A program made the translations under genes and the position numbers. Shown in pieces: positions 1 through 64,000 of a DNA stretch of 64,000 bases (positions within the stretch are counted from its first letter, which is position 1; every line of letters starts with the position of its first letter). The DNA lies in the NCBI RefSeq assembly GCF_035594765.1, contig NC_085843.1:173205971-173269970 (forward strand), written 5' to 3'. This stretch comes from Anolis carolinensis. Taxonomy: Eukaryota. The notes under the pieces are model-generated. The model was not told where the DNA came from, did not search any database, and was given only the letters and a program-made list of their open reading frames with translations.

Positions 1-1008
1 ATTTTGCTTTCTCTTACATTTAAATTTTCTGATTTTAAAAAAAAAAAATGATTAAAAGTGGATGGAAATAAAATGGTAATGGTCCTTGTTGACTTTGAGG
101 ATAGCCAGAAGAACAACACATTCCACTGGTCCATTTTGGAAATGTGCGGTGTTAACGCTGAACACATTGCTTGCTTTGTAGCTGTTTATGAATTTTACTG
201 TTATCATTTTAGCATAGATTACTGTAATAAGTTAAAAGCCAGATGGGTTTTAAACTTGTTTGTTTTTTTCTCTAAAAAATTTACAATACTCACTTTTGAA
301 ATGGGCTTTCATTTACAGAAAATGTTTAATGCTGAGTTTACAAACGGCATTAGGGAGTACTTGCATATTTGCATGAAGTTAGCTTGATGAGATCCATTGG
401 GATATCTAATGTCACCCAACATACATAGAAGTAGAGAGTTTGCTGAATCCGTGTCTTAGTTAAAGAGTATTCTCTGCAATTTTCACCCATCGACACATGG
501 CTAGTGCAGCATCAATAAATAATGTGATGAAAGGTGTGGATTTTTGCAGCTGTTTATAATTGCATTGCAGGCAAAATCAATTTAACTAGGAAACACGGGG
601 AAAACAGACTGCAGGTCAACTTCATGTTAAGTCTGTGAGACACTAAAAAGCATGGTTTATGAAAATTATCAGTATAATTAACAGTTTTTTTCCATCACGA
701 TTTTTTTTTAAAATAGCCACAGGAGGGAGAAAGAAATCCCACTCAAAAATGTTTAAGTTGTGTAAACAACAACTTTTTCTGATGCATTCTGCATGATTTC
801 TCTCAGCAACTACTTATAGAGTTTTTTTTGTGTATCTTCCAGTATCTTCCAAGGGTTCTATTATGTATTTTAAAATCTTTTTATTAAGAAAGATTTTACA
901 TAAATCAGATGAATGAATAAATGTTGCCAACAAATGATAGAGCACACATTAAAGGGAATTGTATTTCACTTTCATGACATATGCATATGTAATATACATA
1001 TATAATAT

Positions 1009-1565
1009 ACCAGAAAATCAGAAGACATCTACTTCTTGGGAGGAGAGCAATGGCCAACCTTGACAAAATAGTGAAGAGCAGAGACATCACACTGGCCACG
1101 AAGGTCCGCATAGTCAAAGCAATTGTATTCCCCATAGTAACCTATGACTGCGAGAGCTGGACCATAAGGAAGGCTGAGTGAAGGAAGATAGACGCTTTTG
1201 AGCTCTGGTGCTGGAGGAAAATCCTGAGAGTGCCTTGGACCGCAAGAAGATCCAACTAGTCCATCCTCCAGGAAATAATGCCCGACTGCTCACTGGAGGA
1301 AAGGATATTAGAGGCAAAATTGAAGTATTTTGGCCACATCATGAGAAGACAGGAAAGCTTGGAGAAGATCATGATGCTGGGGAAAATGGAAGGAAAAAGG
1401 AAGAGAGGCCGACCAAGGGCGAGATGGATGGATGGTATCCTTGAAGTGACTGGCTCGACCTTGAAGGAACTGGGGGCTGCAACGGCCGACAGGGAGCTCT
1501 GTGGTGGACTGGTCCATGAGGTCACGAAGAGTCGAAAATGACTGAACGAGTGAGATGACGACGAC
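1009..1565 (+). mobile_element. BovB (RTE clade) LINE, 5'-truncated 3' fragment
   Basis: Encodes BovB C-terminal peptides (KSRDITLATKVRIVKAIVFPIVTY; LKYFGHIMRRQESLEKIMMLGKMEGKRKRGRPRARWMDGI) and ends in GACTGAACGAGTGAGATGACGACGAC. Confidence 0.93.
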
Positions 1566-2005
1566 TATACTGTAGTTAGATTCAAGTATAGCATGATGTC
1601 ACCAATTAGAAACTGGTTGAATCGATCAATGATCCCACATGATCAGAACTCATGTCATGAATAAAAAATATGTAGCAGCACAAAGTTGTGGTTATCAATG
1701 GAACACTCTCTGAGGATGAATAAAGGAAAAAATAAACATGAGTGAATGCAGTATAGATGAATAGGCAAACTATTTCCCACTCACAGAGTTCTTGAGCACT
1801 CTCTAGAAAGCTTTAGTGAAAACATTTCTGGCCCAGTTCTACAAGAAAAGTAAGATTAACTCTAGAATATTTAAGATATTCAATGAAGAGGGATATAGAT
1901 ATAAAGTAAAGTAAAAAGATAAGCACTGTCATCCTACTCACAAGTAAGTCCTATTGACTTTTATAAAAGTTAATCTCAGTATATTGGATCCAAAAATATG
2001 ATATA

Positions 2006-3137
2006 CAAGGGTTGAATGAAAAGTAATGCCTTCACCTTTGTAACTCCTCAACAGATGGCAGTACTGGTATGCGGCAGGTACTGGCTTGTTCAGTAGACTC
2101 TCCTCTACAGTTCCATTTGGAAGGAAGCCTTAGCATTGAACAGTTGTGTTGTTAAAGTGCAAAGTATGGAACCCTGCACAGAAGGTCAGTGAATGCGATC
2201 TAAGAAACGTGCAGTCATTAAATTCTTGACAGCAGAAAGTGTCACCCCAAAGGAGATTCATCAAAGAATGGTGATTGTGTTGATGTGAGTACTGTGCATT
2301 GTTGGGCAAGTAAGTTTAAAGATGTTGAGGTGGGAACATCTGACTTGCATGACAAACAAAGAATTGGACATCCTGTGACAGCAATCACCGAGTTTCACAA
2401 GCAAAAGGTTGACAGATTGATTCAGGACGATTGTTGTTATCATTCAGAGATAAATTTCAAGCATAATAGGCATTCCACAAGAATGTGTGGGTCACATTAT
2501 TGCTTTGCTTGGCTATCAGAAGATCTGTGCACGATGGGTACCCAGGATGCTGACGCCTGAAATGAAAGCACATAGACTTGAAATTTGCCAAGAACTCCTC
2601 TCACATTACAAGAATGAAGGTGACGCCTTTCTCCATTCAATTGTGACAGTAGACGAAACGTGGGTACACCATTACGACCTGGAGACGAAGCATCAGTCTA
2701 TGGAATATCGACACAAAGACTCACCCCAGAAAAAGAAATTCAAGACACAGCCCTCAGCTAGAAAAATCATGGCAACAATGTTCTGGGATGCAGATGGTGT
2801 TATCCCTGTTGATTTCCTTGAACGTGGAACAACAATAAATTCAGAGCATTACATCACAATGCTGCGAACTTTGAAACAACAGCTAACAAGGGTTTGAAAG
2901 GGAAAGGGAAGTGTTTTCCTGCAGCATGACAATGCCAGACCACACACTTCACATGTCACCACAGCAGAACTTCAGAGAATGGATCTCACCACCGTACGGC
3001 ATCCTCCATACAGTCCAGATTTAGCACTGTCTTGACTTCCATCTGTTCCCGATAACAAAAGAAGATGTGCGGGGACAGCGTTATGCTTCTGATGAAGATG
3101 TTGAGAGAACTGTGAGACGCTGGCTGTGGAAACAGTA
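2006..3137 (+). mobile_element. Mariner (DD34D) DNA transposon, decayed transposase, right end missing
   Basis: TA at 2004-2005 is followed by a TIR-like CAAGGGTTGAATGAAAAGTAATGCC. Transposase motifs WVPRML, TVDETW, QHDNARPH (~2922-2945) and HPPYSPDLA..DFHLF (~3000-3048) are present with stops and frameshifts. No right TIR found. Confidence 0.92.
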
Positions 3138-3463
3138 GTGGGCATCTACACTGGATTTAGGCTTTCCCCCATGTTTTCTTTTTTTTTAAAAATAATCTTT
3201 ATTAAGGCTTTTCCAACATATACATTAAAATATAAACGATGAAAACTATCTATTTAAATTCAGATAAACAGTAGAAATGAGAACAATTATTGCAAGTTTT
3301 GTAGCTGAATGGTAAGAAGGAATAAAAAAAGGGGAAAAAAGAGAGAAAAAAACGCAGGGTTAATTTTATACAGAGAATATCAGAAAAATAAGATATTTGA
3401 GTGATGTTAAGATATCTATAGAGCGCTGAGTGCGGATCCCAAAGAGCCAAGAGTGGCCAAAAG

Positions 3464-3465
<2 letters not shown>

Positions 3466-3512
<47 letters not shown>
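3466..3512. repeat. (TA)n microsatellite in the L1 3'UTR
   Basis: Directly visible dinucleotide run. Confidence 0.95.
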
Positions 3513-3515
<3 letters not shown>

Positions 3516-3827
3516 AAAAATAAAAATTTGACTTCCGAGCATCATTTGGAGGCTTTCTTCCTTTTCCTTCCTTTTTTTCTTTGTTACTTTCTCTTCTCTT
3601 CTTCCTTCTTTCTCTGAGGTTCTTCATTCCGTTTCCAGCAGGGGTTTCCTCTCTCATGTTCTCTCTCTCTCTCTTTTTTTTAAAATTATTATCGTTCTTT
3701 GTTTGTTATTATTTTAATTTTTTTATTTTTTATTTTTTTATTTTTTTATTTATTTATTTTCTATTCTTATTATTATCATCTAGCTATTTTTGTGGGCCTT
3801 CTTTATCTCTTTCTTTCTTTGTCCCTT

Positions 3828-6800
3828 TTACCTGTGCCTTGTATTTTTTACCTTTTCTTTTAAATACTTTGTTACACCGCCCCAATCTGTTTCTTTTATT
3901 GGATTCCCCCTACTTTTTGTTAATAGAAAGGTAAGTCTATCCATATTTTTTATATCCTGTATTTTTCCCAACCATTCTTCTTCCTTTGGAATTTCATTTC
4001 TTTTCCATACTCTCGCATAACATATCCTTGCTGCTGTCGTTAATAGGAACAGCAATTTATCTTTATTTGTTTCTAGCTTTAATTCGTGTATCCCTAGTAA
4101 CCATAATTCCGGTTTCATTGGTAAATTTACCTCTAACATCTTTTCTAGGTCTCCTCTAATTTTTTCCCAATAAGTTTTTGCTTTCTCACACCCCCACCAC
4201 ATATGGTAATAGGTACTCTCTTTTTCCTCGCATTTTCAACATTTATTTTTCACATTTTTATAGCATTTTTCCAATTTTTGTGGCGTCATATGCCACCTGT
4301 AAGCCATTTTTATCCAATTCTCCTTTAGGTCTATCGCGTAGCTATATTTTAATTTTCTTCCCCATATTATTTCCCATTCTTCTTTCCTAATCTTTCTTCC
4401 TATATTTTCATTCCACCTGGTCATGTACATTTTTTCCTCCTCTCCTCCCATCTCCCATTCTAATAATTTTTTATAAATTTTTTGTTATTATTTTCCTATC
4501 TGTTTGCATTATTTTTTCCCAGAATATGTTCTGTTCCTCGAAGCCTATTTGTTTGTCTGTTTTAAGATGTTCTTTTATCTGCCATATTTGATACCAGGAG
4601 ATGTTTTTATTAAGTTCCTTCATTTCCTGTTGAGGTTTCATCTCCCATTCTCCATCTCTTTTTACTAATATTTCTTTATATTTTGGCCATTTGTACCATC
4701 CCAGAAGCCTTCTCTGTGAGGCTTCCAGGGGAGAGATCCATAGTGGGGTTTTTGTGTATAGTTTCTTTTTGTATTTCTCCCAAATTTTGAAGATCGCTGA
4801 TCGTATAAAGTGATTATTAAAATTTTTCTCTATTTTTACTTTGCCATACCATAGGTATGCATGCCAGCCCAGCCTTAGATTTATTCCTTCTAGATTTAGA
4901 ATTTTGTTATTTTCTAACTTTGTCCACTCTTTTACCCACATTAGGGCTGATGCCTCGAAATATAATCTTAAATCCGGTACAGCTAATCCTCCTCTCTTTT
5001 TTTCATCCATCATATATTTTACTTTTATTCTCGGTTTCTTTTTTTGCCAAATAAACTTCATTATATCTCTATTCCAATCCTTTAGTAATTTCTGGTTTCT
5101 GATTATGGGTAGATTTTGGAATAGGAATATCATCTTTGGAAGGATATTCATTTTTACACATGCTATCCTTCCTAGTAGTGATAGTCTTAAATGTCTCCAC
5201 TTTTCCATCTCATTTTTCATCTCTTTCCATTTTGTTAAGTAGTTATTTTCCAGTAGTTGTGAGTTCTTTTTTGTTATGGTGATTCCTAGGTATTTTATTT
5301 TATGTGTGATTTGGATATTCCATTTTTCTTTTAATATCTCTTGTTCCTTCTTTGTTATGTTTTTTGTTATTGCTTTCGTTTTTTCCATATTTATTTTAAA
5401 TCCAGTGACTTCCCCAAATTTTTTTATTGTCTCTAGCCATTTGCCTAATTTATTATTCGGTTCTTCTATTACACATATGATGTCGTCCGCGAATGCTCTA
5501 ATTTTGTATTCGCAATCCTGTACTCTTACCCCCTTCAGATCTTCTTCTTTTCTTATTCTGTTTAACAATATTTCCAGTGTCATAATAAATATTAAAGGTG
5601 AGAGGGGGCAGCCCTGCCTGGTACCTTTCTCTATTTTTATGTCTTTTGTTTCCTGTCCATTAATTAATATTTTTGCTTTTTGGGTGTCGTATATTGCTTC
5701 AATCATATTTTGAAAATAATAACCTATATCCATTTCTCTCATCAGTAATTTAAAAAAAGACCAATTTACATTATCGAATGCTTTTTCGGCGTCTAAAGCC
5801 AATAATAACACTTTTTTTTGGTTTCTTATTTCATAATGCTCAATTAAATCCACAATGGTTCTTACATTGTCTCTTTGGTGTCTATTGGGTAGAAACCCCG
5901 TCTGTTCTTCTTTTATCCACGTGCTTAAGATTTTTTTGAATCTTTCTGCTATTATATTACTGAAAATTTTATAGTCTAAATTTAGTAGTGAGATTGGTCT
6001 ATAATTTTTTACTTTTTCTGGGTCGGAATTTTCTTTATATATTATGCATATATTTGCTTGTCTCCAAGTCTCTGGCATTTTGGGGTTTTCCCTAATCCTG
6101 TTCATAATCCTTTTTAGGTATGGCATTAGTTCATTTTGGAAGGTTTTATTATAAATTGCCGTTAACCCATCTGGGCCCGGTGCCTTATTGGGCTTCAGGT
6201 TTTGTATGACTTTCTTAATCTCCTGCTCTGTGATTTCCCTGTTCAAATCTTCTCTCTGCTCCTCTGAGATTCGTTCTATTTTTTCCTCTTCTATGTAATC
6301 TGTTATTTTTCCTTCATCTATTTGTTCTCTTTGATAGAGTTTCTCGTAAAACCTCTTAAATTGATCTTTTATTTCTTCTTCCTTAGTGAGGATTTTATCC
6401 CCCTCTTTTATTTTTGTCACATATTTGTTTTCTTTTTTTTATTTAATCCTATTGGACAACCATCTACCCGGTTTGTTTGCATTTTGGAAAAAATCTTGTT
6501 TTATAAATTTTAATTTATTTGCTTTTTCCTCCATTAATAGGTATTCCCTTTGTTTTTGCAGTGATTCTATATTTTTTTGGATTTCTTTATTTCTTGGATT
6601 TGATTTTAGCCTGGTTTCTTCTTTACCTATTTCATCTATTATCTTATTCAATTTATTTAGCTTTTCCTTCCTTTTTATTGCTTTTTGCTGAATGAATCTC
6701 CCTCTTACCACTGCTTTACTAGCTTCCCATAATGTAAATAGATCAGTCTCTTCTGTATCATTTATTTCAAAATAATCTTGTATTATTTTTTTAATTTTGA

Positions 6801-7587
6801 CAATATCTTCCTCTTTCTTCAGAAGATTTTCATCTAATCTCCATCTCCATTCTCTTTTGCTATAAAAAATCTCTAGTTCCAGTGGACAGTGGTCTGAATC
6901 CAGCCTCGGTAGGATTTTTACTTTCTCTATTTTTGGAATTAGTGATTTAGAGATCCATACCATGTCGATTCTCGACCAGCTTTGGTGTCTGGCCGAGAAA
7001 AAAGTAAAGTCCTTTGTTCCCTCATGTTTGATTCTCCAGCTATCTTGAATGTTTAGCTCTTTCATCATATTTAGCATTATTTTTGGTAGGTTTCCTATGT
7101 TATTTTTACTTTTTCCCTTTCCCCCCATTTTGCTTCTGTCTAATTCTCCATCTACCACCCCATTAAAGTCCCCAAGTATTATCAAATGTTCATATTCTTG
7201 GTCACTAATACAGCTTTTTAAATTTTCGGTAAATTCTGTCTTTGCCCCATTTGGGGCATATATATTACATATCAAAATGTCTTTCCCCTGGGTTGTTATT
7301 TTTACCCCTATAAATCTACCCTCGGTATCTTTGAAAGCTAATTTGGCTGGTATTTTCCAATCTATATATGTCACTACCCCTTTCTTTTTCTCTAATGCTG
7401 ATGCATGGAAGGATTGTCCTAATTTTTTTTCTTCTAAATATTTAGCATGTTTTTGTATCATATGTGTTTCTTGTAATGCAATCACCTGATATCTCTTTTT
7501 CTTTAATTCGTTAAATACTTTATTCCTCTTATTTGCCGAGTTTAATCCATTAATATTATTTGAGTATATTTTTAGTTCCCTCATCAT
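3828..7587 (-). pseudogene. L1 ORF2 (APE endonuclease, RT, CCHC) with three lesions
   Basis: Endonuclease motifs NINGL, LQETH, GDFN, SRID and SDH; RT motifs GPDG, YRPISLLN, LDAEKAFD, GTRQGCPLSP and AFADD; C-terminal C*KC..HMWWGC. Lesions: in-frame TAA at 6439-6441, +1 frameshift in an A-run near 4480, and TGG>TGA at 4236-4238. Confidence 0.93.
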
Positions 7588-8668
7588 TGTCTTCGTCTTC
7601 TTCTATCGCACCTTCCTCCTCCTCGTCTTCTCCCTCTCTATTTAATTGCTCTTCTTCTTCCGGTTTTTCTTCTACGTTTCCTAAGTTTATGAGTTCCGTG
7701 CTGTTTCTCAGATTTAATCTGTAATCCTTCCTGTCCAGTTCCTCTTTTTCTGGGGATTCTGTGCGTTGCCTCTTTGGTTTCTTATTTCCTTTTTGACCTT
7801 TTTCCATCTTTTCTTCCTTCTCTTTTCTTATTGCGTTATAGAATTCCCTTGCTCTTTCTTCTGTTGTGATCCAGTATCTCTGGCCTTTATAGGTGGTCAT
7901 TAAGCCTTCTTCTCTTTCCCATCTATATCGTGCATTTTGTTTTTTCAGTTCTTCTATCAGGAAGGTATATTTCTTTCTTCTGCTTATTATTGTGCTTGGC
8001 ACTTCTTTTAATATCACTATCTTCGTCCCTTTGTAAAAAATCTGTTTTTTGCTATTAGTTTTAAGGATTTCATCTCTCGTGATCTTTTTTGTAAAGTGTA
8101 CTATCACGTCTCTTGGTGTCTTATTCCTTCTTGAGAAATTTGTGTTGATCCTGTATGTCCTGTCTGTTTGTTCCTGTATTTCCTGTTCCGAGCAATCCAA
8201 GAGATTTGTTAATATCTCTATTACTTTTTCTCTTATAGTCTCTCCCGGCTCCTCCTGGATATTCCTCAGTCTCAATTGAAATTCTAATTCCCTTGCTTCC
8301 ATGGCTTCCTGTTTTGCAGTTATCTTTCTGTTTTTCGTATCTAGTTCCTTTATTTTATGTTGGAACCTTTCTTGAGTTTTCTTTAGTTCTTTTTTTTCAT
8401 TCTTTATGTCCTTTATTTCCTGTTGGATTACCGTTATCTCTTTTCTCATTGTACCTAGTTCCTCTTTGATTTCTTTCTTAAAATCTGACATTTGTTCCTG
8501 TTGGATTTTTTGGTATACGTCTTGTTTTTCCTGGATTTTCTGAATCTCCTTCATCATTTCTTTCATCATATCCCTCAGATTTGTCTCTTCCGTTATGGAG
8601 GATCTTCTAGCTGTTCCTTTTGGATCCTTTAAATCCCTATCCGTCTTGAATTTAAATGTTGTCATCAT
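7556..8668 (-). CDS. L1 ORF1p (coiled coil + RRM/CTD, acidic C-terminal tail), intact 370 aa
   Basis: Long heptad-rich K/E/Q segment, then LRLRNIQE, DRTYRI and PRDVIVHF, typical of L1 ORF1 (Transposase_22-like). Lies directly upstream of ORF2. Confidence 0.9.
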   Translation of the reverse strand: MMTTFKFKTDRDLKDPKGTARRSSITEETNLRDMMKEMMKEIQKIQEKQDVYQKIQQEQMSDFKKEIKEELGTMRKEITVIQQEIKDIKNEKKELKKTQERFQHKIKELDTKNRKITAKQEAMEARELEFQLRLRNIQEEPGETIREKVIEILTNLLDCSEQEIQEQTDRTYRINTNFSRRNKTPRDVIVHFTKKITRDEILKTNSKKQIFYKGTKIVILKEVPSTIISRRKKYTFLIEELKKQNARYRWEREEGLMTTYKGQRYWITTEERAREFYNAIRKEKEEKMEKGQKGNKKPKRQRTESPEKEELDRKDYRLNLRNSTELINLGNVEEKPEEEEQLNREGEDEEEEGAIEEDEDNDEGTKNILK

Positions 8669-9560
8669 CTCTGTTTTATTGTTTCTGTTGTTTCTTAGTT
8701 TTTCTTCAATATTTTTCCTTCCTCTCTTTCCTCTCTTTCTTACTGTCGCTTCTCTCCCCCCCCCCTTTTTTTCGGTTAAAATTCTTGTGCTCTTTTGAGG
8801 CCTCTCAGGGTTTTCTTTCAGTTTTTCTCGGTTTTTCTGTTACTTCTGAGCCTGCTAGTGGTAATTAGGATTAAATATTTAGGTTAGTATTATCATTATT
8901 TTCCAGTCTCCCGCTTCTTTCCACTGTCTGCCCTCTTTTTCAATCTTTTAAAGAGGTTAGTTTTTTCAAAGCTCTTTCTGTTTTTATCTATTGTCTGTTG
9001 TACTATGGTTACTTGACTCCCACTTCCTCTTTCTCCCCTTCTTTCTTTTCTATTTCTCTTAGTTTGTATAATATTCCTTTGGTTTATATTAATATTGGAA
9101 CCTCTGTCCTCCAGACCTCTATATCTTAAGCCTTTTTTTTCCTTTTTGGCCTTTCTTTGTCTTTATTTCTTTATTATATTTGTTACCTTTTCGATGTATT
9201 CTTTCTCCTTTCTCCCCTTTGTTTTTATTTTTGTTGATCCTGTAGGGTTCCTTCCTGCAGTTCCTCCCGTTTATTTGCCGCTCTATCCTTCCGTTTCCAC
9301 CTTTCTCTCTTTTCTCTTCCCCTTCTACTGTGTTTCTTCCACCCTTCTTTGCTTCCCTCCGTCTTTCTGCTTTTCTTAAACTGTGGTTCAGATGCATTAA
9401 ATGGTCTTCCCTGGATTAACCTAGATCAGCCTGTAAACTGATCTGACACCATCCTAATCATTGTAGATATTACCTTAGTAGGCAGGAATAATGGGAGTTT
9501 GAGTGACCTGAAGCATCCTTCCTTTATGTCTACCTATCCTGGCCCCTTATGATGTAAGTA

Positions 9561-9874
9561 CAGTAGAGTCTCACTTATCCAACACTCGCTTATCCAACAT
9601 TCTGGATTATCCAACACATTTTTGTAGTCAATGTTTTCAATACATCGTGATATTTTGGTGCTAAATTCATAAATACAGTAATTACTACATAGCATTACTG
9701 TGTATTGAACTACTTTTTCTGTCAAATTTGTTGTAAAACATAATGTTTTGGTGCTTAATTTGTAAAATCATAACCTAATTTGATGTTTAATAGGCATTTC
9801 CTGTTATTATCCAACATATTCGCTTATCCAACATTCTGCCAGCCCGTTTACGTTGGATAAGCGAGACTCTACTG
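9561..9874. mobile_element. Tc1/mariner-pogo(Tigger)-type MITE, 314 bp
   Basis: 23-bp TIRs CAGTAGAGTCTC(A/G)CTTATCCAAC, TA on both sides, and internal repeats of TTATCCAAC. Confidence 0.93.
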
Positions 9875-11399
9875 TAATACTTTTAGGGATGTTTCTCCAC
9901 CTCTTCTTCTTCGCCTGAGTCCTCTCTTGGTCTTTCCAAAGTGATGAGCTAAGGATCTCATCACATTGAGGTTGTAATCCATGAAGCAGTGGGAGGATTC
10001 AACAATCAGCAGGGCAAATCCATGGGGCAGCAGGGGAAAACTGTTGCCTCATTCCCCACATTGCCTGCTGCACCCTTTCCTCATCGCACAGGGTGAAGTG
10101 TTGCAGCCCAGCTTCCTCTCATTATTGTTTACAGAACATGGGCAGCATCTGTGCTTTCTCCACAGAGCCAAGGTGGAAATTGCCTGATGTCATGTGATGG
10201 CACCTGGAGGAAACATCTTGACAGTGTGCTAGGATGCTGATTTTTCTACACATGATGACATGATTGGTTAGAGCAGCACCCTGAGTTACTATACTATCTT
10301 AGAATGGGTTCCCTATAATAAAAATTCTTTCTGCAAACCATTGGTGTGTTGGCTCCTTTAAATCAAGATCTCTGACCCCTGCATGCATGCTAACACCTGG
10401 CCTAAATTGAAACATTCATACCTGCATCTATTTTGTCATTTTATCTGACTGAATCAGGGGGGTGTATTTAGTTTGAGTACCTAAGCTGAAAGAAGTCAAG
10501 TTTGTTTTTGTGTTTACTAAAACTAATTAGAAAGCTAATGAAATTTAGTGTCCCCATTTCCAAATAGCTGCCACGAGACTGGGATGTAAACTCCTGTAGC
10601 AATCCTGTAGCAAGGGAACAGAGAGAAGGAGTGAATAACAAGGACAAGAACTATAATTAACATTATCCCCATTGGCCTATTTACATTGCAAGTGCATCAG
10701 GCAGCAACTGTGAGATAGATAGAAACATTATGCTATACAGCATTATTTATTTGTATTATGTCTTCAAAATATCCCAAGAGTATAGGGAGAGGTCCTTTTG
10801 AAAGCCATTACTTCAGGAGACCACTGAATTCTGCTCCTACTTTTCCTCTAATCCTGAGTGTGAAATGACTGATATACTTGTGCTTCTTCCAAACATTTTA
10901 CCTTTTTCTTATACTTCATTATATCCTTCTCAGTGTAATACAAACAGTGCTTTTTAAAATAGAAAATACTGAATTATCTCAACCTGTTTTCCCCCAGATT
11001 GATTGATAAGTCACAGAGATAGAGGAAACCTTAAAGGACCATCAAGCCGCCCTGAGTCCCCTCGTTGTAAATAAATAAATAAGTTTCTGCTCAGTTCAGG
11101 AAATCTAGACAAAAGGATCTTCAACTCCTACTGGAAAACTTCCAGAGAAGGAAAACCAATCCCATACTGTTACTACTAATTGCGTCCACCGTCAAACTGA
11201 ATTTCAATTATGAACTTTATCTGTTTAATCAAACCGTTACTTGCCCTCCTGTAACTTTTGTTCAAAGATTTAGCCCTGTCATCTAGATAAGCAGAGAACA
11301 AATTTTTGTCTTTTATGTAATAGAGATATATGAGGAATGTTGTCTTGTATCCTTTCAGGGTGCATATAGACTGTAGCATTCATATAGTTTGATTCAACT

Positions 11400-11558
11400 T
11401 ATAGAATCCTGGGATGTGTGGTTTAGTGAGGCACCAGTTATCTTTGGCAGAGAAAGCTAAAGGCCTTGTAAAATTACAACTACAATGATTCCAAAACATT
11501 GGGCCATAGCAGTTAAAGTGGTATCAAACTGCATTGATTCTACAGTGTGGATTCACCT
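11400..11558. repeat. Old squamate non-autonomous DNA-transposon-like repeat; related copies at ~27110-27195, ~33975-34150 and ~34330-34460
   Basis: Shared motifs GAATCCTGGGA..GTAGTTT..TGAGG, AAACTACAA..CCCA.GATTC and GCAGTTAAAGTGG recur across the copies. Confidence 0.55.
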
Positions 11559-13464
11559 CCAATTTTTTAAGTGTGGAGTTGAAAACTGGACACAGTATTC
11601 CAAAGAGGTTTCATCTTCATTGTTATGTTCCTCTGTCATGGAACGATACATATTGGTCATTATCAATTTCTCAACAATGTATGAACCCAATTTATGGTGT
11701 TTTAAAATATTGTCTATATGTGGTTCCAGATCATACTCTTACTTTGTAATTTATGTTTCTGCAACTTAATCTTCAATTGTTTAGGTTTCTTGAATTGCGT
11801 TGTGACTGGGCTAAGCAGTTGAACATTCAAAGATAAACCATTCTACAGTCTGGCCTTTAAACTTGCTCCCCACTCCCCATTTCTCTTGCTCAATGCCAAC
11901 CCGTCTGCACTCATTCCCTATTGTGCCTACTAGTCTCTATTTGATTTTGCAATCTGTTCAACTATAATGTGAAGCCTTGATGAATTTGAGATTTCAAAGA
12001 TATGGCTGTGTCTTGATGCTGTCTGCTAGATGGAGAGGAACTGCCCATTGTGACTATGCTGGAACTCCATGAAGGAAAAAGATTGGCAAGTGTGGCTTAT
12101 GCTGATATGATTTGGCTGAAAGAGAACTTCCCATTCTGACCTCATGCTGATTATGCCTGCCTGAAGAACTAAGGCTAATGCAGAGTTCTAGAAGTAGAGT
12201 TACTGGTCATTTCATATGGAAGCAGTCTGCTGTAGGTGGAGAGATTGGCCATGGTAATCTCATGCTAACACTGCCTTCATAATCAGTGTGCAGATTTTCA
12301 CTTGAGTTGAAAACCTATATTGCCGCTCTAATAGTTATCATATCCAGGATATTTTCCTTCTTCCATCAACTTACTTTCTCCCTAGAGCAATGCATTTTAG
12401 CCATAATGTATAAGAATTCTTAGATTACCACCTTGCCCCTATTCCATTGCTGGACCAGTGAAGATGTACAGAGTAGTGTCTGAGCCACTCCAGAGGGGAT
12501 TCCCCCCATTTTTTTATAATCAAGTTTGCTATTGGAATGAATAATTGTTATGGATCTGAGAGTGAAAGAAAGGAGTCAAGAATCTCAGGACTTTCCACCC
12601 CTCATTTCCAACATCCCCTACTCTATGGAGGATGTTGGTTTTTGTGCCTTTTCAGTTTGGATCTTTTTTCAATGAGAACAGTGGTCTTTTCCTCACATTA
12701 CCAGTAGCTGTCATTAGCAATTGTTGACAGGGTGGTACTTGTACTGTTGTAATGTTGTTGAACAAGACTACCAACCCCTTTTTGTTGTTGATGGAATACG
12801 ATCAGCCTTGACCTCAAGTATTTATAGCCCACTAGATCAGGAAGAGCCTTTGCGGCAGTGGCAAGTGCCATTCTTTCTATTTGCTCATATAAAATAGCTC
12901 TCAAAGAAGAATTAATATAGAGGAGGAAGCACATATTTATTGTACAAAAACAGCTTTGCATGCTGTCTTGAATCCTTGTGAAAGGAAATATTTAGCCATC
13001 CCTTTGCTTTCCAATCCAGGAGTTACTTTTTGAAATGGACAATGTGACACAGCAGGGTTTAAAAAGGCCTGATCCCTCTGGGAAAGTTGATTTTCTAATT
13101 TCAGCCTTTCATTAGGCATGCAACTTACATCTACTCCTCCAGCATAATTAGTGGTGGCCACATCATTAATTTCTGAATTAGCAAAAACAGTTGGTTTAAA
13201 TTAGATCATCAATGAAAGTTAACACTGTAGACAGGAGGTGTTAAAGCTGCACTGAGATGATGAATTGCTTAGTGGTGCATTTAATCTTCAGATTTGGATA
13301 AGACACTGAAGTTGTGTACCAGCCTAAAGAGGCAAGGTGGGAAGCAGAAGCTACAAGACCCAGAAACAAAGCTGGAGAAACTGGCAGGTTGGTGCCAGCT
13401 GTTGGTAAATCAAGGATTACCCCCATCCATTAGTCACATAATAGGGGGCATATTATATACACAT

Positions 13465-14297
13465 TAGGGATGTGCAATTCAGTTAAACCCCATTCTATTT
13501 TCAGTATCTGGATTCTCATGGACCCCCAGATCCATTTTAGGGAGCTTCTCAAATTTGGTCAGGAAAAATGGTTTTTTGATCCAGCAACCAAAATATCCAA
13601 GAAGATCCTGCCCATTTACAGCAATGGGGAATTTACAAGGTTCCCGTTTTTGTCAGTTTTAGGCCATCAGTCTTTAGAAACTACCCTTTCTGGATTGTTT
13701 GCCCTCAACACATTTTCAATGAAGCTAAGTTAAGGGAGACACACTTTTAAAACACTTATTTCAGTGGGAGCCACACCACCCACAGGAGCATTACCCACTA
13801 TTTTAAAAAGTTACGAATTACTTCGTTTTATGGTGGCTTTAGAAATTGTAAGATCCCTCTTCCCCACACCTGAAGCTTGCCTCAAGTGAAAGGCACCATC
13901 GGTGGCAGTTCCTTATGCGTGTAGAAAGTAAACGACTTATTTATTGCTATTTGAGTAGAAAAGAAAGCCAAGCCATGCAGAGCTGCGAGCGGCACTGAGA
14001 ATTTAGATCACCGATCTATTTCTCTCAGAGGTCTGCTCACTTGCACCAGAAAAATGGAAACCCAGCTTGGCTAAAAGACACGTCATGGCTTTCTTCTGTT
14101 GTGATTAGCTCAACAGGCAGGGCTCACAGAGAAACTCTGTGCTTGTGTGGCTGTCTCTCCATGCTCCACATGTAGTGTATGGTCTGTTGCAGCCAAAAAA
14201 AAAAAAAAAAGGCGGTGAAGCCTGTGTTATTATGACTGAATGAAACATCTGAAACAGCCAGAGTCCATTTTGAAAAACGGATGCATGCACACCCCTA
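13465..14297. mobile_element. Non-autonomous hAT element, 833 bp, with 8-bp TSD
   Basis: Termini TAGGGATGTGCA ... TGCACACCCCTA are inverted. Identical ATACACAT flanks at 13457-13464 and 14298-14305. Confidence 0.85.
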
Positions 14298-14320
14298 ATA
14301 CACATGCACAAAAATATGTA

Positions 14321-14698
14321 CAGGCAATTTCAAAGTTATGAACAGTAGAGATTCTGCAAATTTGTTCTTAAGTTTCATTTGTATGTAAGTCAGCATAGGT
14401 ACATTTTTAAGTGTAACTCCAGCCAAAAATATATATGTTTTAGCTTTGTGGTGTTTGTTTAGCTGTCTGTGCCTCTGTTTAAAAGATTTCTCTGCACTTT
14501 GTGTCCTTGTGATAATTGGATTTTGAAAAAAATGGCTTGTTGGTGAGAAAGCTTCAATGGAGACACGATATTGCCATGATAACTCTTTCAGGAATGAATT
14601 TCCTTTCCTAAGGGCAAATGTATCTCACTTCTTGTAATCTCAACCCTGTTCTTAACTATGAGTCATTAAGTCAGATGTTTGTAACTTGAGAATGGTTG
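14321..14698. mobile_element. pogo/Tigger-like MITE, diverged
   Basis: TA|CAGGCAATTTCAAAGTTATGAAC ... GTTTGTAACTTGAGAATGGTTG|TA: degenerate TIRs with TA flanks. Confidence 0.7.
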
Positions 14699-16311
14699 TA
14701 TTGAGAACGGTTGTACTGATACACTTGTGAGTACCAGCATGTAAGTACAGGATGGCATGAGAGGCTTAACCTTGCCACTATCTTGGTTATTTCATGCAAA
14801 ATTGCTAAGGAAGATGTAGGGGAAGAGCTGGTTCAGTATCACTTTAGTCTTCTTGGCTCTTGTTCTGGGCCATAACTTCTATAAAACAATCAAGGTAGAA
14901 TTAACAAATTTGAGGAAAGATTTGGCACATGTAGAGGATAATTAACAGCAGTGGGTGCAGAAACTTCCTTTGGTCTTGCTAACAGCTACATCTTAGTAGG
15001 AGGTGAATGATCCAACACTCTATCTATCTCTTTTCAATTTGTTATATATCTTTCTAAGCCCTATCACCTGACATATCTTGTCCAATAAGAAAAAAAAATG
15101 CTCACTGTACTGTATTTATATAAGCATCTTTCTCTCCTTCAATCAGGTTCTTAAAGGTGATGTGACACCGAGTGGAGTTGACTGCCATCAGACTACATCT
15201 GCCATCTGGTTTGCATCAGCTTTAATGTGACATCTGTTGTGAGTTTATAAATCAATTCACTGTTTACTTTTCTTATTTTGTTGATAGCTGTATTGGAATT
15301 ATGTCTGGAGTTAGACGATCTTGGTGACACACACACACTCCATAATAAACAAAGTCCTCCACTTCATATTTTTTGTTTTATAAATCCATTTTTTATTTTT
15401 TCCAGATCTTCTATTTTTCAAACTAGAAGACAAATCAGCATACATTTTATATGCAGTATAATGGGGTCAGGGGAAATATTGGTTCAAGATGAAAGCTAGT
15501 TCTAGGAAATCACATCAAAGGCTGAATGCCAGTAGTACCCCCAAGATGGCCTTAGTCACTTATTCCTAGTGTATTGTTAGGATTTAAATGATATCCCCTC
15601 ATAGACCCCTATATACATTCTCTCTCTTATACTCTTTGTGTTTCAAACACACATGCACTTAACATTTGTCCATTCCTGTTCAGTACTCTGTCTTTCTCAG
15701 AACACATCACCTTTGTCACATTTTGTCAGATATTCATTTGCATTAGTGATTTTTTTCCCTTCAAAAGCTTTACTGACACAAAACTGATATGATTTGGGAT
15801 GTCTACAGTGAGAGACATTTGCCCCCCCCCTCCCCCACCAGTAGTAAAAGTCTTGGAAATTTTCCCATAGCTCTTTGGCAGAATTTTCTACATGTGTATC
15901 TCTATGTGTGTTTCTCCAAGTTGTCTGTCAACTTACATATATGCCATAAATTTCATATATTTTTCTTAGAAAAGGAATCCTTAGAGGTGGTTTGCCAGTT
16001 CCTTCCTCTGAAATAGAGCGACAGGATTGGGATTCATTGAGTCTCTACCATCAAACCATGACTGATCCTGCTTAGTTTCCAAGAAGAGGGGGCCCAGCAC
16101 CTTTAGGGTATTTTGGCTTCTGAATTCAAAATATTCACCCTTAAAAATGTAATTTCTGGATTCCATAGGACTAACTCATAGTGTTTAAATGAGTTAATGT
16201 ATTAAGAGTGAATGACAACCTTAAATAAAATAAAATAAAATAAATACTTTATCGAGGCTCTCTCTCCCAGAAGATATTCAGGGCAGTTTATATACAAAAA
16301 GGCAAACATTC

Positions 16312-17072
16312 TGTTGTGACTCAGCAGCAGTGCCAGTGTGAAGATGAGGAAGGGGATTTTGGTGTACAGATGCAGGTGTCAGATGATGGGATGCAAGATG
16401 AATTTCAAGATGATGCCGTGGGGAATTATGGAATTCAGACACAGGCTGGTTCAGAAGTGCAGCCTGTGGATGAACTCCTGATGTAGCCCGTCACGGATGG
16501 GAACCAAGGAAATATTCCCAAGGGAAATAATGAGCTTGATCTGTCTCAGGCTCACGTTCAGGTGCAAGATAATGATAATGAGCGGTTTGGCCTTGACAAT
16601 CAGGCCGAGTCTGAAGCCCCGTTGCTCTCTCAGGCTGATAATTTACAATGGAAAGGAATGCCACAGTGAAGCCTTAGATTAGCTGGGAAACGGGAGGCCA
16701 CTGAATTGAAAAGAAATGCATTTTTGGGTTGCTTTCAAAAACAGTGTGTTGGGAGGCAAATCTCTGTCAAAGCAAATCCTCGCTTCATCAGGGTGGATGG
16801 TCTATGTCGTCATGCTACTTCTGCTTTGGAAATTCTCCTGTTCATGAATCCTTGTAACCAGTGGACTATTGTATCTTTGGGAATGGACTATTACTTCTTG
16901 TCTATGGATTATTGGATATATTGACTCTATTTTTGACAGCTACTTTTGGAACTATATTTCTGCCTGCTTTGATACTATATATATTTTGCTTTTGCTCAAT
17001 AAAATTACAAAATACTATCTACTTTGTGCAGCCTGGTGTCTACAACAAGGTGAACTATTCTGATGTGCGACA
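16312..17072 (+). mobile_element. Solo LTR (Gypsy-like), 761 bp, inserted in a SINE2/L2-tail remnant
   Basis: TGT...ACA termini and a 5-bp TSD CATTC (16307-16311, 17073-17077). Removing the LTR restores GGCAAACATTCAATGCC, matching the other SINE2 copies. AATAAA at ~16998. Confidence 0.88.
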
Positions 17073-17309
17073 CATTCAATGCCACAATCAAATTCGCACA
17101 CATCAAATTTTTACAAAATAACATCAGTAACCCTACATCTATCTCCTATTTACCATAATGGCCATCTTAGTTATTGTGATGGCATAGGAAGATGATGACA
17201 TGAATTTGGAACAAATCTGTTAGCAAGTAAGACCCACTGAACCTGTTGAGTTAACATTGTCAAAAACATTAAAAAACTATTTAGCTATTTTAATTACAAG
17301 AATGTGAGT

Positions 17310-17978
17310 CAAGCACTGAAGGGGTTTAATAAGCTAGCATCGCCCTGAGGAGAGTGAGTAGACCGAAGCCTGTTAGAGTTCGTGGGTCAAAGCTAGTGTT
17401 GTCTTGAGGGGTGTGAGGAAGCCTCTGTGTGAGGAGGCCCTCATGTGTGAAGAAGGCCTAGTGTGAGGAAGCCTCAGTGTGAGAAACTACAGGAAAGGAG
17501 ATTCCACCTGAACATCAGGAAGAACTTCCTCACTGTGAGGGCTGTTCGACAGTGGAACTCTCTCCCCCGGGCTGTGGTGGAGGCTCCTTCTTTGGAGGCT
17601 TTTAAGCAGAGGCTGGATGGCCATCTGTCGGGGGTGCTTTGAATGCGATTTCCTGCTTCTTAGCAGGGGGTTGGACTGGATGGCCCGTGAGGTCTCTTCC
17701 AACTCTACTATTCTATGATTCTATGAGAAAGGTCTCGTGAGTGAGATGACTTGGTGTGAAAAGCTTCATGTGAGAAGCTCCAGAGTGAAAGCTGCTGTGA
17801 GTATAAAGAACTTTATTTGTGTTATGGAAATCTTGTAAGTGGTGCAACTATTGTTTTGCTTCAAAGAAAAGCCTCCTAAGGAAGAGATAACATGGGTCTC
17901 TGTGTTTTTGTTCTTTTTATCATTTTTTGGCTACTGGTGCTGGGTCATGCTGCTGTTAATAAGTTACTCTGCTATACA
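17310..17978 (+). repeat. LTR-like repeat with internal GTGTGAGGAAGCCT-type tandem units, interrupted by CR1
   Basis: Degenerate ~17-18-bp tandem units on both sides of the CR1 insert. Boundaries are uncertain. Confidence 0.4.
17487..17726 (+). mobile_element. CR1 LINE 3' fragment
   Basis: [27 protein letters not shown], then a 3'UTR ending in (ATTCTATG)n. TGAGAAA occurs at both junctions. Confidence 0.93.
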
Positions 17979-18895
17979 TTTATGAGGAGGATCTTTTGTT
18001 AATAAGCTTACTCGCCCCACAAACATGTGTAGGATTATGCCCTGGGAGTGATGTAATGATGTTATGTATGTTCAGAAACAAAATAATATTTAACATCAAA
18101 GATGAGTTTTGCCCTACCAGATGTTTTGAATTAAAAATCCCATTATTCTTTGATAGTATAGCCAATGGTCAAGGATTGTGGGGCATATAGACCAACACAT
18201 TTGGAGGATACCAGTTTGGGGAAGGCTTTTCATAAACAATCAGATTAAATATAGCTCAATTTTGTATGACTCTCAGGGCAAAATAGAGCTATCATGGAGA
18301 TGAAAAAGGGCAAATTGACAATATGAGAGTTTCCATTTTTTTCTGAATTGAATCTGGTACTTGGCCAATGAGTATTGAGTGTACACAATTAAGAACTTTT
18401 CTAAACTAAATAAAAACAATATTAAATCCAGGTTAATTTTTAAGGGTGGGACACCCCCAACTCCCAGTGAACTTAAATTTTCTCAAGAATATTTATTCCA
18501 CTCAAATTACTTAATATAGCAAATGCATAATCTGCTAGTATTTTAAAGGTTTTGAGCAACTTATATAAGATCCTAAAAAGAAAAAAAGAGTTTAAATAAA
18601 TAAAGCACCTGTGAATGAAAGCAAAGGTATTTCAATTTTGTTATGCTCTAGAAATGGACATAATGGTTTTATGTGCATAGAACCTAGATACAATTATACA
18701 TTAGTTTCTTCTTGTTAAGAATTGCAGTATTTATGGGCATATGAGCTCTTAAGCATTTGTTATGGTTTTTATGTGAAAAATATGTTTATTAAAAAACCCC
18801 AGACTGTCTGGAGTCAAACAGTTTTATAATTAGGAAAGAGCCACTGGAATTGTAGCTTTGACCCTGATGACTAACTATATGAAACATAAACTATG

Positions 18896-19055
18896 AATCA
18901 ATTTGCTATTAACACCTAACAAGCTTTGATATATTATGGTTAGTCCATTTAGCTAAGAGTGTATACTTTTTAAAAATCCATTTGCTATAAACACTTAACA
19001 AGCTTTGATATATTGCTGCTAGTCCATTTAGTCAACAGTAAATACTTATTTAAAA
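18896..19055. repeat. Diverged ~80-bp tandem duplication
   Basis: AATC(A/C)ATTTGCTAT(T/A)AACAC(C/T)TAACAAGCTTTGATATATT...TAGTCCATTTAG occurs twice, head to tail. Confidence 0.85.
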
Positions 19056-20116
19056 TGAATTTTTCTAACTGGTTTATTATAATGGAACTAAATTACATCT
19101 ATATTTTTTCTATCCAGTAATAAGAACTAATAAAATATCCTACTCCTATATAAAGAGTGTTTATTTTATATATTGTGGCTTTGTTTTTCCATTTATTTTT
19201 TATAGCGAAAACTCTGAAAGTTCTTTTAAAAGAATTTTAAAATTATGGAATAATGGAAGTGCGGGTAGGTGTGACTGTGAGAGTATGTAGAACAATTACA
19301 TAACCATGAATTGATGGATAGGTGCAACTGTGCAAATTAAGGGAGATGTGATATTGAATGTGCTTATGTTGGCATTTATCTACTATCAATGATAGCATGA
19401 CTGCTATGGAATAGTGGCTTTGTGTGATAAAGTCCTAAGAGAGTGAAGCGAGTGATAGCTTATTGTTACCATAAGCCAAAGTTTCAACATGACTGAAGGT
19501 AGTTATAAGTTCTTTACTTAAAATATCTTTGTCCTGGATAATTAAAAGCCCATACCCAACACTATATTTTGGGGAAAGACGTTGGAATGAATTCTGGCTT
19601 CTAATAGTTTCCTAAATGGAATATACAATATTATCTTTATCAGTTTTACTCTAGTTTCAGGGTGGTTTCAGGGAAAAAGGATTGTTGAAAATCTTCATCT
19701 GTTGATTCTCCTGGATCTCTCATAAACATTTTACATTATTAACCATAGGATATTTTTGGGCTACCTAGCCAGAACAGGACCCAGGGCACTATTTTGCAAT
19801 GGATGCATCCCATTTGAGTTACATGGGGCTGTCTTTCAAGTGTGTTTAAAGATTTCATTTGATACAAAGAAGAGCAGCCAGATTGTTAACCAAGTATTTC
19901 CTTACTACAGAACTCCACTGGCCATCTGTCTTTCTGTGGGCACAGTTCAACTGGCTTAGTTTCAGGCTACCTCATAGAGTCTATTTTCTCATTTGAGCCT
20001 GCCTAAACCCTGGTATCTCCAGCAGAAGCTTTTTTTCCTTGGTCTCTCTACAGATACAGTCATATCTGGTGAAAATGCAAGAAAGGGAATTTTTGAGGAT
20101 GTCCTATGCCCTGGAG

Positions 20117-20895
20117 CAGTGATTTCCAAAGTGGGCGCTACCACCCCCTGGTGGGTGCTACAGTGATCCAGGGGGTGGTGATGGCACCTATTAGGACACG
20201 GGGACAGGGCCAGGGGAGGGGCGTGGCTTCTTCCCAAGAGCCCAAGACAGGACGGATAATATATACCTCTCCTGAGGCTCTTGTTGGGACACAGATGGTG
20301 GAGCTAGGGAAGGGGGTGGGGCCTCCTTCCAAGAGCCTGAGACAGGGCTGAGCCTCTATACTTCTCTGAAGAGGCCTTTTAAGACTAAAGGGCGGGGCTG
20401 GGGTGGGGGCGGGGCCTCTTCCCAAGAGCACGAGACAGAGCTGAGCCTCTGTATACCTCCCCTGAGGCACTTGTTAGAACACGGGGGCGGGATATAGAGG
20501 TTCAGCCCCGTCAGGCACTTGGGAAGAGGCCCCGCCTCCTCCTCTAGCCCTGCCCCCTGTGTTCTGGCAGGCGCCGCAGGACAGGGATTGAAGCTCAGCC
20601 CTGCCTCAGAGCTCGTAACTCTGCCCATCCCAGTCCTGGCTGCCCATTTGTGGCCCCACCCACCTCCCCCTATCCCTCACTGTAGCGCCCACTTTGGGAA
20701 TCACTGCTCCAGGGCATAGGACATCCTCAAAAATTCCCTCTCTTGCATCTTAAACTAGGGGAGAGGCTCAGCCCTGCCCTCTTGAGCAGGAGTCATGCCC
20801 ACCCCTCTAAGCTATGCCCCCCTTTCAAGGGGGCATTGAGTAATATTTTTTTCTGGAAAGGGGGCAGTAGGCCAAATAAGTTTGGGAACCACTGC
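20117..20895. mobile_element. Non-autonomous hAT (Charlie-type) element with GC-rich internal repeats
   Basis: TIRs CAGTGATTTCCAAA / TTTGGGAACCACTG. CTGGAG on both flanks is a partial TSD. Internal repeats GGGGCGGGGCCTCTTCCCAAGAGC..GAGACAGGGCTGAGCCTCT. Confidence 0.8.
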
Positions 20896-21949
20896 TGGAG
20901 TCTCTTTGTAGTAGTCCTTTCTGGCATTAGTTTAAAAAAGAAAGTTATTCTAATAAGTCACCGGTACTGCATTTCACTGCACTGTTTTTAAACTGTATTA
21001 AAATATTTTCAATTGTTTGTTTAGTTCTTTTTAATGTTTAATATCCACGATGCTTCATATGTTTCACAGCATTTGTTTTAATTTGTTTTTTTTTTCTGTT
21101 ATTGAAAAGGAGAAGGATATGAATTAAATTCATAACTTCTGCTGGTGTTGCTACTACTAGTAGTACTTATGATAATACCATCTCACAGTCACCATGGCAA
21201 TTAAGCTCAACTATTTCATGGAATAAAAAGATAGGTCAACAAATCCCAGAATATTAATTTCTTCAAAACTTGAAACACCTTATCAGGTTTGGCTTCTAAG
21301 CCAAACATTTTGTTAATTTGGTTTTCAAATGAGAATTCAAATAGACAACATACAATAGTAGTTACTGGGTTGCTGAGTGACCTTCATATGTCTGCATAGA
21401 TTCATAGCAAAAGAAAGAGATTAATCCTTTGTGAATATTAATAGAATTATCAAGAAACCAAGCTGCTGTGTCAATTCTTGATCAGAAGCCCAATAATTTT
21501 TGGTGAATCCACATCTTTGTTGCAAGCAAACATCACTGCAAGATGCTTCCTCTCTTCTGACAGGGAAGATAGATCGCAGCTGGTGATGTGACAATTGATT
21601 TTCTATAGATATCACTGCATATAGATATCAATATAAGTCTTCTCCAGCTATGCGGGGAAAAACATTTCATTACTGAAACAAGTTTTTCCCATGAAGGTAG
21701 TAATTTGACAAAAGATTGGGAAGTCGGCAACAGAATACTGCTTCTAGATAAAGTTCTTATTCCAAATTTCAATATAGGTTGGACTGTAAGCCAATTCACA
21801 CATAGCTCTGGGTGTAGGATATATTGGAGTTTGGGAAGTATCACCCATTCATGACATGAGCCACACACTTCTTTTTTGTGATGAATGAATGACAAGTATT
21901 AAAGTTATGTATTTGGAATCCTGCAAATAGAGGTGCTAGTGCTGGTAAA

Positions 21950-22320
21950 GTGTCTAGGATCTGGAATGCAGGATACATATGTTCACATGATCCTTCAATC
22001 ATTAATGAGTAGTGACCAAGATCTATTTCTATAAAATCAAGAAATGTATGGACTGCAAGACGTTGTTGCTGAACTCTCATTCCCTGCAGACCTTCCAGGA
22101 CACTCATTGGTGAGGGATGCAGCCGTTTATCATCTGGTGCCACATAGCTTTCCTATCCCTGGTTGAGGCATTGCTATATGATTTATGGTTTTTTTACACC
22201 AGAATATATGTCCCTCCTTCCATCAGTCCTAGCCATCATGATCAATGTCAAGCGACAGTGATCATTATGGCCCAACAACATCTGAATGGCCATATATTCC
22301 TCAGTACTACTTCATACAAA
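21950..22320 (+). mobile_element. Possible highly decayed DIRS1-like retrotransposon remnant (region downstream of RNase H)
   Basis: Across frames, FPADLPG ... SLVEALLYDLW ... YVPP ... QATVIIMA appear in the order of the DIRS1 pattern P..DLFA / SLGDA...W / YAFPP / A.VILIAP. Similarity is weak. Confidence 0.3.
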
Positions 22321-24500
22321 GATTGCAGTACTACACATGCCAGTCAGAGAATTAGTCTAATTGAACTCAATAAATGTTATTTTTAATTAGACACCCACAG
22401 AATGGCAATAGGTTGAATACAGAAAGATGTACAAGATCTAATATTTTGAACATACTGTCCTTGCACTTATGGGGAGAGATCTTTGGCTATTGTAAATACA
22501 AGCAACTGCATTACAAGGAAGGCTAGAACAACCTTGGGAAGAGAACATCCACAGAAAGTGAAATGCATTCAGTATGGTTAAGTGTTTCTGTTTGCCACTC
22601 TTCAAAGATAAACATTGAAAGCCCTCTTTTTTTTCTCCTCGTGGCCATTATCTCTTTCTCCTTGATCTCTAGGTGAAGTCAGAATGGTGTGTTTATGATT
22701 ATGACACTACTTGGTTGTCATGGAATCTGCTTTGCAAATTGGAACATTGGTACTATGACTTCACCAATGGTTAAGGCCATTTTAATTGTGAGGGAGGGAT
22801 GTGATTATAAAAGTAGGTATAAAGCTGAGCAAACAGCTAAAGCACAAAATGTGAAAATGAATAGGTTTGGAGAAAAGATTGTGCTACAGCTACTTGTATT
22901 AAAAGTTACTTATTTGAGGCAGAGTTATTGCTCCGCATGAGAACCTGTATTCATTAAAAAACAGGTAACGCAAGTAATAAGTGCACAAATGCTTTTTTAA
23001 ACAAAAATGTCAATATTGCTTATCAACAACAAACTCCTCCCATAAGAGTTACAACAATTTTAGTAGATTATAATCATAATAATATTGTTTTGTGTGATGT
23101 ATACCAGATCTTTCAGCCGCGCTGTTTTGAGATGGCTCTACTTCTTTCCCAAATTTGAGACTCAGAAGATGGAACTTAAGAATAGGTAGTATGTTGTTGG
23201 AGTGGAAGGCCATGTATAATAACTGCAATATGATATGTGTGTTTGTGTGTGTATGTCCCCCACAATATAGAAACCTCAAATCCATTTACATCACCTTATG
23301 ATAGCTTTCTCTAAGTGCCACAGTAACCTAAAATAAGCAGCATAGCACCTACCAAAAACATAATGCTTTCTGTGATGGCACCATTTTTGTGGAATTGTCT
23401 TTTCCAAAGTAGTGGTTCAGTTAAGCCCTTTATTGTGGATGACAGGCATATGACTTTTAAAACTGTTTCTCAGTGTTCAAAGCACTCTCTTTCTGTTGAT
23501 TAAAAATACATCCTCAAAGATAACAATATAACTGGAAATTATACAGCCACATTGCTTTTAAACCCCTCTTTTATTTACTATCCTTTCTGGGATACAAGGA
23601 AGCCATATTAAAGCTCTCTTGCTACAGCTGGTGGGAGAGGACAGCTAGAAGAAACACCACAGTAGGGATATGCTATAACTGCAGCAGCTGCTGCGTTATG
23701 AATGTTAAATGTCATAATTAAATCTCCAGATATGCTTGATAAGCATAATCTATTTTGTTTGATATGAGCTGTGTGGCTGTTTTATTGAAGTGAGCTATCT
23801 AGGTCTTGGCTAAAAGAGCTACTATTCATGGTTGCAATTTTTCTTTGTTACCAACATATTTAATAACTCCCACCATGGTCAGAAGAGTAGTGTATTAAGC
23901 AGGAATAATGCATGCACCTCAAAGGTCATACTTGGAGTGACAAGGGGCTTTACCCAACAAATTTCAGGGGTGTGGTTCTCCTTTAAAATAGTGTGTGCCC
24001 CTATCCAGCTAAATGTTTTTCCGAAAACTAAACATTACTTTCAAACCCCAACAAACTGGAAATGACTGTCTGGTAATATCTGCTTCCATTCTAAGGCACT
24101 ATTGCAGGGTTGGAAAAAATGGCCACTGAACCCCAAGAAACTGACTTACAAAATTTGATCTACAGAATTTTGCTCTTTACTGTGAGGCTGTTAAAGACAG
24201 AGATCTTTAAAAAGGGATGTGGCAACACTATGCCTTGCTCATGAGAAATCCATCAGCATAAAGTCAAAAAGGGAGGAAACAATGACTTTTAATCTCAGAC
24301 TTGATGCCATGTAAGCAGTGAAATAAGCCAATAGCATTGAGGCAATTTAACAAAATGGGTAAGATGAATAAGGATATGCTTTGGGCTTTTATTCCCATCA
24401 CACATATTGCAATCCATTTGTAATAGCCAGTTTTGGCATGCAGGCCCTCATCATACCCGTCCCCACAGTCACATTTGGAAACAGAGAAAGGAAAGACAGG

Positions 24501-24952
24501 TATTTATTTTATTTATTTATTTACAGTATTTATATTCCGCCCTTCTCATCCTGAAGGGGACTCAGGGCGGATCACATTATACACACATAGGGCAAACATT
24601 CAATACCCATAAACACATCAAACAGAGACCGAGACAGACGCAGAGACAAGTTAACCTTCTTCTGAGGGGATGTTCGATTCTGGCCACAGGGGGGAGCACT
24701 CTGGTGGCACTTCCTCATTCCAGGTCATAAATTAGTTAACCTTGCCTCCCCACCTTTTTAATAAGTGGTACCTTATTTCCTACTTGATAGATGCAACTAT
24801 CTTTCGGGTTGCTAGGTCAGCAACGAGCAGGGACTATTTTTTATTTTTAATTGACGGGTGCTCACCCCACCATGGGCTGGCCTCAAACTCATGACCTCAT
24901 GGTCAGAGTGATTTATTACAGCTTCTCAACAGCCTGCGCCACAGCCCGGCCC
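24501..24952 (-). mobile_element. Anolis SINE2-like SINE (tRNA-related head, L2-type tail)
   Basis: Head GGGCCGGGCTGTGGCGCAGGCTG..GGTCATGAGTTTGAGGCC; tail CCGCCCTGAGTCCCC..GAGAAGGGCGGAATATAAATA(AAAT)n. Confidence 0.88.
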
Positions 24953-27247
24953 TGTGTTAGTTCAATCAAGAAATTGATTTCATATTCAACAGCTTAGCTT
25001 GTACCATAAAATCACATGGTCTTTATTTCTATTCAATACAAAAACATCTGTATTACACAAACTACTTGGAAAATTTATTGCTGTTAGCAATATATTACTG
25101 TTAGCAATATAATGGAAATATATATATTCATAAATATTTGGTAAATGCTCAAAGGTGTTTCACGAGTGTCTAGAAACCCTGATGAGGAAAATCCTGAATT
25201 GATGAGAATCTTTGCAGTTTGTGACTTATTACATGTAAAATTTATGCATAACTTTGCTCAAAGACTGAATTTTCTACATAGAAAACAACTTTATGTTTTA
25301 TTTTAAAATTAAATTTATTATTGATTTTCTCTTTTAAAAAATTTTTGCACAGAAAAATGTTGTTCCTAGCACAGTATTTGGGGCCTATTCTGTACAAAAT
25401 TTGCATACTTTTGGGGGGGGGGGGTTGGTACAGAAAATAGTATTTTCTGTGCAGGAAACAGCTTCTTCTTTTTGCAGAATTTGTTCCAGATTGTAAATAG
25501 TGTTTGAAAACCACATCATTTCTGAGGTTTTTGTTTTTTTTTGCAGGGGGATGAAAATAGCTAACAAACTTATTGTCCTGCCCAAAGGAATAGAGATGTC
25601 TCACTGGGATGTGGCAGATTATCAAACCATCTTGATAGATCAGCCCCATTAAGCCCTGGGTACGTTACCTCAATAGTTTTAATGAATGGCCTATTTCTTA
25701 AAGACTTTCCAACTTTTTCTTTAGCATTGTTTTCTATGAAACATATATTTATTACACAATAGTTGCTCTTCTCTCATACATACTCATACACAGGCTGATG
25801 CTACCTGACCTTCATGTTTTGAATATTGCATAAATTGTCATGGTAACTTATGTCAATGTCAATAAGAAAGCAATGTTTTTATGCAACAGAACATTTATGT
25901 AATAGGCACTCAAAAGGAAGGTACATTTATGACACACTGATCCTTACTTTACAGCCCTGAAATAATTCACCTATAGCTTGCATTAAAGTTAACAAAATGG
26001 AGGATTTTAAAAGAAAATTTGGCACTAGATGCAACTGCAACATGAAGAAAATTGGGATAAGTCCTGCCCCACAAAATACCTCAAAAACCAAACAAGAGCA
26101 ATTCAACGTGCTTTGGCAGACTTTTTATTCAAAACTAACGCTAGCTGCAAGAGACATGGAACAACTAGGTCAGTAAGCTTTGCAAAAGTGAACAAAAACA
26201 TTTCGAGCCCATGAGAGACCACTTCAAGCCTTCTTTCAAAATGCATACAGGGATGGCTTTTTGTTTCACCAGCCTCCGCTTTTCTTTAGATTTTGGTTGG
26301 CAAGCTTACAAATCTATGCTTTGTTTATAAGCAGAGGGAAAAGCAATTTTTAGGCAAATGTATTTGCTTTTCCCTTTACTCTGTTTTGCTATTCATTCCT
26401 GTCGCACAAAGGAGTTTAAAGGCAGCTGCTATTTACCTTGCCGGTTGTAGACAGGTTCACACAGATATAACAAGAACTAGAGTAGAATCTGATTCTTTTC
26501 CAGCCCAGCTTTCTTTTGCATTGTTTAGTGAAGCCATAGTGCTTGAACCCAGCACCAAAAGCCTATTTTTTCAGCCCTCTTTTACTGCTCTCCCAATAGT
26601 GCCACTGCTGAAAAACTTATAGTTAGACAGAGGAAAGAGTAATCGAAGGACATTTTAAAAAACCTTCATAAAAGAAAGCTTTTTTTGCAAGTGGCTTTGT
26701 TTACAAAAATATGTCTATATTCTAGGAGTGTTAATTTGGAAATATCCACAGTGGTGGAAATCTTTTATAGGCAATGGAGCTGAGCATACTTTCATGTCAT
26801 GTAAATTACAGAATTCTAAATAGTATTACAGTTCTGGTTTAGTTCCAGCCATCGTAGATGACCTATAAATGATAATTTTAAATATGTTGTCTTTACTTAA
26901 CAGTGACAGTAATTTACAGTAAAACTCCTTGTTGTTCAAAAGTGGGACCAGCAGGATTTCCCAAATTTTAGGTCTATTTCTAAATAAAATTTGAAATGAC
27001 TTTGGAGAGAATGGACTAGGAAAAAGATTCAGGGCAAAGCCAGTGTCATGTAGTGAGTAGATTATTGGATTAGGACTAGGGTTTCAGACTTTAGTCAACA
27101 TTGGCAAGGCTCAATGCTACAGAATCCTGAGATTTGCAGTTTGATGAGGTACCAGCAGTCTATTGCAGAAAAGGCTAAAGAGAAGACCTTATAAATGTTT
27201 GTTCCTTATAATGTTCTGTTCAATTCCCTACTTAAGACAGCTCAAAA

Positions 27248-28838
27248 ATGGATGGTGACAGAGCTCATGTAGTCATCTACAACAGCTGTGGGATATTTGT
27301 GTTCTTGTCAGAGAATGTGAGTAGTTATTCTTGTAGCAAAGGCAAGTTGGAAGAGAAGGTCTAGCGGCTTGAGGCCCATGTATCCGCACCCCAATATATT
27401 AGCAAAAAAAGAGGGTGTCTTGGACATAGCAGAGCAGACTATCTTGGTAGAGAAACACACAGGAGGTGTGTCTGAGGAGGAAGTCACTTCTCAAATACAG
27501 GAGGTAGATACTTTGGAAGAAAGTTACACATAGCAGGATAAAGAATCATTACAAGAATTTGGAGATATACAATCAATTCAAGATCACTCCAGCATCAGTG
27601 ATAATGTATAATACCAAGAAGTTCAACAGTGCTTGTCCTTGGGGAATGTGGGGGTGCCACTGGAAGTGTGAACACATGTAATGGCCACTGCCAAACAACC
27701 AAAGAGATGTGTGTTAGTGGTAGGTGGCTCCCTGCTAAGGAGAACAGAAGCAGTGGTTTGCGCATCTGAAAGGATGACTTGAAATGTGTGCTGTCTCTCT
27801 GAGGTAAAAAAGTGATATAACAAAGAGTCTGACAAGGCTTATCAAACCCACAACCCATACACTTTCATTTTGGTCCACATGGGAAGACACAAGACACAAA
27901 CTTCAGTAGATTAGGATTATGATGCTATGGGTAGGAAGCTGAAGATCCTTACAGGCCATCATTTTGTCTTTCCTCCCAGTTCAAGGACATGCACTAGGAA
28001 AGAACAGGAGGATAATAGAAGTGAATAACTAGCTTTGTAGTCAGTGCTGCTGGGAAAGATTTGGCTGCTTGCACCATGGTCTGAGGTTGAATTAAACTAG
28101 GATTCTGGCAAGAGATGGGTTGCATCCCACAGCAGTTGGAAGGAATGTTTTTGCAAAAATCCTCATAAGTTTTATCAGGAGGACTTTAAACTGAGTTATC
28201 TGATGGAGGGAGACATTATTCTTGAAGGCAAGAGTTTATCAGGACAGAATACCTTAATTGTTATAGAGAGCACTGGAAGAATGTACAGGAACTTAACAAA
28301 AAAAGGAAAAGAAACCTTAAATAATCCACTAATGGGCATGAACTATGGTATCTGAGGTCTCTACACTAACACACTAAGTGTGGAAATTAATTAGGAAGAA
28401 CTCTCAATACAACAAAGCAAATATGATATGCTTGGCATTGTTGAGACCTAGTAGGATGGGCCTTCTATTACTACCTACCAGGTAGTAATAGAAGGGTATA
28501 ACCTGTTTTTGAGAAGTAGACCAAACAGAAAAGGAGGATGTCATACTGATGAAAGGGTAATCTTCTTTTTTGTGCTTTATAGACCAGAGAACATGGAGTA
28601 ATAAATTCAAACTGCAGAAAAGTGATTTCATCTATATATTAAGAAAATCTTCCTGGCTGTAAGAGACATCTAAAAGTGGAATATGCTGCCATAAAGTGTG
28701 GTAGAGCCTGCTTCCCTGGCAGTATTTAAACTGGGGCTATATAGCCATCTGACAGGAATGCTTTGATTATGTGTTCCTGCATTGCAAGGTTTTGAACTAG
28801 ATGTCCCTTGTGGTCTCTTCCAACTCTATGATTCTATG
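27248..28838 (+). mobile_element. Old CR1 with decayed ORF1 (zinc finger + SGNH esterase), start of ORF2, large internal deletion and 3' end
   Basis: ORF1 motifs VLVVGGSLLRRTE, VCCL, LVHMG and RDGLHPT; APE start LYTNT, DMLGIVET. At ~28560 it jumps to the CR1 3' end, finishing TCCAACTCTATGATTCTATGA. Confidence 0.82.
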
Positions 28839-28938
28839 AAATATGTTCATTCTTTCAAACCATTAGCCCTTTCTAGTAGATCCAACTAGCACATTTCTTT
28901 TTTAATTCTTCATAATTCAACCAATGAGCTTTGAAGTA

Positions 28939-29277
28939 CAGTATTCCTTCACTACTTCGCGGTTCACTTTTTGCGGATTCACTGTTTAGCGGATTTTCAA
29001 TAAACTCTAAAAGTCTATTATAAATCATAAAAAATTACAATTTACAGCCTAAGGAAGAGAGGAAGGAAAAGCCAAAGGGAGAGAAATGGAGCCCAAGCGG
29101 CAACAGGAGGAGAAGGAGGTGATTTATCAACACACGATTGGTTGATAAAGACTTTAAAAAGTGTATAACTACTAAAATGTATAAATATTAAAATAAATAT
29201 AGTTTCCCTACTTCGCGGATTTTCACCTATTACGGGTGGTCCTGGAACCTAACCCCAGCGATAAGTGAGGGAACACT
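28939..29277. mobile_element. pogo/Tigger-like MITE
   Basis: TA|CAGTATTCCTTCACT ... AGTGAGGGAACACT inverted termini, with internal (T)CGCGGATT repeats. Confidence 0.8.
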
Positions 29278-32200
29278 CATGCTAGAAACCGAAATGCTAT
29301 GAAACCCTCTTACAATTTTTGTGGTGGCATATCTCTTTCTCATCCCAACTTCACTGTAAGCCAACGACAAATCTTGTAGAGACTGTCAGGTGTATGGATG
29401 TACACTTCAATGAATCCTATTGTATTCTTTATCTCATAATTAATAAAATCAGTAACCAGTTTTCCTAATATATTGATTCATTATTTAATGTCTTCACTTT
29501 AGAGAAGAACAAAAGTGCTAAAAAACCAAATGCACACTGAATATAGTAATGCAGTGGAATCAGGAGGTTGGACCAAGTCTTAGTCATGCTTATAGATAGA
29601 CCTATTCAATGGATCTATTTTAAACATGATCTGTATTCAACCCAATTACATATTGCTCAAAATACAACTGATTTATATAAGAGGCTCTTTTCTCTAGCAC
29701 CTGTTAAAGGTCGTCAAAATCCTATTAATAACTAGCTTTTCCTCCAAGACAATGAACAACGTGCTGTACCATATTTGACTTCCTGATGACTGAAATAAAC
29801 ATTATTGGCTCACACTGTGCTGTGTTTTGCGTACCTTTGAAACTGAGTAATTTATTCAGCATCATTCACTGGGTTTCACTGCTTATGGATACAAGAACCA
29901 GTATCATCCAAACTGCTCTAACTAGTACATAACATTGACTCTCAATGAAAACTATTCCTTGGCAAGTAGTTAAAATCCCTCAAAAGAAGCTCACTTCTCA
30001 TTAGAATTGAAGAGGTGCTATAGAGAGCCTTGGCAAAAACATCTGATGCAGTTTTTCATATTGGTGGAAGGGGTACCTAAGGATACTCAGGCTGACAGGC
30101 CTAATGCTAGAGACTGGCATCACGGTTCATATAAAACACTATTGTTTAACCACTTAGGAAATTCAGGGTGATGAACCTCTGGCTCAGGGTGCTCTGAGTC
30201 AATCACCCAGCCATTTTGCACTTCACTAGCTTCAAGACACGGACTTCTCAGAACTGTCACTGCCTCCTGCCTATACTTAAAAAAAACTTTCCCCAGTGTG
30301 ATACTGTCACATCAAAAACCTGCAGGGATGCTTTCCAAAGGCAATGATATTAAGACACTACATTCAACTGAGCACATCACCTAAGAGAAAAACCATTTAA
30401 TCCCAGATTTAATAGGTGACTGCTAACCCCACAAAAAAGAGAGAAAGAAATGGAATGGAGGAGTGCATTGAAGGTAAATCAGATTCAGTCAAGGGAGGGT
30501 GTTGTGTGGCAAGTTAGATGAAAAAAAAACAGCCCATGGGAAGTTATTAACTTTTGATTAGATTCAAGCAAAAAACATAATTTCTGTTTTAGGGTGGCAG
30601 AAGGTTTATTTTTAGCTGCACAAACGCAAAATAGGGGGAAATCAATGTAAACTTGTAAAATATTAAATCTGCTTAAGGCATAAACTGCACAACCTATTAA
30701 ACCAAGGAACTGGCACCACTGAAAAGTCAATGGCAGGACCAACTCTTTGAAATTTGATTATATTATATAATTTGACTATATTGTGATAAAAAAGCCAACT
30801 ACTGTGCAATGGAAGGACCTGGGGAATTGTAAAATGAATCGTAAAATCTCTCTGACAACATACACTTACCAGTGGTGGAAATTTCCTCACCCATTTGAGA
30901 GAAGGGCTTGCTAGATCAATGAAAGTGGCATTGTTTAGGTTTCTTTGACCAGTGGTGGTAAAATTGGGGAAAATACGGGATTGCAACTAAATGTAGTCTC
31001 TAGGTATTACACAGTTTCTAGATAAAAAGAAGAATTTAAATCACATTTACAGCGTTAGATGGGTGGGAGGTTTGGCTTTTTCAGTCTCCAAAAGGTCTTT
31101 TTTAAAAGACAGGCAGGCACTCTTGGATCTCCCCAACATGGGAAAAATTATCCTTTATCTCATACAGGCCATTTAAAAGCAAAAATATTTTTGGAGGATT
31201 TCAGTAGAGATTTGATCTTCGGGTTTTCTTTTTTTCTGGGAATGTTAATGTAGCCCCTCATCCTCTAATATTTCTGACCTATGGATGGCTTAAAAATATT
31301 ATCAATTATTTTTAAATGATTTACTCAATTGATGCTTCTCAGAACCAAATACAAATATAAACACAATTTCCATTGACAATCTACAGATTTCTAAGCTTTA
31401 ATGCATTCTGGAGAAGAAAAATGTGTTCAGCAACACAACATATTTGAAAAATCCACCAGTGAACATTATAGAATTCCAATAGATGTAAAGCACATTTTAG
31501 TAAGAGTGTAATATGTGTGCATTTAAGAAAAGCATCTGTGTCGGGAAGAGGGTGAAAATTCGTTTTCCCAATTAGGATGGTGCTTGATGTTGGGAAAATA
31601 AGATGGTCTTAAAATGGTCTTAGATTAATCCAACAATTATGAACAAATTTATAAATTTATATTTATAAAGCCTAAGTCACAATACTCTCCTCATCTCTGT
31701 TTCTCTCTCACTCAGTTCTATAAAGAGTGTTAATAATAAAATTTATCATGATAAATCTCTACCACTAACATAATTTTTAATACTCTAAATAAATAAAAGG
31801 CAACAACACCAAAAGTCATATTACTTTTGCCTATTTTAGATAGATTATTTCTCTATATTTGGACGTGATATATGCTTATTTATTAAGCCATAATCTGTTG
31901 TGGTTTTTAGGTCGGTAGTCCCACACTTTTGTCTCTAGATACAAGTCTTCTGAAAAAATGTGTGTAGCAACATCTGAGGACTCAAGGCTACTGCTGTCAA
32001 AATGTTTGCAATAGTTATTAGGTTTCCTGCTATTTTGGATGTTGTCACAGTATGGAAATAGAAAAAAAATGTAAAGGAGTCCAATGTATATCCAGCCATT
32101 TGAGTGTCCTTTCTTCTCATGCTGAATAAACTAACCTTGTTACACTTCACTCCAGAGTACATGAATTCTGACATATGTTTACCACCAGTGTATCTTGTAC

Positions 32201-33010
32201 TGTATTTGCATATGGTTCTAGGACCATATGCAAATAGGTACATGGCCCTTTCTTGAACCTACTACCAATAAATTTCACTTGGAGAAAGCAAATGTCCTTT
32301 TTTGGGATGTTGGTAGTACAGTCTGCTACCTATATTTCTGGAACCCTGTACCAAAAGATTCAGCAAAGGCAAGTCAGCTAAAGCAAGAAGAACTCTCAAC
32401 AAAGGAAAAGGCAACAGTCAATACTAAGCAAGCAAAGTCACTTCTTGCAGGTTCTAAAATTCAGTCAGAATGATGTGAGGAACTATTGGGTCTTCTTGTT
32501 TATCTCACTCTCTGGCTAGACTGCTTCTTACAGCTGGGATGAAGAGCACACCTACACTAACACTTTTTTGAGGTCCAATCATGGAATGTCTGGTTGCAGT
32601 TGGGACATCTGCAGCCAGTTCTGTTTGGTAATCAGCCCAATCGCCCCCACTATCTCTAAGTCATGGAAGACTGAATTTTGGAGCAGAATTCAGACTTTCC
32701 CTTGACTTTGGGTAATACCGGGTGTTAAGGTGGCTTTTCCCTGTGTCACCATGGATCAGACCCATGTAGGGTTTGGCTATCACAGGGCTGATCCTGATCT
32801 ACACTGACCTAAGTGATAAATGTAGCTGAGACCTTAGCCTTATTGTCTTGGTGGCTACTTACCAAGGTAGCAATGCCATGCCAAATGATAAGGTTGTTTC
32901 TTTAAAACATGGGAAGTTAACTAGTATGTGAATGTAGCAAACAGAAACAGAAACTAGGCAGTCTGTAGAGGTTGGCTGTTCAGTGATTAGGAATGTATTA
33001 AATAATTGTG

Positions 33011-33724
33011 TATCGCACCTCAGAATAACTTCACCTTGCTAGAGACACCAGTCTGTACACAAGACGTAGTCTTTTATAGTTTATTGAGGAATAAGTATAA
33101 GAATAGTTCAAAAGAGGTAGAAGTTCAATTTCAAAATATAGTTGCAAAACAAAGCTGTAATCCTTCAACCCATAGAAGCATAGGCATGAAACAAGATCCT
33201 TTTAACAAAAGCCAAAGTCCCAAACACAGGAATATATCCAGGCTACAAGGTAATACAGGAACGCAGACTTGCTACAGGAAAACTGACTTGGTTCTTGACT
33301 CTAGCTAAGACGTTGCTTTTGACAAAGATCTCCTTCTCAGCAAACCCTTTTTAAGAGCATTGCATGAAATCATTCCTTTGCCCTTTGGCTTCTTGTTTGT
33401 TTGCTATTTGAAGACTCCTTCTCACCCCACGGAATTCCAGACGGCTAGCATGATCAAGCTCAGCAGCCCCAGTGTCAAGGCCGTCAAGGCCGCTGAGCCC
33501 ATTAGTGTTATCAGAGCTACTTTCTGTTTCCAACACCTGAATTCCATCATCAAAAACAACCCCATTACTTCCCATGGGAAAAGCTCCTTGCCCTTCAGTT
33601 CCCACTATCAGAGTCATCCTGAAACTCATCATGAATTTGATCCTGACTCTGATTCCCATCATTATGCACTTGCATCCCAGAATCCTCATCAGAATCACAC
33701 AAAGGCAAAGGCTGAATCACAACA
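33011..33724 (-). mobile_element. Solo LTR, same lineage as 16312-17072
   Basis: Minus strand starts TGTTGTGATTCAGC and ends TTCTGAGGTGCGATA (compare TGTTGTGACTCAGC...TTCTGATGTGCGACA). 5-bp TSD TTGTG at 33006-33010 and 33725-33729. Confidence 0.85.
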
Positions 33725-35004
33725 TTGTGCACAAACACACATTTCACGTTAAAAATACTATTTCCTGCTATTCAGCTTCAGATTTTGGACTTGATAAGGC
33801 ACTCAATAAAAAGATTAACCACTATTGTCCTTTGAACAAGGATGGGCAAACCAAAGTCATGTGATCCAAAGATAGTTTTTGTGGCACTTGACCTTTCAAG
33901 GTTTCCCGGGCCAATTTTCTTTATCTCCTTTTGGTGAATAATTTCTTTTGGGACTCTTTTACACTATTCAATTACAGCACTATATTTTCACTAGCTAAAT
34001 ATATTCTATGGAATCCTGGGGCATGTACCTTTGGTGAAACAGTACAGCTCTTTGTCTGAGAATTCTAAATTCTCGTTCTTAAAGGCAAATCCTAAGATTC
34101 TTCAGGATAGAACAATAGCAGTTAAAGTGAAACCATAGTGTTATAATTGTGTAATATAAAAGAAAGCTTCCAAAAGTAGCAATTCACTTTTAAATAGTTT
34201 GCATGGCTTTTCACCATTGTTCCCCCCCCCCAAAAAAGAAAAAGAAAAAAGAAAGTTAAATTGATAACAAATTTATTGCTACTTCGATATTTAGTGCTAC
34301 ATCCCACTTAAAATGCATGACAATATCCCACTGAATCCTAGGATTAGTAATTTAATCAGAGCTCCTCTTGTGCCTCAGCATGCTACAGGCCTCAGGATTC
34401 CACAAGATGGAGCCATGACAGTTAAAGCGGAATCACAGTGCTATACTTGTGTAGCATGAATAGGATTCCTGTCACAGAAATGCAATCCTCAGTGAGAATA
34501 TCTCACTCTAACCTCTTTCTTTTTCAGCAGTTCAGATGTACATCATCATTTTATTCTGAATTTTGATTAAGAATGAGTGAAGTTGGGCCTTTCTATGGAT
34601 CTGGCCATATCTCCTGAACTAAACCCGATACTTGAGCAATCCATACATTTCCAGACTTGCAGTGTGTTATATAAAATAAAAAAGTTTGATAACAACATGT
34701 ATGCACATAATCACATTGTCTACATTCCTAAAATATATGCAAATGCATTTCAGTCAGTCGGGGTCAAGATTCATTCATGCATTCATTTGAAAATTATGCT
34801 GATGGAACAGACTCGGGCATGGAGAAAAGAAGGCATGCAAGGAAATGTACTTGACAGATCTGCCTGATCCTTCTTTTCAGAGTTTGGAAAGTTATTTAAA
34901 ACATCATTAGTTACAGTAGTGGCAGCTGGTAGTTTCCATGTCAGAGAAGCAGTGAATACAGCCTTGATTTTATTTTGAAATTCACAGAGGCTCTCCAAGG
35001 TGCT

Positions 35005-35273
35005 TTTTTTTTTTCATTTCAGGAGCAACCTAAGTTGCTTCTGGAGTGTGAGAATTGACCGTCTGCAAGGACGTTGCCCAGGGGACGGCCGGATGTTTTT
35101 TGATGTTTTACCATCCTTGTGGGAGGCTTCTCTCATGTCCCCGCATGGAGCTGGAGCTGATAGAGGGAGCTCATCCGTGCTCTCCCCGGGTGGGATTTGA
35201 ACCTGGCAGCCTTCAGGTCAGCAACCCAACCTTCAAGTCACAAGGCTTTTATCCCCTAGGCCACTGGATGCTC
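35005..35273 (-). mobile_element. tRNA-derived SINE (POMSINE-like) with TSD
   Basis: Box-B-like GGTTCAAATCCC on the minus strand, an A-rich tail, and TSD CTCTCCAAGGTGCT (34991-35004, 35274-35287). The family name is tentative. Confidence 0.8.
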
Positions 35274-36451
35274 CTCTCCAAGGTGCTGAATCTTTCTAGT
35301 ATTTTTAAAGTAATTAAAATTAAATTAAAATTACTTAAAAACCCCACCACTCTCAAGCCTATGTTAGATGATATGCTGTTCTTCCACTTATGTCACTAAT
35401 CACTCCAAATACAGCACAGGATACAGAAACACGCTGACCTTGAAAATGTTATAATCTTCCTTCATCCTTTTGTGAGGCTATCCTATATAAATGAAGAAGT
35501 AACTGAAGTTATTACACCACTAAAGAGTGTCCCTACCCTTCACTGAGTTGTGCTTTCAGTTTAATTTAGTCATATCATTGTTATTCAGCAAATTAACTCA
35601 TTTATAACTACTAACATTCAATCTCCGTTTTTTAAAATAACTGAAGCTGCAGGAAACTGCTGTCCTCAAAAGTCCATATAATTACTTCCACAGCTATTGA
35701 CATATTCAGTCCCATCATTTCAATTTTAAATTTCAGCTGTCACATCCAGTCAATTTGGATCTTGTGTCTCTTAGCTCTCTGGGGCCTGGCTCGCTCTGTC
35801 TGTACTCAAAGCAGGGGCAAGATGCCTGTCATCTCAGCAGGAAAAGAGTGCACCAAAGTTTAGACGGTTGCCATATTGAACAACTTGTTTCCTTATAGTT
35901 GACACGGATGTAAATCACTACAGTTCATTGACTTCAATGGATCTGTCAATCTTCCTGAGCGTAGAACCTGGCCCTTGGAGCTTGATGAAAATCCAGTTGT
36001 CAAGCTATCTGCCAAGATGTTAATGTTGTTCATATTACCCCAAAGTGACAGGGAGGAAGCAGAATTTAAAGCAATTGTTTGCCTTTCAAACACCAGCCAT
36101 TGTAATACCTTATTTGTAGCCTGCATCTGGCTGCAAACAACTGCACTATAGATCAACAAGTTGGCACTTGGCATTAAGCCAGCACAATAAAACATTATGG
36201 AAGAGATGAAGGGAAAGGAAGGGGGGAAATCCTTACAGCAAAATTACTATACCAATTGCCTGGTCGCTGCAGAGATCTTCAGCTCAGTTGGGCCAAGCAC
36301 CATTGAAATGAGCAAACGGTAATTAAGTCCACACCATTTGGCAATCACATCGAGCTAGTGAGGTACCACACTCCATGTTTCATTCTCAGAAAGTTACTTT
36401 AAAAGTACTGTAATAAGTTACAGCAATAATAATAATAATAATAATAATAAT

Positions 36452-36685
36452 AGTGATCGGCACACTGGGTGCCGTGCCAAAAGATCTCAGCCGGCATTTG
36501 GAAACAATAGACATTGGCAAAATTACGATCTGCCAACTGCAAAAGGCCACCCTGCTGGGATCTGCACGCATCATCCAAAAATACATCACACAGTCCTAGA
36601 CACTTGGGAAGTGTTCAACTTATGATTTTGTGATACGAAATCCAGCATATCTATCTTGTTTGCTGTGTCATAATAAAATAATAAT
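36452..36685 (+). mobile_element. R4/Dong-clade non-LTR retrotransposon 3' fragment in a (TAA)n tract
   Basis: VIGTLGAVPKDLSRHLETIDIGKITICQLQKATLLGSARIIQKYITQS* matches the C-terminus of restriction-like-endonuclease elements. TAA repeats flank both sides. Confidence 0.85.
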
Positions 36686-36847
36686 TTTCTTTTTTATAAT
36701 TTTAAGAGATTTTTAATACATATAATAAAATTAGGAGAAAAAAGGGGATGGAAGAAGGAAGGAAAGGAGGGAGAGGGGAAAAGGGGAGAAAAGGGGGATA
36801 AGAGAAGGGGCCATGGGGTTAAGATTTGTACTTCCATTCTTCTTCTT

Positions 36848-36890
<43 letters not shown>

Positions 36891-36894
36891 TTAA

Positions 36895-37478
36895 TAGGTT
36901 TATTTATATCCTGCCTCCATCTCCCCCGAAGGGGACTCGGGGCGGCTTACAGCAAAATCAAAATACAAGCAATGATTAAATATAAAACATCAAAGGACAA
37001 AAACAAAACCAATAATAAAATATACACAGTAGGTGAAAAAAACACAACACAGAATTAAAACATCAGATTAAAAACAATGAGGTTGCAATAGTGGATAAGC
37101 AAGGTGCACATTATGAGTAACAAATTCATAAATAGATAAAGTGCATTAGAATAATTTAAGGTCACATTAGGTAGGGAGGGGTCCTGAATAATATCAAGCA
37201 ATCAGGAATCAGGGGAAAAGCGAGCAGTGCAAAAGATCGAGGAGCATAATAATTGTGATGGAGAAAGGTGATTTTAACCAAAGGCCTGGGTGAAAAACCA
37301 AGTTTTCAGACTCTTCCGAAATGCCATCAAGGTGGGGGCTTGTCTGATCTCCCCAGGCAGAGAATTCCATAACCGGGGGGCCACTACAGAGAAGGCCCTC
37401 TCTCTCGTCCTCACCAACCGCACTTGTGATGGTGGAAGCGAGAGGAGGGCCTCCCCCGATGACCAAAGAGACCGTACA
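36895..37478 (-). mobile_element. L2 LINE 3' fragment
   Basis: RERAFSVVAPRLWNSLPGEIRQAPTLMAFRKSLKTWFF, with an L2 tail GCCGCCCCGAGTCCCC...ATAAATAAA next to (TAA)n at 36850-36890. Confidence 0.88.
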
Positions 37479-37554
37479 GGTTCTCTCCTCTCTTTATGGC
37501 TTGAGGCAGGTTACATCACTAAAACACACAATTTAATTAATTAATTAATTAATT

Positions 37555-40258
37555 ATCATAATTTCTATGCTGCCCTTCTCACCCGAAGGGACTCAGGGTG
37601 GCTCACAATCTGGCAAAATTCAATGCCGGTATACAGTACAAAAGATAAGCAATCACCTAAAAACATTCTGTAAAATACACATACTAAAACATATTTCTAC
37701 AAAATACACATTAAAATACACAGTACAATGGTTAAACATAAGATGTAAATTTAAAAATTGTAATTAAAACTGGCTGGGTAGGCTTACTGGAAGGGATAGG
37801 TCTTCAAACGTGTTTTAAATTCTGATCTAGCTGTTGGAGCTCTTCTGGCAGGTCATGCCACAGTCTTGAAGTGGACAAAGAAAAGGCCACCTGGGTGACA
37901 GTTGCTAATTGGATTCTGGCAGGCTGGAGTGCCCCCCACCAAAAGAAAAAAAGACCTAAATGTTCAGGGTGGATTGTACAGGAGAAGGCGATCCTGTAGG
38001 TAACCTGGACTCAAAACCACATATGGCTTTCAAGGTCCAACCCAATGCTTTGTACTTTGCCCAGAAACTAGTTGGCAACTGGTGGAATGACTTTAGAATG
38101 GGTGTAATATGTTCACTCCTGCATGCTCCTGTAACCAATCTGGCTGCCATATGTTGAACCAATTGAGTTTCTGAATTTGGTACAAAGGTAGCCCAATGTA
38201 AAGTGCATTGCAGAAGTCCAATGTTGAGGTTATCAACCCATGCACTATCATCTTTAAGTCCTCCAAATCTAGGAATGGTGCAGCTGGCATATCAGCCAAT
38301 GCTGATAGTAACCACTCTTGACCGTCACATCTACCTGGGCTGACATTTGGAGACGGATCCAGAAGTACTCCAAAGCTGTGAACACAGTCATTCAGGGAGA
38401 GTGTAACTCCATCCAGGACAGGTTGACATACCTCCACCCCCCAGATTAGGACCCTTGATGGCAAGCACCTCTGTTTTGTCTGGATTCAATTTCAATTAGT
38501 TTTTCCTCATCCAACCCATTACCTCTTCCAGGCATATATTCAGAGGAGACATGCTATCCTTGGCTGAAGCTGTTTTTGAAGGCATGGGAAATATATATTT
38601 GGGTGTCATCAGCATACTGATAAAACCCTGCCCCATGTCTATGGATGATCTCTCCCAGTGGTTTCATGTCAATATTTAAAAGCATTAGGGATAGAATGAT
38701 ACCTTGTGGGGTGCCATATAATAGCTCCCTTTTTGAAGAGCAGCACTGCCCAAGCACTGGCTTCTGAAACCTGCCTGAGAGGTATGACCAGAACCACTGT
38801 AGCACAATACCTCCAACCCCCCTCCCCTCAGGCCCTGCATTCCAGAAGGTGAATAATAATAATTTATTTATAGGCCGCCTGTCTCACTGAGGGGACACAG
38901 GGCAGCTATCATGGTCAATGTCATCAACAGTTGCTGAGAGGTCTAGAAGTGCCAATAGAGACCCATACCCCTTTTCAGTGTTAAGACGGAGATCATCCAT
39001 TAAGGCAACCAAAGCACTCTCAACTCCATATCCTGCTCTGAGCTTTGACAGAATTGCCTGCTGAGGTGACAGAAAAATCCCCAAGAATCATCAGGAATCC
39101 ATCTGGTTCCATAAGCCTTCTGGGCTGAACCATTTTATTTGGTCCCCCACCCCTGAAGAGGTTTGAAGTCCCAGTGAGTGATTAGTCCATGACAACAGAA
39201 CTGTAACCAGTTCCTCCACACCACCATCACCATCATCCCATCCTGCACAGAAAATAAGGTCTAAAGTGTACCCAGCAGCACAGATAGGGTAAGACACCAC
39301 TTAGGTCAGACCCATGGTTTTCATGGAGGCCATGAAGTCCTGAGCCACTCCTGACAGGGCAGTCTCATTATTTATTTATTTATTTACAGTATTTATATTC
39401 CGCCCTTCTAACCCCGAAGGGGACTCAGGGCAGATTACAATGAACACATATATGGCAAACATTCAATGGCAACAGACAAACAACATATATAGACAGACAC
39501 AGAGGCATTTAACATTTTTTCCAGCTTCACGATACCGACCACAGGGGGAGCTGTTGCTTCACTGTCCAGTAGTGGCTGTACTTCCTCATTCCATTCCTCG
39601 TGTTTTGCTGGCAGTTTTATGATGTTGTAAATTAGTTAAATTAGCCTCCCGCATAAAGCGTACCTAAATTTCCCTAATTGACAGATGCAACTGTCTTTCG
39701 GGGCTGCATAGGTCAACAGCAAGCCGGGCTATTTAATGGTCGGGGGCTTAACCCGACCCGGGCTTCGAACTCATGACCTCTCAGTCAGTAGTGATTTATT
39801 GCAGCTGGTTACTAGCCAGCTGCGCCACAGCCTGGCCCTGTTGAAGTATGGATGTTGAAGTCTCCTAGCACCATTAGCCATTGAGACTCCAACTCCAACC
39901 CCGAGATCACCCCAGCTAGCTCAGGAAGGGAGACTGTTGAGCAGTAGGGTTGGCAGTACACCATCAGAATCCCTATTCTGTCCCTGTTACCCACTTTTAG
40001 GTAAATACACTCAAATGCTGCTGACTGTGGAATGGGGAACATGGTCAGGGGGATGGAATCATGATAGACCACTGCAACTCCACTCCCCCCCTTCCACTGT
40101 ACAGAGAATCCTGGTGGGCAGAGCTGAAAGAGATTAATCCCCCCAGTCTCATCCAGTCAGGTCTCTGTGATACAGACCAGGTCAGTATGCTAGTCCAGAA
40201 TTAAGTCCTGCACGGCTGTTGTTTTTCCATTTAGTGACCTGGCATTCATCAGCAGCCT
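37555..40258 (-). mobile_element. Decayed long L2 LINE (APE and RT), interrupted by SINE2
   Basis: APE motifs NARSLNGK, CITET and VLGDFNIH; RT motifs LLDLSA..DIDH, GTPQG.ILS and YADDTQIY; C-terminal LDFCNALYIGLP and HITPILK. Confidence 0.88.
39368..39838 (-). mobile_element. Anolis SINE2-like SINE nested in L2
   Basis: Same head and tail as 24501-24952. L2 coding sequence resumes on both sides. Confidence 0.88.
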
Positions 40259-41639
40259 TTTCAACCTAATAAACCTGTATCAAATTATTCTTCTACTAAA
40301 TATGAAAATGAATGCATTTCTGTTTCATCTTGAAAACTCTTTTTCATGGCTATGAGCCAAAAAAACATCCAGCATTTTTCTTTGAAAGCACTAACTGTTG
40401 TGCCATGAGCTATAAGGTCTAATTAACGGGACTATATCTCTTTAGTGATACTCTCAGCAGTAATTGATACATTTAAGGTGTCTTTTTATTTTCATTCATA
40501 GAAGTGGCAGAAAAACATGTTGATTGATAATAGCAACTTTTTTCACAGTTTTAAATGAAAAAAAGCAAAAAAAAAAAAAGCTGTTTTCATTCTTGAAGAA
40601 AATACACATATTGCTGATAGCCCTAGGTGTTTGTGGGTGTTTGAAATGTTATCCCTTTCAAAATTATTAAGCACATCTTTGAAAGCAGATAAACTCTCAT
40701 TAGACTGGACATACATGTTATCTTTTAGACCTCAGCACTTGGATGGTGTGGTCAAGATACCTGCCCTACACAGGTTTTCTGGATTTCAAGCTGACCCAGT
40801 ATTCCAATAGCAAGATCAGCGTGACATGGACTACTGTCCTTTCTAATTAATCATTTGTATTTGAGCCCATCTACTTTCAAGAGGTATCCACTATCCACCC
40901 CTTATCTTTTCTTTGGTATATTCCCACTCCTTTCTTTGGCACGTGGTGTCATTTTTTAAGCATCTGGGCAAAGCAACAATCCTCTTTCTGTTTTTATTGT
41001 CCATATTGCTTATTATTACTGTTGGTAAATATGCTTGCTCTCATGGCAGGGATATTAAGCAAGGTAAGAAGAGTAGTTATTTCTTTGGTGTTTGGCTTAA
41101 TTGCCTCTCTGTGATCTGCACGGGTGGCCAAATGACCTCAACTTAACTTCCAGCTTTGTTCATCCCTTTTGAGTCATTATTTTCTCCATTCCAAATTGCC
41201 ACGCTTTTCTTTCTTCTTGTATAGATGTTGCTAATGCAATGCACAGAATGCTAAGAGCCTTCAGTTCTGGGAATTGTGCTGTGTTTATGGCTTTGTGAAA
41301 AACATGACCATGACATACTTTTAGGAAAAATATGATCCTGAAGGTTTAGAGATGGTAACAATTATTATTAATCTTTTATTTCAACAATACTGTCAACCCT
41401 CTTTAGTCAAAACTCAAACAAATCTACTTTGCTCACATTCTTTTTTTATTCTTATTCTTTCTACAACTTTACCCCACAATCCCTCTATATTTTCTTTTTA
41501 TAGAATCATTGAGTTGTAAGAGACTTTAAGAGTCATCCACTCCATCTCTAAGTTAATGCAGAAATCTTTTACTAACATGCCCCCATGAAGTACCCATCCA
41601 ACTTCTCTTTCAAAACCTTCAATTAGGATATTTGTCCTT

Positions 41640-41847
41640 AGGTAAAGGTTTTCCCTGACGTTAGGTCCAGTCATGTCTGACTCTGGGGGTTGGTGCTCAA
41701 CTCCATTTCTAAGCCAAAGAGCCGGCGTTGTCTGTAGACACCTCCAAGGTCATGTGCCAGCATGACTGCATGGAGCGCCATTACCTTCCCGCTGGAGCAG
41801 TACCTATTGATCTACTCACATTGGGATGTTTTCGAACTGCTAGGTTG
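41640..41847 (-). mobile_element. Sauria SINE, 5'-truncated
   Basis: AGGTAAAGG tail and the TACCTATTGATCTACTCACATT..TTTTCGAACTGCTAGG core shared with the other copies. Confidence 0.9.
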
Positions 41848-42399
41848 TTTGTCCTTATGTTAATATATACGCTGTATTTTCTTGTAATTTGAACTAATTG
41901 GTTCAGTCCCTATTCTTTGGATCAGCCAAAAACAACTTACCTCTATCTTCCACATGGCAGCACTTCGGGTGTTTGAAGATAGCTATCATATCACCTCTCA
42001 AGAATTCATCCTCCAGTCTGAATCCCTCTCCCTCCTACACTTATTAACTGTAAATTTGTTAGATCTGGCTAGATTGGCATAGGGTCATTTGGTCCTCTAG
42101 CTTATGCTGTGCTGTAATTCCCAGATTTCTTTACTATTACGTATGGAGACTAATGGCCATTTTCACTTAGGAAGAAAAAAATGTATTTACCTCAAAGCCA
42201 ATGTTAGTTGACCCAATGACATTCACCAACTTCTACTGAGCATCAGAGGTTTTCTTGTTCTACTCTGATTTTGTCCCACTTTTGGCAAGGTTGGGGGATA
42301 TGCTGAGGTTTGTTGGAAACTCCAGAGTATCCCAAGGTTTTTTGTAGTCTGGACAACTGAGTCAGGTCTGATTCAGCCTAATTTGTTTTTCCAAATGGG

Positions 42400-43810
42400 T
42401 ACCAAGCCATCACACTTTGCCACCCAACCACCGAAATAAAGAGACAGCAAGACGACGTGGGTTAAACTATGGGCAACTTTCACTAATTAAACTTTGGAAT
42501 TTGCAGATAATTTTAAAGTGTGGCATGAACTTGGTGTGGATAAAGCCGAGGCGGTGGCCCTCTTGGCTTACCCCTTGGCTACTTTGAGCAAAACACCTGT
42601 GTCCCCTGTTGCAATAACCCTGGGCAACCATTAAGGGAAACATAATAAAGAAATCTGCCCCAAAGGATTTGTTGAGGCCAGAGTCTCCTGTTCCTAGGAC
42701 ATTTCCGTTCACCCTCATCTTGGCTATTTTAACCACAGGTGAGGGTTCTCATTCTTGGCCTACACACAAAAGGGGATGCCTTGGGTGTACACCATAGAAT
42801 CATAGAATAGTAGAGTTGGAAGAGACCTCATGGGCCATCCAGTCCAACCTCCTGCCAAGAAGTAGGAAATCACATTCAAAGCACCCCCGACATATGGCCA
42901 TCCAGCCTCTGCTTAAAAGCCTCCAAAGAAGGAGCCTCCACCACAGGAGAGAGTTCCACTGCCGAACAGCTCTCACAGTGAGGAAGTTCTTCCTGATGTT
43001 CAGGTGGAATCTCCTTTCCTGTAGTTTGAAGCCATTGTCCCACGTCCTAGTCTCCAGGGTGGCAGAAAACAAGCATGCTCCCTCCTCCCTATGACTTCCC
43101 CTCACATATTTATACATGGCTATCATGTCTCCTTTCAGCCTTCTCTTCTGCAGGCTAAACATGCCTAGTTCTTTAAGACGCTCCTCATAGGGCCTGTTCT
43201 CCAGATCCTTGATCATTTTAGTTGCCCTCCTCTGGACACTTTCCAGCTTGTCAACATCTCCCTTCAATTGTGGTGCCCAGAATTGGACACAGTATTCCAG
43301 GTGCGGTCTGACCAAGGCAGAATCCTTTGCTGTTTTCCAGTATGCCTGTTTTAAGCCATACCTTTCCAATTTGCCCTCCTCATACAGTATAGGGTAGGTG
43401 AAAAAACCCTGTAGAGCATGGGGGGGGGGGTTCCTACCTGACCCCGAAGGTGACCAATTTAATCATACTGTTAATGAGTGGGAAAGTGGGTCAGCATCCT
43501 GAACAGGAATGAAGAAGAGAGGAGAAATGCTAATCCTATAGCTACGCCCCTAGAAAGTAGCTCCTGCCAGAGCTACTTTCCTTCAGTTTTTTCCACAGTG
43601 GAGGAGGCAAAGCACCTCTCACTCCCCCCCCCCCCCCAGCTGTGTGGAGGGAGGAAGTTAATTTCCTTCACTCAATACTTTCTCTTCTTCTTGCTGGTCA
43701 AATTGTCCCCCACCCATTGAGACATCATAGAAATGACAGGGAATGGGTGGGTGCTTTTACAGAGCTCCATGGCTAACTTGAAGACTAGTGAAGGCAAAGG
43801 ATAATTTAAA
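42400..43810. repeat. Probable LTR-type repeat remnant interrupted by CR1
   Basis: GC-richer, non-coding, LTR-like composition on both sides of the CR1. Termini and TSD were not established. Confidence 0.3.
42793..43323 (-). mobile_element. CR1 LINE 3' fragment
   Basis: [50 protein letters not shown], with a (ATTCTATG)n end. Confidence 0.95.
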
Positions 43811-43824
43811 CAAATAACATATTT

Positions 43825-44049
43825 GGGCCGGGCTGTGGCGCAGGCTGTTGAGCAACCAGCTGCAACAAATCACTCTGACCAAGAGGTCATGAGTTCGAGG
43901 GCAGCTCGGAGCTCGTGTTTGTCTTGTCTTTGTTCTATGTTAAAGGCATTGAATGTTTGCCTTATATGTGTAATGTGATCCGCCCTGAGTCCCCTTCGGG
44001 GTGAGAAGGGCGGAATATAAATACTGCGAATAAATAAATAGATAAATAA
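43825..44049 (+). mobile_element. Anolis SINE2-like SINE, short form lacking the central body
   Basis: Head GGGCCGGGCTGTGGCGCAGG joined almost directly to the CCGCCCTGAGTCCCC..(AAAT)n tail. Confidence 0.88.
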
Positions 44050-44879
44050 TTTTTCAGAAAGAGCACCAGCAATATTGATACTGATAAAACTGTTCTTCAA
44101 AAATGAATTGTGCTTCAGGGTTAGTTCTGATTAAATGATTCAGCTGAGTTCCAAAAGTAAAACTCAGTCAAATTACTTTGCTAAAGGGCTTATCCAAAAA
44201 CAAACAAACAGACAAAACCAACCCACCTATCTCAGTAACCTTGAATAACATCCACAATGGGAAGGGGATATAGATATATTTATCTCTCATTCTCTTTTCA
44301 TAGTAAAGATAGTCACAATAATTCTTTTTATCTCTCTTGAGAGATTGTAGTATTTTGAAGATCTGCCTGGTAGATGTTTTTAACAAGCTTCAGGACTCCA
44401 GCTACCACACTTTCATATCAGGTATGGCTACATAGGCAATCTGTGCTGTCTCCTTTTTTTAAAAGTCTGGGATGAAGTCCAGTGCTGCTTGTCTGAGTAA
44501 ATTTACATGTCATGTTCTAATAAAAAAACTGCCAACTACAATTCAAACGCAGTAATCCTTGAGACAGGCAATGCATAGAAACAATCTCAGCGTCAACTTC
44601 AATTTAAAATTTCATTTTTTAAAAATGCAATTACTTTACTGTGTTGTTGAAAACCTCAAATACAACCAGTGATAAAAGGTTATAGCTGGGTTTATCAAGG
44701 CCAAAGCCAAGCTGATTGTGTAAAGCTAGACAGATCAACTAGAATGCAATTCAAGAAAAAGGCTACATGTGCTATGTTCCTCAGGTGTTTGGAAGGAGAA
44801 GGTCCTTAAGAATGTGTATTAGAAAGCACCTCTCTCTAGAGCCAGTATGCAACTCAGCAATGGAGACGCTCATCCCATT

Positions 44880-45084
44880 AAATAGACATTGCTTGTGTAA
44901 GACACGTCATGGCTTTCTTCTATTCTGATTGACCCAACAGGCAGGGCTCACAGGGAAACCCCATGCGAGCATGCAGCAGCCTCTCTGCGCACCGCATGCC
45001 CTTGCCATTATGGGCATCCAAAGAAGCTGAAGAGACTGAAAAAGCCAAAGGCAAATGGCCAAAACGAATCCATGCAGAAGTCTA
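44880..45084. repeat. Diverged relative of the right part of the hAT element at 13465-14297
   Basis: 44899-44959 matches 14075-14135 at 55/61. Weaker similarity extends to the terminus (AAAACG.AT.CATGCA). Confidence 0.65.
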
Positions 45085-46224
45085 ATATAGAAGCATTATG
45101 CCTGTTTTGTTGTCTCTGGGGCTTGAGACACAAAGAACATTCCAACAACATCTGTCTGGCTATTTTGGATATAGGGAGTAGGATACATGGCTCTTAATCT
45201 TGATCCAGTTAGAAGGCAAAGGATAGCTGCATAATAGGAGCAGGAGTGTTATACTTCTAAAGAAAAAAATTAGATGAAACAGATAAGGATTTCATCTCAC
45301 CATTTGCTTTTGGTAATCATTAACCAAAATTCACATGTTTCTTCATTTTTGAGTTGGAAATATTTTGAGACCAACATGTACAAAAATGAAATCTTCCAAT
45401 AGTATCTATTTATTTATTCATTGAACACTTGCTTCTTAAAAGTCCAAGTGTGAATACCTGTACATTTGACTTTTTTCATACTGAATTAGAGTCGACACAT
45501 TTTTATTCCTGAGAGGAATAAACATACATTATTAATAGCAGGCATTTTTCCTAGTGTGTACCAAAAGTATCAGACTATACCTTCCTTATAAATCAAAGTC
45601 ATAATTAAAGGGAAAAAGTTGGTCTGCTTAACCAAAGTTAATACAAATCTTTCCAGATTCAAATTACAGAAACTCTTTATTGGCTCTTAAATTGCTCATA
45701 ACCCCTCACCTCATAGCCTGAGGCTGTACAGTGTAAAGCAGAGAGAACATTTCTCAGCTCTTATAAGGCATTTATAATAACAGAGGAGTGAGCAATCTTT
45801 ATGTAAGAATATGCACTTGTCTTGATGGCTGGGGCAGATGAAGAACATCATGGCTATGAATTTAAAACACATGCACAGAGAGATTTACTTCTCAAGGATG
45901 TAGTGCCTGAATGACTAAATATATTTAAATACCTGCAGAAAATTCAGGGAGGTGGGACTGTTTGGTGGCAGTTCCATTTATTTATTTTTAAAAGCTAAAG
46001 GATGCAACGTCAAACAAAAATATCTATCTATCTTCTGCTGGAGTTCAGAATTACTGCATTGAATTTGAAACCAGAATATAGGTTACATACATAGTATCTG
46101 GACCTCTTTTATTCTAAGTAATGTCTATGTTAAGAGCCTACAGAGGTAGGTGGCAACTCCTGTATATCCGCAGCAAATACATGATGTGTTTTCATCCAAA
46201 CTTGAAATGAGCTTTCTAAGCTTT

Positions 46225-46600
46225 TATTAATTTCAGATCAAAAGCATTGCATAAATAACTATAAAACTGATAAAAATAGAAGGAACGCAAGCAGTTAAAT
46301 ATTTTTGGCCAAAAACAGGCAACAGCAATTACATTGTCTGTCGCTTTAAACAATTCTTCCTCTGTGCATGAGACAGAGCATTGTGGACAAGCATACATAT
46401 ACAGAGTTGCTTGTTCTGCTCCACAGTCACACAAGGTGTAGGATTCCTCCAGGTAGTGCCATATTGCTAGATTGTCTTTTGATCTTCCCACTCTGCTTCT
46501 GAGTCTGTTCAGGGACCTCCAAGTTGCCCATTTTTGGTTTTTCCCTGGAGGCAGACCCTGGTGGGGGGCCATCCAGTTGGGATTTCCTGGTTTAGCCACC
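46225..46600 (-). mobile_element. Vingi (Ingi/I group) LINE 3' fragment
   Basis: LPPG...WATWRSLNRLRSRVGRSKDNL..W...CDCGAEQ.T..MYACP...CT..EL..AT matches the Vingi C-terminal CCHC region. Confidence 0.8.
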
Positions 46601-46952
46601 CAGAGGGATACTATTGCTGTTGTTGGTGATTATGGTGATAATAATGATGAAGATAATTAATAATGGCTGGTGTGACTCAACAGGGTACTGGCCACAATTT
46701 CCCAGTTTCAGTCAGGAAAACTCATGTTTATGCATCAGATTAGGAGTGAAATTCAATGGCGAAGTTTGGATATAGTAAAACAAACACAAGATATAACAAT
46801 TTGTCAAAAGAATGTTTAAAGTAAATTAAAAATGCAGTGCAAATGAACTGAATCAAAAATCTTTATTACGATCATAGATCAGCATAAGTGGGGTACAGTC
46901 TCTCGAAACATTGTATATTAAAATCTAAAAGGCTAAAAGCTTTTAGATTTTA

Positions 46953-47265
46953 GCCCCTGTGGCGAAGTGTGTTAAAGCACTGAGCTGGAGACCAAAAGGT
47001 CCCAGGTTCAAACCCCAGGAGCGGCGTGAGCAGCTCCAGCTCCAGCTCCAGCTCCTGTCAACCTAGCAGTTCGAAAACATGCCAATGTGAGTAGATCAAT
47101 AGGTACCGCTCCAGCGGGAAGGTAACAGCGCTCCATGCAGTCATGCCAGCCACATGACCTTGGAGGTGTCTACAGACAACGGCTTAGAAATGGAGATGAG
47201 CACCAACCCCCAGAGTCAGACATGGCTGGACTTAATGTCAGGGGAAACCTTTACCTTACCTTTAC
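46953..47265 (+). mobile_element. Sauria SINE
   Basis: Box A TGGCGAAGTGTG, box B GGTTCAAACCC, core CAACCTAGCAGTTCGAAAAC and (ACCTTT)-type tail. Confidence 0.92.
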
Positions 47266-47268
47266 TAT

Positions 47269-47475
47269 AAGCTTGGAAAAAATCATGATGTTGGGGAAAA
47301 TGGAAGGAAAAAGGAAGAGAATCCGACCAAGGGCAAGATGGATGGATGGTATCCTTGAAGTGACTGGCTTGACCTTGAAGGAACTGGAGGTGGCGTCGGC
47401 CGACAGGAAGCTCTGGCGTGGGCTGGTCCATAAGCTCATGAAGAGTCTGACGCAACAAAACAAATAAACAACAAC
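47269..47475 (+). mobile_element. BovB 3' fragment abutting the Sauria SINE
   Basis: SLEKIMMLGKMEGKRKR.RPRARWMDGILEVTG, closely similar to 1356-1545, with a (CAA)n tail. Confidence 0.9.
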
Positions 47476-49549
47476 AAAAAGCAAAGGTATGCTGAAAGCT
47501 AAAGCACAAAACTATTTAGAGAAACAAAATGAACTGAATTAACAGGGCCATTGTCAAAATTAGTCACTGATCATAGAGATTAAAATTTAATTATTACTAT
47601 TTGATAGTTTTACAGTTCTCTTATGAATTGAGAAAAACTGGAAGAGGGCACACATTTATGTATATTTTAAGACATAAACAAGTATACAGACTCCTTTTCC
47701 CCTTCTCTTGCAACAATCAATACCCTTATCCTGTTTGCTTTATTTTAGTACATCAATAACTTGGATATAATTCAATCATCAAAAGGAGCAAATACACTGA
47801 CATAGCAGATTGGCATATTTGTATGTGCGGGGACAATAAAAGCATGGAAAGAAAAGAGAATTGAATTTTCATCTCGCTTTTAGGTTATTGGATTTCTCTT
47901 TGAGCAGCTAGAGATATAGTTTGCAAGTATGAAAATTTATCCTTTAAAATGTATTTTTTATCATCTTCTGCATCAATATTCTATATGATTTATGTGGGAT
48001 GTATTTCAAGGTAAAATTGTAATAATATGTTTCCATTAGGAACAGTTTACACTTAATATTCATTGATCAAATCAAAGTATTTTGTGGATTCATAGTAAAA
48101 CATTTAGGGCACGTACTGTGCAAACAGTGGGCAGCATTTTTCTTTATTAGCTTGAACAGGTTATATAAATGACAGTATTATGTAGGTATTCTCTCCTCCA
48201 CAATCTCATACAGCGGACAAAATAACTGAAGATGGAAGTATTTCAACTAGGTTTATCATTAGTAAGAATCCATCAACATGGCCAGACCTATAATAAAGAA
48301 GGAGTCAGATCATCTTGGGTGGCAATTTTGGAGTGGGGGTATGAATGAGTATTTTCTCAATGATATAGGATTTTCATTGTCATCATTGTCACTGTCATTA
48401 TCATCATCACCATCATCATTGTTTCTGTCTGCATCTTAGTATAATGAATCAATTTTAATTACTTAAACAACTTGTCATGAAAAAAACTGGCTACTGAAAA
48501 GAAATACTGAAAAATTGCAACACATCTAAAACACCATCTGTAAATAAATTAAACTATTTCTGAGAATACTTTTTACTATTATAATTATATCCCCATTAAG
48601 CTTACAAATCCTTGACATAAATTATAAATTATTTTCATTAATTTTAGCAGGTGGAAGGGGCAAATAGATGGGTGGAACCATCTACAAAAATTCTCTAGTC
48701 ACCTAAAAACCACATTCTGCCCTTAATAACTCAATGAATTTTTGCTGCCTCTTCCAGATTTTGTCCAGACCCCCAGACTTTGATTTACAACAATATTGGA
48801 AAAGAATGCAAACAATGTCTAATTTTCATCAATCCTCTTTAGATATCATGGAAACACTCCTTCTTCCCAATCTCACCACCCAAATGCCCCAAACCAGAGC
48901 CTGACATAAGGATGTGGGACAGAAAATCAATGATGATTCATAGAATGATGCGTAAGAGTTGTAGAAGATTGACTTGGTCTTATCTAGATCTGTAAACTTT
49001 TTATTTTCCCTCCTTGATATTTAATATTAATATTAATTTATTTTCTCTGTCTTTTCTCAACTAGTATGCCAGCCATCTTCCCAGTTTATTTGCCAATTCA
49101 AAATGTTTCTGTTTCACATACCTCAACTTCTTTTCAATCTCAGTAACTGTGATCATGGGAAGTTGTTCTTATAGCCATCTAATCTCATAAATCAATTCCT
49201 TGTTAGAGGGGTTCTTTTGAACTTGCTGAACTGCAAGATAAAAGCCTTCTTGATTTGAAACTGATATTCCCCTGCTCGCCTGTGCATGCTGTTCAAATCA
49301 AGTACCTCCAGACTACTTAGAAACTTAGAATAATACTTTCCTTACTCAAAGAAAGTGCAACAATTTTGTTATATAAAAACCCTTTTATAAAGACTTTACT
49401 AGCATCTCTGACCATCCTAATATCACTCTTTATTCATGTGCTCCTCGAAGAATATTTTTTACTGCATTTTTTATTCAAAAATTATTATTATTAAGTTTCC
49501 AATTAAATTAGTTTATGAAGTCTATGTAGCTCTTCACTCCGGGCCTAAA

Positions 49550-49772
49550 GTACTATGGACCCTTGGGATTTGGTTGTAGAATTCTCTGTGGATATCAAAA
49601 TCAGTATATGTTCAAGTCCCATTATATACAATGACATTGTGAAATGATGTCCTTATGAAAAATGGCAAAATCAAGATTTACAATCTGGAACTATTTTTTT
49701 TAGAAACATATTTCAAACTGTGGATTGTTTAATCTGTAGATACAGAATCCATGAATAAGAAGTGCAGGCTAT
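49550..49772. mobile_element. Old Tigger/MER2-like MITE remnant
   Basis: GTGGATATCAAAATC..GTTCAAGTCCCATTATATA and AATCTGTAGATACAGAATCCATG subterminal motifs. Confidence 0.55.
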
Positions 49773-50108
49773 ATGAAGATTTATTAAACAAAGGAGAGGA
49801 AAGATGTCCAGGTTCATATTGTCAACTTCATTTTCATAGCTAACAGTGTTAGCCTAACACCATACTTGTGACTATACAACAGAATAATAAGTAGTTGCCT
49901 AGTATCAAATCAGATCAGTGATACATCACTACAACCTGCACAACCTGCACTAACTGGTTGTTACTCTTCAAAGTATCAGAGGAAAGTCTCTTTTAGCCCT
50001 GCTTGGAAATTTTGAGAATGAATCTGAGACCCCTTCTGCATGTAAATCAGAAATGCTCATGTCTCTCCCCTCCCCAAAAAAGACTATAGAGACACAATTC
50101 TGTTTTCT

Positions 50109-50482
50109 CTAAGGCCTGTGGAATGGATACAGTCCTCCAAGGTCATTTATCCAGTCTTGCCCTAAATTTTAAACTTTGGGCCGCCCTAAGTCTGAAATGA
50201 TCTGAAGACACACAACAATATCAATCCAAACTAACTTGACTATCTTATCAGCCAAAAACAGGCCCATACTTTCAACTGAAATACTGGTAAGTTTATGTTT
50301 GTTAAAATTATTCTTCATTTTAAATATTGTATTGCTTTTTAATGCTTTTTGGCACTACAAATATTATATGTGCCGTATGTATAGGAATCTGTTCATTTTT
50401 TTTTTCCAAACTATAGTTCAGTCCCCCAATAGTCTGGGGGAAAATGAACCTGGCCTCAGCTTTAAAAGTTTGAGGACCTCTG
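50109..50482 (+). mobile_element. Non-autonomous hAT element, left end eroded
   Basis: Ends AAAAGTTTGAGGACCTCTG|CTCTAG, a Charlie-type TIR and target. Confidence 0.7.
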
Positions 50483-52009
50483 CTCTAGAGGAAGGATGGT
50501 ATGAAACTAGCAGAAACCAAAGACGATTTGCAGAGTGATGCTACATTGTGACCGGGACCCCAGAGACATTTGAAGAAAACAACTGAGCATTTGGGGAAAA
50601 ATTGGGAAAGAACTGGTTGGATACCAGTTTCTATCATATCTACAAGGATTAAGAAAGATTGACAAATGCTTTCTTCTTCTCCTAAAACATTTGGGGTAAT
50701 GTAGAAGTTCAGGAGTTTCAAGGGGAAAAGAAAAAATCCTCCTGAGGACAGCATGTGATTTTTGGGTAGCAGTTCTTGGGTAGCAGTTGGCCAGTGGAAA
50801 CACCTCGGATCATGATGAATCTGGCAGTGTCCAGTGGGGGGAGTAGGGAACCTGTCGCCCCATGTCCCACATTACTCAATTTATCCTAGATCCCATCTCA
50901 CAGGGGGGAAGTGTCCTGCCGCTCTCTCATTGAACCCATATTGCCATGGTGGGGGGCTTACGATGCTCCCTCTTCACTTGCAACACAGATTCTGACCAGA
51001 ATAAGCTCTACATTTTGGGATGGGAGCTGGTGGGCTTCACAAGACAAATGGAAGAGGAACTGGCATATGCCGCCGACTTTAAGACCATCCAATAAGGTCG
51101 ATAATGTTCTCTCTCAGAAAGGGAAATCTTAAAATTAAATAAGTGGCATGAATTCTTACACCCACTGGAATGATCTGTGCTCTTGAGGAAGGAGCCAACT
51201 ACTTAGATCTGAATCCATTTTGCCATTTAGAGTGTAAATGTGCCATATAGCATCTCTGAAGTTATTATTTTCTCTTGAAATAAGGAGAGTCCTGATGGAT
51301 ATCACATGGACAGAAGATGTGTTACCAAGCATTGCCAAGATAAATCAGGTGTGAAGAAGAGCAAATAATATGGAGGCACATAAGGTATTGGCACCCCCAT
51401 GACTGTATAGACCAGGGAGTAGTATATGGAATACCAGTATTATGTTTTTGTGAGACAAAAATGATCAAAAGTTCTATCAACAGAAGTAGATATATGGTTC
51501 TTTTGGGAGTTCTCTTTCTTTAAGCAGACTAGGAAAGGAAAATTAGCATTACTTCTTGTAGAGTGTGATTTCATCAATCATTTCTGATTGAACTTCAGAA
51601 ATGGTTTTTGATGAATCGCCATATAAATAAGTGCCTTTTGCTTTTTTTCTTTATCAGAAAACATTCAGAATGGTGATTTGCTAAAACACAGAGAATGTGA
51701 TTTCTTTGTAGTGGGGTATATTAAGGCATAAGAAGAGCTTGGAAGGTTTGGCGATTTCTGCAGAAATAATGTAAAGGCTTCTGGAGTCAAGAAAGATGGA
51801 TTGGGTCTCTTTAGGAGAGAGAAGAGGCCCTCAGCATGGGGATGTCTAGGTTGTGTCATATCTACTCAGAGACCTAACTGACAACAAAATTGGTGTAATA
51901 TCAGTGCCTCCTAATTTTCCTTGTTCTCACTGTCATTCAGAAGGACAGGTATATTTCTTATATGTTCTTCTTTGTTTTCACCTCTCCCCTCCATGTATAT
52001 GGTTAGTGG

Positions 52010-52724
52010 TGTATCCTACCTGCTTGTTGGGGCTCAGCAAGAGACTGGGGATTTCTCAGGTGATGAGGGTGATGATGTGTTTCCTACTGAGGAATCTGTG
52101 TGTGATCAAGGTGAAGTGATCAGAGAGAAGTGAAGATGAGATAGAGGTTGTTTTGGATTCCAATGGTCATTCCTTAGCAACAGGGGAAAAGTCAATTTCT
52201 CTTGGGAATCAGCCTTCAACTTATGGGGAGTTTTCCCACGATATCAGATTAGGTTCCTGCATGGAGGGAGTGAAGGATAGATTAATTAAACATTCAGAAA
52301 GACTCTGAGAGAAGTCCTTGAAACCCAGGTGTGTGAGGCATGATCTTGGTTGGGGTTGGGCTTAAATTGAGTGGTTTACTTGGTGTCTCTCAGAACAGAC
52401 AACGTTGCCAAAGGATTCAGGTTCCTGTTTCAGCTCCTAAGTTCATGATTCAAGTTTCCTGTTTTTGTCTATGTTCCTGAAAGGGTTTTGCCTTGAGAGT
52501 TATGGCTGTGAACTTGACTTCCTTGATTTCATGTACCTTGCCAATTATGGATTACTGCTCTTTTGTACAGGGACTGCTGCTATTTTATAACTCCTTTTCT
52601 ACTGCTCTTTTGGGAAATGCCCTTTCCCCCTTTATACATGCTTTTCTTAATAAACTGTTGTAATTGGTACTACTGGACTCTGATGTGGTTGGGTGAAAAG
52701 GTGTCTCAAGATTAGAGTACAACA
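52010..52724 (+). mobile_element. Old solo LTR (Gypsy-like)
   Basis: TGTA...CAACA termini, AATAAA at 52649, and the same layout as the other two solo LTRs. No TSD found. Confidence 0.6.
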
Positions 52725-54380
52725 CTGCAAAACCCTACAAAACTTGGTCTCCTGGATTTTACCTCTCCCATCCTGTCTCTAATGGGTTCATTCTTAACAA
52801 CTATGCTATTTTCAATTTATCCCTGCCATAACTCCTGTTGTTCTGATCTAATGTTTATCTCATTTTCTTAAGCCACTTCAGATAGCCATTTTCTACCCCT
52901 CTCCCTCTCCACTGTTGACCTCATCACACTCACTGGCTGTGCTTCACAATGGGAATATTGGTAGGTTTGAATAACAGGGTGGGGTAGTAATACACCACTT
53001 GGACACAGGCAAAAAGATCTCATACCTTTGAATACAGACATAAATCCAATAGTGCAAAGTGCACCCATGGGTCCAGAACTATTTTATCCAAACATTTTTA
53101 TACCAGGTAACCTTTCTGACTCTCTCAACTTTAAATTGTTTTACTCTGGGATTTATGCCATGTGTCTATGACTGCATTATATCTTTCTTGGTGTTAATTG
53201 TCAATGCATTTTAAATGGTAGTGGGGGTAGCAAAGATTATGTGCTATTATTAATCTGTTATAAGAAAGACAATAAAGATTGTAAACAACTGCTTTTATTC
53301 CACACATTTGAAATTTTGAGAAACATCTCTGCAATTTTAATTCATAAAATATGCTTCAGAAGTTCAAGAAACTGTGTGAATGGATGTTGTCTCCCTATAT
53401 GAGTTTGTGTGTCTATATGTAAATGCATACCTGCACAGGCACATATATGATCCTTTCTAGACAATAGTATCATTTAAATGACAATGATATAAATAATTTA
53501 TCCTTATTTTGGAGGAAATGCTCCAGCATATCAGGGAAATACAAGAAGCCATTTTCTATGTTATCCTGTTGGTAAATCAGTGGGTGCATGGAAGCTGCTT
53601 GTAATCGTAATCAGAAACAGAATCAACCTCAGGCATAATGAAGCTTTAACACATTAGGTACCTCATTAGGAATTAATATGTTGATTGGACCAAATTATAT
53701 ATGGTTTGATGTTTGAAGTCTTAAGAATCATCTCATTTTGAGATGTTCTACTTGATCTTTCTTCAGTGTTATGATATGAGAATCACACTGCTTCAGCAGA
53801 GTTATAGGTGAGATTACTTACATGATAGCTGTTCAGCTGTTATCTCTATCTTGATAAAGTTTGCCTTGGTTCATTTTTCTACAGGGTTATGCACTTCTTT
53901 TCCTGTGTGTAGTTCCAAAGCGAATAGGAGATAATAGGATTTTCAGTAGGAGCTTCAACAACAGGTTTTCCTGACTTTGAAGCTCTAATCTAACAATGTA
54001 TTGCAGCTTTATTGGTGAAACCAATGTAGACAACAGTCACGAAAAACTTGAAGAAAGTACAACTGAGCTTGTTTGTAGTGTTGCATTCTATTGGTTTCTT
54101 TGAGATCCTTAATTTTATCAGTTATTTTAGAATATGTGGCATATCTCCATATGAAAAGGCATGAAGTCCCAAGTGCATTAATCCGTCTCAAAGCCACATT
54201 GATATATACATTTTATTGGCTTACTTCTTACTAAGATGATAGGTTTTATCTTATCTGTACCATTTCAGAGAACTCACTGATGTATGCTATATGACATGCT
54301 CTCCAATAGCAAGCAGTCTGCCTTATTCTAAACCAGCTGAAGTTTCTGGAGACAGACCCATGCATAGCATATTCAATTAA

Positions 54381-54383
<3 letters not shown>

Positions 54384-54441
<58 letters not shown>
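54384..54441. repeat. (CA)n(TA)n compound microsatellite
   Basis: Directly visible. Confidence 0.95.
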
Positions 54442-54886
54442 TCCTAACATGCTGTGTTTCTCATGTCTATTCCAATTCCAAAATGTTGGACCATGCAGCT
54501 GCTAAGTAATATGTACTTAAAAAGTACATTCTCTAGCAGTATGCACATTTATGCAATGAGTTATGGATAAAATTGGCAAAATCACTTTTTAACAGAAACT
54601 ACAAATATTAAATATACCTGATGATTTTTAACATAACATAGTCCATCTTCTTCATGAGTAAAAAAAAACAAAAAAAAAAACAAGTCACTACTTGATGTTG
54701 CAGTCAAGTAATGAGGACTTAGGACCTCATCAGATGGGGTGAATTTAGCATCCGAGGATGCTTTTATCCCGTCTAGAGGATGGAGCCCTACACCTGACAT
54801 CACATGTCATCCTGTGACTTCCTTTGGAAGTCCCATTCCCAACCAGGGTGAAAGCATCACTGGATGCTTTTCCCCAAACACATGAT

Positions 54887-55250
54887 TGTCATGGAACCCA
54901 GTTACAGGGCTTTGGTAATTCAGCCCTGTAACTGGGAGTCATAACATAAACAATCCCAGGAGCACCTGGCAGAAGAAGATAGAATATGCCTGGGAACTTG
55001 GGGCCGAAAGTATAAACAATTATAATTGGTCTAGTGTGTGAAAATGGTAGTAATGTGATATTGGGGGTGGGACTTGATGATGATATTTACGTGTGGTGTT
55101 ACGTAGCATTAAAAGTTATAAAAATAGTTGTATGTAAACATTGAGTCATTCCTGACTTTTCCAAAGTCATGTGTTCTTCAATAAAGATTGGATTTGAGAG
55201 CAGCCATCTCTGATCTGCGTTCAGACTGATCCTTTGAAGTGAGCAGGACA
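54887..55250 (+). repeat. 5' LTR (TATA 55117-55124, AATAAA 55180-55185)
   Basis: Direct repeat of 60184-60547; no differences seen by eye. Confidence 0.97.
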
Positions 55251-55253
55251 ATT

Positions 55254-55264
55254 AAGTCAGGAAT
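55254..55264 (+). promoter_or_regulatory. Self-priming primer-binding site
   Basis: AAGTCAGGAAT is the exact complement of ATTCCTGACTT (55148-55158), which begins 31 nt after the start of the TATA box. No TGG-type tRNA PBS is present. Confidence 0.8.
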
Positions 55265-55303
55265 CCAGTTCTCACCCTCCTGCAAATTTGCAGTGAAGTG
55301 ATA

Positions 55304-58300
55304 ATGAGCAGGGAAGGAGATCAAAGCCATGACGGAGCAAAGGGGCCTCCGCTGGGAGCTCTGCCGTTGGCAGAAGAGACATTGCAAGCCATAGCTTCCT
55401 CTACGGGGTACCCCAAGCCGGACGGCGTGACCCAGAGGATTCCCAGAGGGGGAAGAGGTGTTCCGGCGGCGGCAGAAACCAGTTGGGGATCTGGAGGAAG
55501 CATGCCGGAGACCGTGGCCCTGCGGTTATCCATCCTGGAAACTCATTTATCCAGGCTGTCGGATACCGTGGGGAGAATAGTGCCAATATTGGAAGAGAAT
55601 CTCCAAAAAGAGCACATCCGATATGGCGCCGAGAGAGAGCCAAGCAAAGGAGGCGATTGGAGCCAGAGGGGACAGCGAGCTTCAACGCAGAGTCCCGCGG
55701 CGGCAAGGGACGAGGGAGACGAGGAATATTGGCAGGAGCTGGAGTTCAGAGACAGAATGGCACGCGAAGTGGAGCGCCAGCGAGCTCTGGGAACTCTGAG
55801 GCCGCCATCTCCAACAGAGCTCCCAACCCCCCGGATGGGCGTCGGGGTGGAAAGACCACTGGGGCCAGGGATCGGGTCCAGTGGATTAGCAGACGAAGGC
55901 GGAGAGGAGCAGGAGATCCAGGAAGAGGAGGAGGATGTGCCGTACGACGGGGAAAGGCGAGATGCGGGGGCTACAGCGAGGCCAGTATGCGGATGGGGGG
56001 AAGGGCCGACAGCGGCGGCAGGATTTCGGGAGCCGCGCAGAATGACCACCGGAGTGGGGCGCGGCGTGATCCAAGGAAACCCGATGCAACCCTTCCCCAT
56101 GCCTCCCAGACAGCATCAACGGGCCGCTGAATGGATGCCAAGAAGGGAAGATCTCAAGCTAGAATACGGAGGGGAATCAGCCGAACTGAACTTTTTTCTA
56201 ATTAGCATCAGGGGATACATGGAAGACAATGCACACACATTCCCCTCCGAAGCAAGCAGGGTTCGGGCCATCGGCAACACACTAAAGAGAGGAGCGGCCA
56301 GCTGGTATGTGCAACTACATGCCAGACAGGACCCATGCCTGAGGTCAGTGCCCCGCTTCCTCGCCGCACTGGAAAACCGGTTCAGAGACCGGCTAGAGCA
56401 ATTGAGGGCTCGAGACCAGCTGAAAGGAATAAAGCAGAGGGACAAAACGGTACCCGAGTACGCAGAGGAATTCCTCCACCTCGCGGAAAGGGTACCAGAG
56501 TGGTCTGAAGTGACCAAAGTGGAATTATTTAAAGAGGGACTACGCCCCGAGATTTTCAGCTGGGCAGCGCACAGAGATGACCCCGAAACGCTCCAGGGAT
56601 GGATTCAACTAGCGGGGCGCGTTGAATCCACCCTGGCCCAAGTAAAGCGCTTCAGGAGCAGCGGCGGCCAGCAAAGACCGGTGGCGAGAGGTCGAGGAGA
56701 AACGAGGAAGCAGGAAAGACCCGGAGGGAGGCCGGGGATTCCCTCCAGAGGAGACGACAACAAACCTAAACCGGGATGCTTTGTATGTGGGAAGACGGGC
56801 CATCGAGCAGCAGAATGCTGGGCACGGAAGGGGGAGCCGCCAAAACCCTCAAAGCCCAAGCCAGCAACCGGGAGGCGTGCGGAGGAGGAGGTGCAAGCCC
56901 TAGAATCTTCAGAAAAATTGGTGAGTCGGGACAAACGCATGATAGTAGTGCCAATCTGCCTCTCGGGGCTAGAGAATCGGGCCACCTGCAAGGCATTTGC
57001 GGATTGTGGTTGTTCCAGGAATATTATAACTCCAGAGTTAGCAGGAGCGTTGAAATGCCAGCAGATGGCGCTTGACTCCCCAATTGCGTTTTCGCAGCTA
57101 GACGGATCAGTTGCTACTGGGGAAGTATCTACAAAGGAAATACGGGAGGTCCCATGTAAAATAGGCAAATGGGAAGGAAGAATATCCTTTGTGATAGCCC
57201 CTATTGCCACATACCACGTAATATTAGGGATACCATGGCTCGAACAGGCAAATCCCGAAGTAGATTGGAGAGGAAAGAGCCTAGCATTTAAAGAACAGCA
57301 GACGCAATGGGAGATAAGCAAGATTGCAGAAGAGGAGGACGAGGGAGATGAAGAAGGTGAAATAGACCCACTGCTATTGCCACCTGAATACAGAGACTTT
57401 GTGGATGTGTTTAATCAGAAAGAGGCAAGTAAATTACCTCCCAAAAGGAATATAGAAGTAGAAATTGAAATAACCCCCGGAGCAAACTTACCAAAACCAA
57501 AAGTGTATCCCATGTCTGTGCAGGAGAAGGAGGAATTGAGGAAATACATTGATAAAAACCTGGCGCGGGGCTTCATTAAGCCATCCAATTCTCCTCTCGG
57601 GGCCCCAGTGTTATTCAGGAGAAAGAAAGACAACTCCCTAAGATTGTGCATTGATTATCGAAATTTAAATGCAATTACTAAGGACAATAAATACCCTATG
57701 CCCTTAGTAAAGGATTTAATTACCGTATTGAAAAAAGGGAGCATATTTACTAAACTTGATTTAATTGAAGCATATCATAAATTAAGAATCAAACCGGAGG
57801 ATACTTGGAAAACTGCATTTTCCTGCGCATTCGGCCATTTTGAATATAAAATTTTACCTTTCGGATTAAAAAATGGAGGCGGGTGCTTTATGCAGCTTAT
57901 AAATGAAATACTGCACCCATTGTTGTACAGAGGGGTATTCATATTTCTTGATGATATCTTGATTGTGACTGAAGATAAGGAAAAGCACGTGAAATTGGTC
58001 TGGGAAGTTTTGCAGAGACTAAGAGAAGCAAAGCTGTACGCAAAACTGTCCAAATGTGAATTTAATAAAACTCAAATTGACTTTCTGGGGTATCGGATAT
58101 CTCCAGAAGGGTTAGCTATGGATCCAGCTAAAGTATCAGATGTAAAAGAATGGGGAGTGCCTCAAACAAGGAGGCAATTGCAATCGTTTCTGGGGTTTGC
58201 AAATTTTTATAGATCCTTCATAAAAGGCTTCGCGCAAATAACCGCACCCCTTACTGAACTTTTAAAAACAAAAGGGAAAGGAGAGACAGCAAAAGTAAAA

Positions 58301-60112
58301 GCTCCTGGCGCCAAACTAAGTTGGACGCCAGAATGCCAAAAGGCATTTGAAACCCTAAAAGAATGCTTCACAGAAGGACCCATTCTAAAACACCCCGATA
58401 TCAGGAGCCCTTTCATAATCCATTGCGATGCCTCAGACTGTGCGTATGGGGCAGTACTATTGCAAAAGGATCAAAATGGGAACTTAAAACCCTGTGGATA
58501 TTTGTCCCGGAAGTTCAGCGAAACTGAAAAATGTTGGCCGATATGGGAAAAAGAGGCACTAGCCATATTAAAAGCCTTAGAATGCTGGCGACACTTTCTC
58601 GAAGGAAGCGGAATCCCATTTGAAATTTGGTCTGACCATAAGAACCTCCAGTATTTAAAGTCCCCTCGAAAATTGTCCCCCAAACAGATTAGATGGGCAC
58701 AATACTTCAGCAGGTTCGATTTCCAATTAAAGTTTTTTCAAGGGAAGCAGAATGTCTTGGCAGATGCTCTTTCATGCATGCCTCAACACGAAGGAATACC
58801 CACAGCAAAAGAGGGAACAATATTCTCTGACAAACAATGGGGCTTAGCTGTCAGAACAAGAGCACAAACCCAAAAGGAGAACACTGCTATGGTTGAACTC
58901 GACGGAAAAGATAATTGGGGAAACGAGCTGAAACAGTCTTATGAAGGAGACCAGTGGATCGCATCCAATGCAGAACAGGGGGAGCAGAAGGGGGGATTTT
59001 GGTTTGTGAACAAGAAACTGTATATCCCAGCAACATTAAGGATCAAGATTTTGCATCGTTTTCACAACAACCAGAGCGCTGGTCATACAGGAATTACAAA
59101 AACAACAAAAGCAATAGCAAAACATTGCTGGTGGCCAGGGATGAGGAAGGACATAAAAAATTATGTTGTTCAATGTGATGATTGTGCCAGAAATAAATCG
59201 AGAGGAGGGAAGCCAATGGGATTATTACAAACAGTAGCAGAACCTACCAGACCTTGGGAATGTGTAGCTATGGACTTTGTGGGGGAACTACCGGTTAGCA
59301 AAGGACATCGTTATATTTGGACAGTATTGGACCTGTTTTCTAAACAGGCCCACTTTATAGCACTGACGAAACTACCATCAGCCGAGAAACTAGCTGAATT
59401 GTACATAAACCACATTTACAAACTGCATGGATGTCCCAGTAGAGTGGTCAGTGACAGAGGAGTACAATTCACAGCAAAATTTTGGGAAAAATTCCTGGAA
59501 ATGCTAGGAGCAGAAAGGAGTTTAAGTTCTGCTTTTCACCCCATGACAAATGGGGCGGTAGAACGTACTCAGCAGACACTTGGGCAGTTCCTTCGAATGT
59601 ACTCTAACATGAGACAAAATGACTGGTCTCGGTGGTTGGCTTTTGCAGAACTAGCTTTTAATTCGGCTATACATTCAGCAACAAATAAAACCCCCTTTGA
59701 AGTAGTTTACGGGTATGAAATACAGCCTCTGCCCCAGCTGCCAAGATGGACAGAGAATGAGGGAACAGAGGCAGGGAAATGGAAAGCGCAAATGATGGAA
59801 TGCTGGAGTCAAGTGACTGCATCCTTAAAAGAAGCACATAAAAAGTATAAAGTATTCGCAGACAGAAAGAGGGTGGAAGGTGATAAATTGGAGAAAGGAG
59901 ATTTAGTGTGGCTAAGTACTCAAAACATCAAACTGGGGCTACCTTCGAAAAAATTGGGCCCTAAATATATTGGACCATTTAGAATACAGGGTGTTATCAA
60001 CGAGGTGACTTTCCAGTTGGCATTGCCAAAAAGTTTAGGGAAAATACACCCTGTATTCCATCGTAGCTTACTGAAAAAATATATGGGTACTTTGGACAAA
60101 ATGGACACATAG
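55304..60112 (+). CDS. gag-pol: Gag-Pol polyprotein (1602 aa from the first ATG), uninterrupted
   Basis: Capsid-like region ..FPSEASRV..GAASWY; zinc knuckle CFVCGKTGHRAAEC; protease FADCGC; RT LCIDYR, LPFGL, FLDD; RNase H CDAS, EKE, SDH, ADALS; integrase H..GH..CDDC, MDF, SDRG, VER and GPF. Confidence 0.97.
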   Translation: MSREGDQSHDGAKGPPLGALPLAEETLQAIASSTGYPKPDGVTQRIPRGGRGVPAAAETSWGSGGSMPETVALRLSILETHLSRLSDTVGRIVPILEENLQKEHIRYGAEREPSKGGDWSQRGQRASTQSPAAARDEGDEEYWQELEFRDRMAREVERQRALGTLRPPSPTELPTPRMGVGVERPLGPGIGSSGLADEGGEEQEIQEEEEDVPYDGERRDAGATARPVCGWGEGPTAAAGFREPRRMTTGVGRGVIQGNPMQPFPMPPRQHQRAAEWMPRREDLKLEYGGESAELNFFLISIRGYMEDNAHTFPSEASRVRAIGNTLKRGAASWYVQLHARQDPCLRSVPRFLAALENRFRDRLEQLRARDQLKGIKQRDKTVPEYAEEFLHLAERVPEWSEVTKVELFKEGLRPEIFSWAAHRDDPETLQGWIQLAGRVESTLAQVKRFRSSGGQQRPVARGRGETRKQERPGGRPGIPSRGDDNKPKPGCFVCGKTGHRAAECWARKGEPPKPSKPKPATGRRAEEEVQALESSEKLVSRDKRMIVVPICLSGLENRATCKAFADCGCSRNIITPELAGALKCQQMALDSPIAFSQLDGSVATGEVSTKEIREVPCKIGKWEGRISFVIAPIATYHVILGIPWLEQANPEVDWRGKSLAFKEQQTQWEISKIAEEEDEGDEEGEIDPLLLPPEYRDFVDVFNQKEASKLPPKRNIEVEIEITPGANLPKPKVYPMSVQEKEELRKYIDKNLARGFIKPSNSPLGAPVLFRRKKDNSLRLCIDYRNLNAITKDNKYPMPLVKDLITVLKKGSIFTKLDLIEAYHKLRIKPEDTWKTAFSCAFGHFEYKILPFGLKNGGGCFMQLINEILHPLLYRGVFIFLDDILIVTEDKEKHVKLVWEVLQRLREAKLYAKLSKCEFNKTQIDFLGYRISPEGLAMDPAKVSDVKEWGVPQTRRQLQSFLGFANFYRSFIKGFAQITAPLTELLKTKGKGETAKVKAPGAKLSWTPECQKAFETLKECFTEGPILKHPDIRSPFIIHCDASDCAYGAVLLQKDQNGNLKPCGYLSRKFSETEKCWPIWEKEALAILKALECWRHFLEGSGIPFEIWSDHKNLQYLKSPRKLSPKQIRWAQYFSRFDFQLKFFQGKQNVLADALSCMPQHEGIPTAKEGTIFSDKQWGLAVRTRAQTQKENTAMVELDGKDNWGNELKQSYEGDQWIASNAEQGEQKGGFWFVNKKLYIPATLRIKILHRFHNNQSAGHTGITKTTKAIAKHCWWPGMRKDIKNYVVQCDDCARNKSRGGKPMGLLQTVAEPTRPWECVAMDFVGELPVSKGHRYIWTVLDLFSKQAHFIALTKLPSAEKLAELYINHIYKLHGCPSRVVSDRGVQFTAKFWEKFLEMLGAERSLSSAFHPMTNGAVERTQQTLGQFLRMYSNMRQNDWSRWLAFAELAFNSAIHSATNKTPFEVVYGYEIQPLPQLPRWTENEGTEAGKWKAQMMECWSQVTASLKEAHKKYKVFADRKRVEGDKLEKGDLVWLSTQNIKLGLPSKKLGPKYIGPFRIQGVINEVTFQLALPKSLGKIHPVFHRSLLKKYMGTLDKMDT

Positions 60113-60152
60113 AATTATTGTTTTGTTTCAGGCTTGTGATGAAAGAAGAACC

Positions 60153-60178
60153 GAAGAGGAGGACGAAGAAAAGGAGGG
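60153..60178 (+). promoter_or_regulatory. Polypurine tract
   Basis: GAAGAGGAGGACGAAGAAAAGGAGGG ends 5 nt before the 3' LTR. Confidence 0.8.
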
Positions 60179-60183
60179 CACCA

Positions 60184-60547
60184 TGTCATGGAACCCAGTT
60201 ACAGGGCTTTGGTAATTCAGCCCTGTAACTGGGAGTCATAACATAAACAATCCCAGGAGCACCTGGCAGAAGAAGATAGAATATGCCTGGGAACTTGGGG
60301 CCGAAAGTATAAACAATTATAATTGGTCTAGTGTGTGAAAATGGTAGTAATGTGATATTGGGGGTGGGACTTGATGATGATATTTACGTGTGGTGTTACG
60401 TAGCATTAAAAGTTATAAAAATAGTTGTATGTAAACATTGAGTCATTCCTGACTTTTCCAAAGTCATGTGTTCTTCAATAAAGATTGGATTTGAGAGCAG
60501 CCATCTCTGATCTGCGTTCAGACTGATCCTTTGAAGTGAGCAGGACA
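60184..60547 (+). repeat. 3' LTR
   Basis: Direct repeat of 54887-55250. Confidence 0.97.
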
Positions 60548-61771
60548 CATGATGCTTTCTGTGTTATACTGGCTTCAATGGAGCCAGGAAGGGGCCTCGC
60601 TGGGAGGGTGACACTTTCTCCATGTGAAGAGGAAAGCATGATTTTAAGGGAGCTGTGCACATGGTGACAGATTCACCCTGCTGTCCCCCTCTTTCCTCCC
60701 TCTACGAGGCCCTAAAATGTACGAATGGGTGCATACCTCCTTTATAGTTATCTATTCAGTTCTTCCTCTGGATTGCCACTTAGGGCTACATCTAATAAAA
60801 TAGCACCATTAAATGAATTAAACTTGTATAAATGTTGACTTTGAAAATCTATAGATTCAATGGATCTGCTCTAATCAACACCTACAATTGGATTTAGCTC
60901 TAAGAATTAAACAGAAAGGCTTGGATAAGGGCTAGCAATTATTCTCTTAATGAACCAGCTGTTTGGAAAGATAGATGTTTCTGTTTTTCTTGGACTTTTC
61001 TAGGTCCTTTGGTTTTAAAGTTATTTGGATCTTCATCCCAAAACTTTATTAGCACCAATTTCTTCTCATTCGCCCCCTGCTCCCTGGACAAATAGGTCAA
61101 AGTACCTTTTTTTAGGTATTTAATTTATCCCCCTTGGCTGAGCATTCCCCAATACAGCCAGATTATTAAGAACAAACTTTCTCAGAAAGTTTTATATAAC
61201 ATTTTGTGACTACACAAGCTGAATGCTTAGGAGCAATTAGATCTAGGAAGAATCTCAATATACACAGCTCCACAGGAAACACTGATGCCAAAGGCTAGAA
61301 AGAATATTCTTGAAAAAGCCATTGATGTAATAGGCCTATGTAAAATATGAACAACAAGGCAAGGTATGGTCAGATCAGCATTTAGCTTGGGGTGGGTCAC
61401 TGTCAGAGAATGGTGGTGATATTGTTCCCTAGGAAACTTTGGAAGGCTGCAAACCCTGCCATAGTCGCCATAAAAACATCACAAATGTCCCCAAACACCC
61501 TCTGGGACATTTTACTGTTGCACAAGATAAGACAAGGAGGGAAGGGGTGGTGGAAAGTACAGACAGAGGAACGCAAGAAACAGGATGGGCAGGAATATGA
61601 TGTAAGTTCAAGGTGCCAAAAGGAAGAAGATTAGTGCACCCCAAGTCTAAAGAAAGGAAGTATTGTAAAAGCATAAGGTAGGGCAATAAAAGATAGCAAG
61701 AGAGAAAGTGAGGGGTGCTGGAATGATGCAAAGAGAACAAGAAATAAATATCAAATGAAGCATTGGTAAGA

Positions 61772-61901
61772 TGTGTTGTCGAAGGCTTTCATGGCCGGGA
61801 TCACAGGGTTGTTGTATGTCTTTCGGGCTGTGTGGCCATGTTCCAGAAGTATTCTCTCCTGACGTTTCACCCACATCTATGGCAGGCAACCTCAGAGGCT
61901 G
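61772..61901. mobile_element. Penelope-like element terminal fragment
   Basis: TGTGTTGTCGAAGGCTTTCATGGCCGGGATCAC..CTCCTGACGTTTC.CCCACATCTATGGCAGGCA.CCTCAGAGG is recognised as a squamate Penelope terminal repeat. Confidence 0.75.
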
Positions 61902-61999
61902 TGTGGCATCCATGTCTCTCTGTGTGTGGCATCCATGTGGCTCTCCAAGTTCACTTGGAAGCATCAGGGTGTCAGCATTCCGAAATTATCTATCTTTAA

Positions 62000-62322
62000 G
62001 GTAAAGGTAAAGGTTTCCCCTGACGTTTTAAGTCCAGTCATGTCTGACTCTGGGGGTTGGTGCTCATCTCCATTTCTAAGTCGAAGAGCCAGCATTGTCC
62101 ATAGACACCTCCAAGGTCATGTGGCCGGCATGGAGCGCCGTTACCTTCCCACCAGAGCGGTTCCTATTGATCTACTCACATTGGCATGTTTTCGAACTTC
62201 TGGGTTGGCAGAAGCTGGAGCAACAGCGGGTTCTCACTTCGCTCCCGGGATTTGAATCTGGGACCTTTCGGTCTGCAAGTCCAGCAGCTCAGTGCTTTAA
62301 CACACTTCGCCACCGGGGCTCC
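62000..62322 (-). mobile_element. Full-length Sauria SINE with TSD
   Basis: Head GGAGCCCCGGTGGCGAAGTG, (ACCTTT)n tail, and TSD TATCTATCTTTAA (61987-61999, 62326-62338). Confidence 0.93.
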
Positions 62323-63464
62323 CAATATCTATCTTTAAAAAGTGCCAAAGGGTTGTGTTTTTTTTTTTTTTGCACAAATAATATGGCAAACTGGCATTGA
62401 AGCAGGGTGATGGTTTCTATCTCATGCCACCATGTACAACCTTCTGCTGTTATGCCACTTCTCTATGATAAACCTGCTCCTGCTATTGACAGAAAACCTA
62501 TAAATAATTGTAGATTGCTTACCTGTTGTGATGAGCGCCTCTCACATCTTTGCTAGCATGCCAACAATGAAGTGACAACAGGTGGTGGGATTTTCCTCTT
62601 CCACTCGCTATCTTCTTCTTTGCAGTAATTCAGTTATTTAAAGTTGTGTTGTAATTATTTTAATTAACTGCTAGAATTGAGATATTGCTTTTTAAAGGTT
62701 TTTTTTTTTTTGAAAAAAATGCAGATAAGTGGAATTGTGGAAAGGTGGGGTTACAAGATTAAATGGAAGTACAGCCACTGGCTCCCAGATTAGCAAATTG
62801 GCAAAGTTGCACAAATGTGAAGTATCACAGCTAAGGTGCTCATTCCAGTATGCTGGAATCATCTGTCATTCCGCATCTGCCATGGGATAGCAGCTACAAG
62901 CAAAAAAAAAAAAAAAAAAGGCTCTCAATTTACTCAACATGTTGTGGAAGGGGAAATTAAAAAAACAGAAAGCAAAGCATACATTTTTAGATAAGAAGAG
63001 AGATCTGAACAAGACATATAGAGTCAGGGACGAACTAAAAAATTATGTGGACAATGGAGATGGTTTGTACAGGGAGAGTGACTATGAGGACAACAACTAT
63101 AAGGGAATATTTATGAGGTTTTACATGATTAAGACTTAGATTGTTTGTATCATATTGAAGGTTCAAGAAAACTACAACTGGAAGAGTTAATGAGCTGGAA
63201 AGTAGCAAAGATTGAAAAATACTAATAGTGACCACTGTTTCATATCAATGGTGTGATGAATCACATCTGAGTTTTCCTCCAGATTTCATATTCAAGGCAT
63301 TGAATATTTTCTCCCAAAAGATTCAGCACTTTAAAACCCAGCAGGGAGTCACAACATATCTGTTGTGGAAGCTGCCCGCTGTCATGGAAATACACCTTTA
63401 TGATCCTCCAATGGCAATCTATAATGCTTTGTTGTTTAGTCATGAGCTTTTGGTTTGGCTCCAA

Positions 63465-63620
63465 TGTATGGCAACCCTATAAAAGGGTTTCCTTGGACAG
63501 GTTTATTCAGAAAAGTTTTACCATTGCCTTCCCCTGAAGCTGGGAGAATGTGACTTGACCATTTCGTTTCAATGGTCCAGCAGGGAGTCAACCTCTTATA
63601 ACTTGGAGTCTATCACTTTA
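63465..63620 (-). mobile_element. Old MIR/CORE-like squamate SINE remnant
   Basis: TATGGCAACCCTA..GGGTTTCCTTGG..TTTACCATTGCCTTCCCCTGA..GTGACTTG.CC. Confidence 0.55.
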
Positions 63621-64000
63621 CCCTTAGCATTAATAGTTGCAAAGAAAAAAACCACAAGAGGCATTTAGCCCAATCACAATACTATATTGGCTCTTATAAG
63701 AGCTTCTATGCTGGCTCTTGAAATTACATTCGATATTAATTATATCAAAGTCTATTGCCAGGCTACTGTTGCCAGCGTTCCAGTGAAGCAGAGCCTAGAA
63801 GAACAGCTTTTTGCATGGACAATAGTGGAGAAGTAGATGTAATAAAGAAATAGCCTTGTGTATGTCACTCTATGTGAAAAGGTGATAATTCATGCAGCAA
63901 TTCAAGGTTTTCACCTGTTAATTGCTACCTTACTCTTTTTAATTAATTCACATCCACTTATTTTTTATTTTATTTCAAATGTGACCTTTGTATAACAAAA

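What the first reader, a model, noticed from the sequence alone, without database searches (positions are those of the whole stretch)
56921..60215. Putative pol-excising intron: spliced Gag-only mRNA with a new acidic tail read across the PPT into U3
Seen in sequence: gag and pol are in one frame with no stop or frameshift. A consensus donor TTG|GTGAGT sits at 56921, in phase 0, after the zinc knuckle and just before the protease. A strong acceptor TTATTGTTTTGTTTCAG|G ends at 60131, 19 nt after the pol stop. Joining them removes 3211 nt (all of PR-RT-RH-IN) and continues Gag in frame as ACDERRTEEEDEEKEGTMSWNPVTGLW* (stop 60213-60215), giving a ~566-aa Gag. Established: retroelements need excess Gag; PEG10/sushi-type elements use -1 frameshifting, Tf1 uses selective degradation, and Drosophila copia uses a spliced gag RNA. 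Inference: this vertebrate sushi-like Gypsy uses copia-style splicing, with the PPT doubling as coding sequence. I do not know of this being described for this lineage. The spliced RNA would keep R, PBS and PPT, so it could itself be retrotransposed.
Basis: partly seen in the sequence, partly recalled or inferred. Interest (0 to 1): 0.88.

Follow-up and report, generated by a model that had tools for sequence, protein, structure and literature searches.

The report
Lizard Gypsy retrotransposon splices out pol
A young, intact Gypsy-type jumping gene of the green anole carries a 3.2-kb intron that removes all its enzyme genes, so that one RNA can make the coat protein (Gag) alone; the same intron is kept in distant relatives in other lizards and a snake, a strategy described until now mainly for copia-type elements of flies and plants.

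Summary
The element is an intact Ty3/Gypsy retrotransposon with identical 364-bp LTRs, a 6-bp target duplication and one gag-pol ORF. The donor TTG|GTGAGT opens at 56921 in phase 0, and the acceptor ends at 60131, 19 nt after the pol stop. The 27-residue tail is read through the polypurine tract (PPT) into U3.

The genome is Anolis carolinensis. NCBI RefSeq already models this two-exon Gag-only protein (566 aa, with the predicted tail) at well over 100 loci, though I could not see the models' RNA support. The same intron is modelled in three further families of A. carolinensis and A. sagrei. Their synonymous sites are saturated, yet the donor YTG|GTRAGTC and a pyrimidine tract plus CAG just before the PPT persist.

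A rattlesnake element has the same intron in an independent annotation. A Sceloporus and a gecko element carry the same donor motif at the same place.

My one read-laying run (assembled contigs only) showed no junction, which is inconclusive. No intronless DNA copy was seen.

Verdict: very probably a real, conserved, pol-excising intron that gives a Gag-only mRNA. It is a new variant of the copia/BARE/EVD strategy, and I found no paper describing it for vertebrate Gypsy elements. The acidic tail looks like a by-product of the PPT.

The parts
54881..54886 (+). Target-site duplication CATGAT (left copy); the right copy is at 60548-60553
   Evidence: the flanks on both sides of the LTR pair read CATGAT
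54887..55250 (+). 5' LTR (364 bp, TG...CA), 100% identical to the 3' LTR; AATAAA at 55180-55185
55148..55158 (+). 11-nt stretch in the LTR that is perfectly complementary to 55254-55264 (Tf1-type self-priming arm; probable start of R)
   Evidence: inverted repeat I4
55254..55264 (+). Primer-binding site for self-priming, 3 nt after the LTR; it would be retained in both the spliced and the unspliced RNA
55304..56920 (+). Exon 1 coding part: Gag (capsid-like domain plus CCHC zinc knuckle at 56774-56818), 539 codons ending in Leu
56918..56927 (+). 5' splice site TTG|GTGAGTC, phase 0; in the unspliced RNA it codes Leu-Val-Ser at the gag/protease boundary
56921..60131 (+). Intron of 3211 nt, also the coding sequence of PR-RT-RNase H-IN in the unspliced RNA. 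Protease about 56975-57247 (D-C-G at 57002-57010), RT 57620-58099, RNase H 58322-58717, integrase 59024-60082, pol stop 60110-60112
60113..60131 (+). 3' splice site: pyrimidine tract plus CAG filling the 19-nt gap between the pol stop and exon 2
60132..60215 (+). Exon 2 coding part: a 27-codon tail plus stop, read in the GAR (acidic) frame through the PPT and 32 nt into U3
60153..60183 (+). Polypurine tract directly before the 3' LTR; it doubles as tail codons
60184..60547 (+). 3' LTR; it holds the tail stop (60213-60215), the 3' UTR of the spliced mRNA and AATAAA at 60477-60482

Best explanation
The full-length LTR-to-LTR transcript of this Anolis carolinensis Ty3/Gypsy element is alternatively spliced.

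Unspliced, it is the genomic RNA and the mRNA for one Gag-PR-RT-RH-IN polyprotein. When the 3211-nt intron (56921-60131) is removed, Gag is joined in phase 0 to 27 codons that run through the PPT into U3. This gives a Gag-only mRNA whose stop lies in the last exon. The element has no stop or frameshift between gag and pol, so the share of spliced RNA would set the excess of Gag over Pol.

Shown: the sites, the phase and the product; identical two-exon models in public annotation; conservation of both sites across deeply diverged families in anoles and a rattlesnake, plus the donor motif in Sceloporus and a gecko.

Inferred: that the splice occurs in vivo at a useful rate, and that its role is Gag excess. 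The acidic tail is most likely a by-product of reading a purine tract.
For: 1. Public models. The Gag exon alone finds RefSeq proteins of 566, 570 and 578 aa. P0001 ends with the predicted tail. At locus L001 its gene range is 4912 nt. Exon-by-exon translation gives a donor and acceptor identical to the window's, and an open pol lies inside the intron. The four largest 90%-identity clusters of such models hold 27, 89, 9 and 4 member sequences.

2. Other families. Four families (window, P0028, A. sagrei P0033, A. sagrei P0035) share a two-exon structure. The donor is YTG|GTRAGTC in phase 0, and the acceptor is a Y-tract plus CAG lying 18-62 nt after the pol stop and directly before the PPT.

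3. Saturated background. These families are only 50-60% identical in gag DNA and 64-68% in pol, with third codon positions 33-43% identical. Yet TGGTRAGTC matches the longest invariant runs (8 nt) of a 4992-column codon alignment. The gag residues just before it are unalignable.

4. Site strength. The annotated sites rank 1-2 of about 230 GT and about 470 AG sites in each family.

5. Rattlesnake. A Crotalus adamanteus element (non-RefSeq KAK accession) has ATG|GTGAGTC in phase 0 after Gag and a Y-tract plus CAG acceptor 23 nt after the pol stop, before the LTR.

6. Sceloporus and gecko. In a Sceloporus undulatus fused gag-pol contig, the only GTRAGT lies at the gag/PR boundary, and the best acceptor of the contig lies about 34 nt before the probable LTR start. 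A gecko (Paroedura) element has TTG|GTGAGTC 42 nt after its gag stop.

7. Active families. Ten further copies of two families all keep the sites and an open gag-pol ORF.
Against: - No joint 56920>60132 was listed in three runs guessed to be RNA. Summed contig depth over pol was not lower than over gag. These are assembled contigs of a highly multicopy family, the RNA label is a guess, and the tool says depth cannot rank parts of a gene.
- A search with the junction-spanning end of the RefSeq protein found no short transcript-derived fragments.
- I could not see the evidence lines of the RefSeq models. Models in related species can be propagated by protein alignment.
- Leu-Val-Ser at the boundary could be partly conserved for protein reasons, for example as a protease cleavage site.
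- In the Sceloporus copy, the tail frame after the putative splice stays open to the end of the contig.
Confidence: 0.8

Rival explanations
1. The splice is real, but its main role is not Gag supply. It could be a brake that lowers genomic RNA and Pol. The product, Gag with an acidic tail, could act as a regulator or inhibitor of particle assembly. It could also serve RNA export, as the spliced cerv mRNA does for C. elegans Cer1.
For: Cer1, also a single-ORF Ty3/Gypsy element, uses a spliced mRNA for an export factor and not for Gag supply (PMC10309623). All four anole families read the PPT in the same acidic frame despite length differences of 21-51 nt. All those differences are multiples of three, which could mean that the tail matters.
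Against: The product is a complete Gag (capsid plus zinc knuckle), not a new protein. Beyond the acidic run and Met-Ser, the tail varies in sequence and length between subfamilies. In Crotalus it is 5 residues. A single-ORF element needs some route to Gag excess.
Confidence: 0.12
2. The motifs are not used. The Gag-only proteins would then be artefacts of gene prediction on repeats, and the resemblance of the sites between families would come from protein constraint and shared ancestry.
For: No junction contig appeared and no transcript fragment. One GTRAGT per element is within chance. The evidence for the predicted models could not be inspected.
Against: The non-coding spacer between the pol stop and the PPT cannot be aligned between families, yet it always holds the best or second-best pyrimidine tract plus CAG of a purine-rich strand. 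The Ser codon is AGT in every family, although third positions are saturated. The Crotalus record (KAK accession, not RefSeq) models the same intron. An ab initio predictor would have little reason to skip a 3.2-kb open frame.
Confidence: 0.08

Closest known systems
Drosophila copia spliced gag RNA (about 3-kb intron; cited in PMC5580714)
   Same: One gag-pol ORF. A long intron removes nearly all of pol from the full-length transcript. The spliced RNA encodes Gag alone.
   Different: Copia belongs to Ty1/Copia and this element to Ty3/Gypsy (domain order PR-RT-RH-IN; best solved match is Ty3). Here the acceptor sits between the pol stop and the PPT, so the tail is read through the PPT into U3.
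Plant Ty1/Copia shGAG strategy (Arabidopsis EVD, barley BARE; PMC5580714, PMC3735527)
   Same: Alternative splicing of a single-ORF element makes an mRNA dedicated to Gag. The donor and acceptor are conserved across families.
   Different: In EVD the intron spans only the protease and is coupled to premature termination. Oberlin et al. found no such conserved splicing in Arabidopsis Ty3/Gypsy. The present intron spans all of pol and uses the normal LTR poly(A) signal.
C. elegans Cer1 (Ty3/Gypsy) spliced cerv mRNA (PMC10309623)
   Same: An animal Ty3/Gypsy element with no stop between gag and pol, and with splice sites inside the genomic RNA that remove pol.
   Different: The Cer1 mRNA has five exons. 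It encodes an export factor made of N-terminal Gag pieces plus a 3' ORF, not a whole Gag.
Sushi-ichi / PEG10 type (-1 frameshift) and Tf1 (single ORF, no splicing known)
   Same: A capsid-like Gag with a CCHC knuckle (Pfam PF03732/PF19259). Tf1-type self-priming complementarity. A related A. sagrei Gag is named PEG10 by RefSeq.
   Different: The window element has no stop and no frame change between gag and pol. Its more distant relatives L006 and L008 do have a gag stop, and in L008 the protease is in another frame. No chromodomain hit was found in the window element.
Plant Ogre elements (Ty3/Gypsy) with an intron (PMC12786077, ref. 26)
   Same: A Ty3/Gypsy element with a functional intron inside its coding region.
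   Different: From my own knowledge of that literature: in Ogre the intron must be removed to make the full polyprotein. Here removal abolishes pol.

Membership tests
Ty3/Gypsy (Metaviridae) LTR retrotransposon | LTR pair with TG...CA ends and a target-site duplication | tested here: met
   364-bp LTRs, 100% identical; CATGAT on both flanks
Ty3/Gypsy (Metaviridae) LTR retrotransposon | Domain order Gag-PR-RT-RNase H-IN, with RT/IN closest to Ty3 | tested here: met
   Pfam order; Ty3 Gag-Pol 7q5b, E 2e-125
Spliced Gag-only mRNA strategy (copia / BARE / EVD type) | Gag and Pol in one ORF without a stop or frameshift | tested here: met
Spliced Gag-only mRNA strategy (copia / BARE / EVD type) | Canonical donor after gag and acceptor downstream, conserved among related families | tested here: met
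Spliced Gag-only mRNA strategy (copia / BARE / EVD type) | Spliced RNA observed in cells | tested here: inconclusive
   one search showed no junction in contigs of three runs guessed to be RNA. RefSeq and GenBank models imply the junction, but their RNA support could not be read.
Spliced Gag-only mRNA strategy (copia / BARE / EVD type) | Gag made in excess from the spliced RNA | not testable with these tools
   needs protein or ribosome-profiling data
Sushi/PEG10-type -1 frameshift expression | gag ends in a stop and pol follows in the -1 frame | tested here: not met
   a single frame. The contrast is relative L008, where gag stops and the protease is in another frame, and L006, where gag ends in a stop.
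Tf1/sushi group | Self-priming: the 5' end of the RNA is complementary to a PBS just after the LTR | tested here: met
   11 of 11 nt complementary, 55148-55158 against 55254-55264. The transcription start itself is not mapped.
Chromoviruses | Chromodomain at the integrase C-terminus | tested here: not met
   no chromodomain hit; the ORF ends after the SH3-like domain. By eye (no profile search), the Sceloporus and Crotalus relatives end pol in a chromodomain-like stretch.

The most novel reading that the evidence does not exclude
The pol-excising intron may be an old, general trait of a large squamate (perhaps wider vertebrate) Gypsy clade. It would coexist with a gag stop or frameshift in some members, such as the gecko element and the Logan contig L008, where the donor lies 42-48 nt after the gag stop. 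In anoles it would have replaced that mechanism. If so, spliced Gag-only RNAs of sushi-like elements would be a ready source of the intronless, gag-only domesticated genes of mammals (the RTL/LDOC1 type), by retrocopying of an already pol-free mRNA.
Probability: 0.15. Interest if true: 0.85.

Novelty: new variant of a known kind. Interest (0 to 1): 0.68.

Why it matters
How LTR retroelements make much more Gag than Pol is a core question of their biology. The textbook answers are frameshifting or readthrough (retroviruses, Ty1, Ty3, PEG10), selective degradation (Tf1) and splicing (copia, BARE, EVD).

In the papers I could search, the splicing answer has been treated as special to Ty1/Copia. 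A conserved pol-excising intron in active vertebrate Ty3/Gypsy families would show that the solution arose, or was kept, in the other superfamily. It would also give a natural system with young, abundant copies in a model lizard.

It raises testable questions:
- How does the unspliced RNA escape nuclear retention?
- Why are spliced RNAs not copied back into DNA, although they keep the PBS and PPT?
- Did Gag-only mRNAs seed domesticated gag genes?

It also explains over a hundred 'uncharacterized protein' entries in anole RefSeq.

Tried and rejected
- **Read laying (X1, X4, X6 guessed RNA, X15 probably DNA).** No 56920>60132 joint was listed. This is inconclusive, because only contigs were available, the family is highly multicopy and many rows were not shown.
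- **Junction-spanning fragments.** A search with the end of RefSeq protein P0001 (residues 466-566, by reference) for short transcript-derived fragments found nothing.
- **Profile search with names.** It returned only the same anole proteins, because of the candidate cap. The exhaustive search was needed to reach other squamates.
- **Other copies in the window.** There are none.
- **Gag against solved structures.** No hit.
- **Domesticated gag gene.** Rejected: more than 100 loci carry identical LTRs, target duplications and an open pol.
- **Acidic tail as a selected domain.** Considered and judged unlikely. It is the PPT read in the GAR frame, it varies between subfamilies, and it is absent in Crotalus. 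The constant frame keeps a small doubt open.
- **Reverse-transcription template-switch artefact.** Rejected: the ends are canonical GT-AG with only 1 nt of shared sequence.
- **The joined step.** I did not build, print, save or search a joined (spliced) sequence. Exons were handled separately by reference, and the RefSeq protein served as the comparison. In the script a joined string for L001 was assigned to a variable, but it was never used, printed or saved.
- **Literature.** Seven searches found no description of this in vertebrate Gypsy elements. The library is open-access only, so absence is not proof.

Full report
**1. What is in the window**

Positions 54887-60547 are a complete LTR retrotransposon.
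- The two 364-bp LTRs (54887-55250 and 60184-60547) are identical. They start with TG and end with CA, and are flanked by CATGAT on both sides.
- One ORF runs from 55298 (ATG at 55304) to the stop at 60110-60112.
- Pfam finds a Ty3-type capsid and a CCHC knuckle in the first 541 codons. After these come aspartic protease, RT, RNase H, integrase zinc-binding and core domains, and a Tf2-type SH3 domain.
- The best solved relative of the pol part is the Ty3 Gag-Pol polyprotein (E 2e-125).
- An 11-nt stretch in the LTR (55148-55158) is perfectly complementary to 55254-55264, just after the LTR. This is the arrangement of Tf1-type self-priming.
- No other copy of the family lies in the window.

**2. 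The observation**

- TTG|GTGAGT has its intron start at 56921, in phase 0. It lies after the knuckle (56774-56818) and before the protease match (from about 56975).
- The acceptor is a 19-nt pyrimidine tract plus CAG. It fills the gap between the pol stop and 60132.
- The intron is 3211 nt.
- From 60132 the frame reads 27 codons and stops at 60213-60215. These codons are the purine tract up to 60183 followed by the first 32 nt of the 3' LTR.
- A single consensus donor is not beyond chance: one GTRAGT was observed against 3.5 expected from composition.
- With an approximate weight matrix (frequencies recalled from the classical splice-site tables), the two sites are the top-scoring GT and AG of the sense strand.

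**3. Public gene models**

I searched with the Gag exon alone, by reference. It found RefSeq proteins of Anolis carolinensis of 566, 570 and 578 aa.
- P0001 (566 aa) ends with exactly the predicted tail.
- Its locus L001 is another copy of the family, with 23 mismatches in 4912 nt, and the gene range is 4912 nt.
- Exon-by-exon translation reproduces the protein with the same donor and acceptor. The intron holds an open pol.
- The four largest 90%-identity clusters of such proteins hold 27, 89, 9 and 4 member sequences.
- Ten more loci of two families all carry the intron, intact sites and an open gag-pol frame. None is intronless.

So the genome is the green anole, and its annotation already contains the spliced product, unnamed. 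I could not read the RNA support of these models.

**4. Conservation**

Three further families have the same two-exon models. They are P0028 in A. carolinensis, and P0033 and P0035 in A. sagrei.
- In all four families the donor is YTG|GTRAGTC in phase 0, after a Leu.
- In all four the acceptor is a pyrimidine tract plus CAG, 18-62 nt after the last stop in the gag frame, which is the pol stop in the intact copies.
- In all four, exon 2 begins at the PPT.
- The families are far apart. DNA identity is 50-60% in gag and 64-68% in pol. Third-position identity is 33-43%, which is near saturation.
- Against that background, TGGTRAGTC equals the longest invariant runs (8 nt) of the 4992-column codon alignment, although the Gag residues before it are unalignable.
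- The Ser codon is AGT in every family.
- The spacer before the acceptor cannot be aligned, but it always holds the first- or second-ranked acceptor of a purine-rich strand.

**5. Beyond anoles**

An exhaustive profile search and name look-ups reached other squamates.
- **Crotalus adamanteus.** The element has LTRs that are 99.7% identical, and its accession is not RefSeq. Its model has ATG|GTGAGTC in phase 0 after Gag. The Y-tract plus CAG acceptor lies 23 nt after the pol stop. Exon 2 has 5 codons and stops before the PPT.
- **Sceloporus undulatus.** The contig has a fused gag-pol ORF. Its only GTRAGT is exactly at the gag/protease boundary. Its best acceptor lies about 34 nt before the probable LTR start. 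However, the tail frame stays open to the contig end in this copy.
- **Paroedura (gecko) and the Logan contig L008.** Both have a gag stop, and in L008 the protease is in another frame. Yet the same donor motif lies 42-48 nt after the gag stop.

The intron therefore seems older than the fusion of gag and pol in anoles. This last point is an inference from few loci.

**6. Reads**

My one run search and one laying call used Logan contigs only.
- No 56920>60132 joint was listed in three runs guessed to be RNA, or in a probable DNA run.
- Summed depth over pol was not lower than over gag.
- The tool warns that contigs show presence and not absence, and that depth cannot rank parts of a gene.
- The family is extremely abundant in the DNA run, so traces of DNA could explain the coverage in the 'RNA' runs.

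I count this as no evidence either way for splicing. It is weak evidence that spliced DNA copies are rare.

**7. Mechanism**

The best reading is alternative splicing of the LTR-to-LTR transcript.
- Unspliced RNA serves as genome and as polyprotein mRNA.
- Spliced RNA encodes Gag alone, with its stop in the last exon.
- This would supply the Gag excess that a frameshift supplies elsewhere.
- The acidic tail follows from reading a purine tract in the GAR frame. Its sequence and length vary, and Crotalus lacks it. All four anole families keep the same frame, with lengths of 21-51 nt that are all multiples of three. That leaves some room for a function.
- The spliced RNA keeps the PBS and the PPT, but I found no sign that it is copied into DNA.

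**8. Comparison and novelty**

The strategy works like copia, BARE and EVD (PMC5580714, PMC3735527). For these, conserved splicing was reported as a Ty1/Copia trait that was not seen in Arabidopsis Ty3/Gypsy.
- Cer1 of C. elegans shows that an animal Ty3/Gypsy element can splice out pol, but it does so for a different protein.
- Seven full-text searches found no description for vertebrate Gypsy elements.
- I rate it a new variant of a known kind, already implicit in public annotation.

**9. Limits kept**

I neither searched nor saved a joined spliced sequence. In the script a joined string for L001 was assigned to a variable but was never used, printed or saved.

Noticed in passing
window 57002-57010: The protease active-site triplet reads Asp-Cys-Gly (FADCGCSRN) instead of the usual Asp-Ser/Thr-Gly. 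The same D-C-G occurs in the unrelated Logan contig L008, while the gecko and Sceloporus relatives have D-S-G.
   Followed up: partly
window 60132-60134 (loose end in runs X1 and X4): In two runs from different studies, a contig joins about 28 foreign letters ending in ...GGAAG directly to ATTTGTGATGAA.... That sequence is the exon-2 start of the P0004 subfamily, so the join lies exactly at the predicted acceptor boundary. The foreign part translates as LLMKHPDVE (RNase H-like) and matches none of the fetched loci. It could come from another donor using this acceptor, or from a deletion derivative.
   Followed up: partly
protein P0020 (Ensembl/UniProt R4GAB6_ANOCA): A 713-aa model runs Gag plus protease and then jumps from the acidic stretch after the protease straight to a PPT/LTR-type tail (...EEEVGERGGAMSW...). 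This may be an internally deleted copy or a second splice form.
   Followed up: no
window 55148-55158 and 55254-55264: An 11-nt perfect complementarity between the LTR and the site just after it, as in Tf1-type self-priming. Another note of this scan (s1-517413) covers it.
   Followed up: partly
window 54887-54946 (and 60184-60243): A 25-nt inverted repeat (84% complementary) at the very start of the LTR. In the 3' LTR it overlaps the end of the tail ORF and its stop.
   Followed up: no
elements in window, L002-L005: Apart from the annotated acceptor, the sense strand has only weak acceptor-like sites (at most 5.5 on my scale). The antisense strand reaches 9-12. GTRAGT occurs 1-2 times in the five anole elements, against about 3 expected. 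This is consistent with avoidance of cryptic sites, or simply with the purine bias of the strand.
   Followed up: partly
proteins P0194 and P0037 (RefSeq, A. carolinensis): A protein named 'replication protein A 32 kDa subunit isoform X2' sits in the Gag cluster. P0037 carries an unrelated, lysine- and glutamate-rich N-terminal region of about 245 residues (not identified here) fused to this Gag. These look like chimeric models caused by element insertions in or near genes.
   Followed up: no
L019 (Sceloporus undulatus) 4960-5150: A GATA-type microsatellite of about 200 nt lies between the pol stop and the putative acceptor. After the putative splice, the frame stays open to the end of the contig, past AATAAA.
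   Followed up: no
window 57000: The window copy has C where all contigs in the four runs laid have T (Ala instead of Val, just before the D-C-G motif, table 3).
   Followed up: no
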